Part shown: piece by piece, positions 1 to 55,204 of the stretch | How positions within the stretch are numbered: position 1 is the stretch's first letter | Layout: every line of letters begins with the position of its first letter | Position numbers and translations under genes: made by a program | Assembly (NCBI GenBank): GCA_964607865.1 | Contig: CAZSLZ010000003.1 | Location: forward strand, 1 to 55,204 | From: an uncultured bacterium | GTDB lineage: Bacteria; Vulcanimicrobiota; JAJTBE01; CAZSLZ01 | DNA: 55,204 nucleotides | Direction of reading: 5' to 3' | Notes under the pieces: generated by a model | Database searches by the model: none | Told to the model about the DNA's origin: nothing | Seen by the model: the letters and a program-made list of their open reading frames with translations, nothing else

Positions 1-1135
1 CCACTATGAAAGGATTGGTTCCCACACACCGTAACGATTGTCCTTCCCTGGAGGGATCACCGGCGGAGGTTTCTATGGATTCTCCCAGCATGAAGAATGC
101 AGCACCCTGTTCGGGGGTAAGCCTGGCCACAGCGGGTACCACATCTTTACGTCGGGTGATAAAGACCACAATATCTGCCTTTTTCAGATCAATATTATCA
201 TCGGTAAAGTCCATATCACGGCGATGGACTACCGCCCGCCCGTTGGACGTCCGGGCATAATTCAGAAAATCCACGGTTCCATCTTCGCCCACCCAGATAT
301 TTTCCAGGATCGCCCGAGAAGAAGTGGCAGCATTATAAAGCAAAGGCTGTCCCTGGGGTTCCAACCCCTCGGTTTTTATGTAAAAATTATCTTCAGTTCC
401 CAGGCAATACATGTCATGCTGTAAAATAATGACATCGTCCTGGCGAATTGTCACGCCGTCAGTTCCTGCAAGGCCATGGTGATGGCATGTGAGGGTGGTT
501 TTTCCCGTTCCCGAAAGCCCGAAAAAGATTGCCCCCTTCCGATGGGTCTTACCGTTGTTTTTAAAGTAAATCTCCTTGCTGCCCGCATGCAGCCCCAGCA
601 TACCCCTTTGCTTGGCAATATACATGGCCATTCTGAGATTGGCTTTTTTTATTTCGCCTATATAATCGGTACCCAGAACAAAAGTGGTATGAGATTTGGG
701 GTCAACCAGCACCCGGCGTTCCGTCCAGTCCGGGCAGGCTATAACCTTGATATCAGGTTTGCCACCAGTATTTTCACAATCAAACAGAGTCTGCCCCCAT
801 GCATAGGGTATCTGGGCAAACTCCCGGGGCACATAATACCTGCAGTGCAGAGTCTTTCCGTCTTTTTTGCACATTTGCCGGTCCAGCTGGATAAGGGTTC
901 TGGTTTTAAGATGCTCTATTACTTTTCTGATAAGTTTCTCCTGTTCGGGGGTGGCATCATTGTAAATAATGTCGGTAAGTTTTGCAGATCTGCTTTTAAT
1001 ATTTGAAATATAAGATGCGCTGCCAAATTCCGTGGTTCTTTCATTGTTGCTGGCCATATTTCTTAATTCATCAAAAGTGGGGTTAACAATTATTTGTTTT
1101 GCTTCAACAGGTGTTTCGAAAATATCTTTCTTCAT
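1..1135 (-). CDS. pckA: Phosphoenolpyruvate carboxykinase (ATP), partial (runs off left edge)
   Basis: Not in the ORF track. Manual translation gives MKKDIFETPVEAKQ...GTDYIGEIKKANLRMAMY...LGLHAGSK...GAIFFGLSGTGKTTLTCH...IRQDDV...GTEDNFYIKTEGL, which has the PEPCK kinase-1a and kinase-2 motifs. AGGAG lies upstream of the ATG at 1135. Confidence 0.92.
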   Translation of the reverse strand, partial: MKKDIFETPVEAKQIIVNPTFDELRNMASNNERTTEFGSASYISNIKSRSAKLTDIIYNDATPEQEKLIRKVIEHLKTRTLIQLDRQMCKKDGKTLHCRYYVPREFAQIPYAWGQTLFDCENTGGKPDIKVIACPDWTERRVLVDPKSHTTFVLGTDYIGEIKKANLRMAMYIAKQRGMLGLHAGSKEIYFKNNGKTHRKGAIFFGLSGTGKTTLTCHHHGLAGTDGVTIRQDDVIILQHDMYCLGTEDNFYIKTEGLEPQGQPLLYNAATSSRAILENIWVGEDGTVDFLNYARTSNGRAVVHRRDMDFTDDNIDLKKADIVVFITRRKDVVPAVARLTPEQGAAFFMLGESIETSAGDPSREGQSLRCVGTNPFIV

Positions 1136-1456
1136 GCCCGGCTCCTTTCAGGAAAAAACTATGCTATTTTTACCAATTTATCACTTCTTGGGGACAATAA
1201 TTATCCCTTTCAAAAAAAACCCTTTCTTTATTTAATTAATAAGGATTTTTTTATGTTTTATCTAATACCATGATAATAATTTCTATATTTTGAATCTGTT
1301 TTAAAGAGGAATTTTCAGAGAAAAACAGAATTTTAAAGCGGGTATATGTAACATAGGAAAATATATCCGCAATTATTTTTTTCAACATTCAAGGAAGGGG
1401 GTGGCCTTAGCCACAAATAACTCTCTTTTTTGAGGAAATTTGTGTGAAAGGAGACT

Positions 1457-1993
1457 ATGATGAGAGGAATCGCAAAAGTCAGCCTGGCAGTATTGATGCT
1501 TTTTGCCCTGGTTGTTATGGCCAATGGGATGGCATTTGCCGAAGAGCCTGATAATGTAAATGTTCTTATTGAAGAGCAGGTACATCAGACTTATAAGGAG
1601 TATCACTATCCCCAGGGAAACCGTATGTTCTATCTTCCCCGTTGGCATGAGGTGAAATTTGATGTTCACAATGGCAAATTCTTCCTGGTCAAGTATTTAC
1701 CTCACCACAACAGATACCTGGAAAGTTCTGCTGAAGAGGATTTCAAAGCTACGGTATTTTTCTATTCACCCATGGGTGAGCTTTTCGGACAGAGAAGAAT
1801 TACCAATCTTGAAAAGAACAGATATCATTCAGTACCTCATAATGATCGCTCACCCCATTATGAAAGACTGATTGTTAAAATTCAGAATAATCAGAATTTC
1901 AACAAGGATTTCAAATTCTACGTGTTGGATCCTGTGGATCCTGTAATGGGCACACCCATGAAAAACGCAACTTTCAGAGTGATCTTTGAATAA
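1457..1993 (+). CDS. Secreted hypothetical protein
   Basis: Sec signal peptide ending AFA-EE, AGGAG RBS, terminator downstream. Confidence 0.75.
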   Translation: MMRGIAKVSLAVLMLFALVVMANGMAFAEEPDNVNVLIEEQVHQTYKEYHYPQGNRMFYLPRWHEVKFDVHNGKFFLVKYLPHHNRYLESSAEEDFKATVFFYSPMGELFGQRRITNLEKNRYHSVPHNDRSPHYERLIVKIQNNQNFNKDFKFYVLDPVDPVMGTPMKNATFRVIFE

Positions 1994-2020
1994 TTAGATT
2001 TACGAGGATTTGAACTTTTA

Positions 2021-2057
2021 AAGGGGCTGTCTCAATAGGATAGTCCCTTTTGTTTTT
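2021..2057 (+). terminator. Rho-independent terminator
   Basis: AAGGGGCTGTC...GATAGTCCCTT hairpin followed by a T-tract, between convergent genes. Confidence 0.65.
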
Positions 2058-2127
2058 ATCAATGAAAACCTGACCCCGCCATTTTGAGCATGAAAACCAG
2101 AGAAGCTTTCCTTACAGAAAAGCCTTT

Positions 2128-2439
2128 TTATTCCATTATTTCACTCATCATTTCTATAATACCCTGATCGACCTCATCCCTCTCCAATAACTGCCAGCGG
2201 GCAAAACCAGGCTTCAGGTTCTCGGCATACTCGCCAGCCATCAATACAGCTGCCTTCTGAGGATGATTTTTTACACTGATATATGCCCTCACCAGAGCTG
2301 CAATAGTAGCCTCCTGAAAAACCAGAAACTCATCTTCGGTTTCAACCAATGCCCTTAAATGTTTGTGGTTTTCACCGGGCGCTCCCATGCGAATAGTTTT
2401 TATATCTACATTCCTGTATGTTTTAACTTTTTTTTCCAA
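2128..2439 (-). CDS. Small conserved hypothetical protein
   Basis: TTG start with GAGGTGG RBS. The H.H.R...FQEATIAALVRAY..VK.HP...LKPGFA.WQLLE pattern looks like a real conserved family of unknown function. Confidence 0.7.
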   Translation of the reverse strand: MEKKVKTYRNVDIKTIRMGAPGENHKHLRALVETEDEFLVFQEATIAALVRAYISVKNHPQKAAVLMAGEYAENLKPGFARWQLLERDEVDQGIIEMMSEIME

Positions 2440-2492
2440 TTTTCCACCTCATAATAAATAACAAATATTATTCTTAACCTGGTTAATTATCC

Positions 2493-3506
2493 TCAATTGT
2501 TATTGGCCTCGGGAATGGCCTTCCCTTCTTTATTCAGAGGAGCCTCGTTGTCGTTTTCCGGGGGTGAGCAGCCCGGCTTCCCAATTTCTGGCTTTATTGG
2601 ACAACTCTGGTTTTCCCTGGTATTCAAATAGACATAGCAAAACTCCGCACCCAGCAGAAGAACTATGGAGGATATGAAAAACCATAGCATAATGCCCAGC
2701 AGGCCCCCTATGGAACCATAAACCTGTGACAGGCGGGCGATGTTACTGATATACCATATATATAGAGCTTCCAGAATTTTATAAAGTATGGTAGCCAAAA
2801 CCGCTCCGGGAAGTACATCGCCGAAGGTGAGATCCAGGTGGGGCAGAATTTTATATAACAGCAGGAAAATAACAAAAACCAGCAGGGTGGATAATCCCCA
2901 TCTTTCCAGGGAAGACCAGAAAGAAATTTCCGACAGGGATATATCTAACACGGGAATCTTTAACTTGATGAGAAAAGTTGAAATGGTGGAAATAAGCATA
3001 AAAATTATCACCACCAGAAAAAGAATAAAAATGAGGGTGAATGCCAGAATATTTCTGCTGATGACACTGCGGGAGGAATTGTTACCCCAGACCCTGTTAA
3101 TACTGTATTCCATTGCCAGAAAAATACCCCGGCCAGACCAGGTTAACAGTAAAAGCCCTAGCAAACCCACCTTGCCACGATCCTCGGCTATAGTTCTTAC
3201 ATTATCCAGAATAAGTTTGCTCTGTCCCGGAATAAGGCGGTTTACGAAATTGCTTATAGCCTGAATGGCATCGGCAGAACTGATGCTGTAACCCACCACG
3301 CTTATAACAATAAGCAGAATGGGTATCATTGAAAACATGGCAAAATAGGCGATGCCCGCCGATAAGTGAAATCCCCCGTCTTTCCCGAATTCCATAACAG
3401 TATTTTCAATTATTAAATACCAACGCCCTGTAATTCTATGCTCTCTGACGGGTTTCACCAGGGAAGCAAAAAAATCGGTTATTTTTTTAAATTGTTTCTT
3501 TCCCAT
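2493..3506 (-). CDS. YihY/virulence factor BrkB family membrane protein
   Basis: SAGIAYFAMFSMIP, LLYKILP, YGSIGGLLGIMLW and LLLGAE motifs; about 6 TM helices. Confidence 0.9.
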   Translation of the reverse strand: MGKKQFKKITDFFASLVKPVREHRITGRWYLIIENTVMEFGKDGGFHLSAGIAYFAMFSMIPILLIVISVVGYSISSADAIQAISNFVNRLIPGQSKLILDNVRTIAEDRGKVGLLGLLLLTWSGRGIFLAMEYSINRVWGNNSSRSVISRNILAFTLIFILFLVVIIFMLISTISTFLIKLKIPVLDISLSEISFWSSLERWGLSTLLVFVIFLLLYKILPHLDLTFGDVLPGAVLATILYKILEALYIWYISNIARLSQVYGSIGGLLGIMLWFFISSIVLLLGAEFCYVYLNTRENQSCPIKPEIGKPGCSPPENDNEAPLNKEGKAIPEANNN

Positions 3507-3508
3507 TT

Positions 3509-5188
3509 CTAATCTTTAAACAGCTGAAGTATTACAATGAGATCCGTTATCTGTTGGACCACATCCTTATAGGAAATAATCTCTGAGTAAGGCAAATATA
3601 TAACGTCGCCGGGATTAAGTTCGAAGTCCTGGGCATTACCGGTCAATATTGAACGTAAATCGACAGTTCTCACCACAGTTTCGCCATTGAAATTGGATAC
3701 CACCCTGGTCTGCCTCATTCTTGCCCTGCGGGTGGGGCCTCCCGCCATTGCCACATACTCTTTCAGAGTATTGCCCACATTATAACGATAAGCGCCCGGC
3801 GCCCTGATTTCACCCACCATATATACATTGGTCCGTTCTGCGGGAACCACAAATACATCGCCGGCTTCAAGACAGACATTCTGAGACTCGTCGTCTTCAT
3901 TAAGCAGCCTGTTCAAATCAACATGGATAATTTTTCGCAGGCCCTCGCCAACGGGACGTTCAATTCTTGCCCGGTTCAAATCAGCCTGGGCGGTAGGGCC
4001 GCCGAGTGCCACCACCAGGTCTTTAACCGTTTCCCCTTCTCTTAACTCATATTGTCCCATCTTCATCAATTCCTGCTGCCCTGTCAGGCTGTTGGTGAGT
4101 TTATCAAAAAGCTGGGTTCCTTCCAGTTCCCCAATAACGGTAATTTTCTTTAAAAATATTGAAAGTTTTGGTAAAAAAACCACATCTCCATCAGCCAGAA
4201 CAACATTTTCAGGGCTTTCCGGGTTGTTTACAACTTCTCTTAAATTAATATGCAACAGTTTCAACGATTTATCAGCTTCCAGCCTGGTAATCTTGGTTTC
4301 ATCCAGTTTAGCCCTGTTACCCGGCTCTACCATTTTCACCAGATCCAGTAAAGTTTCCCCTTCTACCAGTTCAAAAGGCCCGGTTCGTTTAAAGAAACCT
4401 TCCACGGAAACTCTTTCCTGCATCAGGGGAACGTGAACCACATCGCCTTTTCTCAGGGGGACATTCTCCTCCTCATCAGCCAGGAAAAACCAAGTAAACA
4501 GATCAATTCTCTGTTTTGTTTCGTTTCTGAGGTTCTTCAATACCACATTTCTTAAAGATGCCCCATTTTTGAGCCCCTCGGCAAGGCCAATGGCATCGCA
4601 GGCGCCCACGGTTGGATTCACCACATAGGTTCCAGGATTAACCACCTCGCCCAGTATTTCCACCTGGAATGTTCTCAACTTGGTTAACTGGACTTCAACC
4701 TTGGTATTTTTATAGTATTTTGAAATAACAGAAAATATCTTTTGTTGAGCCTGCTCAAGGGTAAGGCCTTCAACATGGATAGGCCCGGCAGGGGCAAGAA
4801 AAACAGTACCGTTGGGCTGAACCGACACCGGGTTATTCTGGGAAACTCCCCCATAAAATAAAATGTTGAAATTATCTCCCGGCCCTAGTTCATAGGTAGC
4901 AGGGTCTATATGAGAAACATCGGATTTTGCCATAATGTCGTCGGCAGTAGGGAATTGCACCTCGTCCAGTTCCTCATCAGATGAAGCGGGGGCTGCAGCT
5001 GAGGGTTTACCTCCGCCTTCGGCAGGCGCCATATTACCTTTCACTGAGGGAACATCAAACATGTCACCCCGCAAATTGCTTCTCATAAGCCTTTCACTGG
5101 CTTCCATCTCGAACTCCTGGCCATGTACAGTCACAGTAAACCCGAGTATTACGCAAAAAATTAATAAAATAAAGGAAATTTTCTTCAT
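3509..5188 (-). CDS. Polysaccharide export protein with SLBB domains (Wza/KpsD-like)
   Basis: Signal peptide from MKKISF, Poly_export motif YELGPGD, repeated SLBB units (GEV..PG.Y, L..GD.V.VP). Confidence 0.88.
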   Translation of the reverse strand: MKKISFILLIFCVILGFTVTVHGQEFEMEASERLMRSNLRGDMFDVPSVKGNMAPAEGGGKPSAAAPASSDEELDEVQFPTADDIMAKSDVSHIDPATYELGPGDNFNILFYGGVSQNNPVSVQPNGTVFLAPAGPIHVEGLTLEQAQQKIFSVISKYYKNTKVEVQLTKLRTFQVEILGEVVNPGTYVVNPTVGACDAIGLAEGLKNGASLRNVVLKNLRNETKQRIDLFTWFFLADEEENVPLRKGDVVHVPLMQERVSVEGFFKRTGPFELVEGETLLDLVKMVEPGNRAKLDETKITRLEADKSLKLLHINLREVVNNPESPENVVLADGDVVFLPKLSIFLKKITVIGELEGTQLFDKLTNSLTGQQELMKMGQYELREGETVKDLVVALGGPTAQADLNRARIERPVGEGLRKIIHVDLNRLLNEDDESQNVCLEAGDVFVVPAERTNVYMVGEIRAPGAYRYNVGNTLKEYVAMAGGPTRRARMRQTRVVSNFNGETVVRTVDLRSILTGNAQDFELNPGDVIYLPYSEIISYKDVVQQITDLIVILQLFKD

Positions 5189-5340
5189 TATTTTCTCACC
5201 ATAAATCATTTTTAGCCCTTCTTCTTCCATTTTGCTCATTTCCCTTTAACCGCAGGGGGTTGAATTGGCAAAATGTGTTATTAAGTTAAGGAGCAAAGGA
5301 ATCTATTTTTATTCGGTGAAGAAATTAAAAAAACTGGAGG

Positions 5341-7461
5341 TTGAAATTGATTACTGAAGATGCAGTTATAGAAAAAATGTTAAACCCGGCTTCTTTTGCC
5401 GTTGTCGGCGCATCGGCGCGCCCCGGCAGCCTGGGTAACATGCTCATGAAAAAGGTTACCGGTTTTGATTACAAGGGAAAAATTTATCCCATAAACCCAA
5501 AAACCCCCGAGATTGAAGGTATCAAGGCATACCCTTCTGTAATGGATGTGCCCGGTGAAATCGATACCGCTGTACTCTGCGTTCCCGGCCGGTTTGTTAT
5601 AGATGTTGTAAAACAACTTGGGAAAAAGGGAGTCAGATCCTGCATTATAATATCAGCAGGGTTCAAGGAAATTGGCCCCGAGGGAGTTCAACGGGAAAAA
5701 GAGTTAAAAAAGATAGCCAGGGATTTAAACATAAGAATCATTGGCCCTAATTGTTTCGGAATAATAAACGGTAAGGAAAAAACTTCTCTTGACTGCACTT
5801 TTGCCCGAAATTTCTGCAACAGAGGCAAAATCGGTTTTATTTCCCAGAGCGGGGCACTGGGGGCAGCAGTTAACGAAGACCTGCGGCGAACCACTATGGG
5901 CTTGTCATATTTTATCAGCCTGGGCAACCGCATCGATTTCAACGAAAACGAAGCGTTGGAATACCTAGCCCAGGACCCTGAAACAAAGGTGATAATGGTT
6001 TATCTGGAAAACTTTGCCAACCCCCTGAAATTTCTGGAAATCGCCAGAAAGGTTACTCCTGAAAAACCCATTATTGCCATAAAGGCGGGACGGGGTGAAA
6101 AAGCTGCCAAAGCTGTGGCTTCCCATACCGGCTCATTGGCGCAATCCGATTCCATGATTGACGCATTGATGAAAAAAGCCGGTGTTGTGAGAGTTTTCTC
6201 AGTGGATGAAATGATTATGGCCGCAAAGGCAATGTATGCGGAGATAATACCCCGCAAGCAAGACCTGGCAATAATAACCAACGCCGGTGGTTTCGGGGTG
6301 TTATCTATAGATAAAGCTGAGGAGTTAGGAATAAGACTTGCCAGTTTAAATGAAAAAACCGTGAAATTTCTGAAAGAGAATTTACCCGAAGAAGCTTCCT
6401 GCCATAACCCTGTGGACTTATTGGGTACCGCCACCGATAAGGAATATGCAGTTGCCCTGGAAGGTGTGCTGAGAGATCCCGATGTGGGAGGAATAGTTTA
6501 CAATTTTGGCCCGCCTGTGATGCAGAAGGCTGCCCCCATAGCTCAATGCGCGGTAGATCTGGCAAGAAAATATCCCGGCCGGTTGATTTTATCAATCTAT
6601 ATGAACCGGCGCCGTGTAATGTGGCCCTTTGAGGAAGCAAAAGATGTTTACATAGCCCAGTATGATTACCCTGAGGACGCGGTATTTGGTTACAGCAAGT
6701 TGATGGAATACGCCAGAGCCCGCAGGATTGTGCGGGAACAACCGGCACAATTGGATGTGGGCCGGGAAAAAGTCAGAAAAATTCTTGATGATGCTGAGAG
6801 AGAAGGCAAAAAACAACTCGATTTTGATGAAGCTGAAGAGATTTTGAAAATATACGGAATTCCCGTGGCTTCATCGGCAATCGTCAGGGAGCTGGACCAG
6901 CTTGAAACGCAGTCGGGTCACATTCGTTTTCCCGTGGCGGTAAAACCGTTATGGGGCGGAATTGTTCACAAAACCGAAATGAATGCTGTAAGGATAGGAA
7001 TCAAGGACAAGGTGGAGTTAGCCCTGGCTTTACGGGAGATATCCAAAGGTATAGAAGAAATTACCGGCGAGAAATATACCCGCGGTTTTGTGGTTCAGGA
7101 GATGGCCCGGGGAGACCGGGAAATCATAATGGGTTTTTCCCGCCAGGCCGGCGATGTGCCCACCCTTATATTCGGGCTGGGCGGAATATTCGTGGAAGCT
7201 CTGAAAGACGTTTCCATAGCCATACCTCCCATAACCAGGAACGAAGCCAGAGAAATGATACAAAGCATTAAAAGCTATCCTCTGCTGAAAGGTTTCCGTG
7301 GCAAACCCGGGATAGATCTGGAAAGTCTGGCAGAAACCCTGGTCCGCATCTCCCATTTGGCAAATGATTTTCCCAGAATCAGGGAAATGGATATGAACCC
7401 CTTTATTGCCTCGGCAAAAAAAGGCGAATCGCTGGCAGTTGATGTGAGGATGATACTATAG
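5341..7461 (+). CDS. Acetate--CoA ligase (ADP-forming), fused alpha/beta
   Basis: CoA-binding AVVGAS, IGPNCFG, SQSGALG, active-site ASHTGSLA, NPVDLLG, and C-terminal ATP-grasp (HKTE, VQEM, GLGGIFVE, DMNP). Confidence 0.9.
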   Translation: MKLITEDAVIEKMLNPASFAVVGASARPGSLGNMLMKKVTGFDYKGKIYPINPKTPEIEGIKAYPSVMDVPGEIDTAVLCVPGRFVIDVVKQLGKKGVRSCIIISAGFKEIGPEGVQREKELKKIARDLNIRIIGPNCFGIINGKEKTSLDCTFARNFCNRGKIGFISQSGALGAAVNEDLRRTTMGLSYFISLGNRIDFNENEALEYLAQDPETKVIMVYLENFANPLKFLEIARKVTPEKPIIAIKAGRGEKAAKAVASHTGSLAQSDSMIDALMKKAGVVRVFSVDEMIMAAKAMYAEIIPRKQDLAIITNAGGFGVLSIDKAEELGIRLASLNEKTVKFLKENLPEEASCHNPVDLLGTATDKEYAVALEGVLRDPDVGGIVYNFGPPVMQKAAPIAQCAVDLARKYPGRLILSIYMNRRRVMWPFEEAKDVYIAQYDYPEDAVFGYSKLMEYARARRIVREQPAQLDVGREKVRKILDDAEREGKKQLDFDEAEEILKIYGIPVASSAIVRELDQLETQSGHIRFPVAVKPLWGGIVHKTEMNAVRIGIKDKVELALALREISKGIEEITGEKYTRGFVVQEMARGDREIIMGFSRQAGDVPTLIFGLGGIFVEALKDVSIAIPPITRNEAREMIQSIKSYPLLKGFRGKPGIDLESLAETLVRISHLANDFPRIREMDMNPFIASAKKGESLAVDVRMIL

Positions 7462-7478
7462 TATTGAGGAAATAGAAG

Positions 7479-8789
7479 TTGTTTTTTGAAAAAAAAACCA
7501 TATTTTATGCATTATTGGGAATGCTTGTAATAGCCACCCTGGGTTTTTTTATTGATTCGGTTCTCATTTTTTTTATTTACAACTTATTGCTTTTCAGTAT
7601 TTTTACCCTGGATTTTACCAGAACGCCCAGAAAAGAGACAATTAAAGTTACCCGCCAACTGGATGACAAGCTGTCACTGGGTATAGACAATAAAATTACC
7701 ATTATTGTAACAAACAACTCCAACACCAGGGTTAAAATAGATGTCAGGGACTGGTATCCTTATGATTTCAGGATCAGCCAGAAAGTTTTGTCCTGCATGG
7801 CGGATGCCCGGTCTGAAAAAAAGTTGAGTTATAAAGTTACTCCTTTAAAAAGAGGAAAATATAAATTTGGAAATATAGCGGTTCGGGTTCATGGTATTCT
7901 GGGCCTGGTTGGCCGTCAATTCAAAATTAATGGGGAAAAGGAAATACGAGTCTATCCCAATATCAGGGATATTTCTTCTTATCTTTTATTGGCCCGCAGG
8001 GGCAGGCTTACCGAGGTGGGGTTGAAACGTTCCCGCATTTATGGAATGGGAACCGAATTTGAATATCTGAAAGAATACCAGCCCGATGATGAATACCGAA
8101 AAATAAACTGGAAAGCCACTGCCCGGCGGAACAGATTAATTACCTCCCAATATGAAATTGAAAGAAGCCAGAATATTTTCATAGTTATTGAAGCCGGCCG
8201 AATGATGACTTCCAGGGTTGACGGAATAGCCAAATTTGATTATGCCCTGAATGCAGCTTTAATGCTGTCTTACATCGCAATGGACCGTGGCGACAACGTG
8301 GGCCTGATGGTTTTTGATGAGGATGTAAAGGCCTACCTGCCTCCCGGCAAGGGAAAAAAACAATTAAGGCTGATTGTGGAAGCATTGTATAATCAGCATC
8401 CCTCTCTGGTGGAACCCGATTACGGCAGGGCCATAAGATATCTGTCCTTGAAAAACCGGAAGCGGAGCCTGGTGGTGTTTTTTACGGATCTAATCGACGA
8501 GGATGTTTCAAAAGCAATCGTTCTATACACCCGCACCTTATACCCCAAGCACCTTCCTTTATGTGTGGCTATCGCTGACCCAAAAGTGGAAGAAGAAACC
8601 CTGGGGAACACTGATACTATAAGGGAGGTGTACAGCAAGGCTGTGGCAGAGGAATTATTACAACAGAGAGAACAGGTGAAAATTGCCTTGCAGAAAGGCG
8701 GAGTGTTAACGCTGGATACCATGCCCAAAAACCTGACTCCATTTTTAATTTCCCGATACCTGGAAGTCAAAGCCAAAAACCGTTTATAA
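7479..8789 (+). CDS. DUF58 domain protein (vWA-like, MoxR-associated family)
   Basis: GTEFEYLKEYQPDDEYRKINWKATAR, RGDNVGL and RSLVVFFTD motifs; N-terminal TM segments. Confidence 0.88.
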   Translation: MFFEKKTIFYALLGMLVIATLGFFIDSVLIFFIYNLLLFSIFTLDFTRTPRKETIKVTRQLDDKLSLGIDNKITIIVTNNSNTRVKIDVRDWYPYDFRISQKVLSCMADARSEKKLSYKVTPLKRGKYKFGNIAVRVHGILGLVGRQFKINGEKEIRVYPNIRDISSYLLLARRGRLTEVGLKRSRIYGMGTEFEYLKEYQPDDEYRKINWKATARRNRLITSQYEIERSQNIFIVIEAGRMMTSRVDGIAKFDYALNAALMLSYIAMDRGDNVGLMVFDEDVKAYLPPGKGKKQLRLIVEALYNQHPSLVEPDYGRAIRYLSLKNRKRSLVVFFTDLIDEDVSKAIVLYTRTLYPKHLPLCVAIADPKVEEETLGNTDTIREVYSKAVAEELLQQREQVKIALQKGGVLTLDTMPKNLTPFLISRYLEVKAKNRL

Positions 8790-8936
8790 TATTTTATATT
8801 GGAATTTCATTTTACCAATAAGTGTTTTGTAAACAACTTTGAATAAATTATCCGAATAAGGATTTTTTGCAAATATTTCGAATATCATAATAAGTTGTTA
8901 TTTATTAAAAATATTCAGAGAAGGAAGGAACAGGTT

Positions 8937-9350
8937 GTGGAGAATAAAAAGCCCGATTTGAAAGCGCTTCTGTGCTGTAAGGATGTATTAAAGAACAGCA
9001 GAAACCCCTCGGTTATTTCGATTATTAATATTTTCAATGAATTAAGGGTGAGTAAATTTCCTCTTAATATTGAAACTATCTGCCTGGTGGCAATTTATGG
9101 CGGGGCTGCCGGTGAGTTCAAGCACAGGTTTGAGATTTACGAAAAAGATCAGAAAATCGGCGGAACTCCTGATGAAACTTTTTTTCTTGAAAACCGTAAT
9201 TCAATTTTTCATGTCATTGCCTATATTGACGGCCTGGGAGTTGCAGAGCCCAAGCACTTTGTTATCAGATCCTTAATTGACGGGGAAGTTGACGGGGAAA
9301 CCACCCTGGGTATATTCAAACCCTTCAGGCCCGAGGAATCGGAAGACTGA
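8937..9350 (+). CDS. Hypothetical protein (DUF6941-like beta-sandwich)
   Basis: GTG start after AAGGAAGG. ALLCCKDV...SIINIFNEL...FP pattern; sits immediately before coaE. Confidence 0.6.
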   Translation: MENKKPDLKALLCCKDVLKNSRNPSVISIINIFNELRVSKFPLNIETICLVAIYGGAAGEFKHRFEIYEKDQKIGGTPDETFFLENRNSIFHVIAYIDGLGVAEPKHFVIRSLIDGEVDGETTLGIFKPFRPEESED

Positions 9351-9357
9351 ATAACAA

Positions 9358-9990
9358 ATGAGAAATAAAAACCGGCCTTATAACCCGGAAAAATATGTTA
9401 TTGCATTAACCGGAAGTATTGCCACAGGAAAGAGCCTGGTGGCAAAAGAGCTGGCAGATCTTGGAGCCTGTATTGTGGATACAGACCTTATTGCAAGGCA
9501 GGTAGTAACCCCGGGCTCGCCTGCCCTGAAGCAGATTGTTGAAGTATGGGGAGAGGAGTTATTAAACTCCGATGAAACCCTGAACCGAAAAAAAATGGGA
9601 GAAATTATTTTCTCCTCTGAAAAAGCGCGGAAAAAACTCAACTCCATTATGCACCCCCGTATTCGGGAAGAAATGATCCGCCAGGTTAACCAGTGCCGCT
9701 CCAGGGTGGCGGTAATTGTAATTCCACTGCTGTATGAAGCTGATATTGTTATTAACCATGATGAAGCCTGGGTGGTGTATTGTACTCCGCTTCAGCAGAA
9801 GGAAAGGTTGATGCGGCGCGAGGGAATTCAACCAGATAAGGCAATAAGGAAAATCGAATCCCAGATATCTATTGAAAAAAAGAAAACCATGGCACAGGTT
9901 GTTATTGACAATACCCGGACACCAGAAAAAACCAGGAAAGAAGTTCAAAAGGCCTGGAAAAACCTGCTGAGCCGCCTGGAAAATACTTAA
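9358..9990 (+). CDS. coaE: Dephospho-CoA kinase
   Basis: IALTGSIATGKS P-loop, DTDLIARQVV, LNSIMHPRI, IPLLYE, VIDN. Confidence 0.95.
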   Translation: MRNKNRPYNPEKYVIALTGSIATGKSLVAKELADLGACIVDTDLIARQVVTPGSPALKQIVEVWGEELLNSDETLNRKKMGEIIFSSEKARKKLNSIMHPRIREEMIRQVNQCRSRVAVIVIPLLYEADIVINHDEAWVVYCTPLQQKERLMRREGIQPDKAIRKIESQISIEKKKTMAQVVIDNTRTPEKTRKEVQKAWKNLLSRLENT

Positions 9991-10158
9991 AATATCTTTT
10001 AAATTATAAACTTTTCTGGTATAATATAATTTTCAAACATAAATATTGATTACAGAAAAGTTCTAAAGTTTTTTGCTCAAGAAAAATGATATACAAAGAC
10101 TGGTATCAACAAGATGTGGCAGGCGGGTTGCAACCAGAAAATGTTTAAGGGGAAAAAT

Positions 10159-11034
10159 ATGGATAAGATAAATTCAGGATTTAAAATAAGCAGGCCCAAT
10201 GTGGGCGGTTACATGCCCAAAACAACGGGTTCAAAGAAGGTTGGCACAAGGGAAAAAGACGAGTTAATTCATTCATTGAAAGACGAAAACGCCCAGTTGA
10301 GAGCCCAGCTGGAAAAACTTCAGGGATTTAAGAACAGAACAATGTCTGCTCCGCAAACTTCATCGAAGGAAACCCCGGAACTTACTTTCGATTGCGATTC
10401 CAATACTTTCAGCGCCTGCAACCTGAAGGGCAAAGATATTATTGTTGACCGGATGAGAATTCAAATTGACGGCACAGCTGAATCTGTAACCAGGTTGTTA
10501 TCGGTGGAAGCTCTTGCCAACAGGGAAGATGGATTGCCCCTGGGAGAGATGGTGGGGCTGGGCAGGAAACCCATGAAAGTAAAAGATTTTCAGCTGAGGT
10601 TACCGGAAAAATCTTCCACACATTTTTTAAATATTACAAAAGGGGAGCAGTTAAAAAAAGAAGGTTTTTCCGAGTTGCAAATCAGTTATTTGCCCGATAA
10701 TAAAATCGAACTAACTGGAAAAGTTAAAAAGCTGGTAAATATTCCCTTCGATCTAAAAGCCAGGGTAAGCGCCACCAGGGAGGGAAAGATCAAACTGACT
10801 CCTTCCAAACTGGATATTCTGGGCTTTTTACCGGTTCCAAAATTTTTAACCAAACTTCTTTCATCGGTTGCTTATGAGAATTCTCAGGATCCCTCAATAA
10901 AACAGGAAGGCGATTCCTTCCTTATAGATTCTCAAAGCTTGGTTCCATCAAATGTCAGTTTTAAACTTGAAGATATCAGAACCGAGAATGGCAACCTTAT
11001 TCTGGAAGGCGGGGAACCACTCCCCGAAAAATAG
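10159..11034 (+). CDS. Hypothetical protein with short coiled coil and TULIP/LmeA-like C-terminal region
   Basis: Long ORF. Low-complexity N-terminus, coiled coil (LKDENAQLRAQLEKL), C-terminus ending LEDIRTENGNLILEG. Family assignment is tentative. Confidence 0.6.
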   Translation: MDKINSGFKISRPNVGGYMPKTTGSKKVGTREKDELIHSLKDENAQLRAQLEKLQGFKNRTMSAPQTSSKETPELTFDCDSNTFSACNLKGKDIIVDRMRIQIDGTAESVTRLLSVEALANREDGLPLGEMVGLGRKPMKVKDFQLRLPEKSSTHFLNITKGEQLKKEGFSELQISYLPDNKIELTGKVKKLVNIPFDLKARVSATREGKIKLTPSKLDILGFLPVPKFLTKLLSSVAYENSQDPSIKQEGDSFLIDSQSLVPSNVSFKLEDIRTENGNLILEGGEPLPEK

Positions 11035-11104
11035 AAAACCGGAAGCAGAAATCAGAAATTTATCAATGTAATCCGCCACCGGTATCGTTCTGCTGGTATT
11101 TTTT

Positions 11105-11740
11105 TTAGAATAATCCCTGTCCCAGAAACAGCCTCATTAGAAAGCCATAGGGTATGGCAATAATCCATCCCGGCATGAGAAAAATCACCGCAGCCAATAC
11201 CAGGGGTATATAGGTTGCGTACTGCCGTTCCATTTCCATCAAATCATAAGCCTGTTTGGAAGGCAATATTCCATACAGGATTTTTGACCCGTCCAGGGGT
11301 GGAATGGGAATAAGGTTAAATAACCCCAGGCCGATGTTTACCATTACAAAGACCATTAAGAACTGGAAGAGAATTCCCGAAGAAATCATTCCGAATTTGA
11401 TGGGAATTCCTGCTATAGCCGCCATGGTGAAGTTGGAAAGAGGCCCGGCAAAAGCCACCCATGCCATATGCTGTCGTGGGCTTTTAAAGTTATAAGGGTT
11501 TACCTTTACCGGTTTTGCCCATCCAATAACAAAGGGCGAAAATAGAAGGGTAAATATAAGCACACCTGCCCCGATGGGGTCAATATGTTTTCGGGGGTCT
11601 ATACTGAACCGCCCCTCATACTTTGCGGTGGGGTCACCGAATAAGAATGCCGAATATCCATGACATATTTCATGAACAACAAAAGCTATAAGTATGGATG
11701 GGACACCAAAAAGTATTTTTGTAAGAATGTCGGATCCCAT
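11105..11740 (-). CDS. Site-2 protease (peptidase M50)
   Basis: HEICH zinc motif, GDPTAK, AGPLSN, FNLIPIPPLDG. Confidence 0.93.
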   Translation of the reverse strand: MGSDILTKILFGVPSILIAFVVHEICHGYSAFLFGDPTAKYEGRFSIDPRKHIDPIGAGVLIFTLLFSPFVIGWAKPVKVNPYNFKSPRQHMAWVAFAGPLSNFTMAAIAGIPIKFGMISSGILFQFLMVFVMVNIGLGLFNLIPIPPLDGSKILYGILPSKQAYDLMEMERQYATYIPLVLAAVIFLMPGWIIAIPYGFLMRLFLGQGLF

Positions 11741-11883
11741 AATTGAATCTCCTTTTTTCTTAATTGTCGTCAGAAATTAATGATTTATTTTTGTTGAATT
11801 TAGATAATGGTATTAGAAATCCTTTTTATATAAATTCTCAGAAAGCTTCAACGATTGATAGAGAAAAAATTCTACATGAAAAT

Positions 11884-12027
11884 CGTCATCACTCACCCCG
11901 GTGAACAGGGAGCCCAACCCCTGCAGGTTGGTATTGCCACGCTTCTTCGAGGCTCTCAATGTCGGAAAAACATATCCGAAGCCCGTCATTGCAGGGTTTC
12001 ATAGGAACCGTGGCAATCTCAATTTAG
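11884..12027. repeat. CGTC-tagged palindromic repeat element, copy A (degenerate)
   Basis: CGTCATTGCAGGGTTTCATAGGAACCGTGGCAATCTCAATTTAG at 11984-12027, preceded by an inverted degenerate arm ATTGCCACG...CTCTCAATGTCG. Confidence 0.75.
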
Positions 12028-12117
12028 CTATTGTTTGTTTCTTACCCGCATACTCCTGTCAAAAACCATAAAAACAAAGAAACTGCCTTTCCGGGACAGT
12101 TCTTTTTAACCTGAATT

Positions 12118-12459
12118 TCAGAAAGGAAAGAGAAAATCACCAGAAGATGTTCGCTGCATTGTTTTAATATCGACTATGGCATCTTTATTTATAAAGCCGT
12201 AAATATGGGGGAATTCAATATGTGAGCCCGGATTTTTCTCGTAGATAACCGGCGCTTTTACTTTATTTTCATCAATTTTTAAAAGTACAAAATCGTGAGG
12301 GGAATTCCTGTTTATATTGTTGCAAATAGAAATTACAACATTAGGTTCCCCGGTACAATGAATAAACCCCTCATTGAAGAAATCAGGGGAAAAGTATTGA
12401 GTTTTATCCTTAAAATGCCTGAAGTATTCGTTTTCAACAAAATGATAGATTGCTTTCAT
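12118..12459 (-). CDS. DUF952 family protein
   Basis: IYH, EGFIHC, FVLLKID and FPHIYG.IN.DAIV motifs. Confidence 0.88.
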   Translation of the reverse strand: MKAIYHFVENEYFRHFKDKTQYFSPDFFNEGFIHCTGEPNVVISICNNINRNSPHDFVLLKIDENKVKAPVIYEKNPGSHIEFPHIYGFINKDAIVDIKTMQRTSSGDFLFPF

Positions 12460-12589
12460 TTTTTTGCTTCCTTTTTTCTATGTTAACAATCATATAACAA
12501 ATAAATTCCAAATGCAATATGTTAAAAGGAAAACTCAATTTACAGAAGAAATTAATGATAAAAATTCTATTGCTGTGGGAAGGTGCTTT

Positions 12590-13429
12590 ATGGAGGTCGG
12601 AGTTTCAACCTGCTGTGTGGATACCGGCGAAAACACTATAATTGATCATCTGGTAGACATTAAGAAAGCCGGTTTCAATATAATTGAAATTGACGGCCAT
12701 AATTACAGCAGTTTTCCCTACCTGGAGAATGAATTTATCGAAAACTTAAAAAAAGTTCTCTTACGGTTGAAAATCAGAATTAATTCTATTCATGCCCCTT
12801 TTCATCTTTCTATTACGGACCCCGATAAAAACATTAGAGAAGAAGCTATTGCAACTATTCTGAAATTTCTGCATTGTATAAAACCCCTGGAAGAACTTAC
12901 AGAAAAGGGTTTTTTAATAATTCATCCCGGACACCATTTAACCCGCACTCCGGCCCACATTCAACAAATGCTGTGCCTGGAAAGCTTGAAGATTATTCTT
13001 GAAAACAACCCTTTATCCCGGCTGAAACCCAGTGTAGAAAACATGCTCTCTTCTCATTACGGGGGAAAAGCCAGTGAGTTGAAATTGATGGTAGAAACCT
13101 TTGGAAAGAATCGCTTGTCAATTTGCCTGGATACCAGCCATTCGGTATATGACAGCAATCCTGTGGATTTTTTATCTGTGGTTGAACCATATATTTCAAC
13201 CACTCATTTATCAGATAATTACAATCAGTCCCGTGGCGAGTTTCATGCCATCCCGATGACCCTTAAACACAGCTGTATAAACTGGCTGGTTTTGATGAAA
13301 GAATTGACAGGAAAGTTGGATACTCTGATATTTGAATTAAATAAACCTTATTATCTGGATAATTTTACCTTTTTAAAAATGGCTCGACTGGCGGCAGATC
13401 GCCTGAAGGACTTTATTCCGACTCAATGA
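12590..13429 (+). CDS. Sugar phosphate isomerase/epimerase (AP endonuclease 2 TIM barrel)
   Basis: SIHAPF, IIHPG, SVENM, ICLDTSH, THLSDN and FE metal ligands; ATG 12590 after AAGGTG. Confidence 0.85.
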   Translation: MEVGVSTCCVDTGENTIIDHLVDIKKAGFNIIEIDGHNYSSFPYLENEFIENLKKVLLRLKIRINSIHAPFHLSITDPDKNIREEAIATILKFLHCIKPLEELTEKGFLIIHPGHHLTRTPAHIQQMLCLESLKIILENNPLSRLKPSVENMLSSHYGGKASELKLMVETFGKNRLSICLDTSHSVYDSNPVDFLSVVEPYISTTHLSDNYNQSRGEFHAIPMTLKHSCINWLVLMKELTGKLDTLIFELNKPYYLDNFTFLKMARLAADRLKDFIPTQ

Positions 13430-13477
13430 TTCTGTTCATAAGTTAATTTTGAATTTATGCTGAAAACACACCAAACA

Positions 13478-13733
13478 GTCATTGCAAGTCTTTCCAGGTT
13501 TGGCAATCTAAAAGAATGTTGTCATTACGGGGCTTCGAAGAAACCGTGGCAATCTCAACTTAGATCAGTTTGGTTCCATTCCCACTTACCTTGCTTCCGT
13601 GAACGCCCGAATATTTTACCGCTGAAAAAACTATAATGCGAACAACGTGTTCTCCCATTCTAAATGGGATTTCCCCCATTCCCAGTGGGGTGGCACAGAG
13701 ATCGCCACGTTGCTGGCGCTTCTCGGGCTGACG
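13478..13733 (+). repeat. CGTC-tagged palindromic repeat element, copy B
   Basis: Two tandem GTCATT...GGCAATCT arms, AACTTAGATC...CCCACTTACC, ATGCGAACAA...CCCATTCTAAATGGG, and an inverted arm GAGATCGCCACGT...GACG. Confidence 0.85.
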
Positions 13734-13793
13734 AAGTTATCATTATTCAATATAAAAAAAAGCTGCTCTTTTGGAACAGCTTCAATTTTTAGA

Positions 13794-15113
13794 TTATATT
13801 TTTAACATCCGGGTCTTGTATTTACCCAGCCTGATTAACTGAACCAGAGGAATCCTGGCGGGGCAAGTATAAGTGCAGGATCCGCACTCCATACAATCCA
13901 TCATGTTATAATTATATTTCATTTCCGTCCATTTTTCTTTCTGGGCAAGTTTACCCAGCATCTGGGGCATTAATTTCTGGGGGCAGGCCTTGACACAGAA
14001 AGAACAACGAATGCAATTTTCAGGTTCGGGTAATTCGGTGGCTTCTTCTGATAACACCAGTATTCCTGAGACTCCCTTTATTACAGGAACATCCAGTGTA
14101 TATTGGGCAATTCCCATCATGGGGCCACCCATGATAATCTTGCCTGCGTCACCCTTGAAACCGCCGGCAGCTTCGATCAGGGTGCGGAAAGGTATTCCAA
14201 AACGGGCAAGAAAATTACCGGGGTTTTTTACCGCATCGCCGCTTACAGTTATAACCCTTTCAATGAGAGGCTTACCTATAGTCACAGCTTCATATACGGC
14301 AATAGCTGTGCCCACATTCTGCACCACAACTCCCACATCTATGGGAAGTCCGCCGGAGGGAACTTCCTTTCCGGTGATAGCCTGAATCAATTGTTTTTCA
14401 GACCCCTGGGGGTATTGGGTTTTCAATACTTTCTTGGTAATTATATTGGTCCTGCCTTCCAGGGCTTTATCCAAAGACTTGTTGGCCAGGTATTTGTTAT
14501 CTTCCAGGGCAAGAATTACTTCGGTGGCTCCGGTGGCTCTTTTAAGAATCCTGATTCCCTCTATCAGGTCATCGGCACGTTCGTTCATCAATCGATCATC
14601 ACTGGTAAGGTAAGGCTCACATTCTGCGCCATTTATAATAAGGCTGTCAACATGCTTGCCTTCCGGAGGAGTCAGTTTGATGTGAGTGGGAAAAGCAGCT
14701 CCGCCCAGGCCCACAATGCCGGCTTCTTTTATAAGCGCCACTATTTCCTTTGGAGGCATCTCTTCCCAGTGCCGGGTAGGAGCCTTATAATAGGGAATAT
14801 CCACGTCAGCGCCTTCAATAATGACAGCCTTGCAGATACCCTGAACCGGATGAGGGGCATCCTCTATGGCAACAACCTTGCCGGTTATGGGAGAATGAAT
14901 AACCGCAGTAATGAAGGCATCGCTTTCGCCGATTTTCTGTCCCGTATGTACTTCGTCATTTACTTTCACCAGAGGCTGTGCCGGTACCCCCAGGTGCATA
15001 GACATGGGGATGGTTACTTTTTTAGGGATCTCCAGAATCTGGATGGCCTCAGCCTGGGTTTCTTCTTTATGTTCGGGGGGATGGACCCCGCCATGAAATG
15101 CTTTGGTGCTCAT
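13794..15113 (-). CDS. rnfC: Electron transport complex subunit RnfC/RsxC
   Basis: FHGGVHPPEHK, GIVGLGGAAFPT, INGAECEPYLTSD, YPQGSEKQL, GGPMMG, two CxxCxxCxxxCP ferredoxin motifs. Confidence 0.95.
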   Translation of the reverse strand: MSTKAFHGGVHPPEHKEETQAEAIQILEIPKKVTIPMSMHLGVPAQPLVKVNDEVHTGQKIGESDAFITAVIHSPITGKVVAIEDAPHPVQGICKAVIIEGADVDIPYYKAPTRHWEEMPPKEIVALIKEAGIVGLGGAAFPTHIKLTPPEGKHVDSLIINGAECEPYLTSDDRLMNERADDLIEGIRILKRATGATEVILALEDNKYLANKSLDKALEGRTNIITKKVLKTQYPQGSEKQLIQAITGKEVPSGGLPIDVGVVVQNVGTAIAVYEAVTIGKPLIERVITVSGDAVKNPGNFLARFGIPFRTLIEAAGGFKGDAGKIIMGGPMMGIAQYTLDVPVIKGVSGILVLSEEATELPEPENCIRCSFCVKACPQKLMPQMLGKLAQKEKWTEMKYNYNMMDCMECGSCTYTCPARIPLVQLIRLGKYKTRMLKI

Positions 15114-15133
15114 TTATCAGTCTCCAGTAGTTT

Positions 15134-15958
15134 CTATGTACTCCATTCCTGGTTAATTTTTTCAGAGAAATTTTCCAGAAAATGGGTGGTCCAGGTCAGC
15201 AGCCCCGGTTTGAATGTGAAAGTATCCTCCACCTGAATGTCTTCCATCAGGTGGTTTTTCATTTCCCGGCACAGGCCGAACCTTATATCAATTAATATTG
15301 TTATTAAAGATGAAAGATCTCCTTCCGGGCACTCTTCCAATCTTCTAATTTCTTTTAGAAGCTGAACGCACTCCAGAAAAACTTCTGCAACCTCTTTTGC
15401 CAATTCAAGGGTGATTCGGTCTGGCACCTCTGCGGGCCGTATTTTCACCCTCAGTTCTTCTTTGAGGTTTTCATAATCTTTATTTAACTCGTCGCGATCG
15501 GTGGAAATTTCTTTATATTCATTTTTATCTTCAACAGGCTCCAGAGAAAGGGCATCATCGATATTCTCGGGCTCATCAACTTCCTCGGGCTCAGGTTCAT
15601 CGTCAAAATCCTCTTCCAGTTGATCTCCTTCAAATATTTCCTCAACATCCTTTATTAACTGGTTTAATGGGCTTTCAAGTTGAGTGATATTCCTGGAGAG
15701 CTTCTTGGTAATTTCCCGGATATAAAGAACGAATTTTAAATATTCGCCCCAGTCCCGATCTTCCACATCCAAAAATTTATCCACGTAGCTTATATAATCA
15801 TAAGCCAACGTGGATAATTGTCCTATAAAAAAAGATGGTTTTATAATACTTAACATATTAACCCCGGAGGTTGCAACCTTTGTGTAAATACACTGGGCTG
15901 CATCGCTGGAGGTTCTTAACCTTCTGGATTCGGCTCTTACATCGGTCCAGAATGACAT
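15134..15958 (-). CDS. Hypothetical acidic helical protein
   Basis: 274 aa ORF with AGGAG RBS, tightly packed between the upstream fusion gene and rnfC; central acidic linker. Confidence 0.75.
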   Translation of the reverse strand: MSFWTDVRAESRRLRTSSDAAQCIYTKVATSGVNMLSIIKPSFFIGQLSTLAYDYISYVDKFLDVEDRDWGEYLKFVLYIREITKKLSRNITQLESPLNQLIKDVEEIFEGDQLEEDFDDEPEPEEVDEPENIDDALSLEPVEDKNEYKEISTDRDELNKDYENLKEELRVKIRPAEVPDRITLELAKEVAEVFLECVQLLKEIRRLEECPEGDLSSLITILIDIRFGLCREMKNHLMEDIQVEDTFTFKPGLLTWTTHFLENFSEKINQEWST

Positions 15959-15970
15959 TTATTATCTCCT

Positions 15971-18820
15971 TTATTGGGCCAGGATCTTCAATAATGCTTC
16001 CCGGAGTTCCTCGCCCTGGATATCCTGATCCCTTAAAGCCCGAATTTTCTGTGCTCTTTTGGGATAGTCCAATTCATATTCCAGCCAGTTTGCGAAATCT
16101 CCTTTAGACATATGGAATTGCATTGATGCAGGTTCAATATAATGAATGGCATCCACAAACTCCTTGAAATTTCTGGCTCTGATACCCAGATATTTACCGG
16201 GAATCCAGAAATGGAAAGCACGTTCTACCGATAAATAACCGCCCCGTTCATCCCTGGGCTCTTCCACATTCTCAGCTACGGGTTTCTTTTCGGGTGATTC
16301 CAAATCCAGGTTAACAGGAGTTTCCTCTTTCAATTCTTCCACCGAAGCTACCAGTTTTTCCAGGTATTTTCTGGCTTCCTTGTCGGTGCCTGCCTCGGCA
16401 TAAAGATGGAATACAGGAGCAGCCGGATCAGGCAGCATTAAAGTCCATGCCTGATCATAGAATATTTTCAATCCTTCCACAACTTCCATAGGTTTATCCT
16501 TGTGCATTTCAATCATTCGCCTCATAATTTTACCCTTCTGCTGCCATCTGCATTCCACAGAAGTGGTTGCCACGTGGAAATCAGGAATTTCATTAAGGAA
16601 TTCCGACAATTTTTTGCCTTCCAGGGCAAGCATTTCCATCATTTTGGCAAAAGCAAACATGGCATCGAAAGCGGTCTGGAATTGAGGGAAGATAAACTTT
16701 CCGTTTGAGTTGCCTGCGAAAGCTATGCGTTTTTCACCCAGAGAGGCAGTATGCATTAAAGACCTTCCATCGGTCTTGGTGCGAATCACCTTGCCGTTGA
16801 ACCGATGAGCAATTGCTTCAATTATTGAAGGCGCAGTAACCGGAACCGCAACTATGCTGTTGGGAGTATGTTTCAGGGTAAGGTAGGCATATAATGCAAG
16901 TAATTTATCGTCGGAAATAATATTACCTTTATCGTCAGCAATGATAATCTTTTCACTGTCCACATCCAGGCGCACACCCAGATCTGCATTCAGTGTTGTT
17001 ACAATATCTGAAAGATTCTTCAGCCCCACTTCCACATTCTCCATGGCTTCCCGGGCTTTGTTATGTTCCAGATAAGCGTTAATAGCAATCATTTCGCAGC
17101 CCATTTTACCCAGCAGATATGGTAGAACCAGGGTGGCATTTCCAAAACCGTAATTAATTACCACCTTGAAGTTTGCTTTTCTTATTGCATCGGTATCCAG
17201 GTTGTTGATATAACCTTCGTTGTATTGATCAATGGAACGGGACGGGAAATCGATGGTTCCCACTTCTTCCATGGGGGTTCTGCGAAAGTCTTCCCTGAAG
17301 AAAATATTCTCCAGTTTCCGCTCTACCGCCTTGCTGATATTAATTCCCCGGTCATCGAAGAATTCCAGCAGGATAGATCTGGGGTCGGTTGGATCTATGC
17401 GGGTATGAATTCCTCCCTTGGCGCCGGTATTTTTTATGGCATATCGGCTTATGGGCGAAGGTAATACCCTTAAATCATGAATATTTACTCCCACCGAGGT
17501 CATACCACAGATAATAGCGCGATTTATCATTCTCACTGCGGGGTTGGAATCCCGGCTGGTGGTGGCAGAGGAATTCTTGGCAAGATAAGCGCCGAAAGCT
17601 GCCCCCAGTTTTAAAGCCAGTTCGGGAGTAAGTTCGATATTTGCCAGCCCGGAGATGCCATCAACCCCAAACAGGGACCCCGGCCATTTCACACCCCAGA
17701 TAAGGCTCATATTAACTGTGGCGCCGGCCTCGATGTTTTTATCGGGCCATACTTTCACCTGGGGCTGTACCACAGCGCCAGAACCGATATAAACCTTGTC
17801 GCCGAGAACGACACCTTCATTTATAACCACATTGTTTTTAATGGTATTATGCCGGCAAATAATTGAGCCCACCATTCGGGTTTTTTTGCCCACATATACG
17901 TTGTTCCACATTATGCACCGGTGAATATTAGCTTCTTCCTCCACTATGCAGTTATCGCCTATAACAGTGAATTCGTCTATGTTTACGCCGGCTTTGATCC
18001 GGCAATTCTTACCAATAACACAGGGGCCCTGAATATTGGCCTCGGGATGTATTTCCGATCCCTCGCCCAGCCAGATTTTTCTGCCGATGTTTTTACCCGG
18101 AGGTTCGGCGTCAACGCGGCCCTGAATTAAATCGATGTGGGCCTGGCGGTATTGCTGCAGGTTTCCAATATCACACCAGTAACCGGTGGCTATATGGCCG
18201 AACATGGGACGTTCACGCTCTAAAAGCTGGGGAAAAATATCCTTACTCCAGTCATATTTCTTGTTTTTTTCCATATAATCGAAAACTTCGGGCTCCAGTA
18301 TGTAGATACCAGTGTTCACCGTATCGCTGAAAACCTCGCCCCATGAGGGTTTTTCCAGGAACCGGCGGATTGAGCCGTCCTCATCGGTAATAACCACGCC
18401 GTATTCCAGGGGGTTGTCCACCCTGGTCAGGGTAAGGGTTGCTACCGCTTTCTTTTCTTTATGATATTCTATTGCCTTGGAAAGATCGAAATCAGTAAGG
18501 GCATCACCGCTGATGATCATGAAAGTATCGTCCAGATATTCAGAAACCATCTTCACTGCGCCGGCAGTGCCCAGGGGTTCCTCTTCCACGGAGTACATGA
18601 GTTGTACTCCCCAGTCGGAGCCGTCGCCAAAATAACTCACTATCTCGTCAGCCAGGTAATGAAGAGTAATAATTATCTGGGTAATGCCATGCTTTTTCAG
18701 CAACTCGATAATATACTCCATCACCGGTTTGTTTGCCAGAGAAACCAGGGGTTTGGGCCTGTTCGCCGTAAGGGGCCTCAGCCTGGTTCCTTCTCCTCCT
18801 GCCATTAATACTGCCTTCAT
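15971..18820 (-). CDS. Sugar-phosphate nucleotidyltransferase (mannose-1-P guanylyltransferase-like) / phosphomannomutase-like fusion with extra C-terminal DUF5752-like domain
   Basis: [32 protein letters not shown], hexapeptide repeats, then a PGM/PMM fold (LFGVDGISG), then AFHF...[11 protein letters not shown]...[12 protein letters not shown]. Confidence 0.9.
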
Positions 18821-18850
18821 AAAATTACCCCCTTGGTATTTAAATTTTAA

Positions 18851-19288
18851 TTATAAACTTGTCTGTTTGACTTTTACCAGGCGCCGGGCAAAGGTTTTTG
18901 CCTTTTTTTCGTCTGAAATAATGTCAAAATCAAAGAGAAAAGCTCCTTTCCCTTCGACGGTTTCCATTAATTTTTTCTGAGCGTTCCCGGAGCCGAATAA
19001 GCTGCCTGTAACAAAAGTAGCTACTTTCTTACCCTGCAAATAATTGCAACTTTTAATAAAACTGCTTATTTCTCCGGGAATATCACCGGACCAGTTGAGG
19101 GTGGGAGCTCCGATAACAATCAGTTCTCTTTCCCTGAAATAAGTCGGGTTATTATTCTTCTGTATGTCACTGGAACCTACCAGGTTTAAATCGATTTCAA
19201 TGCCCTGGTTCTCCAGTTCCAACGTTATTTCCTCTGAAATTGATACAATATGATTAAAACCTTCGGGTATGAATAACGCTGCCTTCAT
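18851..19288 (-). CDS. Flavodoxin-like domain protein
   Basis: LIVIGAPT..W, LQGKKVATFVT; the phosphate-binding loop is degenerate. Confidence 0.7.
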   Translation of the reverse strand: MKAALFIPEGFNHIVSISEEITLELENQGIEIDLNLVGSSDIQKNNNPTYFRERELIVIGAPTLNWSGDIPGEISSFIKSCNYLQGKKVATFVTGSLFGSGNAQKKLMETVEGKGAFLFDFDIISDEKKAKTFARRLVKVKQTSL

Positions 19289-19424
19289 AATTATTAATTT
19301 GTCCTATTCATCGGAATTCCTCCATGAAAACCAGCATGAAATATTGTAAAGTAAAAGGAAATATATTGGTGGCGGGTATTACAGCGTTATCAAGGTAAAA
19401 ATTCAGAAATTTTTAGATTTACTA

Positions 19425-19453
19425 TTGCAAAATTTCAATAATTTGTTTATAAT
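19425..19453 (+). promoter_or_regulatory. Sigma70-type promoter of rpsB operon
   Basis: TTGCAA, 17 bp spacer, TATAAT. Confidence 0.6.
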
Positions 19454-19510
19454 GATTAACCTGAATGCAGGATTCAGTTTTCAAAACAAGAATATGCATT
19501 AGATTTTAAT

Positions 19511-19606
19511 CACACAGCGTTGTGGATTCTTTTCCCGGGTGCTCGTTTCGGCGAGTTGGAAAAGTCGGAAACAACGCCAGGAAGAACCCGTATGGGGAAG
19601 GAGGTG
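19511..19606 (+). promoter_or_regulatory. Putative rpsB 5' leader RNA (S2 autoregulatory element)
   Basis: Structured GC-richer UTR: CACAC...GCGTTGT/ACAACGC stem, TTTTCC/GGAAAA, GGTGC, CTCG-TTTCGG-CGAG hairpin. Position matches known rpsB leaders. Confidence 0.6.
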
Positions 19607-19614
19607 AAAAATAG

Positions 19615-20586
19615 ATGGCCGTTGTTACCATGAAACAGCTTCTGGAAGCTGGTGTTCATTTTGGACATCAGACCCGTCGTTGGAACCCCAAAATGCGTAA
19701 GTATATTTTTACCGAAAGAAATGGTATTTATATAATCGACCTGCAGAAAACGGTTCAAAAGATGAAAAGCGCCTATGATTTTGTAAAAGAGGTGATTAAG
19801 GCTGGCGAGCCGGTGTTATTTGTGGGAACCAAGAAACAGGCCCAGGAATCAGTCAGGGAAGAGGCGAAGCGTTGCGGTATGTATTTTGTTACCCAGCGTT
19901 GGCTGGGCGGTATGCTTACCAATTTCAAAACCATTCGCAAGAGAATTCAGCGTTTGAAAGAGTTGGATGCCATGGTCGAAGAGGGACAGTTGGATCTTCT
20001 TCCAAAGAAGGAGGCCAAACGCCTTGATGATCAGCGTAAGAAATTGGAAAGATTTCTTGGCGGCATAAAAGATATGCCCGGTTTACCCGGTGTGGTATAT
20101 ATAATTGACCCCAGGAAAGAAAATATTGCCGTATTGGAAGCCCGCAAGTTAGGTATTCCCATAATTGCAATTATCGATACCAATTGCGACCCTGATCTCA
20201 TTGATTATCCCATACCTGGAAACGATGACGCAATTCGGGCAGTCAAGTTGATAACTTCCCGGATAGCCGATGCGGTTATAGAAGCCAAGACAGAGATGGA
20301 GAGCGAAGCAGCTGAAGCTCTGGGAATGGAAGAACGGGAAGATGAATTGGAGAGAGAAGCCGAGGTGGTTCTCACCGGGCCTACCACAAAAGTGATGAGT
20401 CCCGGCGCCGAAGCCAAGGCCCCCATTCTGACCGGCCCCCAGACCCGCATAATTACCCCAAGGGGTGAGAGCAAACCTGTGGAGTCACCCTCCGAGGTTA
20501 TACGAAGCGAACATACCGGAGATGTGAAAACCGAGACTGAAAAGGTTGTTACCAGGCCCGATGTTCCTTCAGAAACAGAAAAATAA
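19615..20586 (+). CDS. rpsB: 30S ribosomal protein S2 with C-terminal extension
   Basis: [40 protein letters not shown]. Confidence 0.98.
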
Positions 20587-20607
20587 TTTCTGATTATCAA
20601 CTTAACG

Positions 20608-20634
20608 GAGGTCAGGCTATCCCTGACCTCTTTT
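20608..20634 (+). terminator. Hairpin between rpsB and tsf
   Basis: GAGGTCAGG-CTATC-CCTGACCTC followed by TTTT. Confidence 0.55.
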
Positions 20635-20660
20635 ATTGAATCTGACAGGAGTGATACTAG

Positions 20661-21254
20661 ATGAAAATTACTGCAGCCGACGTAAAAAAACTGCGCGAAG
20701 AAACCGGCGCAGGAATGATGGATTGTAAAAAGGCTCTGACCAAGGCCGAGGGCGATATGGAAAAAGCGAAGAAAATTCTTCGTGAAGAGGGTATTGCCAA
20801 AGCTGAGAAAAAAGTTGACAGAGCCACCAAAAACGGAAGAATCGAGTCTTACATCCATATGGGCGGAAGAATCGGCGTGTTGGTTCAGGTTAACTGTGAA
20901 ACTGACTTTGTTGCCAGCAACGAAGAGTTTGTAAATCTTTGTAAAGAGTTGGCAATGCAGGTGGCGGCAACCCAGCCTTCCTACGTAGATCGTGAAGATG
21001 TGCCCGAGGATGTAGTGAATAAGGAAAAAGAGATTCTGAAAAACCTTACCTTGAAAGAGGGTAAACCAGAAAAGATCGTAGATAAGATTGTCGAGGGAAG
21101 AATCGGCAAGTTCTTTGAAGAGATTTGCCTTCTGGAACAGGCCTACATCAGGGACGACAAGAAAAAAATCCGGGATGTGGTAACCGAAGCAATCGCCAAA
21201 CTGGGTGAAAACATTAAAGTAAGCAGGTTTGTAAGATTTTCTTTGGGAGATTAA
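20661..21254 (+). CDS. tsf: Translation elongation factor Ts (short form)
   Basis: VKKLREETGAGMMDCKKAL, NCETDFVA. Confidence 0.97.
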   Translation: MKITAADVKKLREETGAGMMDCKKALTKAEGDMEKAKKILREEGIAKAEKKVDRATKNGRIESYIHMGGRIGVLVQVNCETDFVASNEEFVNLCKELAMQVAATQPSYVDREDVPEDVVNKEKEILKNLTLKEGKPEKIVDKIVEGRIGKFFEEICLLEQAYIRDDKKKIRDVVTEAIAKLGENIKVSRFVRFSLGD

Positions 21255-21265
21255 TCTTGTTTGCC

Positions 21266-21299
21266 GGGGCGAACTTCATAAAGGAGTTCGCCCTTTTTT
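21266..21299 (+). terminator. Rho-independent terminator
   Basis: GGGCGAACT...AGTTCGCCC followed by a T run. Confidence 0.75.
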
Positions 21300-21345
21300 A
21301 TTTAATATCTGTTTAAAACATGGAAAATTTAGTTGGAGTAAAATC

Positions 21346-22053
21346 ATGTCTAGATATAAGAGAGTTCTATTAAAGTTAAGCGGAGAAACCCTGGCAGGTG
21401 AAAATAAGGCAGGAATTGATAACGATACCCTGGAAATTTTTGCCGGCGAAGTAAAAAGAGTGGTTCAATCCGGTGTTCAACTGGGTATTGTGGTGGGCGG
21501 AGGCAACTTCTGGAGAGGCCGGACCGCCAGGGATATGGATCGAGCCACCGCAGACCAGATGGGAATGATGGCTACGGTTATTAATGCCCTGGGTTTGAGA
21601 GATGCTCTGGACCGGATTCATATCCCATCCCGGGTTTTAACCTCCATTGAAATCAAGGACGTGGCCGAACCGTTTATTCGACTGAGAGCCATAAGACACC
21701 TGGAAAAAGGCTATGTGGTAATCTTCGGCGGTGGAACAGGACACCCCTATTTTACTACCGATACCGCGGCAGCCCTCAGAGCATTGGAAATGAAAGCCGA
21801 CGTGCTTTTAAAAGCCACAAAAGTAAAGGGGATATATGATAAAGATCCCGAAAAATTTGAAGATGCCAAATATTTCAGCAAACTGACATATCAAAAAGCC
21901 CTGGAATTAGGAGTCAAAGTTATGGACTCAACTGCGCTTTCTCTCTGCATGGATAACCACCTGCCGATTCAGGTTTTCAATGTAAATGAACGGGGTAATC
22001 TTCTTAAAGCTGTATCTGGTGAAAAAGTGGGTACAGTGGTAGATATTGATTAA
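21346..22053 (+). CDS. pyrH: UMP kinase
   Basis: RVLLKLSGE, GGGNFWRG, GTGHPYFTTDTAAALRA. Confidence 0.97.
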   Translation: MSRYKRVLLKLSGETLAGENKAGIDNDTLEIFAGEVKRVVQSGVQLGIVVGGGNFWRGRTARDMDRATADQMGMMATVINALGLRDALDRIHIPSRVLTSIEIKDVAEPFIRLRAIRHLEKGYVVIFGGGTGHPYFTTDTAAALRALEMKADVLLKATKVKGIYDKDPEKFEDAKYFSKLTYQKALELGVKVMDSTALSLCMDNHLPIQVFNVNERGNLLKAVSGEKVGTVVDID

Positions 22054-22067
22054 GGAGGCAAACAATT

Positions 22068-22628
22068 ATGGTAGATAAAGAACTTTATAACGAAACTGAA
22101 GATCGAATGAAAAAGGCAATAGAAGCTATGGTGAAGGATTTTGCCAGCATAAGGACGGGACGGGCTTCTCCGGCCATTCTGGATCCCATCCGGGTCCCCG
22201 CCTACGGCCAGGAAATGCCCATCAAGCAATTGGCCAGTATTTCAGTCCCCGAGGCCAGAATGATTTTAATCCAGCCCTGGGATCAGAGTGTGGTGGGCGA
22301 GATAGAAAAGGCCATTCTGAAATCAGATCTGGGAATAAACCCCAACACCGATGGAAAGTTGATCCGGCTGGTATTTCCCCCTCTCACCGAAGAACGGCGT
22401 AAAGAGCTGGTAAAGGTGGTCAAGAAGAGAGGCGAGGAAGCCAAGATTTCTGTGAGAAATATCCGCCGCGACGCCATTGACTATTTAAAGGAAATGGAAA
22501 AAGAAAGCGAAATAACCAAAGACGACCTTCATCAGGGACAGGAAGAGATTCAAAAACTTACCGATAAATACACAGATGAAGTGGATGTGGTTATTGAGAA
22601 CAAAGAAAAAGAAATAATGGATATATAA
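22068..22628 (+). CDS. frr: Ribosome recycling factor
   Basis: IRTGRASP, PPLTEERRKELVK, VRNIRRDA. Confidence 0.97.
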   Translation: MVDKELYNETEDRMKKAIEAMVKDFASIRTGRASPAILDPIRVPAYGQEMPIKQLASISVPEARMILIQPWDQSVVGEIEKAILKSDLGINPNTDGKLIRLVFPPLTEERRKELVKVVKKRGEEAKISVRNIRRDAIDYLKEMEKESEITKDDLHQGQEEIQKLTDKYTDEVDVVIENKEKEIMDI

Positions 22629-22673
22629 GTAAAAAAGAAACATTAATTAAAACTTTAATAAATTTGCAGCTGC

Positions 22674-22710
22674 AAAAAAAACGAGGGTAAATTTTCCCTC
22701 GTTTTTATTT
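22674..22710 (+). terminator. Rho-independent terminator after frr
   Basis: AAAAACGAGGG...CCCTCGTTTTT. Confidence 0.7.
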
Positions 22711-22783
22711 ATACTGCCTCTGGAATTGTAAAATACTTATTCTGTTTTCCATAAGTCCGTCACATTTCCATAGCCCGCCATGG

Positions 22784-23050
22784 CGTCATTGCGCGGTTTC
22801 TCAGAAACCGTGGCAATCACAACTTAGATCGGGTTGGTTCAAAACCAATTTACCTGGGTGGTACAGAGATCGCCACGTCGCCTGGCGCTCCTCGCGATGA
22901 CGAAATTCGGGTTGGTTCCATACCCATTTACCTCGCGTTGGTGAGCGACTGAATTTTTCGCCGGGTAAAAAAAATATAATGCGAACAATATGTTCTCCCA
23001 TTCTAAATGGGATTCCCCAATTTTTAATTGAGGCGAACGATATATTCTTA
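22784..23050 (+). repeat. CGTC-tagged palindromic repeat element, copy C (rearranged modules)
   Basis: CGTCATTGCGCGGTTTCTCAGAAACCGTGGCAATC...GAGATCGCCACGTCGCCTGGCGCTCCTCGCGATGACG, then further GGGTTGGTTC and ATGCGAACAATAT modules. Confidence 0.88.
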
Positions 23051-23316
23051 TGTTATAAATGGGTTATATATGGGCTTCTCCTGTTACAAAGAAAAGCGGG
23101 TCAGATTTTAATGAAAGAATGAAGAATCATAATACTATTGTAACTTGAAATATCAATCAAGTAATTGATAAAGGAACAATTACAGACATATTTTGTTTTG
23201 AAATACAAGGAAAATTCAATAGTTTATATTGACAATCTTGTAATAATATTATAGTGTATATTATACACAAACAATTTTTAAAAACAGAGCAAACCCTGTA
23301 ATTGAGGGAAATGAGT

Positions 23317-24297
23317 ATGAATGCCGTGAAGAGAAAAAGTCAGAGGGGACGCGAAGAAAAAACACTCAATGTTTCTTTTTCAATGAATGCCCGGGAGGAG
23401 ATTTCCCGGAATTTTCCCGAAAAATTATGTTGTAAAGAAGCATTGTTGGCAGGCTATATTTTCTCTACAATCAGTTCGCCCCCACACAATGGAAACCTGC
23501 TGGAAATAAAAACCAGGCTTTCCAGTGTGGCCCGGCTGATATATAAAATTTTGAAAGAAGTTTCACAGGAAATAATCGAATGGAAATCGGACCGGGAAAA
23601 ATTTTTGTATAAAAGGAAAATATATCATATTTTCGCTCCTTTCACCCCTTCCATGCAGGAATACCTTCGGCGTTGGGGAATTTTTGCAAAACTGCAGAAA
23701 AAGAATATTCGCCGGGCTTGCTGCAGAAGGTTTTTTCTAGCGGGAGCATTTCTGGCAGCTGGTTCTGTGAGTTCTCCTGGCAATTATTATCACCTGGAAA
23801 TAACCCAGAAAGATATGGAAACTGCACGAACACTGGTAAAAATTATGGCAAGAATGGAAGTAACAGCTAAAATTATTCACCGGCGAAACAAAATTGTTGT
23901 TTATGTAAAAAAGGCTGAAAATATAGCTAATTTGTTGAATATACTGGGGGCATATAATGCTCTGCTGAAATTTGAAGAAATAAGAGCCATAAAGGAAACC
24001 AAGGAAGAAGTAAGAAGAAAGGTAAACGCAGAAACTTCCAATCTGGATAAAACCGCTAAAGCTGCCACAAGGCAGGTACATAATATATCCATATTGAAAG
24101 AAGCAGGTGTTTTACCCAGATTACCAAAGAAATTAAAACAGGCCGCAGATCTGCGGTTGGAATATCCTGAGGCCACTTTAAAAGAGTTGGGAGAACTTTT
24201 TTCCCCTCCACTGGCCAAGTCATCTGTTAACAGTCATCTCCGGCGACTGGAACAAATTGCCCGGAGTGTTAAAAATAAAAATGTAAAGATAAACTAA
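23317..24297 (+). CDS. whiA: DNA-binding protein WhiA
   Basis: FLAGAFLAAGSVSSP..YHLE, RKVNAETSNLDKT, LRLEYPEATLKELGE, KSSVNSHLRRL. The start codon is uncertain. Confidence 0.93.
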   Translation: MNAVKRKSQRGREEKTLNVSFSMNAREEISRNFPEKLCCKEALLAGYIFSTISSPPHNGNLLEIKTRLSSVARLIYKILKEVSQEIIEWKSDREKFLYKRKIYHIFAPFTPSMQEYLRRWGIFAKLQKKNIRRACCRRFFLAGAFLAAGSVSSPGNYYHLEITQKDMETARTLVKIMARMEVTAKIIHRRNKIVVYVKKAENIANLLNILGAYNALLKFEEIRAIKETKEEVRRKVNAETSNLDKTAKAATRQVHNISILKEAGVLPRLPKKLKQAADLRLEYPEATLKELGELFSPPLAKSSVNSHLRRLEQIARSVKNKNVKIN

Positions 24298-24309
24298 GGA
24301 GGAAAAAAT

Positions 24310-25320
24310 ATGAACGTTGGAATTAACGGTTTTGGTCGAATAGGCCGATTAGTCTTAAGAGGTTGGCTGAAACACAAAGATAGATATGACTTTGATGTGG
24401 TAGCCATTAACGATCTGGGAGATCCCACAACTATGGTACACCTTTTTAAATACGATTCCACCTTTGGCCCTTACGAGGGAGATGTAAAATATGAAGATGG
24501 AAAAATGATCATTGACGGTACCGAGATTAAAATGCTCTCAGAAAAAGACCCCACCAAATTACCCTGGAAAGAACTGGGTGTGGAATATGTGGTGGAATCC
24601 ACTGGCGTATTCAGAACCAAGGAAAAAGCCAGCCTGCATATGAAGGGCGGAGCCAGGAAAGTTATAATTTCAGCTCCTGCCAAGGGTAGCGACGTACATA
24701 CCATAGTTATGGGTGTTAATGAGAATACCTACAATCCCGAGGAACACGATGTACTGTCAAATGCATCCTGTACTACAAACTGCCTGGCTCCCGTAGCCAA
24801 AGTACTTCATGATAAATTTAAAATTGAAAGCGCTTTGATGACCACCATCCACGCTTACACCAACGACCAGAGAATTCTGGATCTGCCTCACAGCGATCTG
24901 AGAAGAGCCAGGGCAGCAGCTTTGAATATCATCCCCACCACCACCGGCGCTGCCAAAGCTACCGCCAAGGTTATTCCCGATTTAAAAGGAAAAATCGACG
25001 GAATGGCAATCAGAGTTCCCACCCCGGATGTTTCCGTTGTTGACCTGGTTGTAAAGGTGGAAAAATCCACTACCAGAGAAGAGGTAAATAATGCCCTTAA
25101 GGCTGCCACCAACGATTATCTTGGCTTCAGTGAAGAGCCCCTGGTAAGTATGGATTATAAGGGCAACAACCACTCCAGCATAGTGGATGCCGACAGCACC
25201 ATGGTTATTGAGGGAAATACCGTAAAAGTATTGGCCTGGTATGATAACGAATGGGGCTATTCCATGAGAATGCTTGACCTGATTGCCTATATGATGAAAA
25301 AATCACCGGCAAAGGTCTAA
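24310..25320 (+). CDS. gap: Glyceraldehyde-3-phosphate dehydrogenase (type I)
   Basis: [31 protein letters not shown]. Confidence 0.98.
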
Positions 25321-25340
25321 AAAAAACAAATAATAATAAC

Positions 25341-25372
25341 AAAGAGCAGGAGCGTAAAGCTCCTGCTCTTTT
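25341..25372 (+). terminator. Hairpin/terminator after gap
   Basis: AAAGAGCAGGAGC-GTAAA-GCTCCTGCTCTTTT. Confidence 0.7.
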
Positions 25373-25395
25373 CAAAATTATAACGAGGTGAATAT

Positions 25396-26589
25396 ATGAA
25401 TAAGGCAACGGTAAAAGATGTTGATGTTAAAAATAAAAGGGTACTCATGAGGGTTGATTTCAATGTGCCCCTCAAAGACGGCGATGTCAAGGACGATACC
25501 CGAATCAGAAAAGCTCTGCCCACAATTAAATATGTACTCGATCAAAATGCCAAACTGATCCTCATGTCACACCTGGGAAGACCCAAGGGCGAGGTTAAAG
25601 CTGAACTTAAAATGGACCCGGTAGCCAGAAAATTATCGGAACTTCTGGGCAAAAATGTAACCAAACTTGATGACTGTGTGGGACAGGAAGTTAAAGACAG
25701 AGTAATGGCAATGAAAAACGGCGATGTAATCCTTCTTGAAAACACCCGCTTCCATAAAGAGGAAAAGAAAAACGACCCCAATTTTGCAAAAGAACTGGCA
25801 GAACTTGGTGAAGTCTATGTGAATGATGCTTTTGGAACCGCCCACCGGGCCCATGCATCCACAGAGGGAGTTGCAAAACATTTACCCGCAGTGGCAGGGT
25901 TCCTTATTGAAAAAGAACTCGAATTTCTGGGCAAGGTGCTCAGAGATCCTGAAAAACCCTTCTATGTTATTCTTGGTGGCGCAAAAGTAAGTGATAAAAT
26001 CGGTGTAATTAAAAACCTGCTCGACACATGCGACGGATTTATCATAGGTGGAGGCATGGCTTTCTCCTTCCTTAAAGCTGAGGGTTACAACATCGGAAAA
26101 TCCCTTTGTGATCCGGACCTGGAGAAGGTAAAAGATATTATGAAAACTGTTTCTGATAAAGGGCTTACTTTCGCTCTGCCTGATGATGTTACTGCTACTG
26201 ATGATCCCAGTGGAAACGGTAAATCAGAAACCGTGGAAAAGGATAATATCCCTTCAAATATGATGGGTGTTGATATTGGCCCCAAAACCATCGAAAAATT
26301 CAAGAAATTAATTGCCAATGCCCGAACCGTTTTCTGGAACGGCCCCATGGGTATTTTCGAGGTGGATGAGTTTGCCCGGGGAACCATGGAAATTGCCAAG
26401 GCAGTTGCTGAAGTTGATGGAACCACGGTAATCGGTGGCGGTGATTCAGTGTCTGCCATCATGAAAGCCGGCGTTGAAGATAAAATTACACATATTTCCA
26501 CTGGCGGCGGCGCATCCCTGGAGTTTGTCGAAGGAAAAGAACTTCCAGGAGTTGTAGCATTAATGGATAAACAAAAAATAAAAGCATAA
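25396..26589 (+). CDS. pgk: Phosphoglycerate kinase
   Basis: [37 protein letters not shown]. Confidence 0.98.
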
Positions 26590-26610
26590 TATTATAAAGG
26601 AGCCAAAATA

Positions 26611-27378
26611 ATGAGAGTACCATTTTTAGCAGGCAACTGGAAAATGCATAAAACCGTAAGAGATGCAGTTAATCTGGTTGAAGATTTAATTAAAAATACC
26701 AGCGATGTAAAAGATCGGGAAGTAGTGGTTGGCCCCACTTTCACGGCATTACATCCTGTATCCCAGGCCCTGAAGGGGTCCACTGTAAAACTGGCAGCCC
26801 AGAATATGTATTTCGAGGAGAAAGGCGCTTTCACCGGCGAAATTTCACCTCTTATGCTCAAGGATGTGGGCTGTCGCTATGTCATTCTGGGGCACTCCGA
26901 AAGAAGAAACATTTTCGGTGAAACCGATGAACTGATAAATAAAAAACTCAAAGCAGCCTTCAATTTCGGCCTTATTCCCATTCTTTGCGTTGGCGAGTCT
27001 TTAAAACAGAGAGAAGCCGGCGAAACCAAATCATGGGTGGAATCTCAGGTCAAAAAAGATCTGGAAGGCCTGACTTCTTCAGAAATTGAAAAAATGGTCA
27101 TAGCTTACGAACCCATCTGGGCCATTGGAACCGGCAAGACCGACACGCCCGAAGGCGCCAATGAAACCATAGGAATGGTTCGCAACCTGCTGGTGGACAA
27201 AGCATCCCACGAGGTGGCGCAGAAAGTCCGGATTCTTTATGGCGGTTCGGTAAAACCCAATAATATTGACAGTTTCATGGCCACCAGAGAGATCGACGGC
27301 GCCCTGGTAGGAGGGGCTTCCCTTAAAGCTGACGATTTTACCAGAATTGTAAAGTTTGAACCCCTGGTAAAAGCATAA
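26611..27378 (+). CDS. tpiA: Triosephosphate isomerase
   Basis: [37 protein letters not shown]. Confidence 0.98.
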
Positions 27379-27390
27379 ATGTAACAATTC

Positions 27391-27418
27391 GGGGAGTAAC
27401 TTTTATGAGTTACTCCCC
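27391..27418 (+). terminator. Hairpin after tpiA
   Basis: GGGGAGTAACT...AGTTACTCCCC; the T-tract is weak. Confidence 0.55.
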
Positions 27419-27496
27419 TCATTAAAAAAAATTGAGAAATGTATCATTCGCATTTCAGTTTGTTTAACAGGCGAAAAAAACGGCCACTCACCGGTA

Positions 27497-27590
27497 CAAG
27501 GTAAGTGGGTTGTGTACCTCCCCAAATTTCGCCATCGCGAGGAGCGCCAGGCGACGTGGCAATCTCTGTACCACTCAGCTATGTGGGTTG
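27497..27590 (-). repeat. CGTC-tagged palindromic repeat element, copy D (short)
   Basis: CAAGGTAAGTGGG...CGCCATCGCGAGGAGCGCCAGGCGACGTGGCAATCTCTGTACCAC is the near-exact reverse complement of the right arm of copy C. Confidence 0.85.
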
Positions 27591-27685
27591 TGAGATATCT
27601 ATTGTGGATATAAAATAGACAAAATATTTTATTACACCATAAAACTAAATATAAGCCAAACCGGCTTCAAAGGTGATTTTAAAAA

Positions 27686-28375
27686 ATGAAAAGTAAAAAA
27701 TTCTTACAATTGTTAAGCTTGTTTATAATTATTTCCACTTTTCCACTTTGGGCTTCCGGTGAAACAATTATTACCGAAAGAAGTAGCCTGTATCAGCCCC
27801 GGGGGTTCAAGGACATTGACTTTGTAGTGGAATTCGGCCCACTGGGCCTTACCCTGGAGGAATTGGGAGAAAATATCGACCGCTGCCTGCTTTACAGTGA
27901 TGTGGCGGGCCTGGTAAAAGTAGCTCTTGAATTGGGAATTCAGGAAAAAAGATCGGGAAGAAGATCGGTATATATTACTTCAACCCGTTTACTGAAAACC
28001 GCAGAGCATATTGCAAAAACCCTGCCTGATAAAAAAGGGCTTGATTTGATTCAGACAGCCTATAAAAATAACCGTGCTTCTTTTTATAACCCCGAAAAAG
28101 CCAGCAGGTTACAGAAATATATTGAAAATTTTGACAAACAAAAGAAAAATTACAATTCCACTATTATTATTGTAAACAATTCCCTGGAATCGTCGGTACT
28201 TTTTTATATAGATGATATTTTTCGAGGAGAAGTGCAAGCTGGTAAACAGATTGTAGTAACCAATATAAAACCCGGCAAAATAAAGCTTGAAGGCACCAAT
28301 GCAGAAGATTTGAAATGGGGGCCCAGGAAAACTTTTGTGGGCAAAGATCAGATTCTTCACTGGAAACTTTACTGA
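27686..28375 (+). CDS. Secreted hypothetical protein
   Basis: Signal peptide; C-terminal beta-rich PEGA-like segment (IVNNS...FYIDD..RGEV). Confidence 0.7.
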   Translation: MKSKKFLQLLSLFIIISTFPLWASGETIITERSSLYQPRGFKDIDFVVEFGPLGLTLEELGENIDRCLLYSDVAGLVKVALELGIQEKRSGRRSVYITSTRLLKTAEHIAKTLPDKKGLDLIQTAYKNNRASFYNPEKASRLQKYIENFDKQKKNYNSTIIIVNNSLESSVLFYIDDIFRGEVQAGKQIVVTNIKPGKIKLEGTNAEDLKWGPRKTFVGKDQILHWKLY

Positions 28376-28406
28376 GGTTTTGTCTATATTAACAATTGAG
28401 GTAAAT

Positions 28407-29039
28407 ATGAAATATAAAATTGACTTGCACGTCCACACAACTACTTCTTCATGCAGTGGTTTTTCACCGCAGCAATTGGTAGAAAAGGTAAAAGAATTCA
28501 AACCCTACGCTGTAACCATTACCAACCACCACAATTATACCGGTGATGTAACTTTCTTACAGGAAAAAATAGGCCAGATGGGCATACCTTTTTTTGCCGG
28601 TATGGAAATAACCAACAACTGGGGTGATTTCTTATTGTTCGGCAAAGATCTTAAAACATTCAAAGGCCATCGCGGAAACTTTCCCACAGATTTACTGCCG
28701 GATCCGGATATAGCTGTGGTCTGGGCTCATCCTTACCGTTTTATGAATGAAGATGAAATTAACAGAATAAAATATGATGTAGTGAATTACATCGATGCTA
28801 TCGAAGGGGTTAACGGAAACTGCCTGAAAGGTTGTCCCCAGGCTAACTATCAGGCATTGAACCTGGCAGAAGAATTGGATCTGCCCACAACCGCTGGTTC
28901 TGATTCCCATAACAGAAAAATGTTTTTTATGACCTGGACCGAGTTTGATAACCCCATCGAAACCTACGATGATCTTATTTTTAATTTGAAACAGGGCAAT
29001 TTTGAAATAGAAGATACACAGTGGAAAAAATATGGTTGA
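28407..29039 (+). CDS. PHP domain metal-dependent phosphoesterase
   Basis: IDLHVHT, ITNHH, GME, AHPYR, AIEGVN, AGSDSH; GAGG RBS before ATG 28407. Confidence 0.9.
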   Translation: MKYKIDLHVHTTTSSCSGFSPQQLVEKVKEFKPYAVTITNHHNYTGDVTFLQEKIGQMGIPFFAGMEITNNWGDFLLFGKDLKTFKGHRGNFPTDLLPDPDIAVVWAHPYRFMNEDEINRIKYDVVNYIDAIEGVNGNCLKGCPQANYQALNLAEELDLPTTAGSDSHNRKMFFMTWTEFDNPIETYDDLIFNLKQGNFEIEDTQWKKYG

Positions 29040-29042
29040 TAA

Positions 29043-29681
29043 TTAAGAATGTTTCTTATATTTTTCCAGCCAGGCTGTAAGTTTATCCATATCTTTTCTT
29101 CTTATTAAAGTGAGGGTTTGCAGTTGGTTTAACTTCAGCGTTACCTTGAAAACTTCTTCATCCAGCACTGGAGCCCGTTTTATGTCATCGAATATCGAAA
29201 TTTCATCGGGATTCAGAATCAAAATAAATTGGGTGTTTATATTAATAAGAATAAAATATTTTTTATAAAAAAAACCGTTCCATTTCTTTAAATGGTAATT
29301 CAAAGCTTTAATAGCTATGGAATCTTTATCTTCATGGGGATAACTGACGGTGTATTTTTCACAAAGTTTTTCAATTTTTTCTCTTTTGTTTAAATCTTCA
29401 TTTTGATAAGATCGAATTGATTTGCGATAATCGATAAAATCGGGAATAATTCTGATTCCAAGAAAAACAATAACCAGAATGATTATACCAGCAAGAGTCT
29501 GATTTTTTGCCGTATTGGCTCCCTGAGCTATGGAATGCATATAATAGAAACCAGCTACAATGAGGAATGCAAAAAAAATCTGGATAACTGAAGCTGAAAT
29601 CAGGTTATATCTGTTTTGTTTCATCTCATTCCATTTTTTTACCAGTTCCTGGTTTTCAATAAAAAAATCTAAATTTTCCAT
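29043..29681 (-). CDS. Hypothetical membrane protein (2 TM)
   Basis: Two hydrophobic helices; begins 2 bp after the mnmG stop. Confidence 0.65.
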   Translation of the reverse strand: MENLDFFIENQELVKKWNEMKQNRYNLISASVIQIFFAFLIVAGFYYMHSIAQGANTAKNQTLAGIIILVIVFLGIRIIPDFIDYRKSIRSYQNEDLNKREKIEKLCEKYTVSYPHEDKDSIAIKALNYHLKKWNGFFYKKYFILININTQFILILNPDEISIFDDIKRAPVLDEEVFKVTLKLNQLQTLTLIRRKDMDKLTAWLEKYKKHS

Positions 29682-29683
29682 TA

Positions 29684-31615
29684 TCAGACCACAATTCTCA
29701 TTTTATTCAAATAAATGAGCACAATTGAAACATCAGAAGGGTTGACCCCAGAGATCCGGGAGGCCTGGCCCGCTGAATGGGGGCGTATTTCCTTTAATTT
29801 CTGCCGTGCCTCTGTTCTCAGTGATTTTATCTTATCATAATCAATATCATCGGGAATGATGATATTTTCCAACCGCCGGAATTTCTCAATCTGCTCCATC
29901 TGGCGATCGATATAACCCGAATATTTTATTCTTATCTGAACCTGCTCAGCTTCAACCTCGCTTATTACACATCTATCACTTATTTCTATTTCTTTCAGGC
30001 ATTCCTGGTTACGGTAAATAATTGGGGCGTTTTTATCTACCTGTTGAATTTTATCGTAAGTAACCTCAGGCCGTTTCAAAAGCTCATAATAGGAAACCCC
30101 TGGCTTGATATTACTGTCAAAAAGCTCAGATAACCTCCGGGCATCCCTGCCTTTTACCCTGTTTTCCTTCAATCGGTTAATTTCATTTTCAATATTTTCC
30201 ATCTTGTTTTTAAAATTCCGGTATCTTTCTTCTGAAATCAACCCCAGCCTGTAGCCGACTGGGGTCAACCGTTCATCGGCATTATCCTGGCGCAGAGTCA
30301 AGCGGTATTCACACCTTGAAGAAAACATACGGTAGGGTTCCCGGGTTCCCAGGGTAACCAGATCATCCACCAGAACCCCCATATAAGCCTCATCCCTGCC
30401 AAGAATCAGGGGAGCCTTATTATCCAATAACAGAACCGCATTTATTGCTGCCAATAAACCCTGAGCGCCGGCTTCCTCGTAACCCGAGGTCCCGTTTATC
30501 TGGCCTGCCAGGAAAAGACTTTTAATTTTTCTGGATTCCAACCAGGGATGAAGTTGGGTGGGAGGTACATAATCGTATTCAATAGCATAGCCGGGACGCA
30601 TTATCTCAGCTTTTTCCAACCCTGTAACAGTTTTTATATAGGATTCCTGAACATCAATGGGCAGGCTGGTTGACAAGCCCTGGACATAAATTTCCAAAGT
30701 GTCCAGCCCTTCAGGTTCAAGAAAAACCTGATGGGTAATTTTATCGGGAAAACGTAAAATCTTATCTTCAATTGAAGGGCAATATCGAGGCCCCACACCT
30801 TCAATTTTCTTCTGATCCCCATGGAGGGGTGAGCGATGCATATTTTCCAGAATGATATCCCGGGTTTCCCTGGTGGTGTAGGTCAGGAAGCAGGGAACCT
30901 GGCCCGGTTTTACTTCTTTTTTTGTTTCGAAGGAAAAGGTATGGGGTAAATTATCGGGATACTGGGGAGTGGTTTTCGAGTAATCAATGGTTCTTTTATC
31001 CACCCTGGGCACAGTCCCCGTTTTTAACCTGCCCAATTCCAGGCCCAGAGATTTAAGAGATTCAGAAAGCTCGTTGGAGGGAAATTCCCCGGATCGTCCC
31101 GCAGGATAAGTAAACTCTCCGATATGAATCAATCCCCGAAGAAAGGTACCAGTGGTTACAATAACAGCAGAGCTCAGATACTCCCATCCAGTTATGGTTC
31201 GAATCCCCTTTACTTCACCATTTTCTGTTAGAATATGGGTCACCATTTCCTGTTTTAAATCCAGGTTTTGCGCATTCTCCATTATATTTTTCATATCAAA
31301 TTGATAGTTTTTCCGGGCAACCTGGGCGCGAAGGGCCTGAACCGCCGGGCCTTTTCCCGTGTTTAACATCCTTATATGAATCTGATGCCGGTCGGCGGTT
31401 TTAGCCATCTGCCCCCCCATTGCATCTATTTCGCGGCATAACTGGCCTTTTGCAGGCCCGCCAATTGAAGGGTTACAGGGCATGAGAGCTGTGGTATCCA
31501 TATTTATTGTGCAGCAAAGAGTCCTGGCGCCCATTCTGGCTGAAGCCAGGGCAGCTTCAACCCCGGCATGCCCCGCGCCCACAACGATTACATCATATTT
31601 TTTGTTATATTTCAT
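29684..31615 (-). CDS. mnmG: tRNA uridine-5-carboxymethylaminomethyl(34) synthesis enzyme MnmG
   Basis: VVGAGHAGVEAA, CNPSIGGPAKG, GPRYCPSIEDK, AGQINGTSGYEEA. Confidence 0.98.
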   Translation of the reverse strand: MKYNKKYDVIVVGAGHAGVEAALASARMGARTLCCTINMDTTALMPCNPSIGGPAKGQLCREIDAMGGQMAKTADRHQIHIRMLNTGKGPAVQALRAQVARKNYQFDMKNIMENAQNLDLKQEMVTHILTENGEVKGIRTITGWEYLSSAVIVTTGTFLRGLIHIGEFTYPAGRSGEFPSNELSESLKSLGLELGRLKTGTVPRVDKRTIDYSKTTPQYPDNLPHTFSFETKKEVKPGQVPCFLTYTTRETRDIILENMHRSPLHGDQKKIEGVGPRYCPSIEDKILRFPDKITHQVFLEPEGLDTLEIYVQGLSTSLPIDVQESYIKTVTGLEKAEIMRPGYAIEYDYVPPTQLHPWLESRKIKSLFLAGQINGTSGYEEAGAQGLLAAINAVLLLDNKAPLILGRDEAYMGVLVDDLVTLGTREPYRMFSSRCEYRLTLRQDNADERLTPVGYRLGLISEERYRNFKNKMENIENEINRLKENRVKGRDARRLSELFDSNIKPGVSYYELLKRPEVTYDKIQQVDKNAPIIYRNQECLKEIEISDRCVISEVEAEQVQIRIKYSGYIDRQMEQIEKFRRLENIIIPDDIDYDKIKSLRTEARQKLKEIRPHSAGQASRISGVNPSDVSIVLIYLNKMRIVV

Positions 31616-31830
31616 ATATTCTCCGTTTTGCTTCTTTTACAGCCTATGTTACATATTTACTGTGGTTTATTTCATTCCTGCCATTAATAATGCCGTTTGA
31701 AAACCTATTTGATTAATTTGGAATAAATACTCAGAATAACTTGCCAAAGGAATTTTCAATTCTGTTTCATCTGCGCAGTATGTATGCAAACAAACTCCAG
31801 GTTGAAAAAACCAATTTTTTGTACAAATTC

Positions 31831-32132
31831 ATTCTCAATTTTAAATGGGATTTTTCCATTATTAATTGGGCGTCATGCGAGGTTTTTCAGGTTGTGGCAA
31901 CCTAAAGGAATGCCGTCATGCGAGGTTTCGTAGAAACCGTGGCAATCTCAACTTAGATCGGGTTGGTTCTAAAGCCACTTACCTTGGGTTCGTGAGCACC
32001 AGGTTCTTTTTCATTTTCCACCCAGCGAAGATGCGAACAATATTTCTCCCATTCCAAATTGGGGCGAACGATATATTCCCCTATTCTTAATGGGGAGAGA
32101 TCGCCACGTCGCTTGGCGCTCCTAGCGATGAC
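31831..32132 (+). repeat. CGTC-tagged palindromic repeat element, copy E (most complete)
   Basis: Two tandem CGTCATGCGAGGTTT...GTGGCAA arms, central modules, and an inverted arm GAGATCGCCACGTCGCTTGGCGCTCCTAGCGATGAC. Confidence 0.88.
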
Positions 32133-32254
32133 AGAAACATTTAATTTATAGTTATGCGGATGCTCGTGCTGACGAATTCTGTGTAGATTTTATTTTTTTC
32201 TTTCAACAATTGTTGAAGTTTTTGGAAATCAGTATAAACCTGCATTAGAGATGC

Positions 32255-32290
32255 AAAAAAGAAAGAGCGGATGAAATCATCCGCTCTTTC
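32255..32290 (-). terminator. Rho-independent terminator of glutamate dehydrogenase gene
   Basis: GAAAGAGCGGATGA-AA-TCATCCGCTCTTTC preceded by an A-run on the + strand. Confidence 0.75.
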
Positions 32291-32312
32291 CGTTATAGGT
32301 AAGTTACTTCAA

Positions 32313-33569
32313 TTAAGGGAACAATCCTCTCTTCCTGATTGCGTTTGCTACTCGTTCTACTGCTATGGCATAGGCTGCTTCTCTTATTGATAAGTTCATT
32401 TTCCTTTTCACGTCTAGTATGTCGTTAAGTGCTTTGGTAATTACGATATTCAGTTCTTCGTTGACTCGTTTCTTGTTCCAGAAATAAGAAGAAAGGTCTT
32501 GAACCCATTCGAAGTAAGATACAATTACACCGCCGGCATTGGCTAAAAAGTCGGGAATTACAATCTGATTATTCTCAAGCAGAATTTTTTCAGCTGCCGG
32601 TGAAGTGGGGCCATTGGCGCCTTCCACTATTAACCTTGCTTTAATTTTATTTACATTATTGGTGGTGATTTGCTTTTCCAGAGCTGCTGGTATCAGAATA
32701 TCCACATCTTTTTCCAGAACTTCCATGCCATCGATATTTTTGGCGCCGGGAAAATCAATTACCTTACCGGTTTTTCCCACATGCTCAATTAATTTTTCAA
32801 TATCCAGGCCATTGAGATTTTCAATACCTCCGTAAACATCGGAAACTGCAACCACCTTTGCGCCTAATTTGTGCAGATAAAGGGCAGCTACAGAACCCAC
32901 ATTACCAAAACCCTGGACAGCAGCTGTTGACTTTGAGAGATCAATGCCGTGTGATTTTGCATATTCTTTGGTTACAAAAACCACACCACGGCCGGTTGCT
33001 TCTCTTCTTCCTTCGGAACCGCCCATGCTGACGGGCTTACCTGTTACCACACCCAGAGATGTGTTTCCCTGCATCATGCTGTAAGTATCCATCATCCATG
33101 CCATGTTATCTTCATTGGTGAAGACATCGGGGGCGGGGATATCGGTGCTGGGCCCGATGAACCGGATTATCTGGTAGGTATATCGCCGGGTGATTCTTTC
33201 CAGTTCCTTTTTGCTTAACTTGGTGGGGTCGCAGCGAACACCGCCCTTGGCGCCACCGTATGGAATGTTAACAACGGCACATTTCCAGGTCATCAGTGTG
33301 GCAAGGGCTCTTACCTCGTCAATATCCACCTGGGGGTGGAACCTGATTCCGCCTTTTGTGGGCCCTCTTGATTCGTTATGGCGAACCCGGTAACCGTCAA
33401 AAACCTGAATTGAACCATCGTCCATATGGATAGGTACCGAAACATGGACCTCGATGTTGGGTTTTCTCAACATCTGGTGGATACCCGAATCCAGCTCGAT
33501 AATCCTGGCAATGTTGTCAAGATCTTTCAATACGTTTTCATAAAAAGTTGGTTGTTTGTTTTGACTCAT
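32313..33569 (-). CDS. gdhA: Glutamate dehydrogenase (Glu/Leu/Phe/Val family)
   Basis: GPTKGGIRFHP, MTWKCA, GGAKGG, DIPAPDV, VQGFGNVG, EGANGP, NAGGVIVSYFEW. Confidence 0.93.
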   Translation of the reverse strand: MSQNKQPTFYENVLKDLDNIARIIELDSGIHQMLRKPNIEVHVSVPIHMDDGSIQVFDGYRVRHNESRGPTKGGIRFHPQVDIDEVRALATLMTWKCAVVNIPYGGAKGGVRCDPTKLSKKELERITRRYTYQIIRFIGPSTDIPAPDVFTNEDNMAWMMDTYSMMQGNTSLGVVTGKPVSMGGSEGRREATGRGVVFVTKEYAKSHGIDLSKSTAAVQGFGNVGSVAALYLHKLGAKVVAVSDVYGGIENLNGLDIEKLIEHVGKTGKVIDFPGAKNIDGMEVLEKDVDILIPAALEKQITTNNVNKIKARLIVEGANGPTSPAAEKILLENNQIVIPDFLANAGGVIVSYFEWVQDLSSYFWNKKRVNEELNIVITKALNDILDVKRKMNLSIREAAYAIAVERVANAIRKRGLFP

Positions 33570-33745
33570 CCTTGGGGATACTCCTTTCCTGATTTCCAAT
33601 TATTAATAACGAGTGAACTCGTTTCCTGCCGCTGAATTTAAAACGAGCCAAGTAATAACCCGACTCTCCCCTTGTATTTCCATGAAAAATAAAAATTACT
33701 TTAAGTTTGTTATATTTTTCACAATACTTTTCAAAAAAAATTTTT

Positions 33746-34765
33746 CTAGCTGAAATAATCACTTTCTTTATTTATTAAGGTTTCAATTAATTCCTTCAAC
33801 TTTCCCAAACCTTTTACTTCTTTTACTGTTTTTTTTGTTAAAGAAAGGGCAGGTTTTACATATTTCAAAAATTCGGGTTTTCCTGAATCTATACCCAGCT
33901 TTCCATAAGCGCCCAGCGCCTGCATGAGCCTTTGGAGCGCCACCTTGTTATATGTTTCGGTTGCTTTTTTCATATTGATTTTTAAATCTTCATTCCAACC
34001 AGGGTGACTTAAATAATAGCCCAGTAATTCGTCATGAACAGAATCGGGAAGCTCAACATAAGGATCTTTCAACAAAGATGCCAGATCGTAAAACCTTGAA
34101 CCCAGCCTGGCTGACTGAAAATCGATGACAGTGATTTTACCTGTCTTATCAAAAAGAATATTCTGAGATTGAAAATCGCGGTGGACAATAAACCTGGATT
34201 CAGAAACAAGTTCACCAGCCAGAAAGTCCAATTCACGGGTTAAAATCCCGTCTTCAATTACCCCTAACCCGAAAAACAAACCGGCGCATTTTTCTCTGAA
34301 ATAATCGCTTTCCCATCGATAATGATCAAAATTGAAAGGCCGGGCTTTAATATTGAAAGGGATTTCTTCAAAAGGAATGCTTTGTAACACAATCAGTTCA
34401 TCGATAACATTTTTATATATATCAATTACCGGTCCGGTTTTGTTTTCGAACAGCAAATTCAAGATATGGCTTTGCAGGTTTTTTTTGCCACCGTCTTCAT
34501 AAACGGCAACCATTTCTTTTCTGTCAAGAAAAAGACGGCGGGGGGCACTGAACTTTCTGGAAAATAAGAAATCACCCACCGATACATATTCTTTCAGCTC
34601 TTCTGGGGTGGAGAACTCCAGAAGAATAAAACTGCTACCCCCGGCTTCCAGCCTGTAAAACCTCCGGTCAGACCCTCCCTCTTTGATACGATGAGCCTGA
34701 AAATTCTTATCAGAGCCGGCCAACTGGATAATTATTTTTTTCCATAAAGTTTTTAGATTTTGCAT
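33746..34765 (-). CDS. Aminoglycoside phosphotransferase family kinase (AmgK-like anomeric MurNAc/GlcNAc kinase)
   Basis: GSDRRFYR, HRDFQSQNIL, IDFQSARLG, YDLASLL.DPY, QRLMQALGAY. Confidence 0.82.
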   Translation of the reverse strand: MQNLKTLWKKIIIQLAGSDKNFQAHRIKEGGSDRRFYRLEAGGSSFILLEFSTPEELKEYVSVGDFLFSRKFSAPRRLFLDRKEMVAVYEDGGKKNLQSHILNLLFENKTGPVIDIYKNVIDELIVLQSIPFEEIPFNIKARPFNFDHYRWESDYFREKCAGLFFGLGVIEDGILTRELDFLAGELVSESRFIVHRDFQSQNILFDKTGKITVIDFQSARLGSRFYDLASLLKDPYVELPDSVHDELLGYYLSHPGWNEDLKINMKKATETYNKVALQRLMQALGAYGKLGIDSGKPEFLKYVKPALSLTKKTVKEVKGLGKLKELIETLINKESDYFS

Positions 34766-34792
34766 TCTTTTCTTTAAGCCAAATCAGAAATA

Positions 34793-35857
34793 TTATACAT
34801 TAAAATTGATATGTACTATTTCTCCATCCTGAACCTGATAATTTTTGCCTTCCAGGCGCATTCTGCCCGCTTTCTTTACCTCGTTCATAGAGCCAAGCTC
34901 CAATAAATCCTCAGTTTTGACAACCTCGGCCTTTATAAACCCCCGCGCCAGATCGGTATGAATTGTTTCCGCAGCTTCCAGTGCAGAGCTTCCTTTCTTT
35001 ATTGTCCATGCCCGGTTTTCATCATCACCCACAGTGAAAAAAGTAATCTGATCCAGAAGGTTATATGTGGCTTTTATGATTTTATCCCGTCCCAGTTTGG
35101 AAATCCCGAATTCTGCCAGGAAATCATCCACCTCTTCAGGGTCCATCTGGGCAACTTCAGCTTCCAGGCTGGCGTCAATAACCAATATAGGCGAAGAATC
35201 ACCGGTTTCTTTCAATATTTTTTCTGATTGCTCAATTATTTTCTGAATTTTCTGTTCTTCCATACTCTCGGAAATATTAAAAACATAACAGGTGGGTTTA
35301 TCGGTGGTAAGGTTATAGTTGTTGGCCATGGCCTGTTCGCCGGGATCAAGATCCAGCCGTGCCACTATATTTTCCTGTTCCAGCAGAGTCTGCAGTTTCT
35401 GCAGAAATGTCATTTCTTTTTCCTTTTCCAGCCGGTTTTTTGCATTGACCCGCATATCCCGGTCCAGCCTTTCGATTCTTTTGGTAACAAAATCCAGGTC
35501 ATTCATAATAAGCTCGAACCTGAGTTTGTTCAACTCGTCAATTATTGCCAGTTCAGACATACACCGATAGGCGCCCACCACCAGAACCAGGGCGTCCATA
35601 ACTCTCAACCTGTCCACCAGGTTAATCCGCTGTTGCTTTATCTGGGTATCCAGAGGCGGAAAATCCTCGAAAACAGCTGTCGCATAGACTTTTCTGGGGG
35701 CATTATATAACTGGTGTAGCTTGTCCAGCCTGGCGTCGGGAATATTAACAATTCCGGTATCACCGCCGGTGCCCGGCGCTGACGGTTCCTTGCCGGTAAA
35801 AGATGAAAAAAGAGTGGATTTTCCTGCCTGGCCAAGGCCGATAATTCCTATATTCAT
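34793..35857 (-). CDS. YchF-like P-loop NTPase (DUF933/TGS C-terminal domain), divergent
   Basis: IGIIGL..AGKST, IPDARLDKL, ITFFTVG..E.RAWT, IHTDLARGFIKAEV, RLEGKNY.VQDG. Confidence 0.85.
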   Translation of the reverse strand: MNIGIIGLGQAGKSTLFSSFTGKEPSAPGTGGDTGIVNIPDARLDKLHQLYNAPRKVYATAVFEDFPPLDTQIKQQRINLVDRLRVMDALVLVVGAYRCMSELAIIDELNKLRFELIMNDLDFVTKRIERLDRDMRVNAKNRLEKEKEMTFLQKLQTLLEQENIVARLDLDPGEQAMANNYNLTTDKPTCYVFNISESMEEQKIQKIIEQSEKILKETGDSSPILVIDASLEAEVAQMDPEEVDDFLAEFGISKLGRDKIIKATYNLLDQITFFTVGDDENRAWTIKKGSSALEAAETIHTDLARGFIKAEVVKTEDLLELGSMNEVKKAGRMRLEGKNYQVQDGEIVHINFNV

Positions 35858-35869
35858 AATTGCTCCAAT

Positions 35870-37120
35870 CTATCTGCTTAAAATTATTTTTGCCTGGTTC
35901 GTGCTGTCTTCGGCGACCTTCAAACTGGCGATTATATCTCCATCGTTAAAAGCCGGTTTGTGTGCGGGGTTTTTAACGGCTTGAACAAAATCTTCCATGC
36001 ACTTTTTTATACACTCGCTGTAAAGGGGCATCTTGCCTTCTTCTATTCTGGTGGATAACCCGAAATTAAACCATTCTCCCTCAACACCGCTATAATGGCG
36101 AAGTTCAATATGAGGGCCCCATTTGACATCAATCTCTTCAACTTGCTCCTGGTCTTCAACTTCCACCACCTCGTCAGCTTCCATACAAATTTCCGGGAAT
36201 TCCATGGGCTGACTGTCCAGCTTTTCAAGAAAACCATCCACTGAAAGATCAGTATATTCGGGAAGAATATCGAACATAAGTCGATGGAAACGGGTGTATT
36301 CTTCGGGGGTAACCCATATTTCACCGGTGATGCTGGTTGGCATCCATTCATGCAGGGTGAGGTAACCTTTCCTGAAGGTAACCTGCAGGTAATTTCTTTC
36401 CACAATCGACATCTGGGTAAAACCATGATAATGGTCTCCGGGAATTCCTGCGGGATAAATCACAGTGCTGGCAACCCGTTTTTCCTGATCTGTATCGGCT
36501 TCCCTTATTACCAGGGATTGCGCAACTTCACCCCTGCCCAGAATCCAGTTCATAATGTCAAAGAAGTGAACCCCGTGTTCGATAAAAATTCCCCCGGAAA
36601 CCTTTCTGTCCCAGAACCAGTGTTCAGGTGGCAGGGGTTCATCCTGGGCATAATTTCTGAAAAGAAAAGAACTTACAGGCCCCAGAACCTTCGATTTTAC
36701 AATATCATTCAAAATTCTGAACATGGGGTTATACCTCATTACATAATTGCAAAAAACTTTCAGGTTCTTTTCCTTTGCGGTATCCAGAATTTTACGTGCC
36801 TGTTCTACGGAAACCGCCAGTGGTTTTTCACACATCACATGTTTACCCGCTCCCAGGGCCTGCATTGTCTGAGGATAATGAAGGCTGGGAGGGGTGGCAA
36901 TTACCATTATTTCAATATCGGGGTCAGCCAATGCATCCTCATAGCGGTCAAAAGTCTTTTCCGCACCGTATTTCTTTTCAAAAGCCCGGGTGCGATCCAG
37001 GCATATATCCATAAGTGAATGAACTTTCAAACCTTCAATATTCTGATATTGAGCCAGGGAAAAATCGGCGAAACCGCCGCAACCTACCAGGCACAAATTT
37101 AACGGCCTATCCTTACCCAT
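35870..37120 (-). CDS. Gfo/Idh/MocA family oxidoreductase
   Basis: VGCGGFA, IATPPSLH, GKHVMCEKPLA, SGGIFIEHGVHFFD. Confidence 0.92.
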   Translation of the reverse strand: MGKDRPLNLCLVGCGGFADFSLAQYQNIEGLKVHSLMDICLDRTRAFEKKYGAEKTFDRYEDALADPDIEIMVIATPPSLHYPQTMQALGAGKHVMCEKPLAVSVEQARKILDTAKEKNLKVFCNYVMRYNPMFRILNDIVKSKVLGPVSSFLFRNYAQDEPLPPEHWFWDRKVSGGIFIEHGVHFFDIMNWILGRGEVAQSLVIREADTDQEKRVASTVIYPAGIPGDHYHGFTQMSIVERNYLQVTFRKGYLTLHEWMPTSITGEIWVTPEEYTRFHRLMFDILPEYTDLSVDGFLEKLDSQPMEFPEICMEADEVVEVEDQEQVEEIDVKWGPHIELRHYSGVEGEWFNFGLSTRIEEGKMPLYSECIKKCMEDFVQAVKNPAHKPAFNDGDIIASLKVAEDSTNQAKIILSR

Positions 37121-37232
37121 CTTCTTCCTCCTGTAAAATCTGATAGTTTCCTGGTTTTTTCGTAAAATAAAAAAAATCCTCTAATTTTTGAGGATATCAT
37201 AATATAACTGTTAAATATTCAGGACTGTTTCA

Positions 37233-37709
37233 TCAATCGTCAATATAATGATCCATATCGGTACAGAAACCGGTCCCATTTCTGGTGGCATTCTTTCCGT
37301 TGCAGCTCTTCCAGCAGGGGCCCCGTCCCGAATGTCCGTCGGTCATTAATAAAACCAATTCTTCATGACAGTGTTCGTCTCCCCGGTGATAAATTCCCAT
37401 GTTGTTGCAGCATTCGGGATGATTATTAAAATCACAGGCTGCCCCATATCTTTCTCCATTGGTGGGGACTTCCCTGATATAATCGGGAACCAGCTCCGGC
37501 GGATTACTCGAATTAAAGCTAATCCCTCCGGGATGATCTGCGACACACATCATAATGGCGCTTCCAATTTCCTGCAGCTGGCTCATGCAGGAAGATAACT
37601 AAGCTCTCTGTTTTGCCCTTCTTATATTGGGCATAATAATAGCTGCTAATATTGATATAATAGCTATAACTATCATCAATTCTATTAGTGTGAACCCCTG
37701 TTTTTTCAT
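37233..37709 (-). pseudogene. Type IV prepilin-like gene interrupted by an in-frame TAG (codon 37); nonsense allele or readthrough
   Basis: Manual translation: MKKQG|FTLIELMIVIAIISILAAIIMPNIRRAKQRA-TAG(37599-37601)-LSSCMSQLQEIGSAIMM..., in frame with the 37233..37586 ORF. Confidence 0.85.
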
Positions 37710-37854
37710 AACCAAACCTTCGTCTTTTTACAATTATAACAATGATTCCGTCTTGAGTCAGTTTAAAATTTTAAAAGAAATGCGCCCGAAGGCTTTTGCA
37801 GGAAATAACCATTTATTTTTGAATTTTTTATAAAATAAGATTTTTTGAGGTTCT

Positions 37855-39837
37855 ATGGAAATTACATGTCCCCGTTGCGGGTATGAAAACGAAGAAGAGC
37901 AGGAATTCTGCAGCCAGTGTGAATTTCCCCTTGCCGAGGCGGCTTTGTTGGTTCATCATCGTTACCGGATGGCGCGCCCTTATGTTTTTTCCACTTTCAG
38001 GGCAGTTTATGAAGCTTACGATGTCAGGGATAACAACAAGCGTTACTCGGTAAGGGAATTTCTGCCCCTGATTACTCATTCCGGGGAAAAACTGTCTATC
38101 AGCAGCCAGTTTGAGATTTTAATGAACAAATACCAGGAAATGAGCCATCCCAACCTGGCAGGCATCGCCGATTATTTTATTGAGGGCAATTATTATTATA
38201 TTGTATATGATTTTGTAAATGGCAAATCGTTGGATAGATACATGAGCCGGCATAAAATAATGCATGGAAAGGGGTATCCCCCGGAGCTGGTTACCCACTG
38301 GGCGTTGCAGATGTGTGATTTGTTCAATTATTTTCATAGTTCCCTGGAAAATCCTGTCTATCTGGTGGATTTTCGTCCCCGGGGAGTGGTTTTTCGGCAG
38401 GAAGATGAAAGACTGGTCTTTATTGATATGGGCTTATCAAAGACCCTGTCTTTGCTGGGGCCTCATTATTTAATTACCGAGGACTTTCAGGCATTCAGAA
38501 AAGCTGGCGGAAAACTGGAAACAAAAGGCTGGGATCTTTTCTGCCTGGGTAATTTCATCTATTATCTTCTAACCGGTGTCGATTTGTTATCTTCGAGTAT
38601 AAAAAAATTCCCCGAGCCTGTGGTTATAAACCCCAAAATACCCGATAAGTTGAATCAGATTGTAATGAAAGCCCTGGGAGAAAACTTTGTTTCCGGTTAT
38701 GAAGATGTGGGGGAAATAATAGAGGATTTGCAGGGTTTGCCTACAATGCCCCTGAGCGCTTATGACTTTTATAAGGATTTTGTTGCCAGTAAATTTGCTG
38801 ACAAGGCAACAGAATGGAGAATGTTGCTGGGTAACCCCCACAGGACAGGCACGGTGGGCGAGGCGCCCAGGATTCCGGTAAAAGTTAAGTGGCTTTCAAA
38901 AATAAAACCTTCAAGTAAATATTTTATTTTTCCCTGTGACAATTACATTTATGCTCTTTCAAAAGAAGGTATGCTCTTCGGACTGGATCACCAGACCGGC
39001 CACCAGGGTTGGAAATTTTTTGTCTGTAACCAGATGGCTGCCGACGGTGTGGGAAGCTCAGGGGTTCTATACTATGCAACTCCACTCAATGAACTGGTAG
39101 CGGTGGAACACGGACAGGCCAACTTTTTATGGCGCCTTCAACTCGAAAGTTCATGCATGGCTTCACCTTTCTTATATGAAGATATGATTTTTGTCCCTTT
39201 ATATAATGGCTCTATCTATGCCGTGAATGCCGAGGATGGGAGCGTTCTTTCCCGGTATCGAATAGAAGGCAACATCCTGTCTTCCCTGGTAGTGGCAAAT
39301 AACACAATGTACATAGCATCTCTTAATAAAATGCTTTGCGCCATAGATATAGATACCGAGGAAACTTTATGGGAGTTTGAATCCGATGAGGGTTTTTCCG
39401 CATCTCCCACGGTAAATAACAACAGGCTTTTTATAGGAAGCCATGATGGCACATTGAGCGCAGTAGACCTTGAAATGGGGCAGATGTTGTGGAGCAGGAA
39501 TTTTAATGGCCCTATTACCCAATCTGCCAGGGCCACATCTTATATGATTTACCAGGTAACCAAAAACGGGCAGTTGATTGCCATTTCTCCTGACCGGGGG
39601 GACACTCTCTGGGAGTATGAGCTTGGCCCCACCCAGACCCAGCATCCCTTTGCCATTTCCAACAATATGCTTTTCGTCATGGATTCCAGAAACCAGTTGT
39701 TAACCATGGATGCTTTTACCGGAGAGGTGAAACACCGTATGAGAATGAGCCATGCTCCGGTTTCTCAGTTGATAATCGCCCATAAGAAGATATTTGTGGT
39801 TTCCGCCAGCGGCCATATGGTTGCTTTTGGGCGGTAG
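37855..39837 (+). CDS. Zinc ribbon + Ser/Thr kinase-like domain + PQQ/BamB-like beta-propeller protein
   Basis: CPRC...CSQC, HPNLA.I.DYF, YIVYDFVNG, FIDMG, DLFCLG, then repeated W.F/Y...ASP...A.D...G...W blades. Confidence 0.85.
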   Translation: MEITCPRCGYENEEEQEFCSQCEFPLAEAALLVHHRYRMARPYVFSTFRAVYEAYDVRDNNKRYSVREFLPLITHSGEKLSISSQFEILMNKYQEMSHPNLAGIADYFIEGNYYYIVYDFVNGKSLDRYMSRHKIMHGKGYPPELVTHWALQMCDLFNYFHSSLENPVYLVDFRPRGVVFRQEDERLVFIDMGLSKTLSLLGPHYLITEDFQAFRKAGGKLETKGWDLFCLGNFIYYLLTGVDLLSSSIKKFPEPVVINPKIPDKLNQIVMKALGENFVSGYEDVGEIIEDLQGLPTMPLSAYDFYKDFVASKFADKATEWRMLLGNPHRTGTVGEAPRIPVKVKWLSKIKPSSKYFIFPCDNYIYALSKEGMLFGLDHQTGHQGWKFFVCNQMAADGVGSSGVLYYATPLNELVAVEHGQANFLWRLQLESSCMASPFLYEDMIFVPLYNGSIYAVNAEDGSVLSRYRIEGNILSSLVVANNTMYIASLNKMLCAIDIDTEETLWEFESDEGFSASPTVNNNRLFIGSHDGTLSAVDLEMGQMLWSRNFNGPITQSARATSYMIYQVTKNGQLIAISPDRGDTLWEYELGPTQTQHPFAISNNMLFVMDSRNQLLTMDAFTGEVKHRMRMSHAPVSQLIIAHKKIFVVSASGHMVAFGR

Positions 39838-39951
39838 TATGGTTGCCAACCTGCAATGAACCATGGAAACCGTGCTGAATTAAGTTTAAAGGCTGGTAAT
39901 AAAGGGTTTCTGGTTCTTTCAAGTTTTATTTATTAAGGAATTTAAATTCTT

Positions 39952-39970
39952 TGTTAACATTTTGTTAACA
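39952..39970. promoter_or_regulatory. Tandem TGTTAACA boxes (11 bp period), putative transcription factor site
   Basis: TGTTAACA-TTT-TGTTAACA about 70 bp upstream of 40042. Confidence 0.5.
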
Positions 39971-40041
39971 ATTTCTTCTGTAAGATAAGATATAATAAAG
40001 TTAGTAAAAAGTAAATTTTCAACTATCAGGAGGTTTTCGAG

Positions 40042-41151
40042 ATGAAAAGAATTTTTATCGGATTGTTGATGCTGGCTCTGGTGTTCGGGCTGGTCACCCA
40101 GGCTTGGGCTGGTGTGTCAGAAAAACTGGAAAGCAAGACCATAAACGAGAATTATGAACATGTATATGATCATTATGAAGATGTTGTCCATCGAATCATT
40201 GCCGGTTATGCCAATAGAAAACTGGGGCATTTTGCCGGTAACGACTGGGACCAATTCCATTACTTCCAGGGAACCAATCATGGACGAAGTTGGAAAAATG
40301 CACTTACTGCTGAAGAAAGAACAACATTGAACAATCTCAAAAAAAGAGATTTCAGTAACGACAAGGTTTATTACCTGGATCTGACAACTATGACTGTAAA
40401 CACTGCAGATTTCAATTTTTATTCTGATTCAACCAAACCCACAATCTCTGAGGTTCAGGATAAATTCGAGCAGTTTTCTGATTTTGTGAATACCCAGTAT
40501 AAACTCAACAATAAAGATTCAAAAACCGAAACAAAAACTGAGAGGATTAACCCTTATTTAACCTACAACAGAACCGACACCTATACCCATAATTATTATG
40601 GTAAACACACCTTTGAACTGCTGCTTTATCTCTACGACGCATCACCCCTGGTACTGGATTTGGACCAGAACCGCAAAATTGATACTGCAAGAAATAGCTG
40701 GATGCCTCACGCCCCTAAATTCTATAAAGAATTTGCCCGTTATTTCGACATTACCGGCGACGGCGAGAGAGATTTAATCGAGTGGATGAGCACTGATCCT
40801 TCCGACGGTTTACTGGTTATGCCTGAAAACGGCAAGGTAGAAACCGCCCTTCAGCTGTTTGGAACCGCCGGAGGATATGCCGATGGCTATGAGAAATTAT
40901 CTATGGTTTGCGATACCGACAAAAACGGCTGGGTGGAAGGTGAAGAACTCGAAGGGCTTAAAATCTGGGTTGACAGCAACAATGATGCTGTTTCCCAGGA
41001 TTCAGAGTTATCCGAACTTTCCGATTATGGAATCACCAGGATTTCCACCAGCCATAAAGATTTCGTAAGCACCTACGAAACTGCCGATGGCAACCAGCAT
41101 ATGATGTGGGACTGGTGGCCATCAGTATTTGAAGTCAGAAAATTCCGATAG
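40042..41151 (+). CDS. Secreted protein with C-terminal Ca-binding (PLVLDLD / DxDxDG) domain
   Basis: Signal peptide ending AWA; SPLVLDLD, FDITGDG, DGLLV, QLFG, DTDKNG, IWVDSNND; AGGAGG RBS. Confidence 0.8.
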   Translation: MKRIFIGLLMLALVFGLVTQAWAGVSEKLESKTINENYEHVYDHYEDVVHRIIAGYANRKLGHFAGNDWDQFHYFQGTNHGRSWKNALTAEERTTLNNLKKRDFSNDKVYYLDLTTMTVNTADFNFYSDSTKPTISEVQDKFEQFSDFVNTQYKLNNKDSKTETKTERINPYLTYNRTDTYTHNYYGKHTFELLLYLYDASPLVLDLDQNRKIDTARNSWMPHAPKFYKEFARYFDITGDGERDLIEWMSTDPSDGLLVMPENGKVETALQLFGTAGGYADGYEKLSMVCDTDKNGWVEGEELEGLKIWVDSNNDAVSQDSELSELSDYGITRISTSHKDFVSTYETADGNQHMMWDWWPSVFEVRKFR

Positions 41152-41161
41152 TTAATTCACA

Positions 41162-41189
41162 GGGGGCTGTTTGAAGACAGCCCCTTTTT
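41162..41189 (+). terminator. Rho-independent terminator
   Basis: GGGGCTGT-TTGAAG-ACAGCCCC followed by a T run. Confidence 0.75.
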
Positions 41190-41267
41190 ATATTAAATAT
41201 TTGCCAGGCCTGAAAGGTTTTTTTTTTATAATATTTAATTTTTAACATAGACTGATTCGGAGGTAGT

Positions 41268-42392
41268 TTGATGAAAAAAATATTCGTAATTGCTGTAATC
41301 GCCTTGACCATTTTTTCAATAACAAACCTGGCTTACGGGTTTACCCTGAAAGAAGAAGCGCGTTATGATGTTAAAGATTTCATACAATTAATGGGCGATA
41401 AAATCCTCACTCCCCAGAGCTTTAATTTTGCATTTATGAACGGCAATCTCTTTGCCCTGGTAAGGGACAACAGAACCAGAAACCTTGAATGGTATGTAAT
41501 CAATCCCTATTCTAATAAAATTGTTCACAAAGGCAATTGCCCCTTTAAGGTTTTTTACAATTATTCCATCTCCCCCGACAGTAATAATGCCCTGGTTTAT
41601 ACCAAATACCCCACAGCTTTATGGCATCTTGAAACCAATACCGGTAAATGGAAAAAAATATATGAAAATCCTGGTGAGGGAGAAGCAGGTTTTTCAATTA
41701 CCCGGGAAACCAGCCTTATCTATCCCGAGGTTTTCAGGGCTTATTCCTTGATGGATGTATGGGATGAAGAACATTTTATTGTTGATTATTCCATAACTGC
41801 AATCTACCCGGAAAGTGGCCAGTTGACCAGAGCCGCCTCAATCGGCGAGCTCAGGAAAGATGCACTGGGGGTTCTGACGCAGGGAGCCCGGGTACCCAAA
41901 GGAACCAAGATATCTCTGTCTAAAATCAGGATGGCTGGAAATAACGCCCTTGCTTTTTTACTTAGAACCGAATCGGATAAAAAGGAAGACCTGAATCAAA
42001 ACAGCATCTTCACTTTTAAAGCTCCCTCAGACTTGTGCCTGAGTGTAAAATCCCAGAACGGCTTGATTCCCCTGGATTACCGGCCCGAAAACAACAACCT
42101 TCTTTTTGCAGAATCATCGGAAAAAGGAATGATGGTTTATCAACTGAAAGACGGCAAAAAAACTGAGCTTTTTGCCGGCAAAGCCCTGATGGGAAGAATC
42201 TTCGATAATGGAAATATAGGTATTGCCACCATAGATGGCGGAAATATGAATATCTACCTGGGGACTCCAGGAGAAAAGTTTGAAAAAGTTGTTTCCTTCA
42301 ACAAACCTTATGCTGTGGGTTTCACCAATGATGGAACCAAAGCTGTATTTATAGGCATAACTCATGTGATTTGCGCCCGGATTTATAAATAA
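41268..42392 (+). CDS. Secreted hypothetical protein, probable beta-propeller
   Basis: Signal peptide; SISPDSN and GFTNDG blade-like motifs; GGAGG RBS. Confidence 0.72.
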   Translation: MMKKIFVIAVIALTIFSITNLAYGFTLKEEARYDVKDFIQLMGDKILTPQSFNFAFMNGNLFALVRDNRTRNLEWYVINPYSNKIVHKGNCPFKVFYNYSISPDSNNALVYTKYPTALWHLETNTGKWKKIYENPGEGEAGFSITRETSLIYPEVFRAYSLMDVWDEEHFIVDYSITAIYPESGQLTRAASIGELRKDALGVLTQGARVPKGTKISLSKIRMAGNNALAFLLRTESDKKEDLNQNSIFTFKAPSDLCLSVKSQNGLIPLDYRPENNNLLFAESSEKGMMVYQLKDGKKTELFAGKALMGRIFDNGNIGIATIDGGNMNIYLGTPGEKFEKVVSFNKPYAVGFTNDGTKAVFIGITHVICARIYK

Positions 42393-42416
42393 GAATAAAC
42401 ACAAATAGATTTAAAT

Positions 42417-42448
42417 AAAAAAAGTTAACCTTCAGGTTAACTTTTTTT
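42417..42448 (+). terminator. Terminator-like inverted repeat
   Basis: AAAAAAAGTTAACC-TTCA-GGTTAACTTTTTTT. Confidence 0.65.
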
Positions 42449-42596
42449 ATATCAAAGATCCTGTATCATTTTTCCTGTAAAAAAGTATGTAGTGAACTCC
42501 CGGAAAACATCCCCGGAAATTCTGGCAATATGGCTGATTAAAAACAGATAACCAAGTTACAATAGGAAAAATTATAATTTTATTGAAGGGACAAAT

Positions 42597-43949
42597 ATGA
42601 TTAATAAAACCGGTAATAATTACAGCCAGGTTTTTTCCAGCCAGCCTGCCAATAAAAAAACTGTTGACAGGCAGGAGCAGGAAATAAAGGATAATTTCAC
42701 AGTACAGAATTGCGAACAAAGGGACTGGACTGTTTTAATCTATTCGTCGGCAACGGCGGATATAGATCAGGCGGCCATGGATTCCACCATAGAGCTTGAG
42801 AAGGTGGGTTCTGATAAGAACCTTGCTCTGGTGCTTCAGAAGTCCCGGAACCCCATTCAGGGCAGTTGGAAAGGTGTCCGGCGGTATTTCATTACCAGAA
42901 ATAACAATTTACCGGGACAAGAGATCAATTCTGCTGTTTTAAAGGAATTGGGTGACATGGATATGTCCAGGGGAGAAAATCTTGCTGATTTTGTCAAATG
43001 GGGAATGAAAAAATTTCCTGCCCGCCATTATATGCTGGTAATGGGAGGCCATGGGGCAGGTTTTATGGGCGCAGTTACTGATATGAACAGACAGCGCCTC
43101 ATGCCTCTGCCCGAGATGAAGGAAGCCCTGGACAGGGTAAAAGCTGAAACCGGAGAAAAACCGGATATTCTGGCATTCAATTCCTGTTTTATGGCTCAGG
43201 CCGAGGTTTTGACTCAACTCCGGAATAACACCGATTTCATTATTGCCTCTGAAAAGCCCGAATATGAAAAGGGCTTGCCTCTGGCCAGCTTTGCCGGTGA
43301 GTTAAAACAAAAGCTGAAAACTGAAAAAAACTTCGGGGTAAAGAAAACCGCAGATATCCTGGTGGATAAATCAAAAGATACTCCGGAACAAACCCCCGTT
43401 ATATCTTCTGTTGATACCCGTCAGGCCGGGGGCCTTGCCGATGCCGTTCATAAATTGGGCAAAGCTCTTATCAAGTCCCCGGAAAACAGAAAGGTTATAA
43501 TTGATACTATTAAACAGGTTGCCCAGGTTTATGTTTCTGAGAATAAAGACCCGCTGCTCAGTGATTTTCGCGATCTGGGAGATTTTGCCACAAAAATTGT
43601 TTCTTCCACTGAAATTAAAGACAAAAAACTGAAAAAAGCAGCTTCAGCGGTATCGGCAATTATAAACCAGGCTGTAAGCAATAAGGCAGTGGCTGATTTT
43701 TCCCGGTTACCTGAAAAAGAAAAACAGGTTTTAAAAAAGCAGGGAGTTGATGAAGCTGACTATTCAGCTTCATTCAGCGGAGTTTCAATTTATCTGCCAG
43801 CTCAGAACCCAGCATTTTATGGGCCAAAAATCGGAAAACTGATTTCTGATAATTATAAAAATTTGGATTTTGCAAATAAAACCTGTTGGTTCGAGTTTAT
43901 AGAGAAACTTCACAATATTGAATTCAGCCAGGAATATAACCCACAATAA
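42597..43949 (+). CDS. Clostripain family (C11) cysteine peptidase
   Basis: WTVLIY, FVKWGMKKFPARHYMLVMGGHGAG (catalytic His), DILAFNSCFM (catalytic Cys), IASE, RDL.DF, GVSIYLP. Confidence 0.9.
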   Translation: MINKTGNNYSQVFSSQPANKKTVDRQEQEIKDNFTVQNCEQRDWTVLIYSSATADIDQAAMDSTIELEKVGSDKNLALVLQKSRNPIQGSWKGVRRYFITRNNNLPGQEINSAVLKELGDMDMSRGENLADFVKWGMKKFPARHYMLVMGGHGAGFMGAVTDMNRQRLMPLPEMKEALDRVKAETGEKPDILAFNSCFMAQAEVLTQLRNNTDFIIASEKPEYEKGLPLASFAGELKQKLKTEKNFGVKKTADILVDKSKDTPEQTPVISSVDTRQAGGLADAVHKLGKALIKSPENRKVIIDTIKQVAQVYVSENKDPLLSDFRDLGDFATKIVSSTEIKDKKLKKAASAVSAIINQAVSNKAVADFSRLPEKEKQVLKKQGVDEADYSASFSGVSIYLPAQNPAFYGPKIGKLISDNYKNLDFANKTCWFEFIEKLHNIEFSQEYNPQ

Positions 43950-43983
43950 AATCACAATTTTAATAAATTCTGGAGATGAATAA

Positions 43984-45048
43984 TTGAAAAATAAAACACT
44001 AAAAATTCTTTTCTTAATTATATTTTTTTACACTGGCTTCTGTTCTGCAGCAGAGGAATTTCCCCCGGTTACTCCCATGGCTGATATAATTAATATTGTA
44101 AAAGGGTCGGGTTACTTTGACTATCATGAAACTTATTTTGACCCGGCAAAAGCTCTGGAAGAATACAGGGAAAACCTGGGCAAAGCCAATCCAAACCAGA
44201 TTATTACAGAAGAAGATGGAGTTAAAAAGGTTTTTCATTACGAACCTTCAGATGGAATCAAGGAAAATTTAACAAGAATCAATACTTTGATAGAAGAGGG
44301 CAAATTTGATGAGGCTGAGGTTCTGGTAAACAAATCTATTGAATTGGATCCGGAATATTCCAGCTTACATGTATATCTGGGAAGAATTCATCATAGAAAG
44401 GGAGAAGTTGAGAAAGCTCTGAGTTCTTATGAGCAGGCTCTTTCAGTGAACCCTGTAGATATTCTGGCTCTTAACTACAAGGCTGAAGCTCTTATGGAAA
44501 AAGACGGGTTGATAAAAGACAGGGATTCGTTAGTCAGGGCATTGGTTTTGCAGCGAAATTATGAGCTTACCTGGCAGAATTTAAAAAAACTGGGAAAAGA
44601 AATGGGATTTGAAGTTTATGATGAGCCCTTTTTGCCTCTTTATTCGCTGCAAAGAATGGACAATAAAAAAATTCGAATTTATATAGATTTAGACACGGTT
44701 ACCCGGTGGATGCCTTATTCTTTCTGCAAGGCGGTCTGGCAATATTATCCCGGTTATTTTGAAAAGAAGATGGGTGAAAAGGAATACAGGGAAACCCTCC
44801 AGGAAGAATATGAATGTGTGGAAAACATGTTATGGTCTTATAATGCATTCAGGGTGCGGGGAAAATATCCTCGAGATCCCATGTTGGAAAGGATGAAAGA
44901 TATAAAGACCCGGTTTTTTATAAAAGAGTTCATAAAATTTGAAATTATGGCCCCGGAACACCCTGAATTATTAACTTTGATGGATCAAAAGCATATTTTA
45001 GATATGGAAGATTATATAAAAGAATATATTCTGGTGGAAAAAGAATAA
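43984..45048 (+). CDS. Secreted TPR-containing protein
   Basis: Signal peptide; TPR motifs (SIELDP, YLGRI...AL..YEQALSVNP). Confidence 0.82.
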   Translation: MKNKTLKILFLIIFFYTGFCSAAEEFPPVTPMADIINIVKGSGYFDYHETYFDPAKALEEYRENLGKANPNQIITEEDGVKKVFHYEPSDGIKENLTRINTLIEEGKFDEAEVLVNKSIELDPEYSSLHVYLGRIHHRKGEVEKALSSYEQALSVNPVDILALNYKAEALMEKDGLIKDRDSLVRALVLQRNYELTWQNLKKLGKEMGFEVYDEPFLPLYSLQRMDNKKIRIYIDLDTVTRWMPYSFCKAVWQYYPGYFEKKMGEKEYRETLQEEYECVENMLWSYNAFRVRGKYPRDPMLERMKDIKTRFFIKEFIKFEIMAPEHPELLTLMDQKHILDMEDYIKEYILVEKE

Positions 45049-45067
45049 ATTAAAAGGAGAAAAAATT

Positions 45068-45478
45068 ATGAAAAAAATTACTGTTTTGACCTTGGCTCTG
45101 GTTATGTTTCTGGGGATAGCCCTGCCCGCAATGGCTGCAGATACCCCTGAGCAGGTCTATGCTAAAATCAACAAGGCCATTCATGCCCGTGATGTGGATG
45201 AATTGATGAAACATGTTTCAGAAAAATCCAAGCAAGATCTGGAGAAACACAAGGAAGACCTGCCCAAGATGATCAAACTGATTCAGGTGATGACACCTGA
45301 AGAATATGAAATTGTTGATAAACAGATATCTGGAGATACAGCTACATTGAAACTTACAGCTATGATGAATTTCTTTGGAATGGGCGAACCCAAACCCGCT
45401 GAGGGAACAGTAAAAATGGTAAAAGAAGAGGGCCAGTGGAAACTGGATAAGGAAGACTGGAAGCAGAAAGGCGAATAG
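45068..45478 (+). CDS. Secreted NTF2-like protein (DUF4878-like)
   Basis: Signal peptide ending AMA; TPEQV, ISGDTATL, MVKEEGQWKL. Confidence 0.78.
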   Translation: MKKITVLTLALVMFLGIALPAMAADTPEQVYAKINKAIHARDVDELMKHVSEKSKQDLEKHKEDLPKMIKLIQVMTPEEYEIVDKQISGDTATLKLTAMMNFFGMGEPKPAEGTVKMVKEEGQWKLDKEDWKQKGE

Positions 45479-45609
45479 AAAAACCGAGGAATAACAACCC
45501 TGAAATAGACCTTAAGCCGGTTCAAGTCAGGGTTGTTTTTTATGACAAATTTGTTCTGATTCAGGTTGAATAATTTCATTTTTAGTATTAGAATAGTTAA
45601 AGGTGGTGT

Positions 45610-46222
45610 GTGATAAAGAAACTTGCAGTATTTTTGGCGCTTTGCTATGGGTTTTTATTTGCCTGCCCGGTAATGGCATCTTCGAAGGATGCCGCACTAA
45701 CTCATCCATTAAATGAATTCCGTGTTGAACTTGTTAATGAAAAAGGTTGGGATATTTTCCTGGATAGCAAAAACAGAAGGGTAACCCTTCCTCCTGGTAA
45801 CTATCAACTGAATTATACTTATTTAATTAAAAAGGACAGGCAGGGAAATACCTGGCGAAGCCCGGTAATATCGGCAAATTCATTAACCTGGGGGCAGGTG
45901 AAAACCATGTATTGCCATACAGGGAGCCATTTAAAGTTGAACTGGAAGTTACTCCCCAACTGTTTTCGTATAAAATCAAAGATCGTACCAGCCAGGAATT
46001 TATTTATATATATAAAAACGATGATTTAGCCGAGCCATTTCCATTCAGAGTTTATGATTTAAAAGGAAAAGAAATCCTGTCGGGCCGATTCAGTTATGGT
46101 TGAGGCGGGGTTTGCTCTTATTCCGTGAGAGTAAGTGATATTGTTCAGGGGTGCGGGTTGAATTGACCCCGGATATGGGCCCGTTTCTGTATAACAGGAA
46201 ATGCGAGGCAATTATAAAATAA
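45610..46222 (+). other. Secreted protein gene in three segments: candidate selenoprotein (in-frame TGA 46101-46103) with two apparent -1 frameshifts, or pseudogene
   Basis: Signal peptide...LPPGNY...KDRQGNTWRS / GNIGKFINLGAGENHVLPYREPF...ILSGRFSYG-TGA-GGVCSYSVRVSDIVQG / VRVELTPDMGPFLYNRKCEAIIK-TAA. Hairpin at 46110-46136. Confidence 0.62.
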
Positions 46223-46248
46223 AACAGAATTTGTAAAGGTGAAATAAC

Positions 46249-47298
46249 ATGGATACTTTTTTGACCGACGAAGAAAAGGAAAAAAGAAATTTCTTATTGG
46301 TAAAGCTGGAGGAACAACAGGAAAAACAGGAAGAACAACAGGAACAGCAACTTCCCGCTGAAATGCCTGAAGAACAAACAGAAATAAAAAAACAACCCGA
46401 ACCAGTTGTTGTAAATATTGCCCAGATGGCCAGAGATAAGTTTACCAGGGTGGGCGACCTGAAGATAGAGATGGACAGGGATCTTTCCGAGGAAGATTAT
46501 CTTGACTCACCGGTTTTTGAGTTAATTCAGGTCTTCAAAAGATATATTGACCTGCAGGCAACCCAGAAAGAACTGAAAGATTCTTTTGAACAGGGAATGA
46601 ACTTATTGAAAGAGGATGTAAAGAAAATTTCTCTGGAAGCTGAAGAAAAAAAGCCAGTTGAAGAATTCAGGGCCACCAGCCTGAAACTGGCAGATTTTAT
46701 GAAAGATATATACGGAAAATGGGGCTCTGAAGAACTGATGTTTCTGCTTAAATCTAAAAGTGTGGAACTGGAAAAACTCAACAATGATTATTTAAAGCTG
46801 AGGAAAAAATGTAGTAAGCCAGCTTGCAAAAAAAACGGAAACCAGGAAGTCATTGAAGCAATTTGCGAAAAGATAGACGAAGCTGAGTATAAAACCGCAA
46901 CTTACAAGACACTGGAAACCAGAACAGGAGAGTATCTTTCAGGTATGATCGATGAAGATGCATATTACAATACCATTGAAGAGTTATGGGAGATTATGGA
47001 ATCCACCCGGAAATCCTATGAGGGAGTTTATATTTCTTCCCAGCAGATTACCAACGAAATAGCCATGGGCGATAATCTTCTGAGAGAAGGCCTGGAAGGC
47101 TGGCTGGATGCCCTGAATTACATAATTGAAAGTATCCAGCTTATGGATGAAGAGGGAGTTCAACAGGGGCTGCAAATGGCTTTCGAATCAAACAAAAAAC
47201 TGGTTACCCAGCAGCATCTTTCCCGTTATTCCAAAAAACAGGAAGAAATGGTTACCAACTTTCCCGGAAAACAGTTTTTTAAAAACCAGCCTTGGTAA
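46249..47298 (+). CDS. Hypothetical acidic helical protein
   Basis: 349 aa ORF, E/Q-rich N-terminus; its C-terminal domain resembles the repeat in 48278..49948. Confidence 0.75.
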   Translation: MDTFLTDEEKEKRNFLLVKLEEQQEKQEEQQEQQLPAEMPEEQTEIKKQPEPVVVNIAQMARDKFTRVGDLKIEMDRDLSEEDYLDSPVFELIQVFKRYIDLQATQKELKDSFEQGMNLLKEDVKKISLEAEEKKPVEEFRATSLKLADFMKDIYGKWGSEELMFLLKSKSVELEKLNNDYLKLRKKCSKPACKKNGNQEVIEAICEKIDEAEYKTATYKTLETRTGEYLSGMIDEDAYYNTIEELWEIMESTRKSYEGVYISSQQITNEIAMGDNLLREGLEGWLDALNYIIESIQLMDEEGVQQGLQMAFESNKKLVTQQHLSRYSKKQEEMVTNFPGKQFFKNQPW

Positions 47299-47365
47299 AC
47301 CACAGGGTATATCTAAGCTGAATTGCAGGCAATTCAAAGATACCTGGCTGTTTCCTTAGCCGGCA

Positions 47366-47566
47366 AGTAAATGGGCTGGGAACCAACCTCAAATGTCGTC
47401 ATCGCGAGGAGCGCCAGCGATGTGGCGATCTCTGTACTACCCCAATTAAGAATTGGGGAATATATTGTTCGCATCGTAACTGGGGAAAAAAGCGAAAGGT
47501 TCGGTTGCTCACAGACCCAAGGTAAGTGGGTTGGGAACCAACCCGGTCCAAGTTGAGATTGCCACA
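47366..47566 (-). repeat. CGTC-tagged palindromic repeat element, copy F
   Basis: CGTCATCGCGAGGAGCGCCAGCGATGTGGCGATCTCTGTAC...ATATATTGTTCGCAT...GGTAAGTGGG...AACCAACCCGGTCCAAGTTGAGATTGCCAC is the reverse orientation of copies B and E. Confidence 0.88.
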
Positions 47567-47782
47567 GCCCTTCCACCCCATAATAACAGCATCCTCCCAA
47601 TTGTCAGGTTTTCTCCGAATTTGTTTGAAAACAGGCTTTCTTTTTATTGTATTTCCAGGCAGCAATTAAGATTTTAAAATGCAACATATACTTGCGAACA
47701 ATCTACAAACCATAACTTTGGAATAAATTGATAGCTTGTATGTATTAAGTAATAGTATTGAATAACTGAAAGGAGGTAAATC

Positions 47783-48238
47783 ATGAAGCAGAAGGATGCA
47801 GTTTTTAACAGGCTGGTTTTGACATTTTCAATTGTTTTGATTTTTATTTCAATCTTTGGCTGTTTTACAGCTGCCAGGGCTGAAGCCCAGATCATTCCCA
47901 GAATATATGTAAGAAAGACAGACCGAGATCCATTCTTACTGGCCATGACTTCCAGCAAAAACAAACCAGAAACCCCGGAAATTAAAGAAAAGGCAACTCC
48001 TGTAACTTCGGTTGCCATACCCGAAAAAAAAGAAGTGGATTCGGGTTTCAGAATTTCAGGAATTGCGATGACTTCTTCTGGTTATCAGGCCATTATTGCT
48101 GATGGAAAGGGTAAGAATGTTGTAGTTTTAGCCGGAAATAAAATACAGGGATGGACAGTAAGAAGCATTACAAAGAAATATTTGAGATTGGAAAAAGATA
48201 ATTATTACGACATACTTGAGTTGAATCCCGACAAATAA
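47783..48238 (+). CDS. Exported protein, PilP/GspC-like
   Basis: N-terminal hydrophobic segment, RDPF motif, F.ISGI...AII......V..G..IQGW.V.SI; AGGAGG RBS. Confidence 0.65.
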   Translation: MKQKDAVFNRLVLTFSIVLIFISIFGCFTAARAEAQIIPRIYVRKTDRDPFLLAMTSSKNKPETPEIKEKATPVTSVAIPEKKEVDSGFRISGIAMTSSGYQAIIADGKGKNVVVLAGNKIQGWTVRSITKKYLRLEKDNYYDILELNPDK

Positions 48239-48247
48239 GCAGATATT

Positions 48248-48276
48248 AAAAAGACCGGTTTGAAGCCGGTCTTTTG
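48248..48276. terminator. Bidirectional terminator between convergent genes
   Basis: AAAAAGACCGG-TTTGAAG-CCGGTCTTTT. Confidence 0.7.
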
Positions 48277-48277
48277 T

Positions 48278-49948
48278 TTATTCCTTCTTCTGCTTCTCTT
48301 TTTGCTTGAATTCTTCCTGGGCTTTTACCGCAGGCGCGGCCAGGGCCTGAACCTTGTTGAGTTTTTTGTTCCCTTCCCACATTATTCGAACACCTTCGGT
48401 GAGCAAGCTGTTATCTTCCACTTCCAGGTATTCGGCAAACAGATCAAGAGATTCTTCCCAATCGCGGTAAGCTTCTTCGAAAAGTTCCTTTGCCTGAATC
48501 ATATCTGCTTCGAGTTTCTCGGCAATTTCAACTTCGTTTTCCTTCAACTTGGATTTATCCACTTTAGGTATAGCCTTGAAACCATCCTGATTCTCAGCCA
48601 GGATTCCTTCCATCCAGTTGATGGTTTCAGCAAATTCTTCCAATGAAATTTTCCCCTCGGATACATCATTCACGGCCTGGAACATAACCTGTAAATTTTC
48701 TGGGACACCCTGGTCCTGGGGTAAACCCTCAGCTGCCCCACCGCCTTCAGCCAGCCCAAATGTAGATGTGGGGGTATAACCGGCTGCCTTGGGGAGAATG
48801 GTACCGCATTTGACACAGTATCGTTTGTCGGGATCGTTGTAAACACCACATTTGGCACAGGGGGTTTTCCCCTCTCTTTCTGAAAGGTCCTCAAAGAATT
48901 CTCTGCTTTTATCCAGGATATCCATAGCCTGTTTCAATTCCTTGGCCCCTTCCTCAAGGTAGAGCCCTTCATTGCTATCCAGGAAAATATAGAAACTTCG
49001 GATAGCTTCGCTATACAATTCCAGCCCTTCCATGGTTTTTTCAATTTCTTCCTGAACAGAAGCTTTGTCGGGACTTTCTGCAGTGATGGCCTGAAACCTG
49101 CCTGCTATTTCCTGGTAGTCTTCTTCGGTTTCCTTCAGGGTTGTGGTAAACAGCTCAAGGTTCACGCTGCCTTTTTTTATCCCCTCGGCCATGTTTAATA
49201 AAATATTTGCCTGTGGTGAATTGGTGGGCCCGATAGTCATTCGTTTATAACTCACCAATGAGATGAGCTCTCTGATTTTTGGGTAAACAATCTTACATTC
49301 TTCCAGTCCCTTATCCAGCATTTCTTTTTTACCGTCTTTAATAAAATGCCCGATTCTGGTAATTGCTTCCTGAAGTTCGTTGTATGCTTTAATCAGTAAT
49401 TCCTGTTCGGTATATTGATAATGTTTTCTTTCAAATTCCAATTCTTTTTTGGCGCCTTCGGCCATGATAAACTCGTCGGCGGTAACCTTCTTGAGTTTAT
49501 CCAGGGGCGCCCCTTCTTCCACCACTTCTCTTGCTGAATCTATCAGAAGGTTAAGATGGGGTATATCAGTGGGGCCCATAACCATAAGCGCCTGGTTAGT
49601 GAACATTTCAATGGCAAGGTTCATGCCCTCGCTGCAGCGTTTTACCATTTCGCCGGCCTTGATTAGATCAAATTTCTGTTTGGTTTCAAAATAGTCTTCA
49701 ACGGCCTGGAATGCGTTTTCCCAATCGTTGTGAAATTTATATACCAATTGAAGTTCCTTTCCGGCGCCTTCTTTGACTTCCGGTGCCAGCCCGTTAATAC
49801 TGTCTGCAAAATCCTGCTTAATTGCCTCCAGGCTTTCTCTTGAATCTTTGAGGATTTCTTTTAATTCATCATCATCGATTTTTTCATCAATTACATCCAT
49901 AATGGCTTCCAGAAGACGGTATCTGGTTTCATTTTTAGCTTCAGGCAT
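48278..49948 (-). CDS. Hypothetical protein with four helical repeats and an internal zinc ribbon
   Basis: CAKCGVYN...CVKCG; repeat linkers GPTDIPHLNLL and GPTNSPQANIL; GGAGG RBS. Confidence 0.8.
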   Translation of the reverse strand: MPEAKNETRYRLLEAIMDVIDEKIDDDELKEILKDSRESLEAIKQDFADSINGLAPEVKEGAGKELQLVYKFHNDWENAFQAVEDYFETKQKFDLIKAGEMVKRCSEGMNLAIEMFTNQALMVMGPTDIPHLNLLIDSAREVVEEGAPLDKLKKVTADEFIMAEGAKKELEFERKHYQYTEQELLIKAYNELQEAITRIGHFIKDGKKEMLDKGLEECKIVYPKIRELISLVSYKRMTIGPTNSPQANILLNMAEGIKKGSVNLELFTTTLKETEEDYQEIAGRFQAITAESPDKASVQEEIEKTMEGLELYSEAIRSFYIFLDSNEGLYLEEGAKELKQAMDILDKSREFFEDLSEREGKTPCAKCGVYNDPDKRYCVKCGTILPKAAGYTPTSTFGLAEGGGAAEGLPQDQGVPENLQVMFQAVNDVSEGKISLEEFAETINWMEGILAENQDGFKAIPKVDKSKLKENEVEIAEKLEADMIQAKELFEEAYRDWEESLDLFAEYLEVEDNSLLTEGVRIMWEGNKKLNKVQALAAPAVKAQEEFKQKEKQKKE

Positions 49949-50020
49949 TTTGTCCCCCTCCTATTGAAAAATGGACCTGGATATTTTTTTGTCGAAGGAA
50001 TAAAAAATCCTTTTCAAGGT

Positions 50021-50053
50021 AAAAAAAAACGGTGGCAATTTGCCACCGTTTTT
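50021..50053 (-). terminator. Rho-independent terminator
   Basis: AAAAACGGTGGCA-ATT-TGCCACCGTTTTT with A9 on the + strand. Confidence 0.75.
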
Positions 50054-50072
50054 GAATTTCCAGTAATTGCTA

Positions 50073-51239
50073 TTAGGTCCAGAACAATCTGGGGTCGTTG
50101 TAATGGTCGGTTGCGGTTCTTCCACCCCACCAGGTGTTTTTGCCTTTGGCCAACATTTTGTTGTTGTTGTGGACTCCCAGGTTTCTGTCCTGAGTGTAAA
50201 CGTTCTGATAAATAAACTGGCCTTTCTTGTTGTAACCCACATATGAAGTTTCTCCGTCGGGCTGATAAGCTTCCTGCAGAGCAGTCTGCTGGGGGTTGAA
50301 GCTGACACCGGTGATTTCATTCTTGCTGTTGTTAATGTGAATGCCCTGGCCGCCGTCATAGATACTCATATTTTTAATGACTCCCTGAGGGCTGTCGGCG
50401 TTCATGGTAATCTTGGTGCCATCGCCAAGAACCAGAGACCTGTCTTTGCCTTCCCAGTCTTTAATTCTCTTACCGTTAACATTTTCATGGGGGTCTCCCC
50501 AGTGTTTTACTGTGTTTTTGCCTGAGGGGTCGGTTATGGTTACGGTATGGCCTTTAATATTAACATTGTAACCGCCGCTGGTCTGGTAGGATATGGGTTT
50601 GCCCTTACCGGCCTGCTGTAACTGGCCGCCTCTTACGGGCTGCTGGAATCCCATTCCCATCATGCCCATCTGCATTCCGCCGCCATGCATTCCGCCGGCC
50701 ATTGCCATTCCGAATCCGCCCATTGGGGTCTGCATTCCCATCATCATCATTCCGCCGGACATACCGCCCATGCCCATCTGCATACCGCCCATGCCCATCT
50801 GCATACCGCCCATGCCCATCTGCATGCCGCCCATGCCCATCTGCATGCCGCCCATGTCCATACCGGGCATCATTATTCCGCCGCCCATCATCATTCCTCC
50901 ACCCGTCATTTGAGGCATGGGAGGATAGAAAGGAGCCTGGCGAGGGGGTTTCTTCTTTGAACCAAATAATTTGCCCAAAAGTTTACCGGCTACGCCACCA
51001 AACAATGCGCCGCCAATTGCGCCGGGCACGCCGCCCATTGCCAGTCCGGCCAAGCCGCCTATTAAGGCGCCGCCACCGGCACCGGATTTACCCTGCATCC
51101 CCTTAGAAGCACTGAATGCGCCGATACCAAAACCTGCCAGACCACCTATCGGCCCGCCCAGCAAAAAGCCGGGAAGCGCACCCATCATACCTGCACCCAT
51201 AGTCTTCATAAAACCTGACTGAGCAATTGAATTAAACAT
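50073..51239 (-). CDS. Glycine-zipper + Gly/Met-rich linker + DUF1521-like (WGDPH) domain protein
   Basis: GxxxG-rich N-terminus, MGGMQMG repeats, KHWGDPHE.VNGK...DW...LVLGDGTKITM; AGGAGG RBS. Confidence 0.82.
   Translation of the reverse strand: MFNSIAQSGFMKTMGAGMMGALPGFLLGGPIGGLAGFGIGAFSASKGMQGKSGAGGGALIGGLAGLAMGGVPGAIGGALFGGVAGKLLGKLFGSKKKPPRQAPFYPPMPQMTGGGMMMGGGIMMPGMDMGGMQMGMGGMQMGMGGMQMGMGGMQMGMGGMSGGMMMMGMQTPMGGFGMAMAGGMHGGGMQMGMMGMGFQQPVRGGQLQQAGKGKPISYQTSGGYNVNIKGHTVTITDPSGKNTVKHWGDPHENVNGKRIKDWEGKDRSLVLGDGTKITMNADSPQGVIKNMSIYDGGQGIHINNSKNEITGVSFNPQQTALQEAYQPDGETSYVGYNKKGQFIYQNVYTQDRNLGVHNNNKMLAKGKNTWWGGRTATDHYNDPRLFWT
50760..50856. repeat. 21-bp coding tandem repeat (about 4.6 units)
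   Basis: CATRCCGCCCATGCCCATCTG units starting at 50760, 50781, 50802, 50823, with a partial unit at 50844. Confidence 0.92.
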
Positions 51240-51536
51240 ATTAGAACCTCCTAAAAAATTTGAATTTTTAATATTTAAAAACTTAATACTTATCCAGTTG
51301 ATTCACTAACTTATCACGCCCATTATATGAAAAGTAAATACTTGCGGAAATTTTTCTTTAAAGTTAACAATTCTGTAACATTCAGCCCAAACCCCATGGT
51401 TAAGCCAGTGTTATATTAAAAAACTGTTAATAAACCTGGGCGGAAAAAAATTTTTCAAAATTTACATGCTTAATTCACTGCACTTAACAAAAAACCTGTT
51501 TTTTTGTTAACATTTTTGTTACATTCATACTTTAGT

Positions 51537-52664
51537 TTAAATCCGTTCCCGAACCGAAGGATCATTTTCATGTTTTTTAAAATCATCCAGAAGTCTTACT
51601 GCGTCCGGTGTCTTCTTGCGTACAAATTTCAGATAGTTTATTACTGCAATTTTCCCCGTTCTGTTATTGGAAAAACTGTTGTAATAAATATTACGCATAC
51701 ATCTTACGGGGCCGGTGATCCGGGTCGCCTGGCAGACTTCCACCGCCTTCAATAAAATATTGGAATTGCCATTTTTTAAAGCCCAGTATAAGGAATTCAA
51801 TAAGGGCTGTGGGTTTGAAGGGCGGTTGTAAAGCATCATATTCTTTACTGCTTCCAATACAGCCTTCTGCATATTTTCCGACCCCGTTTTAGAAATGGCC
51901 TTATAGTAAAAAACTTCGTAATTGGAGGATAACAATCCATAAGCCATCATGGCGCCATAAACAATGGGAGAATCTAAATTTTCCCTTGCTGAAAGAACTC
52001 TTTTTATCAAGTTCAGATCTTCTTTATTCCCAGCTAATCCTAAAAGAAAACAATAAAAACTTTTACGATTTTCTTTTACCTCAGGAGTGGAAATTAAATA
52101 TCGCAGGCTTTCTCTGTCAATTGCAGGGGCGGCCTTTTTTAAATCCTTATATGAAGCCATACCCAGCTGGGCAAAAGAATCCCAGGCAATGAATTCATTC
52201 CGGGAATCCACTTGGGTGAACAGCCAGCGCAGCCTTCCCTCCTCGTCGTCATTCTCCATAAATTCCTGTGTCTTCAAGGTGTATTCATACATCTGTTTCT
52301 TTTTGTCATGGTAGAAGGCGTTGAGTTCATAAAAATCCACCCCGCCCTTGCTGGAGCGGAACAGATAAATTACTCCGATGGATTTTACCGGTTCTTTAAT
52401 TAATGAATTGATATAGAAATAATCGCCTTTTTTCCATTTTCCACCCTTGACGTTGGAAAAAACCTGAATTTCTGTTAAGTTCCCCTTTTGTTCAGATTTT
52501 ATTTTTTCCATAATTTTTCCGTAAATAACCAGATCCGATTCGTAAAGACGGTCGTAAACCGTCATTTTATCGCTGGGGCCGTAGGGAGAAGTATGCCCCT
52601 GCCCGGTGGAAATTGCCGTAAATAGAAATATTAATGAAAGAAATTTTATAATGTTCTTTTGCAT
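51537..52664 (-). CDS. Secreted hypothetical protein with HEAT-like helical C-terminus
   Basis: ATG 52664 after GGAGG, signal peptide, SDLVIYGKI N-domain, helical repeats. Confidence 0.72.
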   Translation of the reverse strand: MQKNIIKFLSLIFLFTAISTGQGHTSPYGPSDKMTVYDRLYESDLVIYGKIMEKIKSEQKGNLTEIQVFSNVKGGKWKKGDYFYINSLIKEPVKSIGVIYLFRSSKGGVDFYELNAFYHDKKKQMYEYTLKTQEFMENDDEEGRLRWLFTQVDSRNEFIAWDSFAQLGMASYKDLKKAAPAIDRESLRYLISTPEVKENRKSFYCFLLGLAGNKEDLNLIKRVLSARENLDSPIVYGAMMAYGLLSSNYEVFYYKAISKTGSENMQKAVLEAVKNMMLYNRPSNPQPLLNSLYWALKNGNSNILLKAVEVCQATRITGPVRCMRNIYYNSFSNNRTGKIAVINYLKFVRKKTPDAVRLLDDFKKHENDPSVRERI

Positions 52665-52677
52665 ATCGACCTCCGTA

Positions 52678-53619
52678 TTAACCGAAAATTTTCCATATAT
52701 TCTTTCGATAGTTGCCCTTATCCAGCCGGAGCCCTTTCCGGGTGGCATAATCGACAGCCTTCTTATAATCTGAGGGAGAAACCCTTCTGTCTATTTCTGC
52801 ATATTTATTTGCATTATAACAGGGACGGTATTGATCAAGTAAATTCAGGTAGGTGTTTTTGGATATTTCACTGGCAAGCCAATCTATTATTGCAAGGGTA
52901 TCATTCAGGCAACCGGGCATTAAGAGATGGCGTACCAGAATGCCCTTTTCTGCCAGGCCGTTTTTGTCCATGGTTAAATCTCCTGCCTGCCGATGCATAA
53001 TCTTCAGGGCTTTTTTTGCCACATCGGCATAGTCGGTAGCGTTAGAGTATTTCCGGGCTTTTTCGTTGTCCCAGAATTTAAAATCCGGCATATAAATATC
53101 CACAATGCCTTCCAGAATTTCAAGGGCATCTTCAGATTCGTACCCGCCACAATTCCAAACCAGGGGAATTGAGAGCCCTCTTGATGTGGCTATTTCCAGT
53201 GCTTCCAGAATCATGGGCATCTGGTGGGTGGGGGTTACCAGGTTCAGGTTATGGCAACCCCGGGCCTGGAGCTCCAGAAATATTTCTGCCAATTCATTAA
53301 CAGAATAAGTTTTGCCGTAGCCAGTCTGGGAGATATCATAATTCTGGCAGAAAACACAACCCAGGTTGCAATAGGAAAAGAATACCGTACCCGACCCCCT
53401 GTTTCCCGACAGGGGAGTTTCCTCTCCATGGTGGGGGCCATGACTCGCCACAATTAACTTATCGGCAGCCCTGCAGTATCCGGTATTTCCTTCCCACCTG
53501 TCAACAGCGCAATTTCTGGGGCACAACTTACATTGAGCCATTAACTGCCGGGCCTGTTCAATTTTTTTCTTGCCCATATTCTGTAGAGTTTTTACATAAA
53601 CCGGACTGTAATCAATCAT
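52678..53619 (-). CDS. Radical SAM protein, PflX-like
   Basis: CKLCPRNC, HHGEE..LSG..GSGTVFF, CNLGCVFCQN, DIYMPDFKF, LVRHLLMPG, QYRP. Confidence 0.92.
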   Translation of the reverse strand: MIDYSPVYVKTLQNMGKKKIEQARQLMAQCKLCPRNCAVDRWEGNTGYCRAADKLIVASHGPHHGEETPLSGNRGSGTVFFSYCNLGCVFCQNYDISQTGYGKTYSVNELAEIFLELQARGCHNLNLVTPTHQMPMILEALEIATSRGLSIPLVWNCGGYESEDALEILEGIVDIYMPDFKFWDNEKARKYSNATDYADVAKKALKIMHRQAGDLTMDKNGLAEKGILVRHLLMPGCLNDTLAIIDWLASEISKNTYLNLLDQYRPCYNANKYAEIDRRVSPSDYKKAVDYATRKGLRLDKGNYRKNIWKIFG

Positions 53620-53630
53620 GAATTCAGTTT

Positions 53631-54920
53631 TTATTCCTCATCCTGAATTTTATCTTCTATAATTTCCGGCTCTTTGTTATCTGAATCTGGTTTTTCGATT
53701 TTTGTGGTTTCTTCCAGGGAGTTATCCTTCAGGGCAGGCTTGTTGTCAGTTTTTGAGCTTCTTCCAACTGAACCCAGAAACTTTTCGGCAGAGCTTGTTA
53801 TTATTACATCACCGGGGGATATTGCCACAAACAGAATCTGGCTGTCAGCGCCTATGGGTTTTAACAAAGACATTACAGCCCTGGATTTTTCTCCATCCCG
53901 GCTCAGATCAATCAAGGCATAATCATTGCTTTTCTCAATTTCCAAAGATTCCCCGGAATTTTCTCCCGGTTCATCCTGCTTCTGGAAACGCCGGATATCC
54001 AGTAAAGTTACCTCCTGGAGTTTCATCTGTTCAAGAAAATCCTTGAACTCCTGGTTGGGTTCCAGCAGCAAAGTTTTAATATCCTTATCTTCCAGGACAT
54101 GATAATCGGGAAATTTAACCAGATAAAGATCCTGTTCGTCCTGGTAAGTCACGTAAATAACGTCGAGGCCGGCAGAGAGGTTTATTACCCGTTTGAATTC
54201 ATATTCGGGTGGAAGTTTAAAATTCACAATCTTCTGTGCTTCTGCCAGGTCCCGTTTGAACATCTCGGATATTTTTTCTCTGGAATTAATGCGTTTGAGG
54301 GCATCCGAAGCCACGGTGTTGTTTTGTTTAAGCTCCAGGGCCTTTTCGTAGGCTTCCCGGGCTTCCACATAGTTTTTCTGGCTTTCGTAAATCAGCCCCA
54401 GTAAATAATAACCCTTATCATAACCCGGATATTTCCCGGTAAGGGCCTTTGCAACTTCCCCGGCCCGGGAAAGTTTATCTCTTTTATACAAAATAACACC
54501 CAGGTTGTAACGGGCTTTTCTGTAACCGGGATTCACTTTCAGAGCTTCCTTATAAAGCATGGTTGCTTCTATGTTGTTATCCTGCTTCTGATAAATCAAA
54601 CCCAGGTTGTTCAGGGCTTTATAGTAATCAGGCTCAATCTCTATGGTTTTCTTGTAGGCATTTATAGCTTCGTCATAATTTTTCAGAAAATAGTTTGCCA
54701 CGCCTATTTTATAATGGCAGTCGGGGTTTTGGTGGGCTTTTTCCAGTGCCTGACTGTATTTTTCCAGAGCCTGGCCATATTCTTTTTGTAAAATCAGGCT
54801 GTCACCTTCATCAAGCAGCTGTTGGACGTCGGTGGCCGGGGTTTCCTGGGCGTAAGCGGAAATTATAACTGTAATTAACAAAAAGATAATAAGAACGTAA
54901 AAGCGCTTGAAATTTTTCAT
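53631..54920 (-). CDS. Secreted TPR repeat protein
   Basis: Signal peptide ending AYA-Q and about five TPR motifs (ALNNLGLIY, ARYNLGVIL, YYLLGLIY). Confidence 0.88.
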   Translation of the reverse strand: MKNFKRFYVLIIFLLITVIISAYAQETPATDVQQLLDEGDSLILQKEYGQALEKYSQALEKAHQNPDCHYKIGVANYFLKNYDEAINAYKKTIEIEPDYYKALNNLGLIYQKQDNNIEATMLYKEALKVNPGYRKARYNLGVILYKRDKLSRAGEVAKALTGKYPGYDKGYYLLGLIYESQKNYVEAREAYEKALELKQNNTVASDALKRINSREKISEMFKRDLAEAQKIVNFKLPPEYEFKRVINLSAGLDVIYVTYQDEQDLYLVKFPDYHVLEDKDIKTLLLEPNQEFKDFLEQMKLQEVTLLDIRRFQKQDEPGENSGESLEIEKSNDYALIDLSRDGEKSRAVMSLLKPIGADSQILFVAISPGDVIITSSAEKFLGSVGRSSKTDNKPALKDNSLEETTKIEKPDSDNKEPEIIEDKIQDEE

Positions 54921-54943
54921 TTATTCCTCCACCGATTTGTATA

Positions 54944-55204
54944 TCAGGTTACTTTGGATAATTTTTTTTCTTTATTTTCAGGGGTTTCATCTGGGGTTTC
55001 CGGTTCCTCGGGCTCCACTGCGCCAAAACGGGAACGAAGATAGATAGCTATTCCCAGGAAAAGAATTATCAGGCCCAAAAATAATCCCTTCATCAGAGTT
55101 ATGGTATCCTGGGCATCTATATCCATGGTTCGGATATTCATATTTACAAGGTAAGCCTGGATTAAAATAAGGGCAACTGAGATGACAATCAGAATATTTG
55201 CTAC
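54944..55204 (-). CDS. Membrane protein, partial (runs off right edge)
   Basis: The frame is open to the window end: ...VANILIVISVALILIQAYLVNMNIRT...GLFLGLIILFLGIAIYLR; two TM helices visible. Confidence 0.65.
   Translation of the reverse strand, partial: VANILIVISVALILIQAYLVNMNIRTMDIDAQDTITLMKGLFLGLIILFLGIAIYLRSRFGAVEPEEPETPDETPENKEKKLSKVT

Follow-up and report, generated by a model that had tools for sequence, protein, structure and literature searches.

In our study, the region 45610–46222 of the analysed stretch of DNA (55,204 nucleotides, referred to here as the window) was identified, with a rough probability of 0.75, as the decayed copy of a selenoprotein gene. The bacterial family of exported proteins to which it belongs is real but has not so far been curated. 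Judged from its sequences, the family is predicted to comprise exported selenoproteins with a U-x-x-x-C motif, where U is selenocysteine (Sec), and it is widespread and apparently undescribed. The preliminary description of this DNA had taken the TGA at 46101–46103 as the Sec codon of an unannotated exported selenoprotein. At the level of the family this proposal was borne out by the TGA column, by the conservation downstream of it and by the presence of the Sec machinery, whereas the window gene itself was not intact and contained two frame breaks, and it is probably a pseudogene.

In the window sequence, the TGA at 46101–46103 came directly after ...S-G-R-F-S-Y-G, and the same frame read on past it as G-G-V-C-S-Y-S-V, with a Cys codon four residues past the TGA, as had been described. 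A second TGA was present in the same frame (frame 0) at 46164. The ORF with the signal peptide extended from the GTG at 45610 to position 46029, whereas the ORF ending in F-S-Y-G was open from 45831 in another frame of the ORF table; there was therefore no single ORF at this locus. The earlier statement that the gene starts with a signal peptide thus stood for the leader at GTG 45610 but not for one ORF running from that leader to F-S-Y-G. The pieces of the window that matched the paralog P0001 by tblastn (joint E 3e-22) were located in three frames, +1, +3 and +2 (Table 1). The N-terminal segment corresponded to positions 11–90 of the family profile (E 1.9e-13), followed by the middle segment, which corresponded to positions 99–180 (E 5.6e-12) and shared 41% identity with residues 107–183 of the paralog. 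Past the second break, the family domain was completed in the third frame by its final ~40 codons. The 145 bp between the TGA and the next gene had been called otherwise unexplained; since the third tblastn piece runs to the TAA at 46220–46222, which lies 26 nt upstream of the next gene, this sequence is accounted for as coding. A terminator scan of 45400–46400 showed no terminator-like site on the + strand, and an Rfam search of the same interval at E ≤ 10 gave no meaningful match. The neighbouring genes in the window encoded a clostripain-family peptidase, a TPR protein, an NTF2-like small exported protein and proteins without a Pfam match, and the Pfam comparison of these neighbours gave no clue to function.

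A search with the 90-aa piece ending in F-S-Y-G recovered a second copy of the gene on contig C51 of the same genome, in a single frame. This paralog (P0001) was found to contain a lipoprotein-type leader, followed by about 180 residues up to ...G-K-F-K-Y-G, an in-frame TGA, G-G-V-C-S-F-S-V and a terminal TAA, with 40 codons between the TGA and the TAA. The 90-aa piece of the window gave no match beyond its own genome when 60 relatives were searched, and the sole match in a word-index protein search was the paralog itself. In the window's own phylum the family was rare; a profile search of 400 other genomes found it in one (G003), which belongs to the same order. A weak tblastn match (E 0.26) was observed on contig C47, which had a GPFDY-like stretch in common. 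The preliminary description had named a genome lacking the Sec machinery as a ground for giving up the Sec reading. The genome was found to contain a tRNA-Sec (78 bits; ARAGORN type SeC, anticodon TCA), together with selB (359 bits), selA (570 bits) and selD, the last with one in-frame TGA, all above the curated cut-offs.

Table 1. Positions of the gene segments, frame breaks, paralog matches and hairpins in the region 45610–46222 of the window.
Feature	Position	Strand	Frame	Description
N-terminal segment	45610–45855	+	1	GTG start; signal/lipoprotein-type leader (...FLFAC); first beta-sandwich domain
tblastn piece 1	45670–45855		+1	P0001 residues 40–100
First frame break	45856–45869	+	1 to 0	One base back
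Middle segment	45870–46100	+	0	Second beta-sandwich up to ...GRFSYG
tblastn piece 2	45870–46127		+3	Through the TGA; P0001 residues 107–192
TGA, family selenocysteine column	46101–46103	+		Aligns with the TGA of the C51 paralog and of G003
Post-TGA codons GGVCSYSV	46104–46127	+	0	Cys of U-x-x-x-C at 46113–46115
SECIS-like hairpin, family register	Stem 46117–46123 with 46129–46135, loop 46124–46128 (CGUGA)	+		Columns 17–35 of alignment A3
Alternative hairpin of the preliminary description	46110–46136	+		11 bp, 4 G-U pairs, loop UUCCG or UCC
Second frame break zone	46128–46151	+	0 to 2	Run of four G at 46148–46151
C-terminal segment	46145–46222	+	2	Conserved ...GPF... motif; true stop TAA at 46220–46222
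tblastn piece 3	46145–46216		+2	P0001 residues 199–222, 42% identity

Comparison with the intact paralog by tblastn placed two one-base frame breaks in the window copy, at 45856–45869 and 46128–46151, and no single ORF was found from the leader to the final stop. Because of these two breaks, the window copy most likely makes no full-length protein. Judged from its sequence, it is probably a pseudogene, most likely a recently inactivated paralog in which Sec codon, partner Cys and SECIS hairpin are all still present. An alternative, although an unlikely one, is that the window copy is intact, that both breaks are sequencing or assembly errors at low coverage, and that a functional selenoprotein some 203 residues long is made from this gene. 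Logan contigs of run X1, which is probably the source sample, covered 45400–45958 and 45932–46400 at a depth of about 4.5 and 6, respectively, and showed 0 differences and 0 gaps relative to the window. A depth of only about 4.5–6x is what this alternative would draw on, and so is the run of four G inside the second break zone; likewise, all three frames were family-like and without internal stops in the matched pieces, and the TGA and the Cys codon were retained along with 7 of the 8 hairpin pairs. However, it would be unusual for one-base errors to arise independently twice within 300 bp, and the separate Logan assembly, which was made from the same reads, had the same letters with no variant listed. 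The selA (467 aa) and selB (640 aa) genes were unbroken in the same genome assembly, which is therefore not generally riddled with indels. In addition, the closing pair of the hairpin was lost in the window (C opposite A), and Arg was found there in place of the Gly that follows S-[YF]-S-V in its closest relatives, which are the paralog on C51 and the homolog in G003. Runs X2–X4 covered no more than the low-complexity beginning of the following gene.

When 1.84 billion representative proteins were searched in full with HMMER, 78 homologs were obtained at E ≤ 1e-3. In 63 of these the last residue was precisely the one preceding the TGA, usually as part of ...F-x-Y-G, and 15 read on. The read-on forms were aligned by an anchor on the conserved W-x-x-P after the motif. 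The Sec position was occupied by Cys in P0022 (C-G-A-G-C), P0028 (C-K-G-T-C) and perhaps P0012 (at most 3 of the 15 read-on forms), by Ser in P0025 and P0029 and also in P0003 (MAFFT alignment, as P0003 is without the W-x-x-P anchor), by Gly in the database proteins P0037, P0060 and P0044, and by Ala, Leu or Pro in P0064 and both repeats of P0054. None of P0016, P0026, P0039 and P0077 contained an in-register U-x-x-x-C pair. Homologs with Cys for Sec thus exist but are few, with two clear cases and perhaps a third; most known selenoprotein families have many of them. In the core subfamily, Sec was almost without Cys alternatives, and several copies were found per genome. A metagenome search with P0037 found no relative. 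When 16 queries (P0001, two pieces of the window copy and 13 further members, with 13 distinct family proteins among them) were compared with Pfam-A 2025 and NCBIfam 20.0 at E ≤ 0.1 to 1, the family domain had no match, and the sole real match was to the extra C-terminal AhpC/TSA domain of P0028 (E 4e-9).

The codon at the Sec column was studied in DNA by three designs. In the first design, species-representative genomes were searched for G-x-[VI]-x-x-x-G-x-F-x-[YF]-G with T-R-R and GG directly after it, a pattern that admits TAA, TAG, TGA or TGG at the column. At least 132 stretches with at least 136 distinct matches were obtained, and they were checked against the profile of alignment A1 (P0001 and 39 of the 78 hits, chosen as short, single-domain forms), for which only the upstream part was scored (E < 1e-5). 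Among the matches listed, TGA was present in 111 of 111 profile-confirmed homologs, whereas the 25 unconfirmed ones, which served as a built-in control, contained TGA (10), TGG (6), TAA (6) and TAG (3). After the TGA, again among the matches listed, Cys was found at +4 in 110 of the 111 and Trp at +8 in 93. Most of the 111 listed homologs read on for 38–47 codons, and their terminal stops were TGA (48), TAG (35) and TAA (24), with four running off the locus. In the second design, metagenome contigs were searched with F-x-[YF]-G-NNN-G-G-x-C-R-Y-S-W, in which the codon was left free. All 129 distinct matches listed contained TGA, and no Cys, Gly or other codon was found. The final stop was inside the fetched DNA in 118 of these 129 (41 TGA, 39 TAA and 38 TAG), and the other 11 ran off the end.

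Both of these designs favour read-through forms, since they demanded conserved residues past the stop; only the third design (23 hits) was free of that. It used the profile alone in five genomes, with no demand on the stop or on the sequence that follows. TGA was found in 21 of the 23 profile hits, of which 18 reached the end of the profile and continued directly with TGA and G-x-x-C, and three were divergent (...S-G-F-[AS]) and contained TGA followed by G-G-x-C. The other two were one hit without Sec or Cys, which read into a membrane tail, and one degenerate partial match. According to the preliminary description, homologs that end in TAA or TAG with no conservation downstream would argue against Sec. 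In the confirmed homologs listed, neither codon was found at the column, and about 40 codons past it were conserved.

The preliminary description had also pointed to an 11-bp stem 3' of the UGA (46110–46120 with 46126–46136). This stem was essentially the local minimum-energy fold of the 45–48 nt past the TGA, but it was not in the register conserved in the family, and the window hairpin alone was no better than its shuffles (z −0.87 to −1.45; its fold was equalled or bettered by 16 to 42 of 200 shuffles). The family register was obtained from alignment A3, a gapless alignment of 45 nt from the TGA in 105 sequences, made of 102 of the 109 distinct family stretches together with the C51 paralog, G003 and the window; the seven stretches with an extra codon after the Cys were omitted. 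The helix was formed by columns 17–24 with 28–35 (8 bp, 3-nt loop), at 17–35 nt from the U of the UGA. Standard pairs were present in 91.2% of the helix cells, as against 27–58% when the 3' arm was slid by 1–3 columns, and changes on both sides were found in 8 of 8 pairs. None of 500 column shuffles matched the percentage paired or the covariation score, and nine of 500 matched the count of 8 of 8. At this position, the C51 paralog and G003 both had a stem of 7 bp with loop GUG, and two compensatory pairs differed between them.

The family consensus hairpin had 8 bp, loop UGG and a spacing of 21 nt, whereas the window hairpin in the family register had 7 bp (7 of the 8 consensus pairs), loop CGUGA and a spacing of 20 nt. 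The bacterial SECIS model, as given in the legend of Fig. 2 of PMC13188914, has a loop of 3–9 nt, a stem of 4–16 bp, a G in the first two loop positions and 16–37 nt from the UGA to the loop. Agreement with all four points of that legend was seen for the family consensus, for C51 and G003, and for the window hairpin when taken in the family register. The register of the 11-bp stem disagreed with its loop rule. The preliminary description had itself cautioned that the loop is without the usual G; as the family-register loop CGUGA has a G at its second position, this caveat falls away.

The gene selA was found above the curated cut-off in all of ten other homolog-bearing genomes, which were chosen for long contigs and taxonomic spread. 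In six of the ten, one contig carried both selA and a family gene, no more than about 11 kb apart. Six family copies were located around selB-selA in G401, and G402 contained one copy adjoining selA, the degenerate one. The family copies of G403 were 6–8 kb from selA, that of G404 was about 5.5 kb from it, and four copies of G409 were at 3–11 kb. In G410, three tandem copies diverged from selA-selD-selB. In the remaining four genomes, the family gene and selA were on different contigs. Among the matches listed in the first design, the majority belonged to Planctomycetota (Phycisphaerae, Sedimentisphaerales, Pirellulales, Planctomycetaceae and Thermoguttaceae), and further ones to Hydrogenedentota, Omnitrophota, Verrucomicrobiota, Kiritimatiellia, Nitrospiraceae and Aminicenantes; one MAG labelled Bathyarchaeia was also among them.

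It is very improbable that the TGA is read as a standard amino acid (Gly or Trp, by a code change or near-cognate suppression) instead of selenocysteine. Such decoding would agree with the Gly that P0037, P0060 and P0044 show at the column in the database, but GGN or TGG was found in none of the 129 codon-free DNA matches listed, so the printed Gly may stem from a translation table in which TGA is Gly. In five regions of homolog-bearing genomes most long ORFs ended in TGA, which is therefore a normal stop there. The presence of selA in 10 of 10 such genomes, often adjacent, and the covarying hairpin after the codon, which fits the SECIS model, likewise argue against it.

The structure of P0001 was predicted by AlphaFold2 with alignment A4 (57 rows), which was made of 48 of the 49 selected read-through members, P0080 and seven read-on forms. 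The model (mean pLDDT 92.2, pTM 0.81) contained a leader helix followed by two all-beta domains. The residues after the Sec formed strands 189–191, 202–206 and 218–221 of domain 2, and the Sec/Cys loop was the least confident part of that domain (block mean 77). In this predicted model, the ~40 codons past the UGA complete the second beta-sandwich, and a product cut at the TGA would be without three strands. The best structural match of domain 2 was the MG1 domain of E. coli alpha-2-macroglobulin (4zjg; Z 7.3, rmsd 2.2 Å over 71 residues), on which residues about 124–224 of the paralog superpose. The matches of P0001 were generic Ig/FN3/MG sandwiches with Z ≤ 7.3; according to the structure-search tool itself, values below 8 are nonspecific among folds of this class. 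The tandem layout of two sandwiches is also seen in DUF3823 or FN3 pairs. Unlike the family proteins, none of the MG/FN3/Ig-like sandwiches contains a Sec/Cys loop, and no sequence relationship to them was found. Neither SoxY nor cupredoxin nor another specific functional relative was prominent among the structural matches listed (Z ≤ 7.3), and no thioredoxin-like fold was found around the Sec motif in the P0001 model, which was all-beta.

The view that the TGA is an ordinary stop, with the sequence downstream untranslated and the hairpin a product of chance or a terminator, is hardly tenable. Gene callers do end 63 of the 78 homologs at the Sec column, and the window hairpin taken alone was non-significant. 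Nevertheless, the column contained TGA in 111 of 111 and 129 of 129 of the matches listed and in 21 of 23 profile hits, whereas the terminal stops used the three codons about equally. The roughly 40 codons past the column were conserved across phyla at the protein level and complete a beta-sandwich in the model, and the + strand of 45400–46400 was without a terminator-like site. Programmed −1 ribosomal frameshifting at both frame changes, which would explain that both go one base back in the same direction, has next to no probability, since neither site contains a slippery heptamer of the X-XXY-YYZ type and a single frame was found in the paralog on C51, in the homolog of G003 and in all further members that were examined.

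The recoding of UGA for Sec insertion in bacteria is a textbook mechanism. The formate dehydrogenases of E. coli are characterised examples of selenoprotein genes decoded through a bacterial SECIS (PMC13188914). The genes of the present family resemble such genes in the in-frame UGA with a stem-loop directly after it, inside the coding region, and in a loop of 3–5 nt with a G within its first two positions, a spacing of 20–21 nt and a stem of 7–8 bp; selA, selB, selD and tRNA-Sec are also present in the genome of the window. Unlike the listed families decoded in this way, the family protein is unrelated to them, exported and a beta-sandwich, not thioredoxin-like or a molybdopterin protein, and its motif is U-x-x-x-C, not UxxC or CxxU. 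Table 1 of PMC13188914, a review of May 2026, gives 119 prokaryotic selenoprotein families or subfamilies with their motifs and models, and in that table no such U-x-x-x-C motif and no model matching the family proteins was found. Two predicted families of the table, the DUF1573 domain-containing selenoprotein (PF07610, UGC) and the UGSC-containing protein (NF041046), are likewise uncharacterised predicted selenoproteins with the Sec beside a Gly and a Cys close by, whereas the present family contains U-G-G-x-C in place of U-G-C and U-G-S-C. Neither PF07610 nor NF041046 was matched by any of the 16 queries (E ≤ 0.1 to 1). The earlier remark that the protein belongs to no recognised selenoprotein family is in agreement with these results, as the family has no curated Pfam or NCBIfam model and is none of the 119 in that table. 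No description of the family was found in the portions covered of the full-text literature, the deep-Sep/BSepDB papers, PMC12013277 and PMC13326102; it may be listed in a supplement or in BSepDB.

In the mechanism that we propose, the intact members, such as the C51 paralog, contain a signal/lipoprotein leader followed by two predicted Ig/FN3-like beta-sandwich domains, and the second domain carries the Gly-rich loop F-x-Y-G-U-G-G-x-C, with the Sec four residues before the conserved Cys. The UGA would be recoded by SelB and tRNA-Sec under the direction of the 7–8 bp hairpin, the loop of which starts 21 nt past the UGA, inside the conserved S/R-Y-S-W/V-R/G codons. About 40 further codons would then be translated to give the last three strands of the domain, and, outside the cytoplasm, the Sec/Cys pair may form either a selenylsulfide with redox activity or a site for soft metals.

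The family proteins are exported or membrane-anchored. Of these roles, an extracytoplasmic redox function through a Sec/Cys selenylsulfide is tentatively favoured, and binding of a soft metal by the Sec/Cys pair is a more doubtful alternative. The preliminary description had suggested a redox- or metal-binding protein, and the one piece of support found for it was the Cys-form homolog P0028, which is fused to an AhpC/TSA-type domain. The AhpC/TSA domain of P0028 was of the thiol peroxidase/ResA-like kind. In the SoxY-type sulfur carrier, a Gly-flanked Cys is located at the C-terminus of an exported beta-sandwich protein. The family proteins are similar in that a reactive chalcogen residue lies in a Gly-rich stretch of an exported beta-sandwich, which suggests a covalent carrier role as a further possibility, whereas their motif is internal, with three strands after it, and not C-terminal. 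A bolder and rather improbable form of this idea is that, outside the cytoplasm, the Gly-flanked Sec/Cys loop on the beta-sandwich serves sulfur, selenium or soft-metal species as a swinging covalent carrier or as a reductant, and that this Sec-obligate family is the main reason why many bacteria keep Sec. It would apply to Planctomycetota, Hydrogenedentota and related bacteria, in which the family would travel with selA, selB and selD as multi-copy arrays. If it were true, the role would have no counterpart among known selenoproteins.

The window serves as a caution that a recently inactivated copy can still keep a conserved Sec codon and a SECIS. The intact members of the family are shortened by gene callers, and 63 of the 78 cluster representatives lose three strands and the active-site residues in this way; hundreds of public records would therefore be mis-annotated. 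The family is unusual in that it is exported, is built of beta-sandwiches, has hardly any Cys alternatives to Sec in its core subfamily, occurs in several copies per genome and is linked with the sel operon in several phyla. Because of its export, fold, bias to Sec, multiple copies and linkage to sel genes, the family is a good candidate for a selenoprotein that sustains the use of Sec in the Planctomycetota-Verrucomicrobiota group and in Hydrogenedentota, and it would offer a concrete biochemical target.

The selD gene of the genome that contains the window adjoined selA and selB, all on one short contig, and would itself be a selenoprotein gene because of its in-frame TGA. A selB-selD-selA operon of bacterial type was found in locus L159 of a MAG labelled Bathyarchaeia, together with three family genes in tandem, each containing FEYG-TGA-GFTC. 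This contig may be a misbinned bacterial contig. An AhpD-like domain was present at the C-terminal end of its selD ORF.

At the Sec column, the database homologs P0037, P0060, and P0044 were printed with Gly, where their close relatives contained TGA; the three proteins may have been translated under a table in which TGA encodes Gly. GGN was present at this column in none of the 129 DNA matches listed from metagenomes, in which the codon was left free. The DNA encoding the three proteins was not found, as the metagenome search with P0037 returned no relative.

The genes upstream of the window copy encoded a C11 peptidase of the clostripain family, a TPR protein, and a small NTF2-like protein; signal-like leaders at the start of the latter two suggest a run of exported proteins. 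The gap of about 480 nucleotides after the gene ending at 47298 contained a direct repeat, and no Rfam match was found there at the gathering score. At two loci in other genomes, belonging to different phyla, an anaerobic reductase of the double-cubane-cluster type (NF040772, E 1e-124 to 1e-127) was encoded 1-2 kb downstream of a family gene; this proximity may be either coincidental or a conserved association.

Features inside and outside the window
Feature	Location	Remark
22-nt direct repeat	window 47367-47388 and 47522-47543	91% identical, 155 nt apart
Upstream genes	window 42597-45478	
selD	G000:C132:4017-4940, outside window	one in-frame TGA
Weak match to paralog	G000:C47:11624-11758	tblastn E 0.26
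L159	G410:C172:9000-21000	
NF040772 reductase	L156 16061-17293	
NF040772 reductase	L158 11343-12542	

The C-terminal part of the intact paralog on contig C51 had a weak match elsewhere in its own genome, sharing a ...IIL-x-x-N-x-GPFDY stretch; the Sec/Cys motif was absent from this match. Among the loci L315, L306, L319, and L320 (genomes G401 and G403), the read-on of some family members extended into a long hydrophobic tail, and one Sec-less relative was fused to a multi-helix membrane region. Membrane-anchored and soluble forms of the family would therefore both exist.
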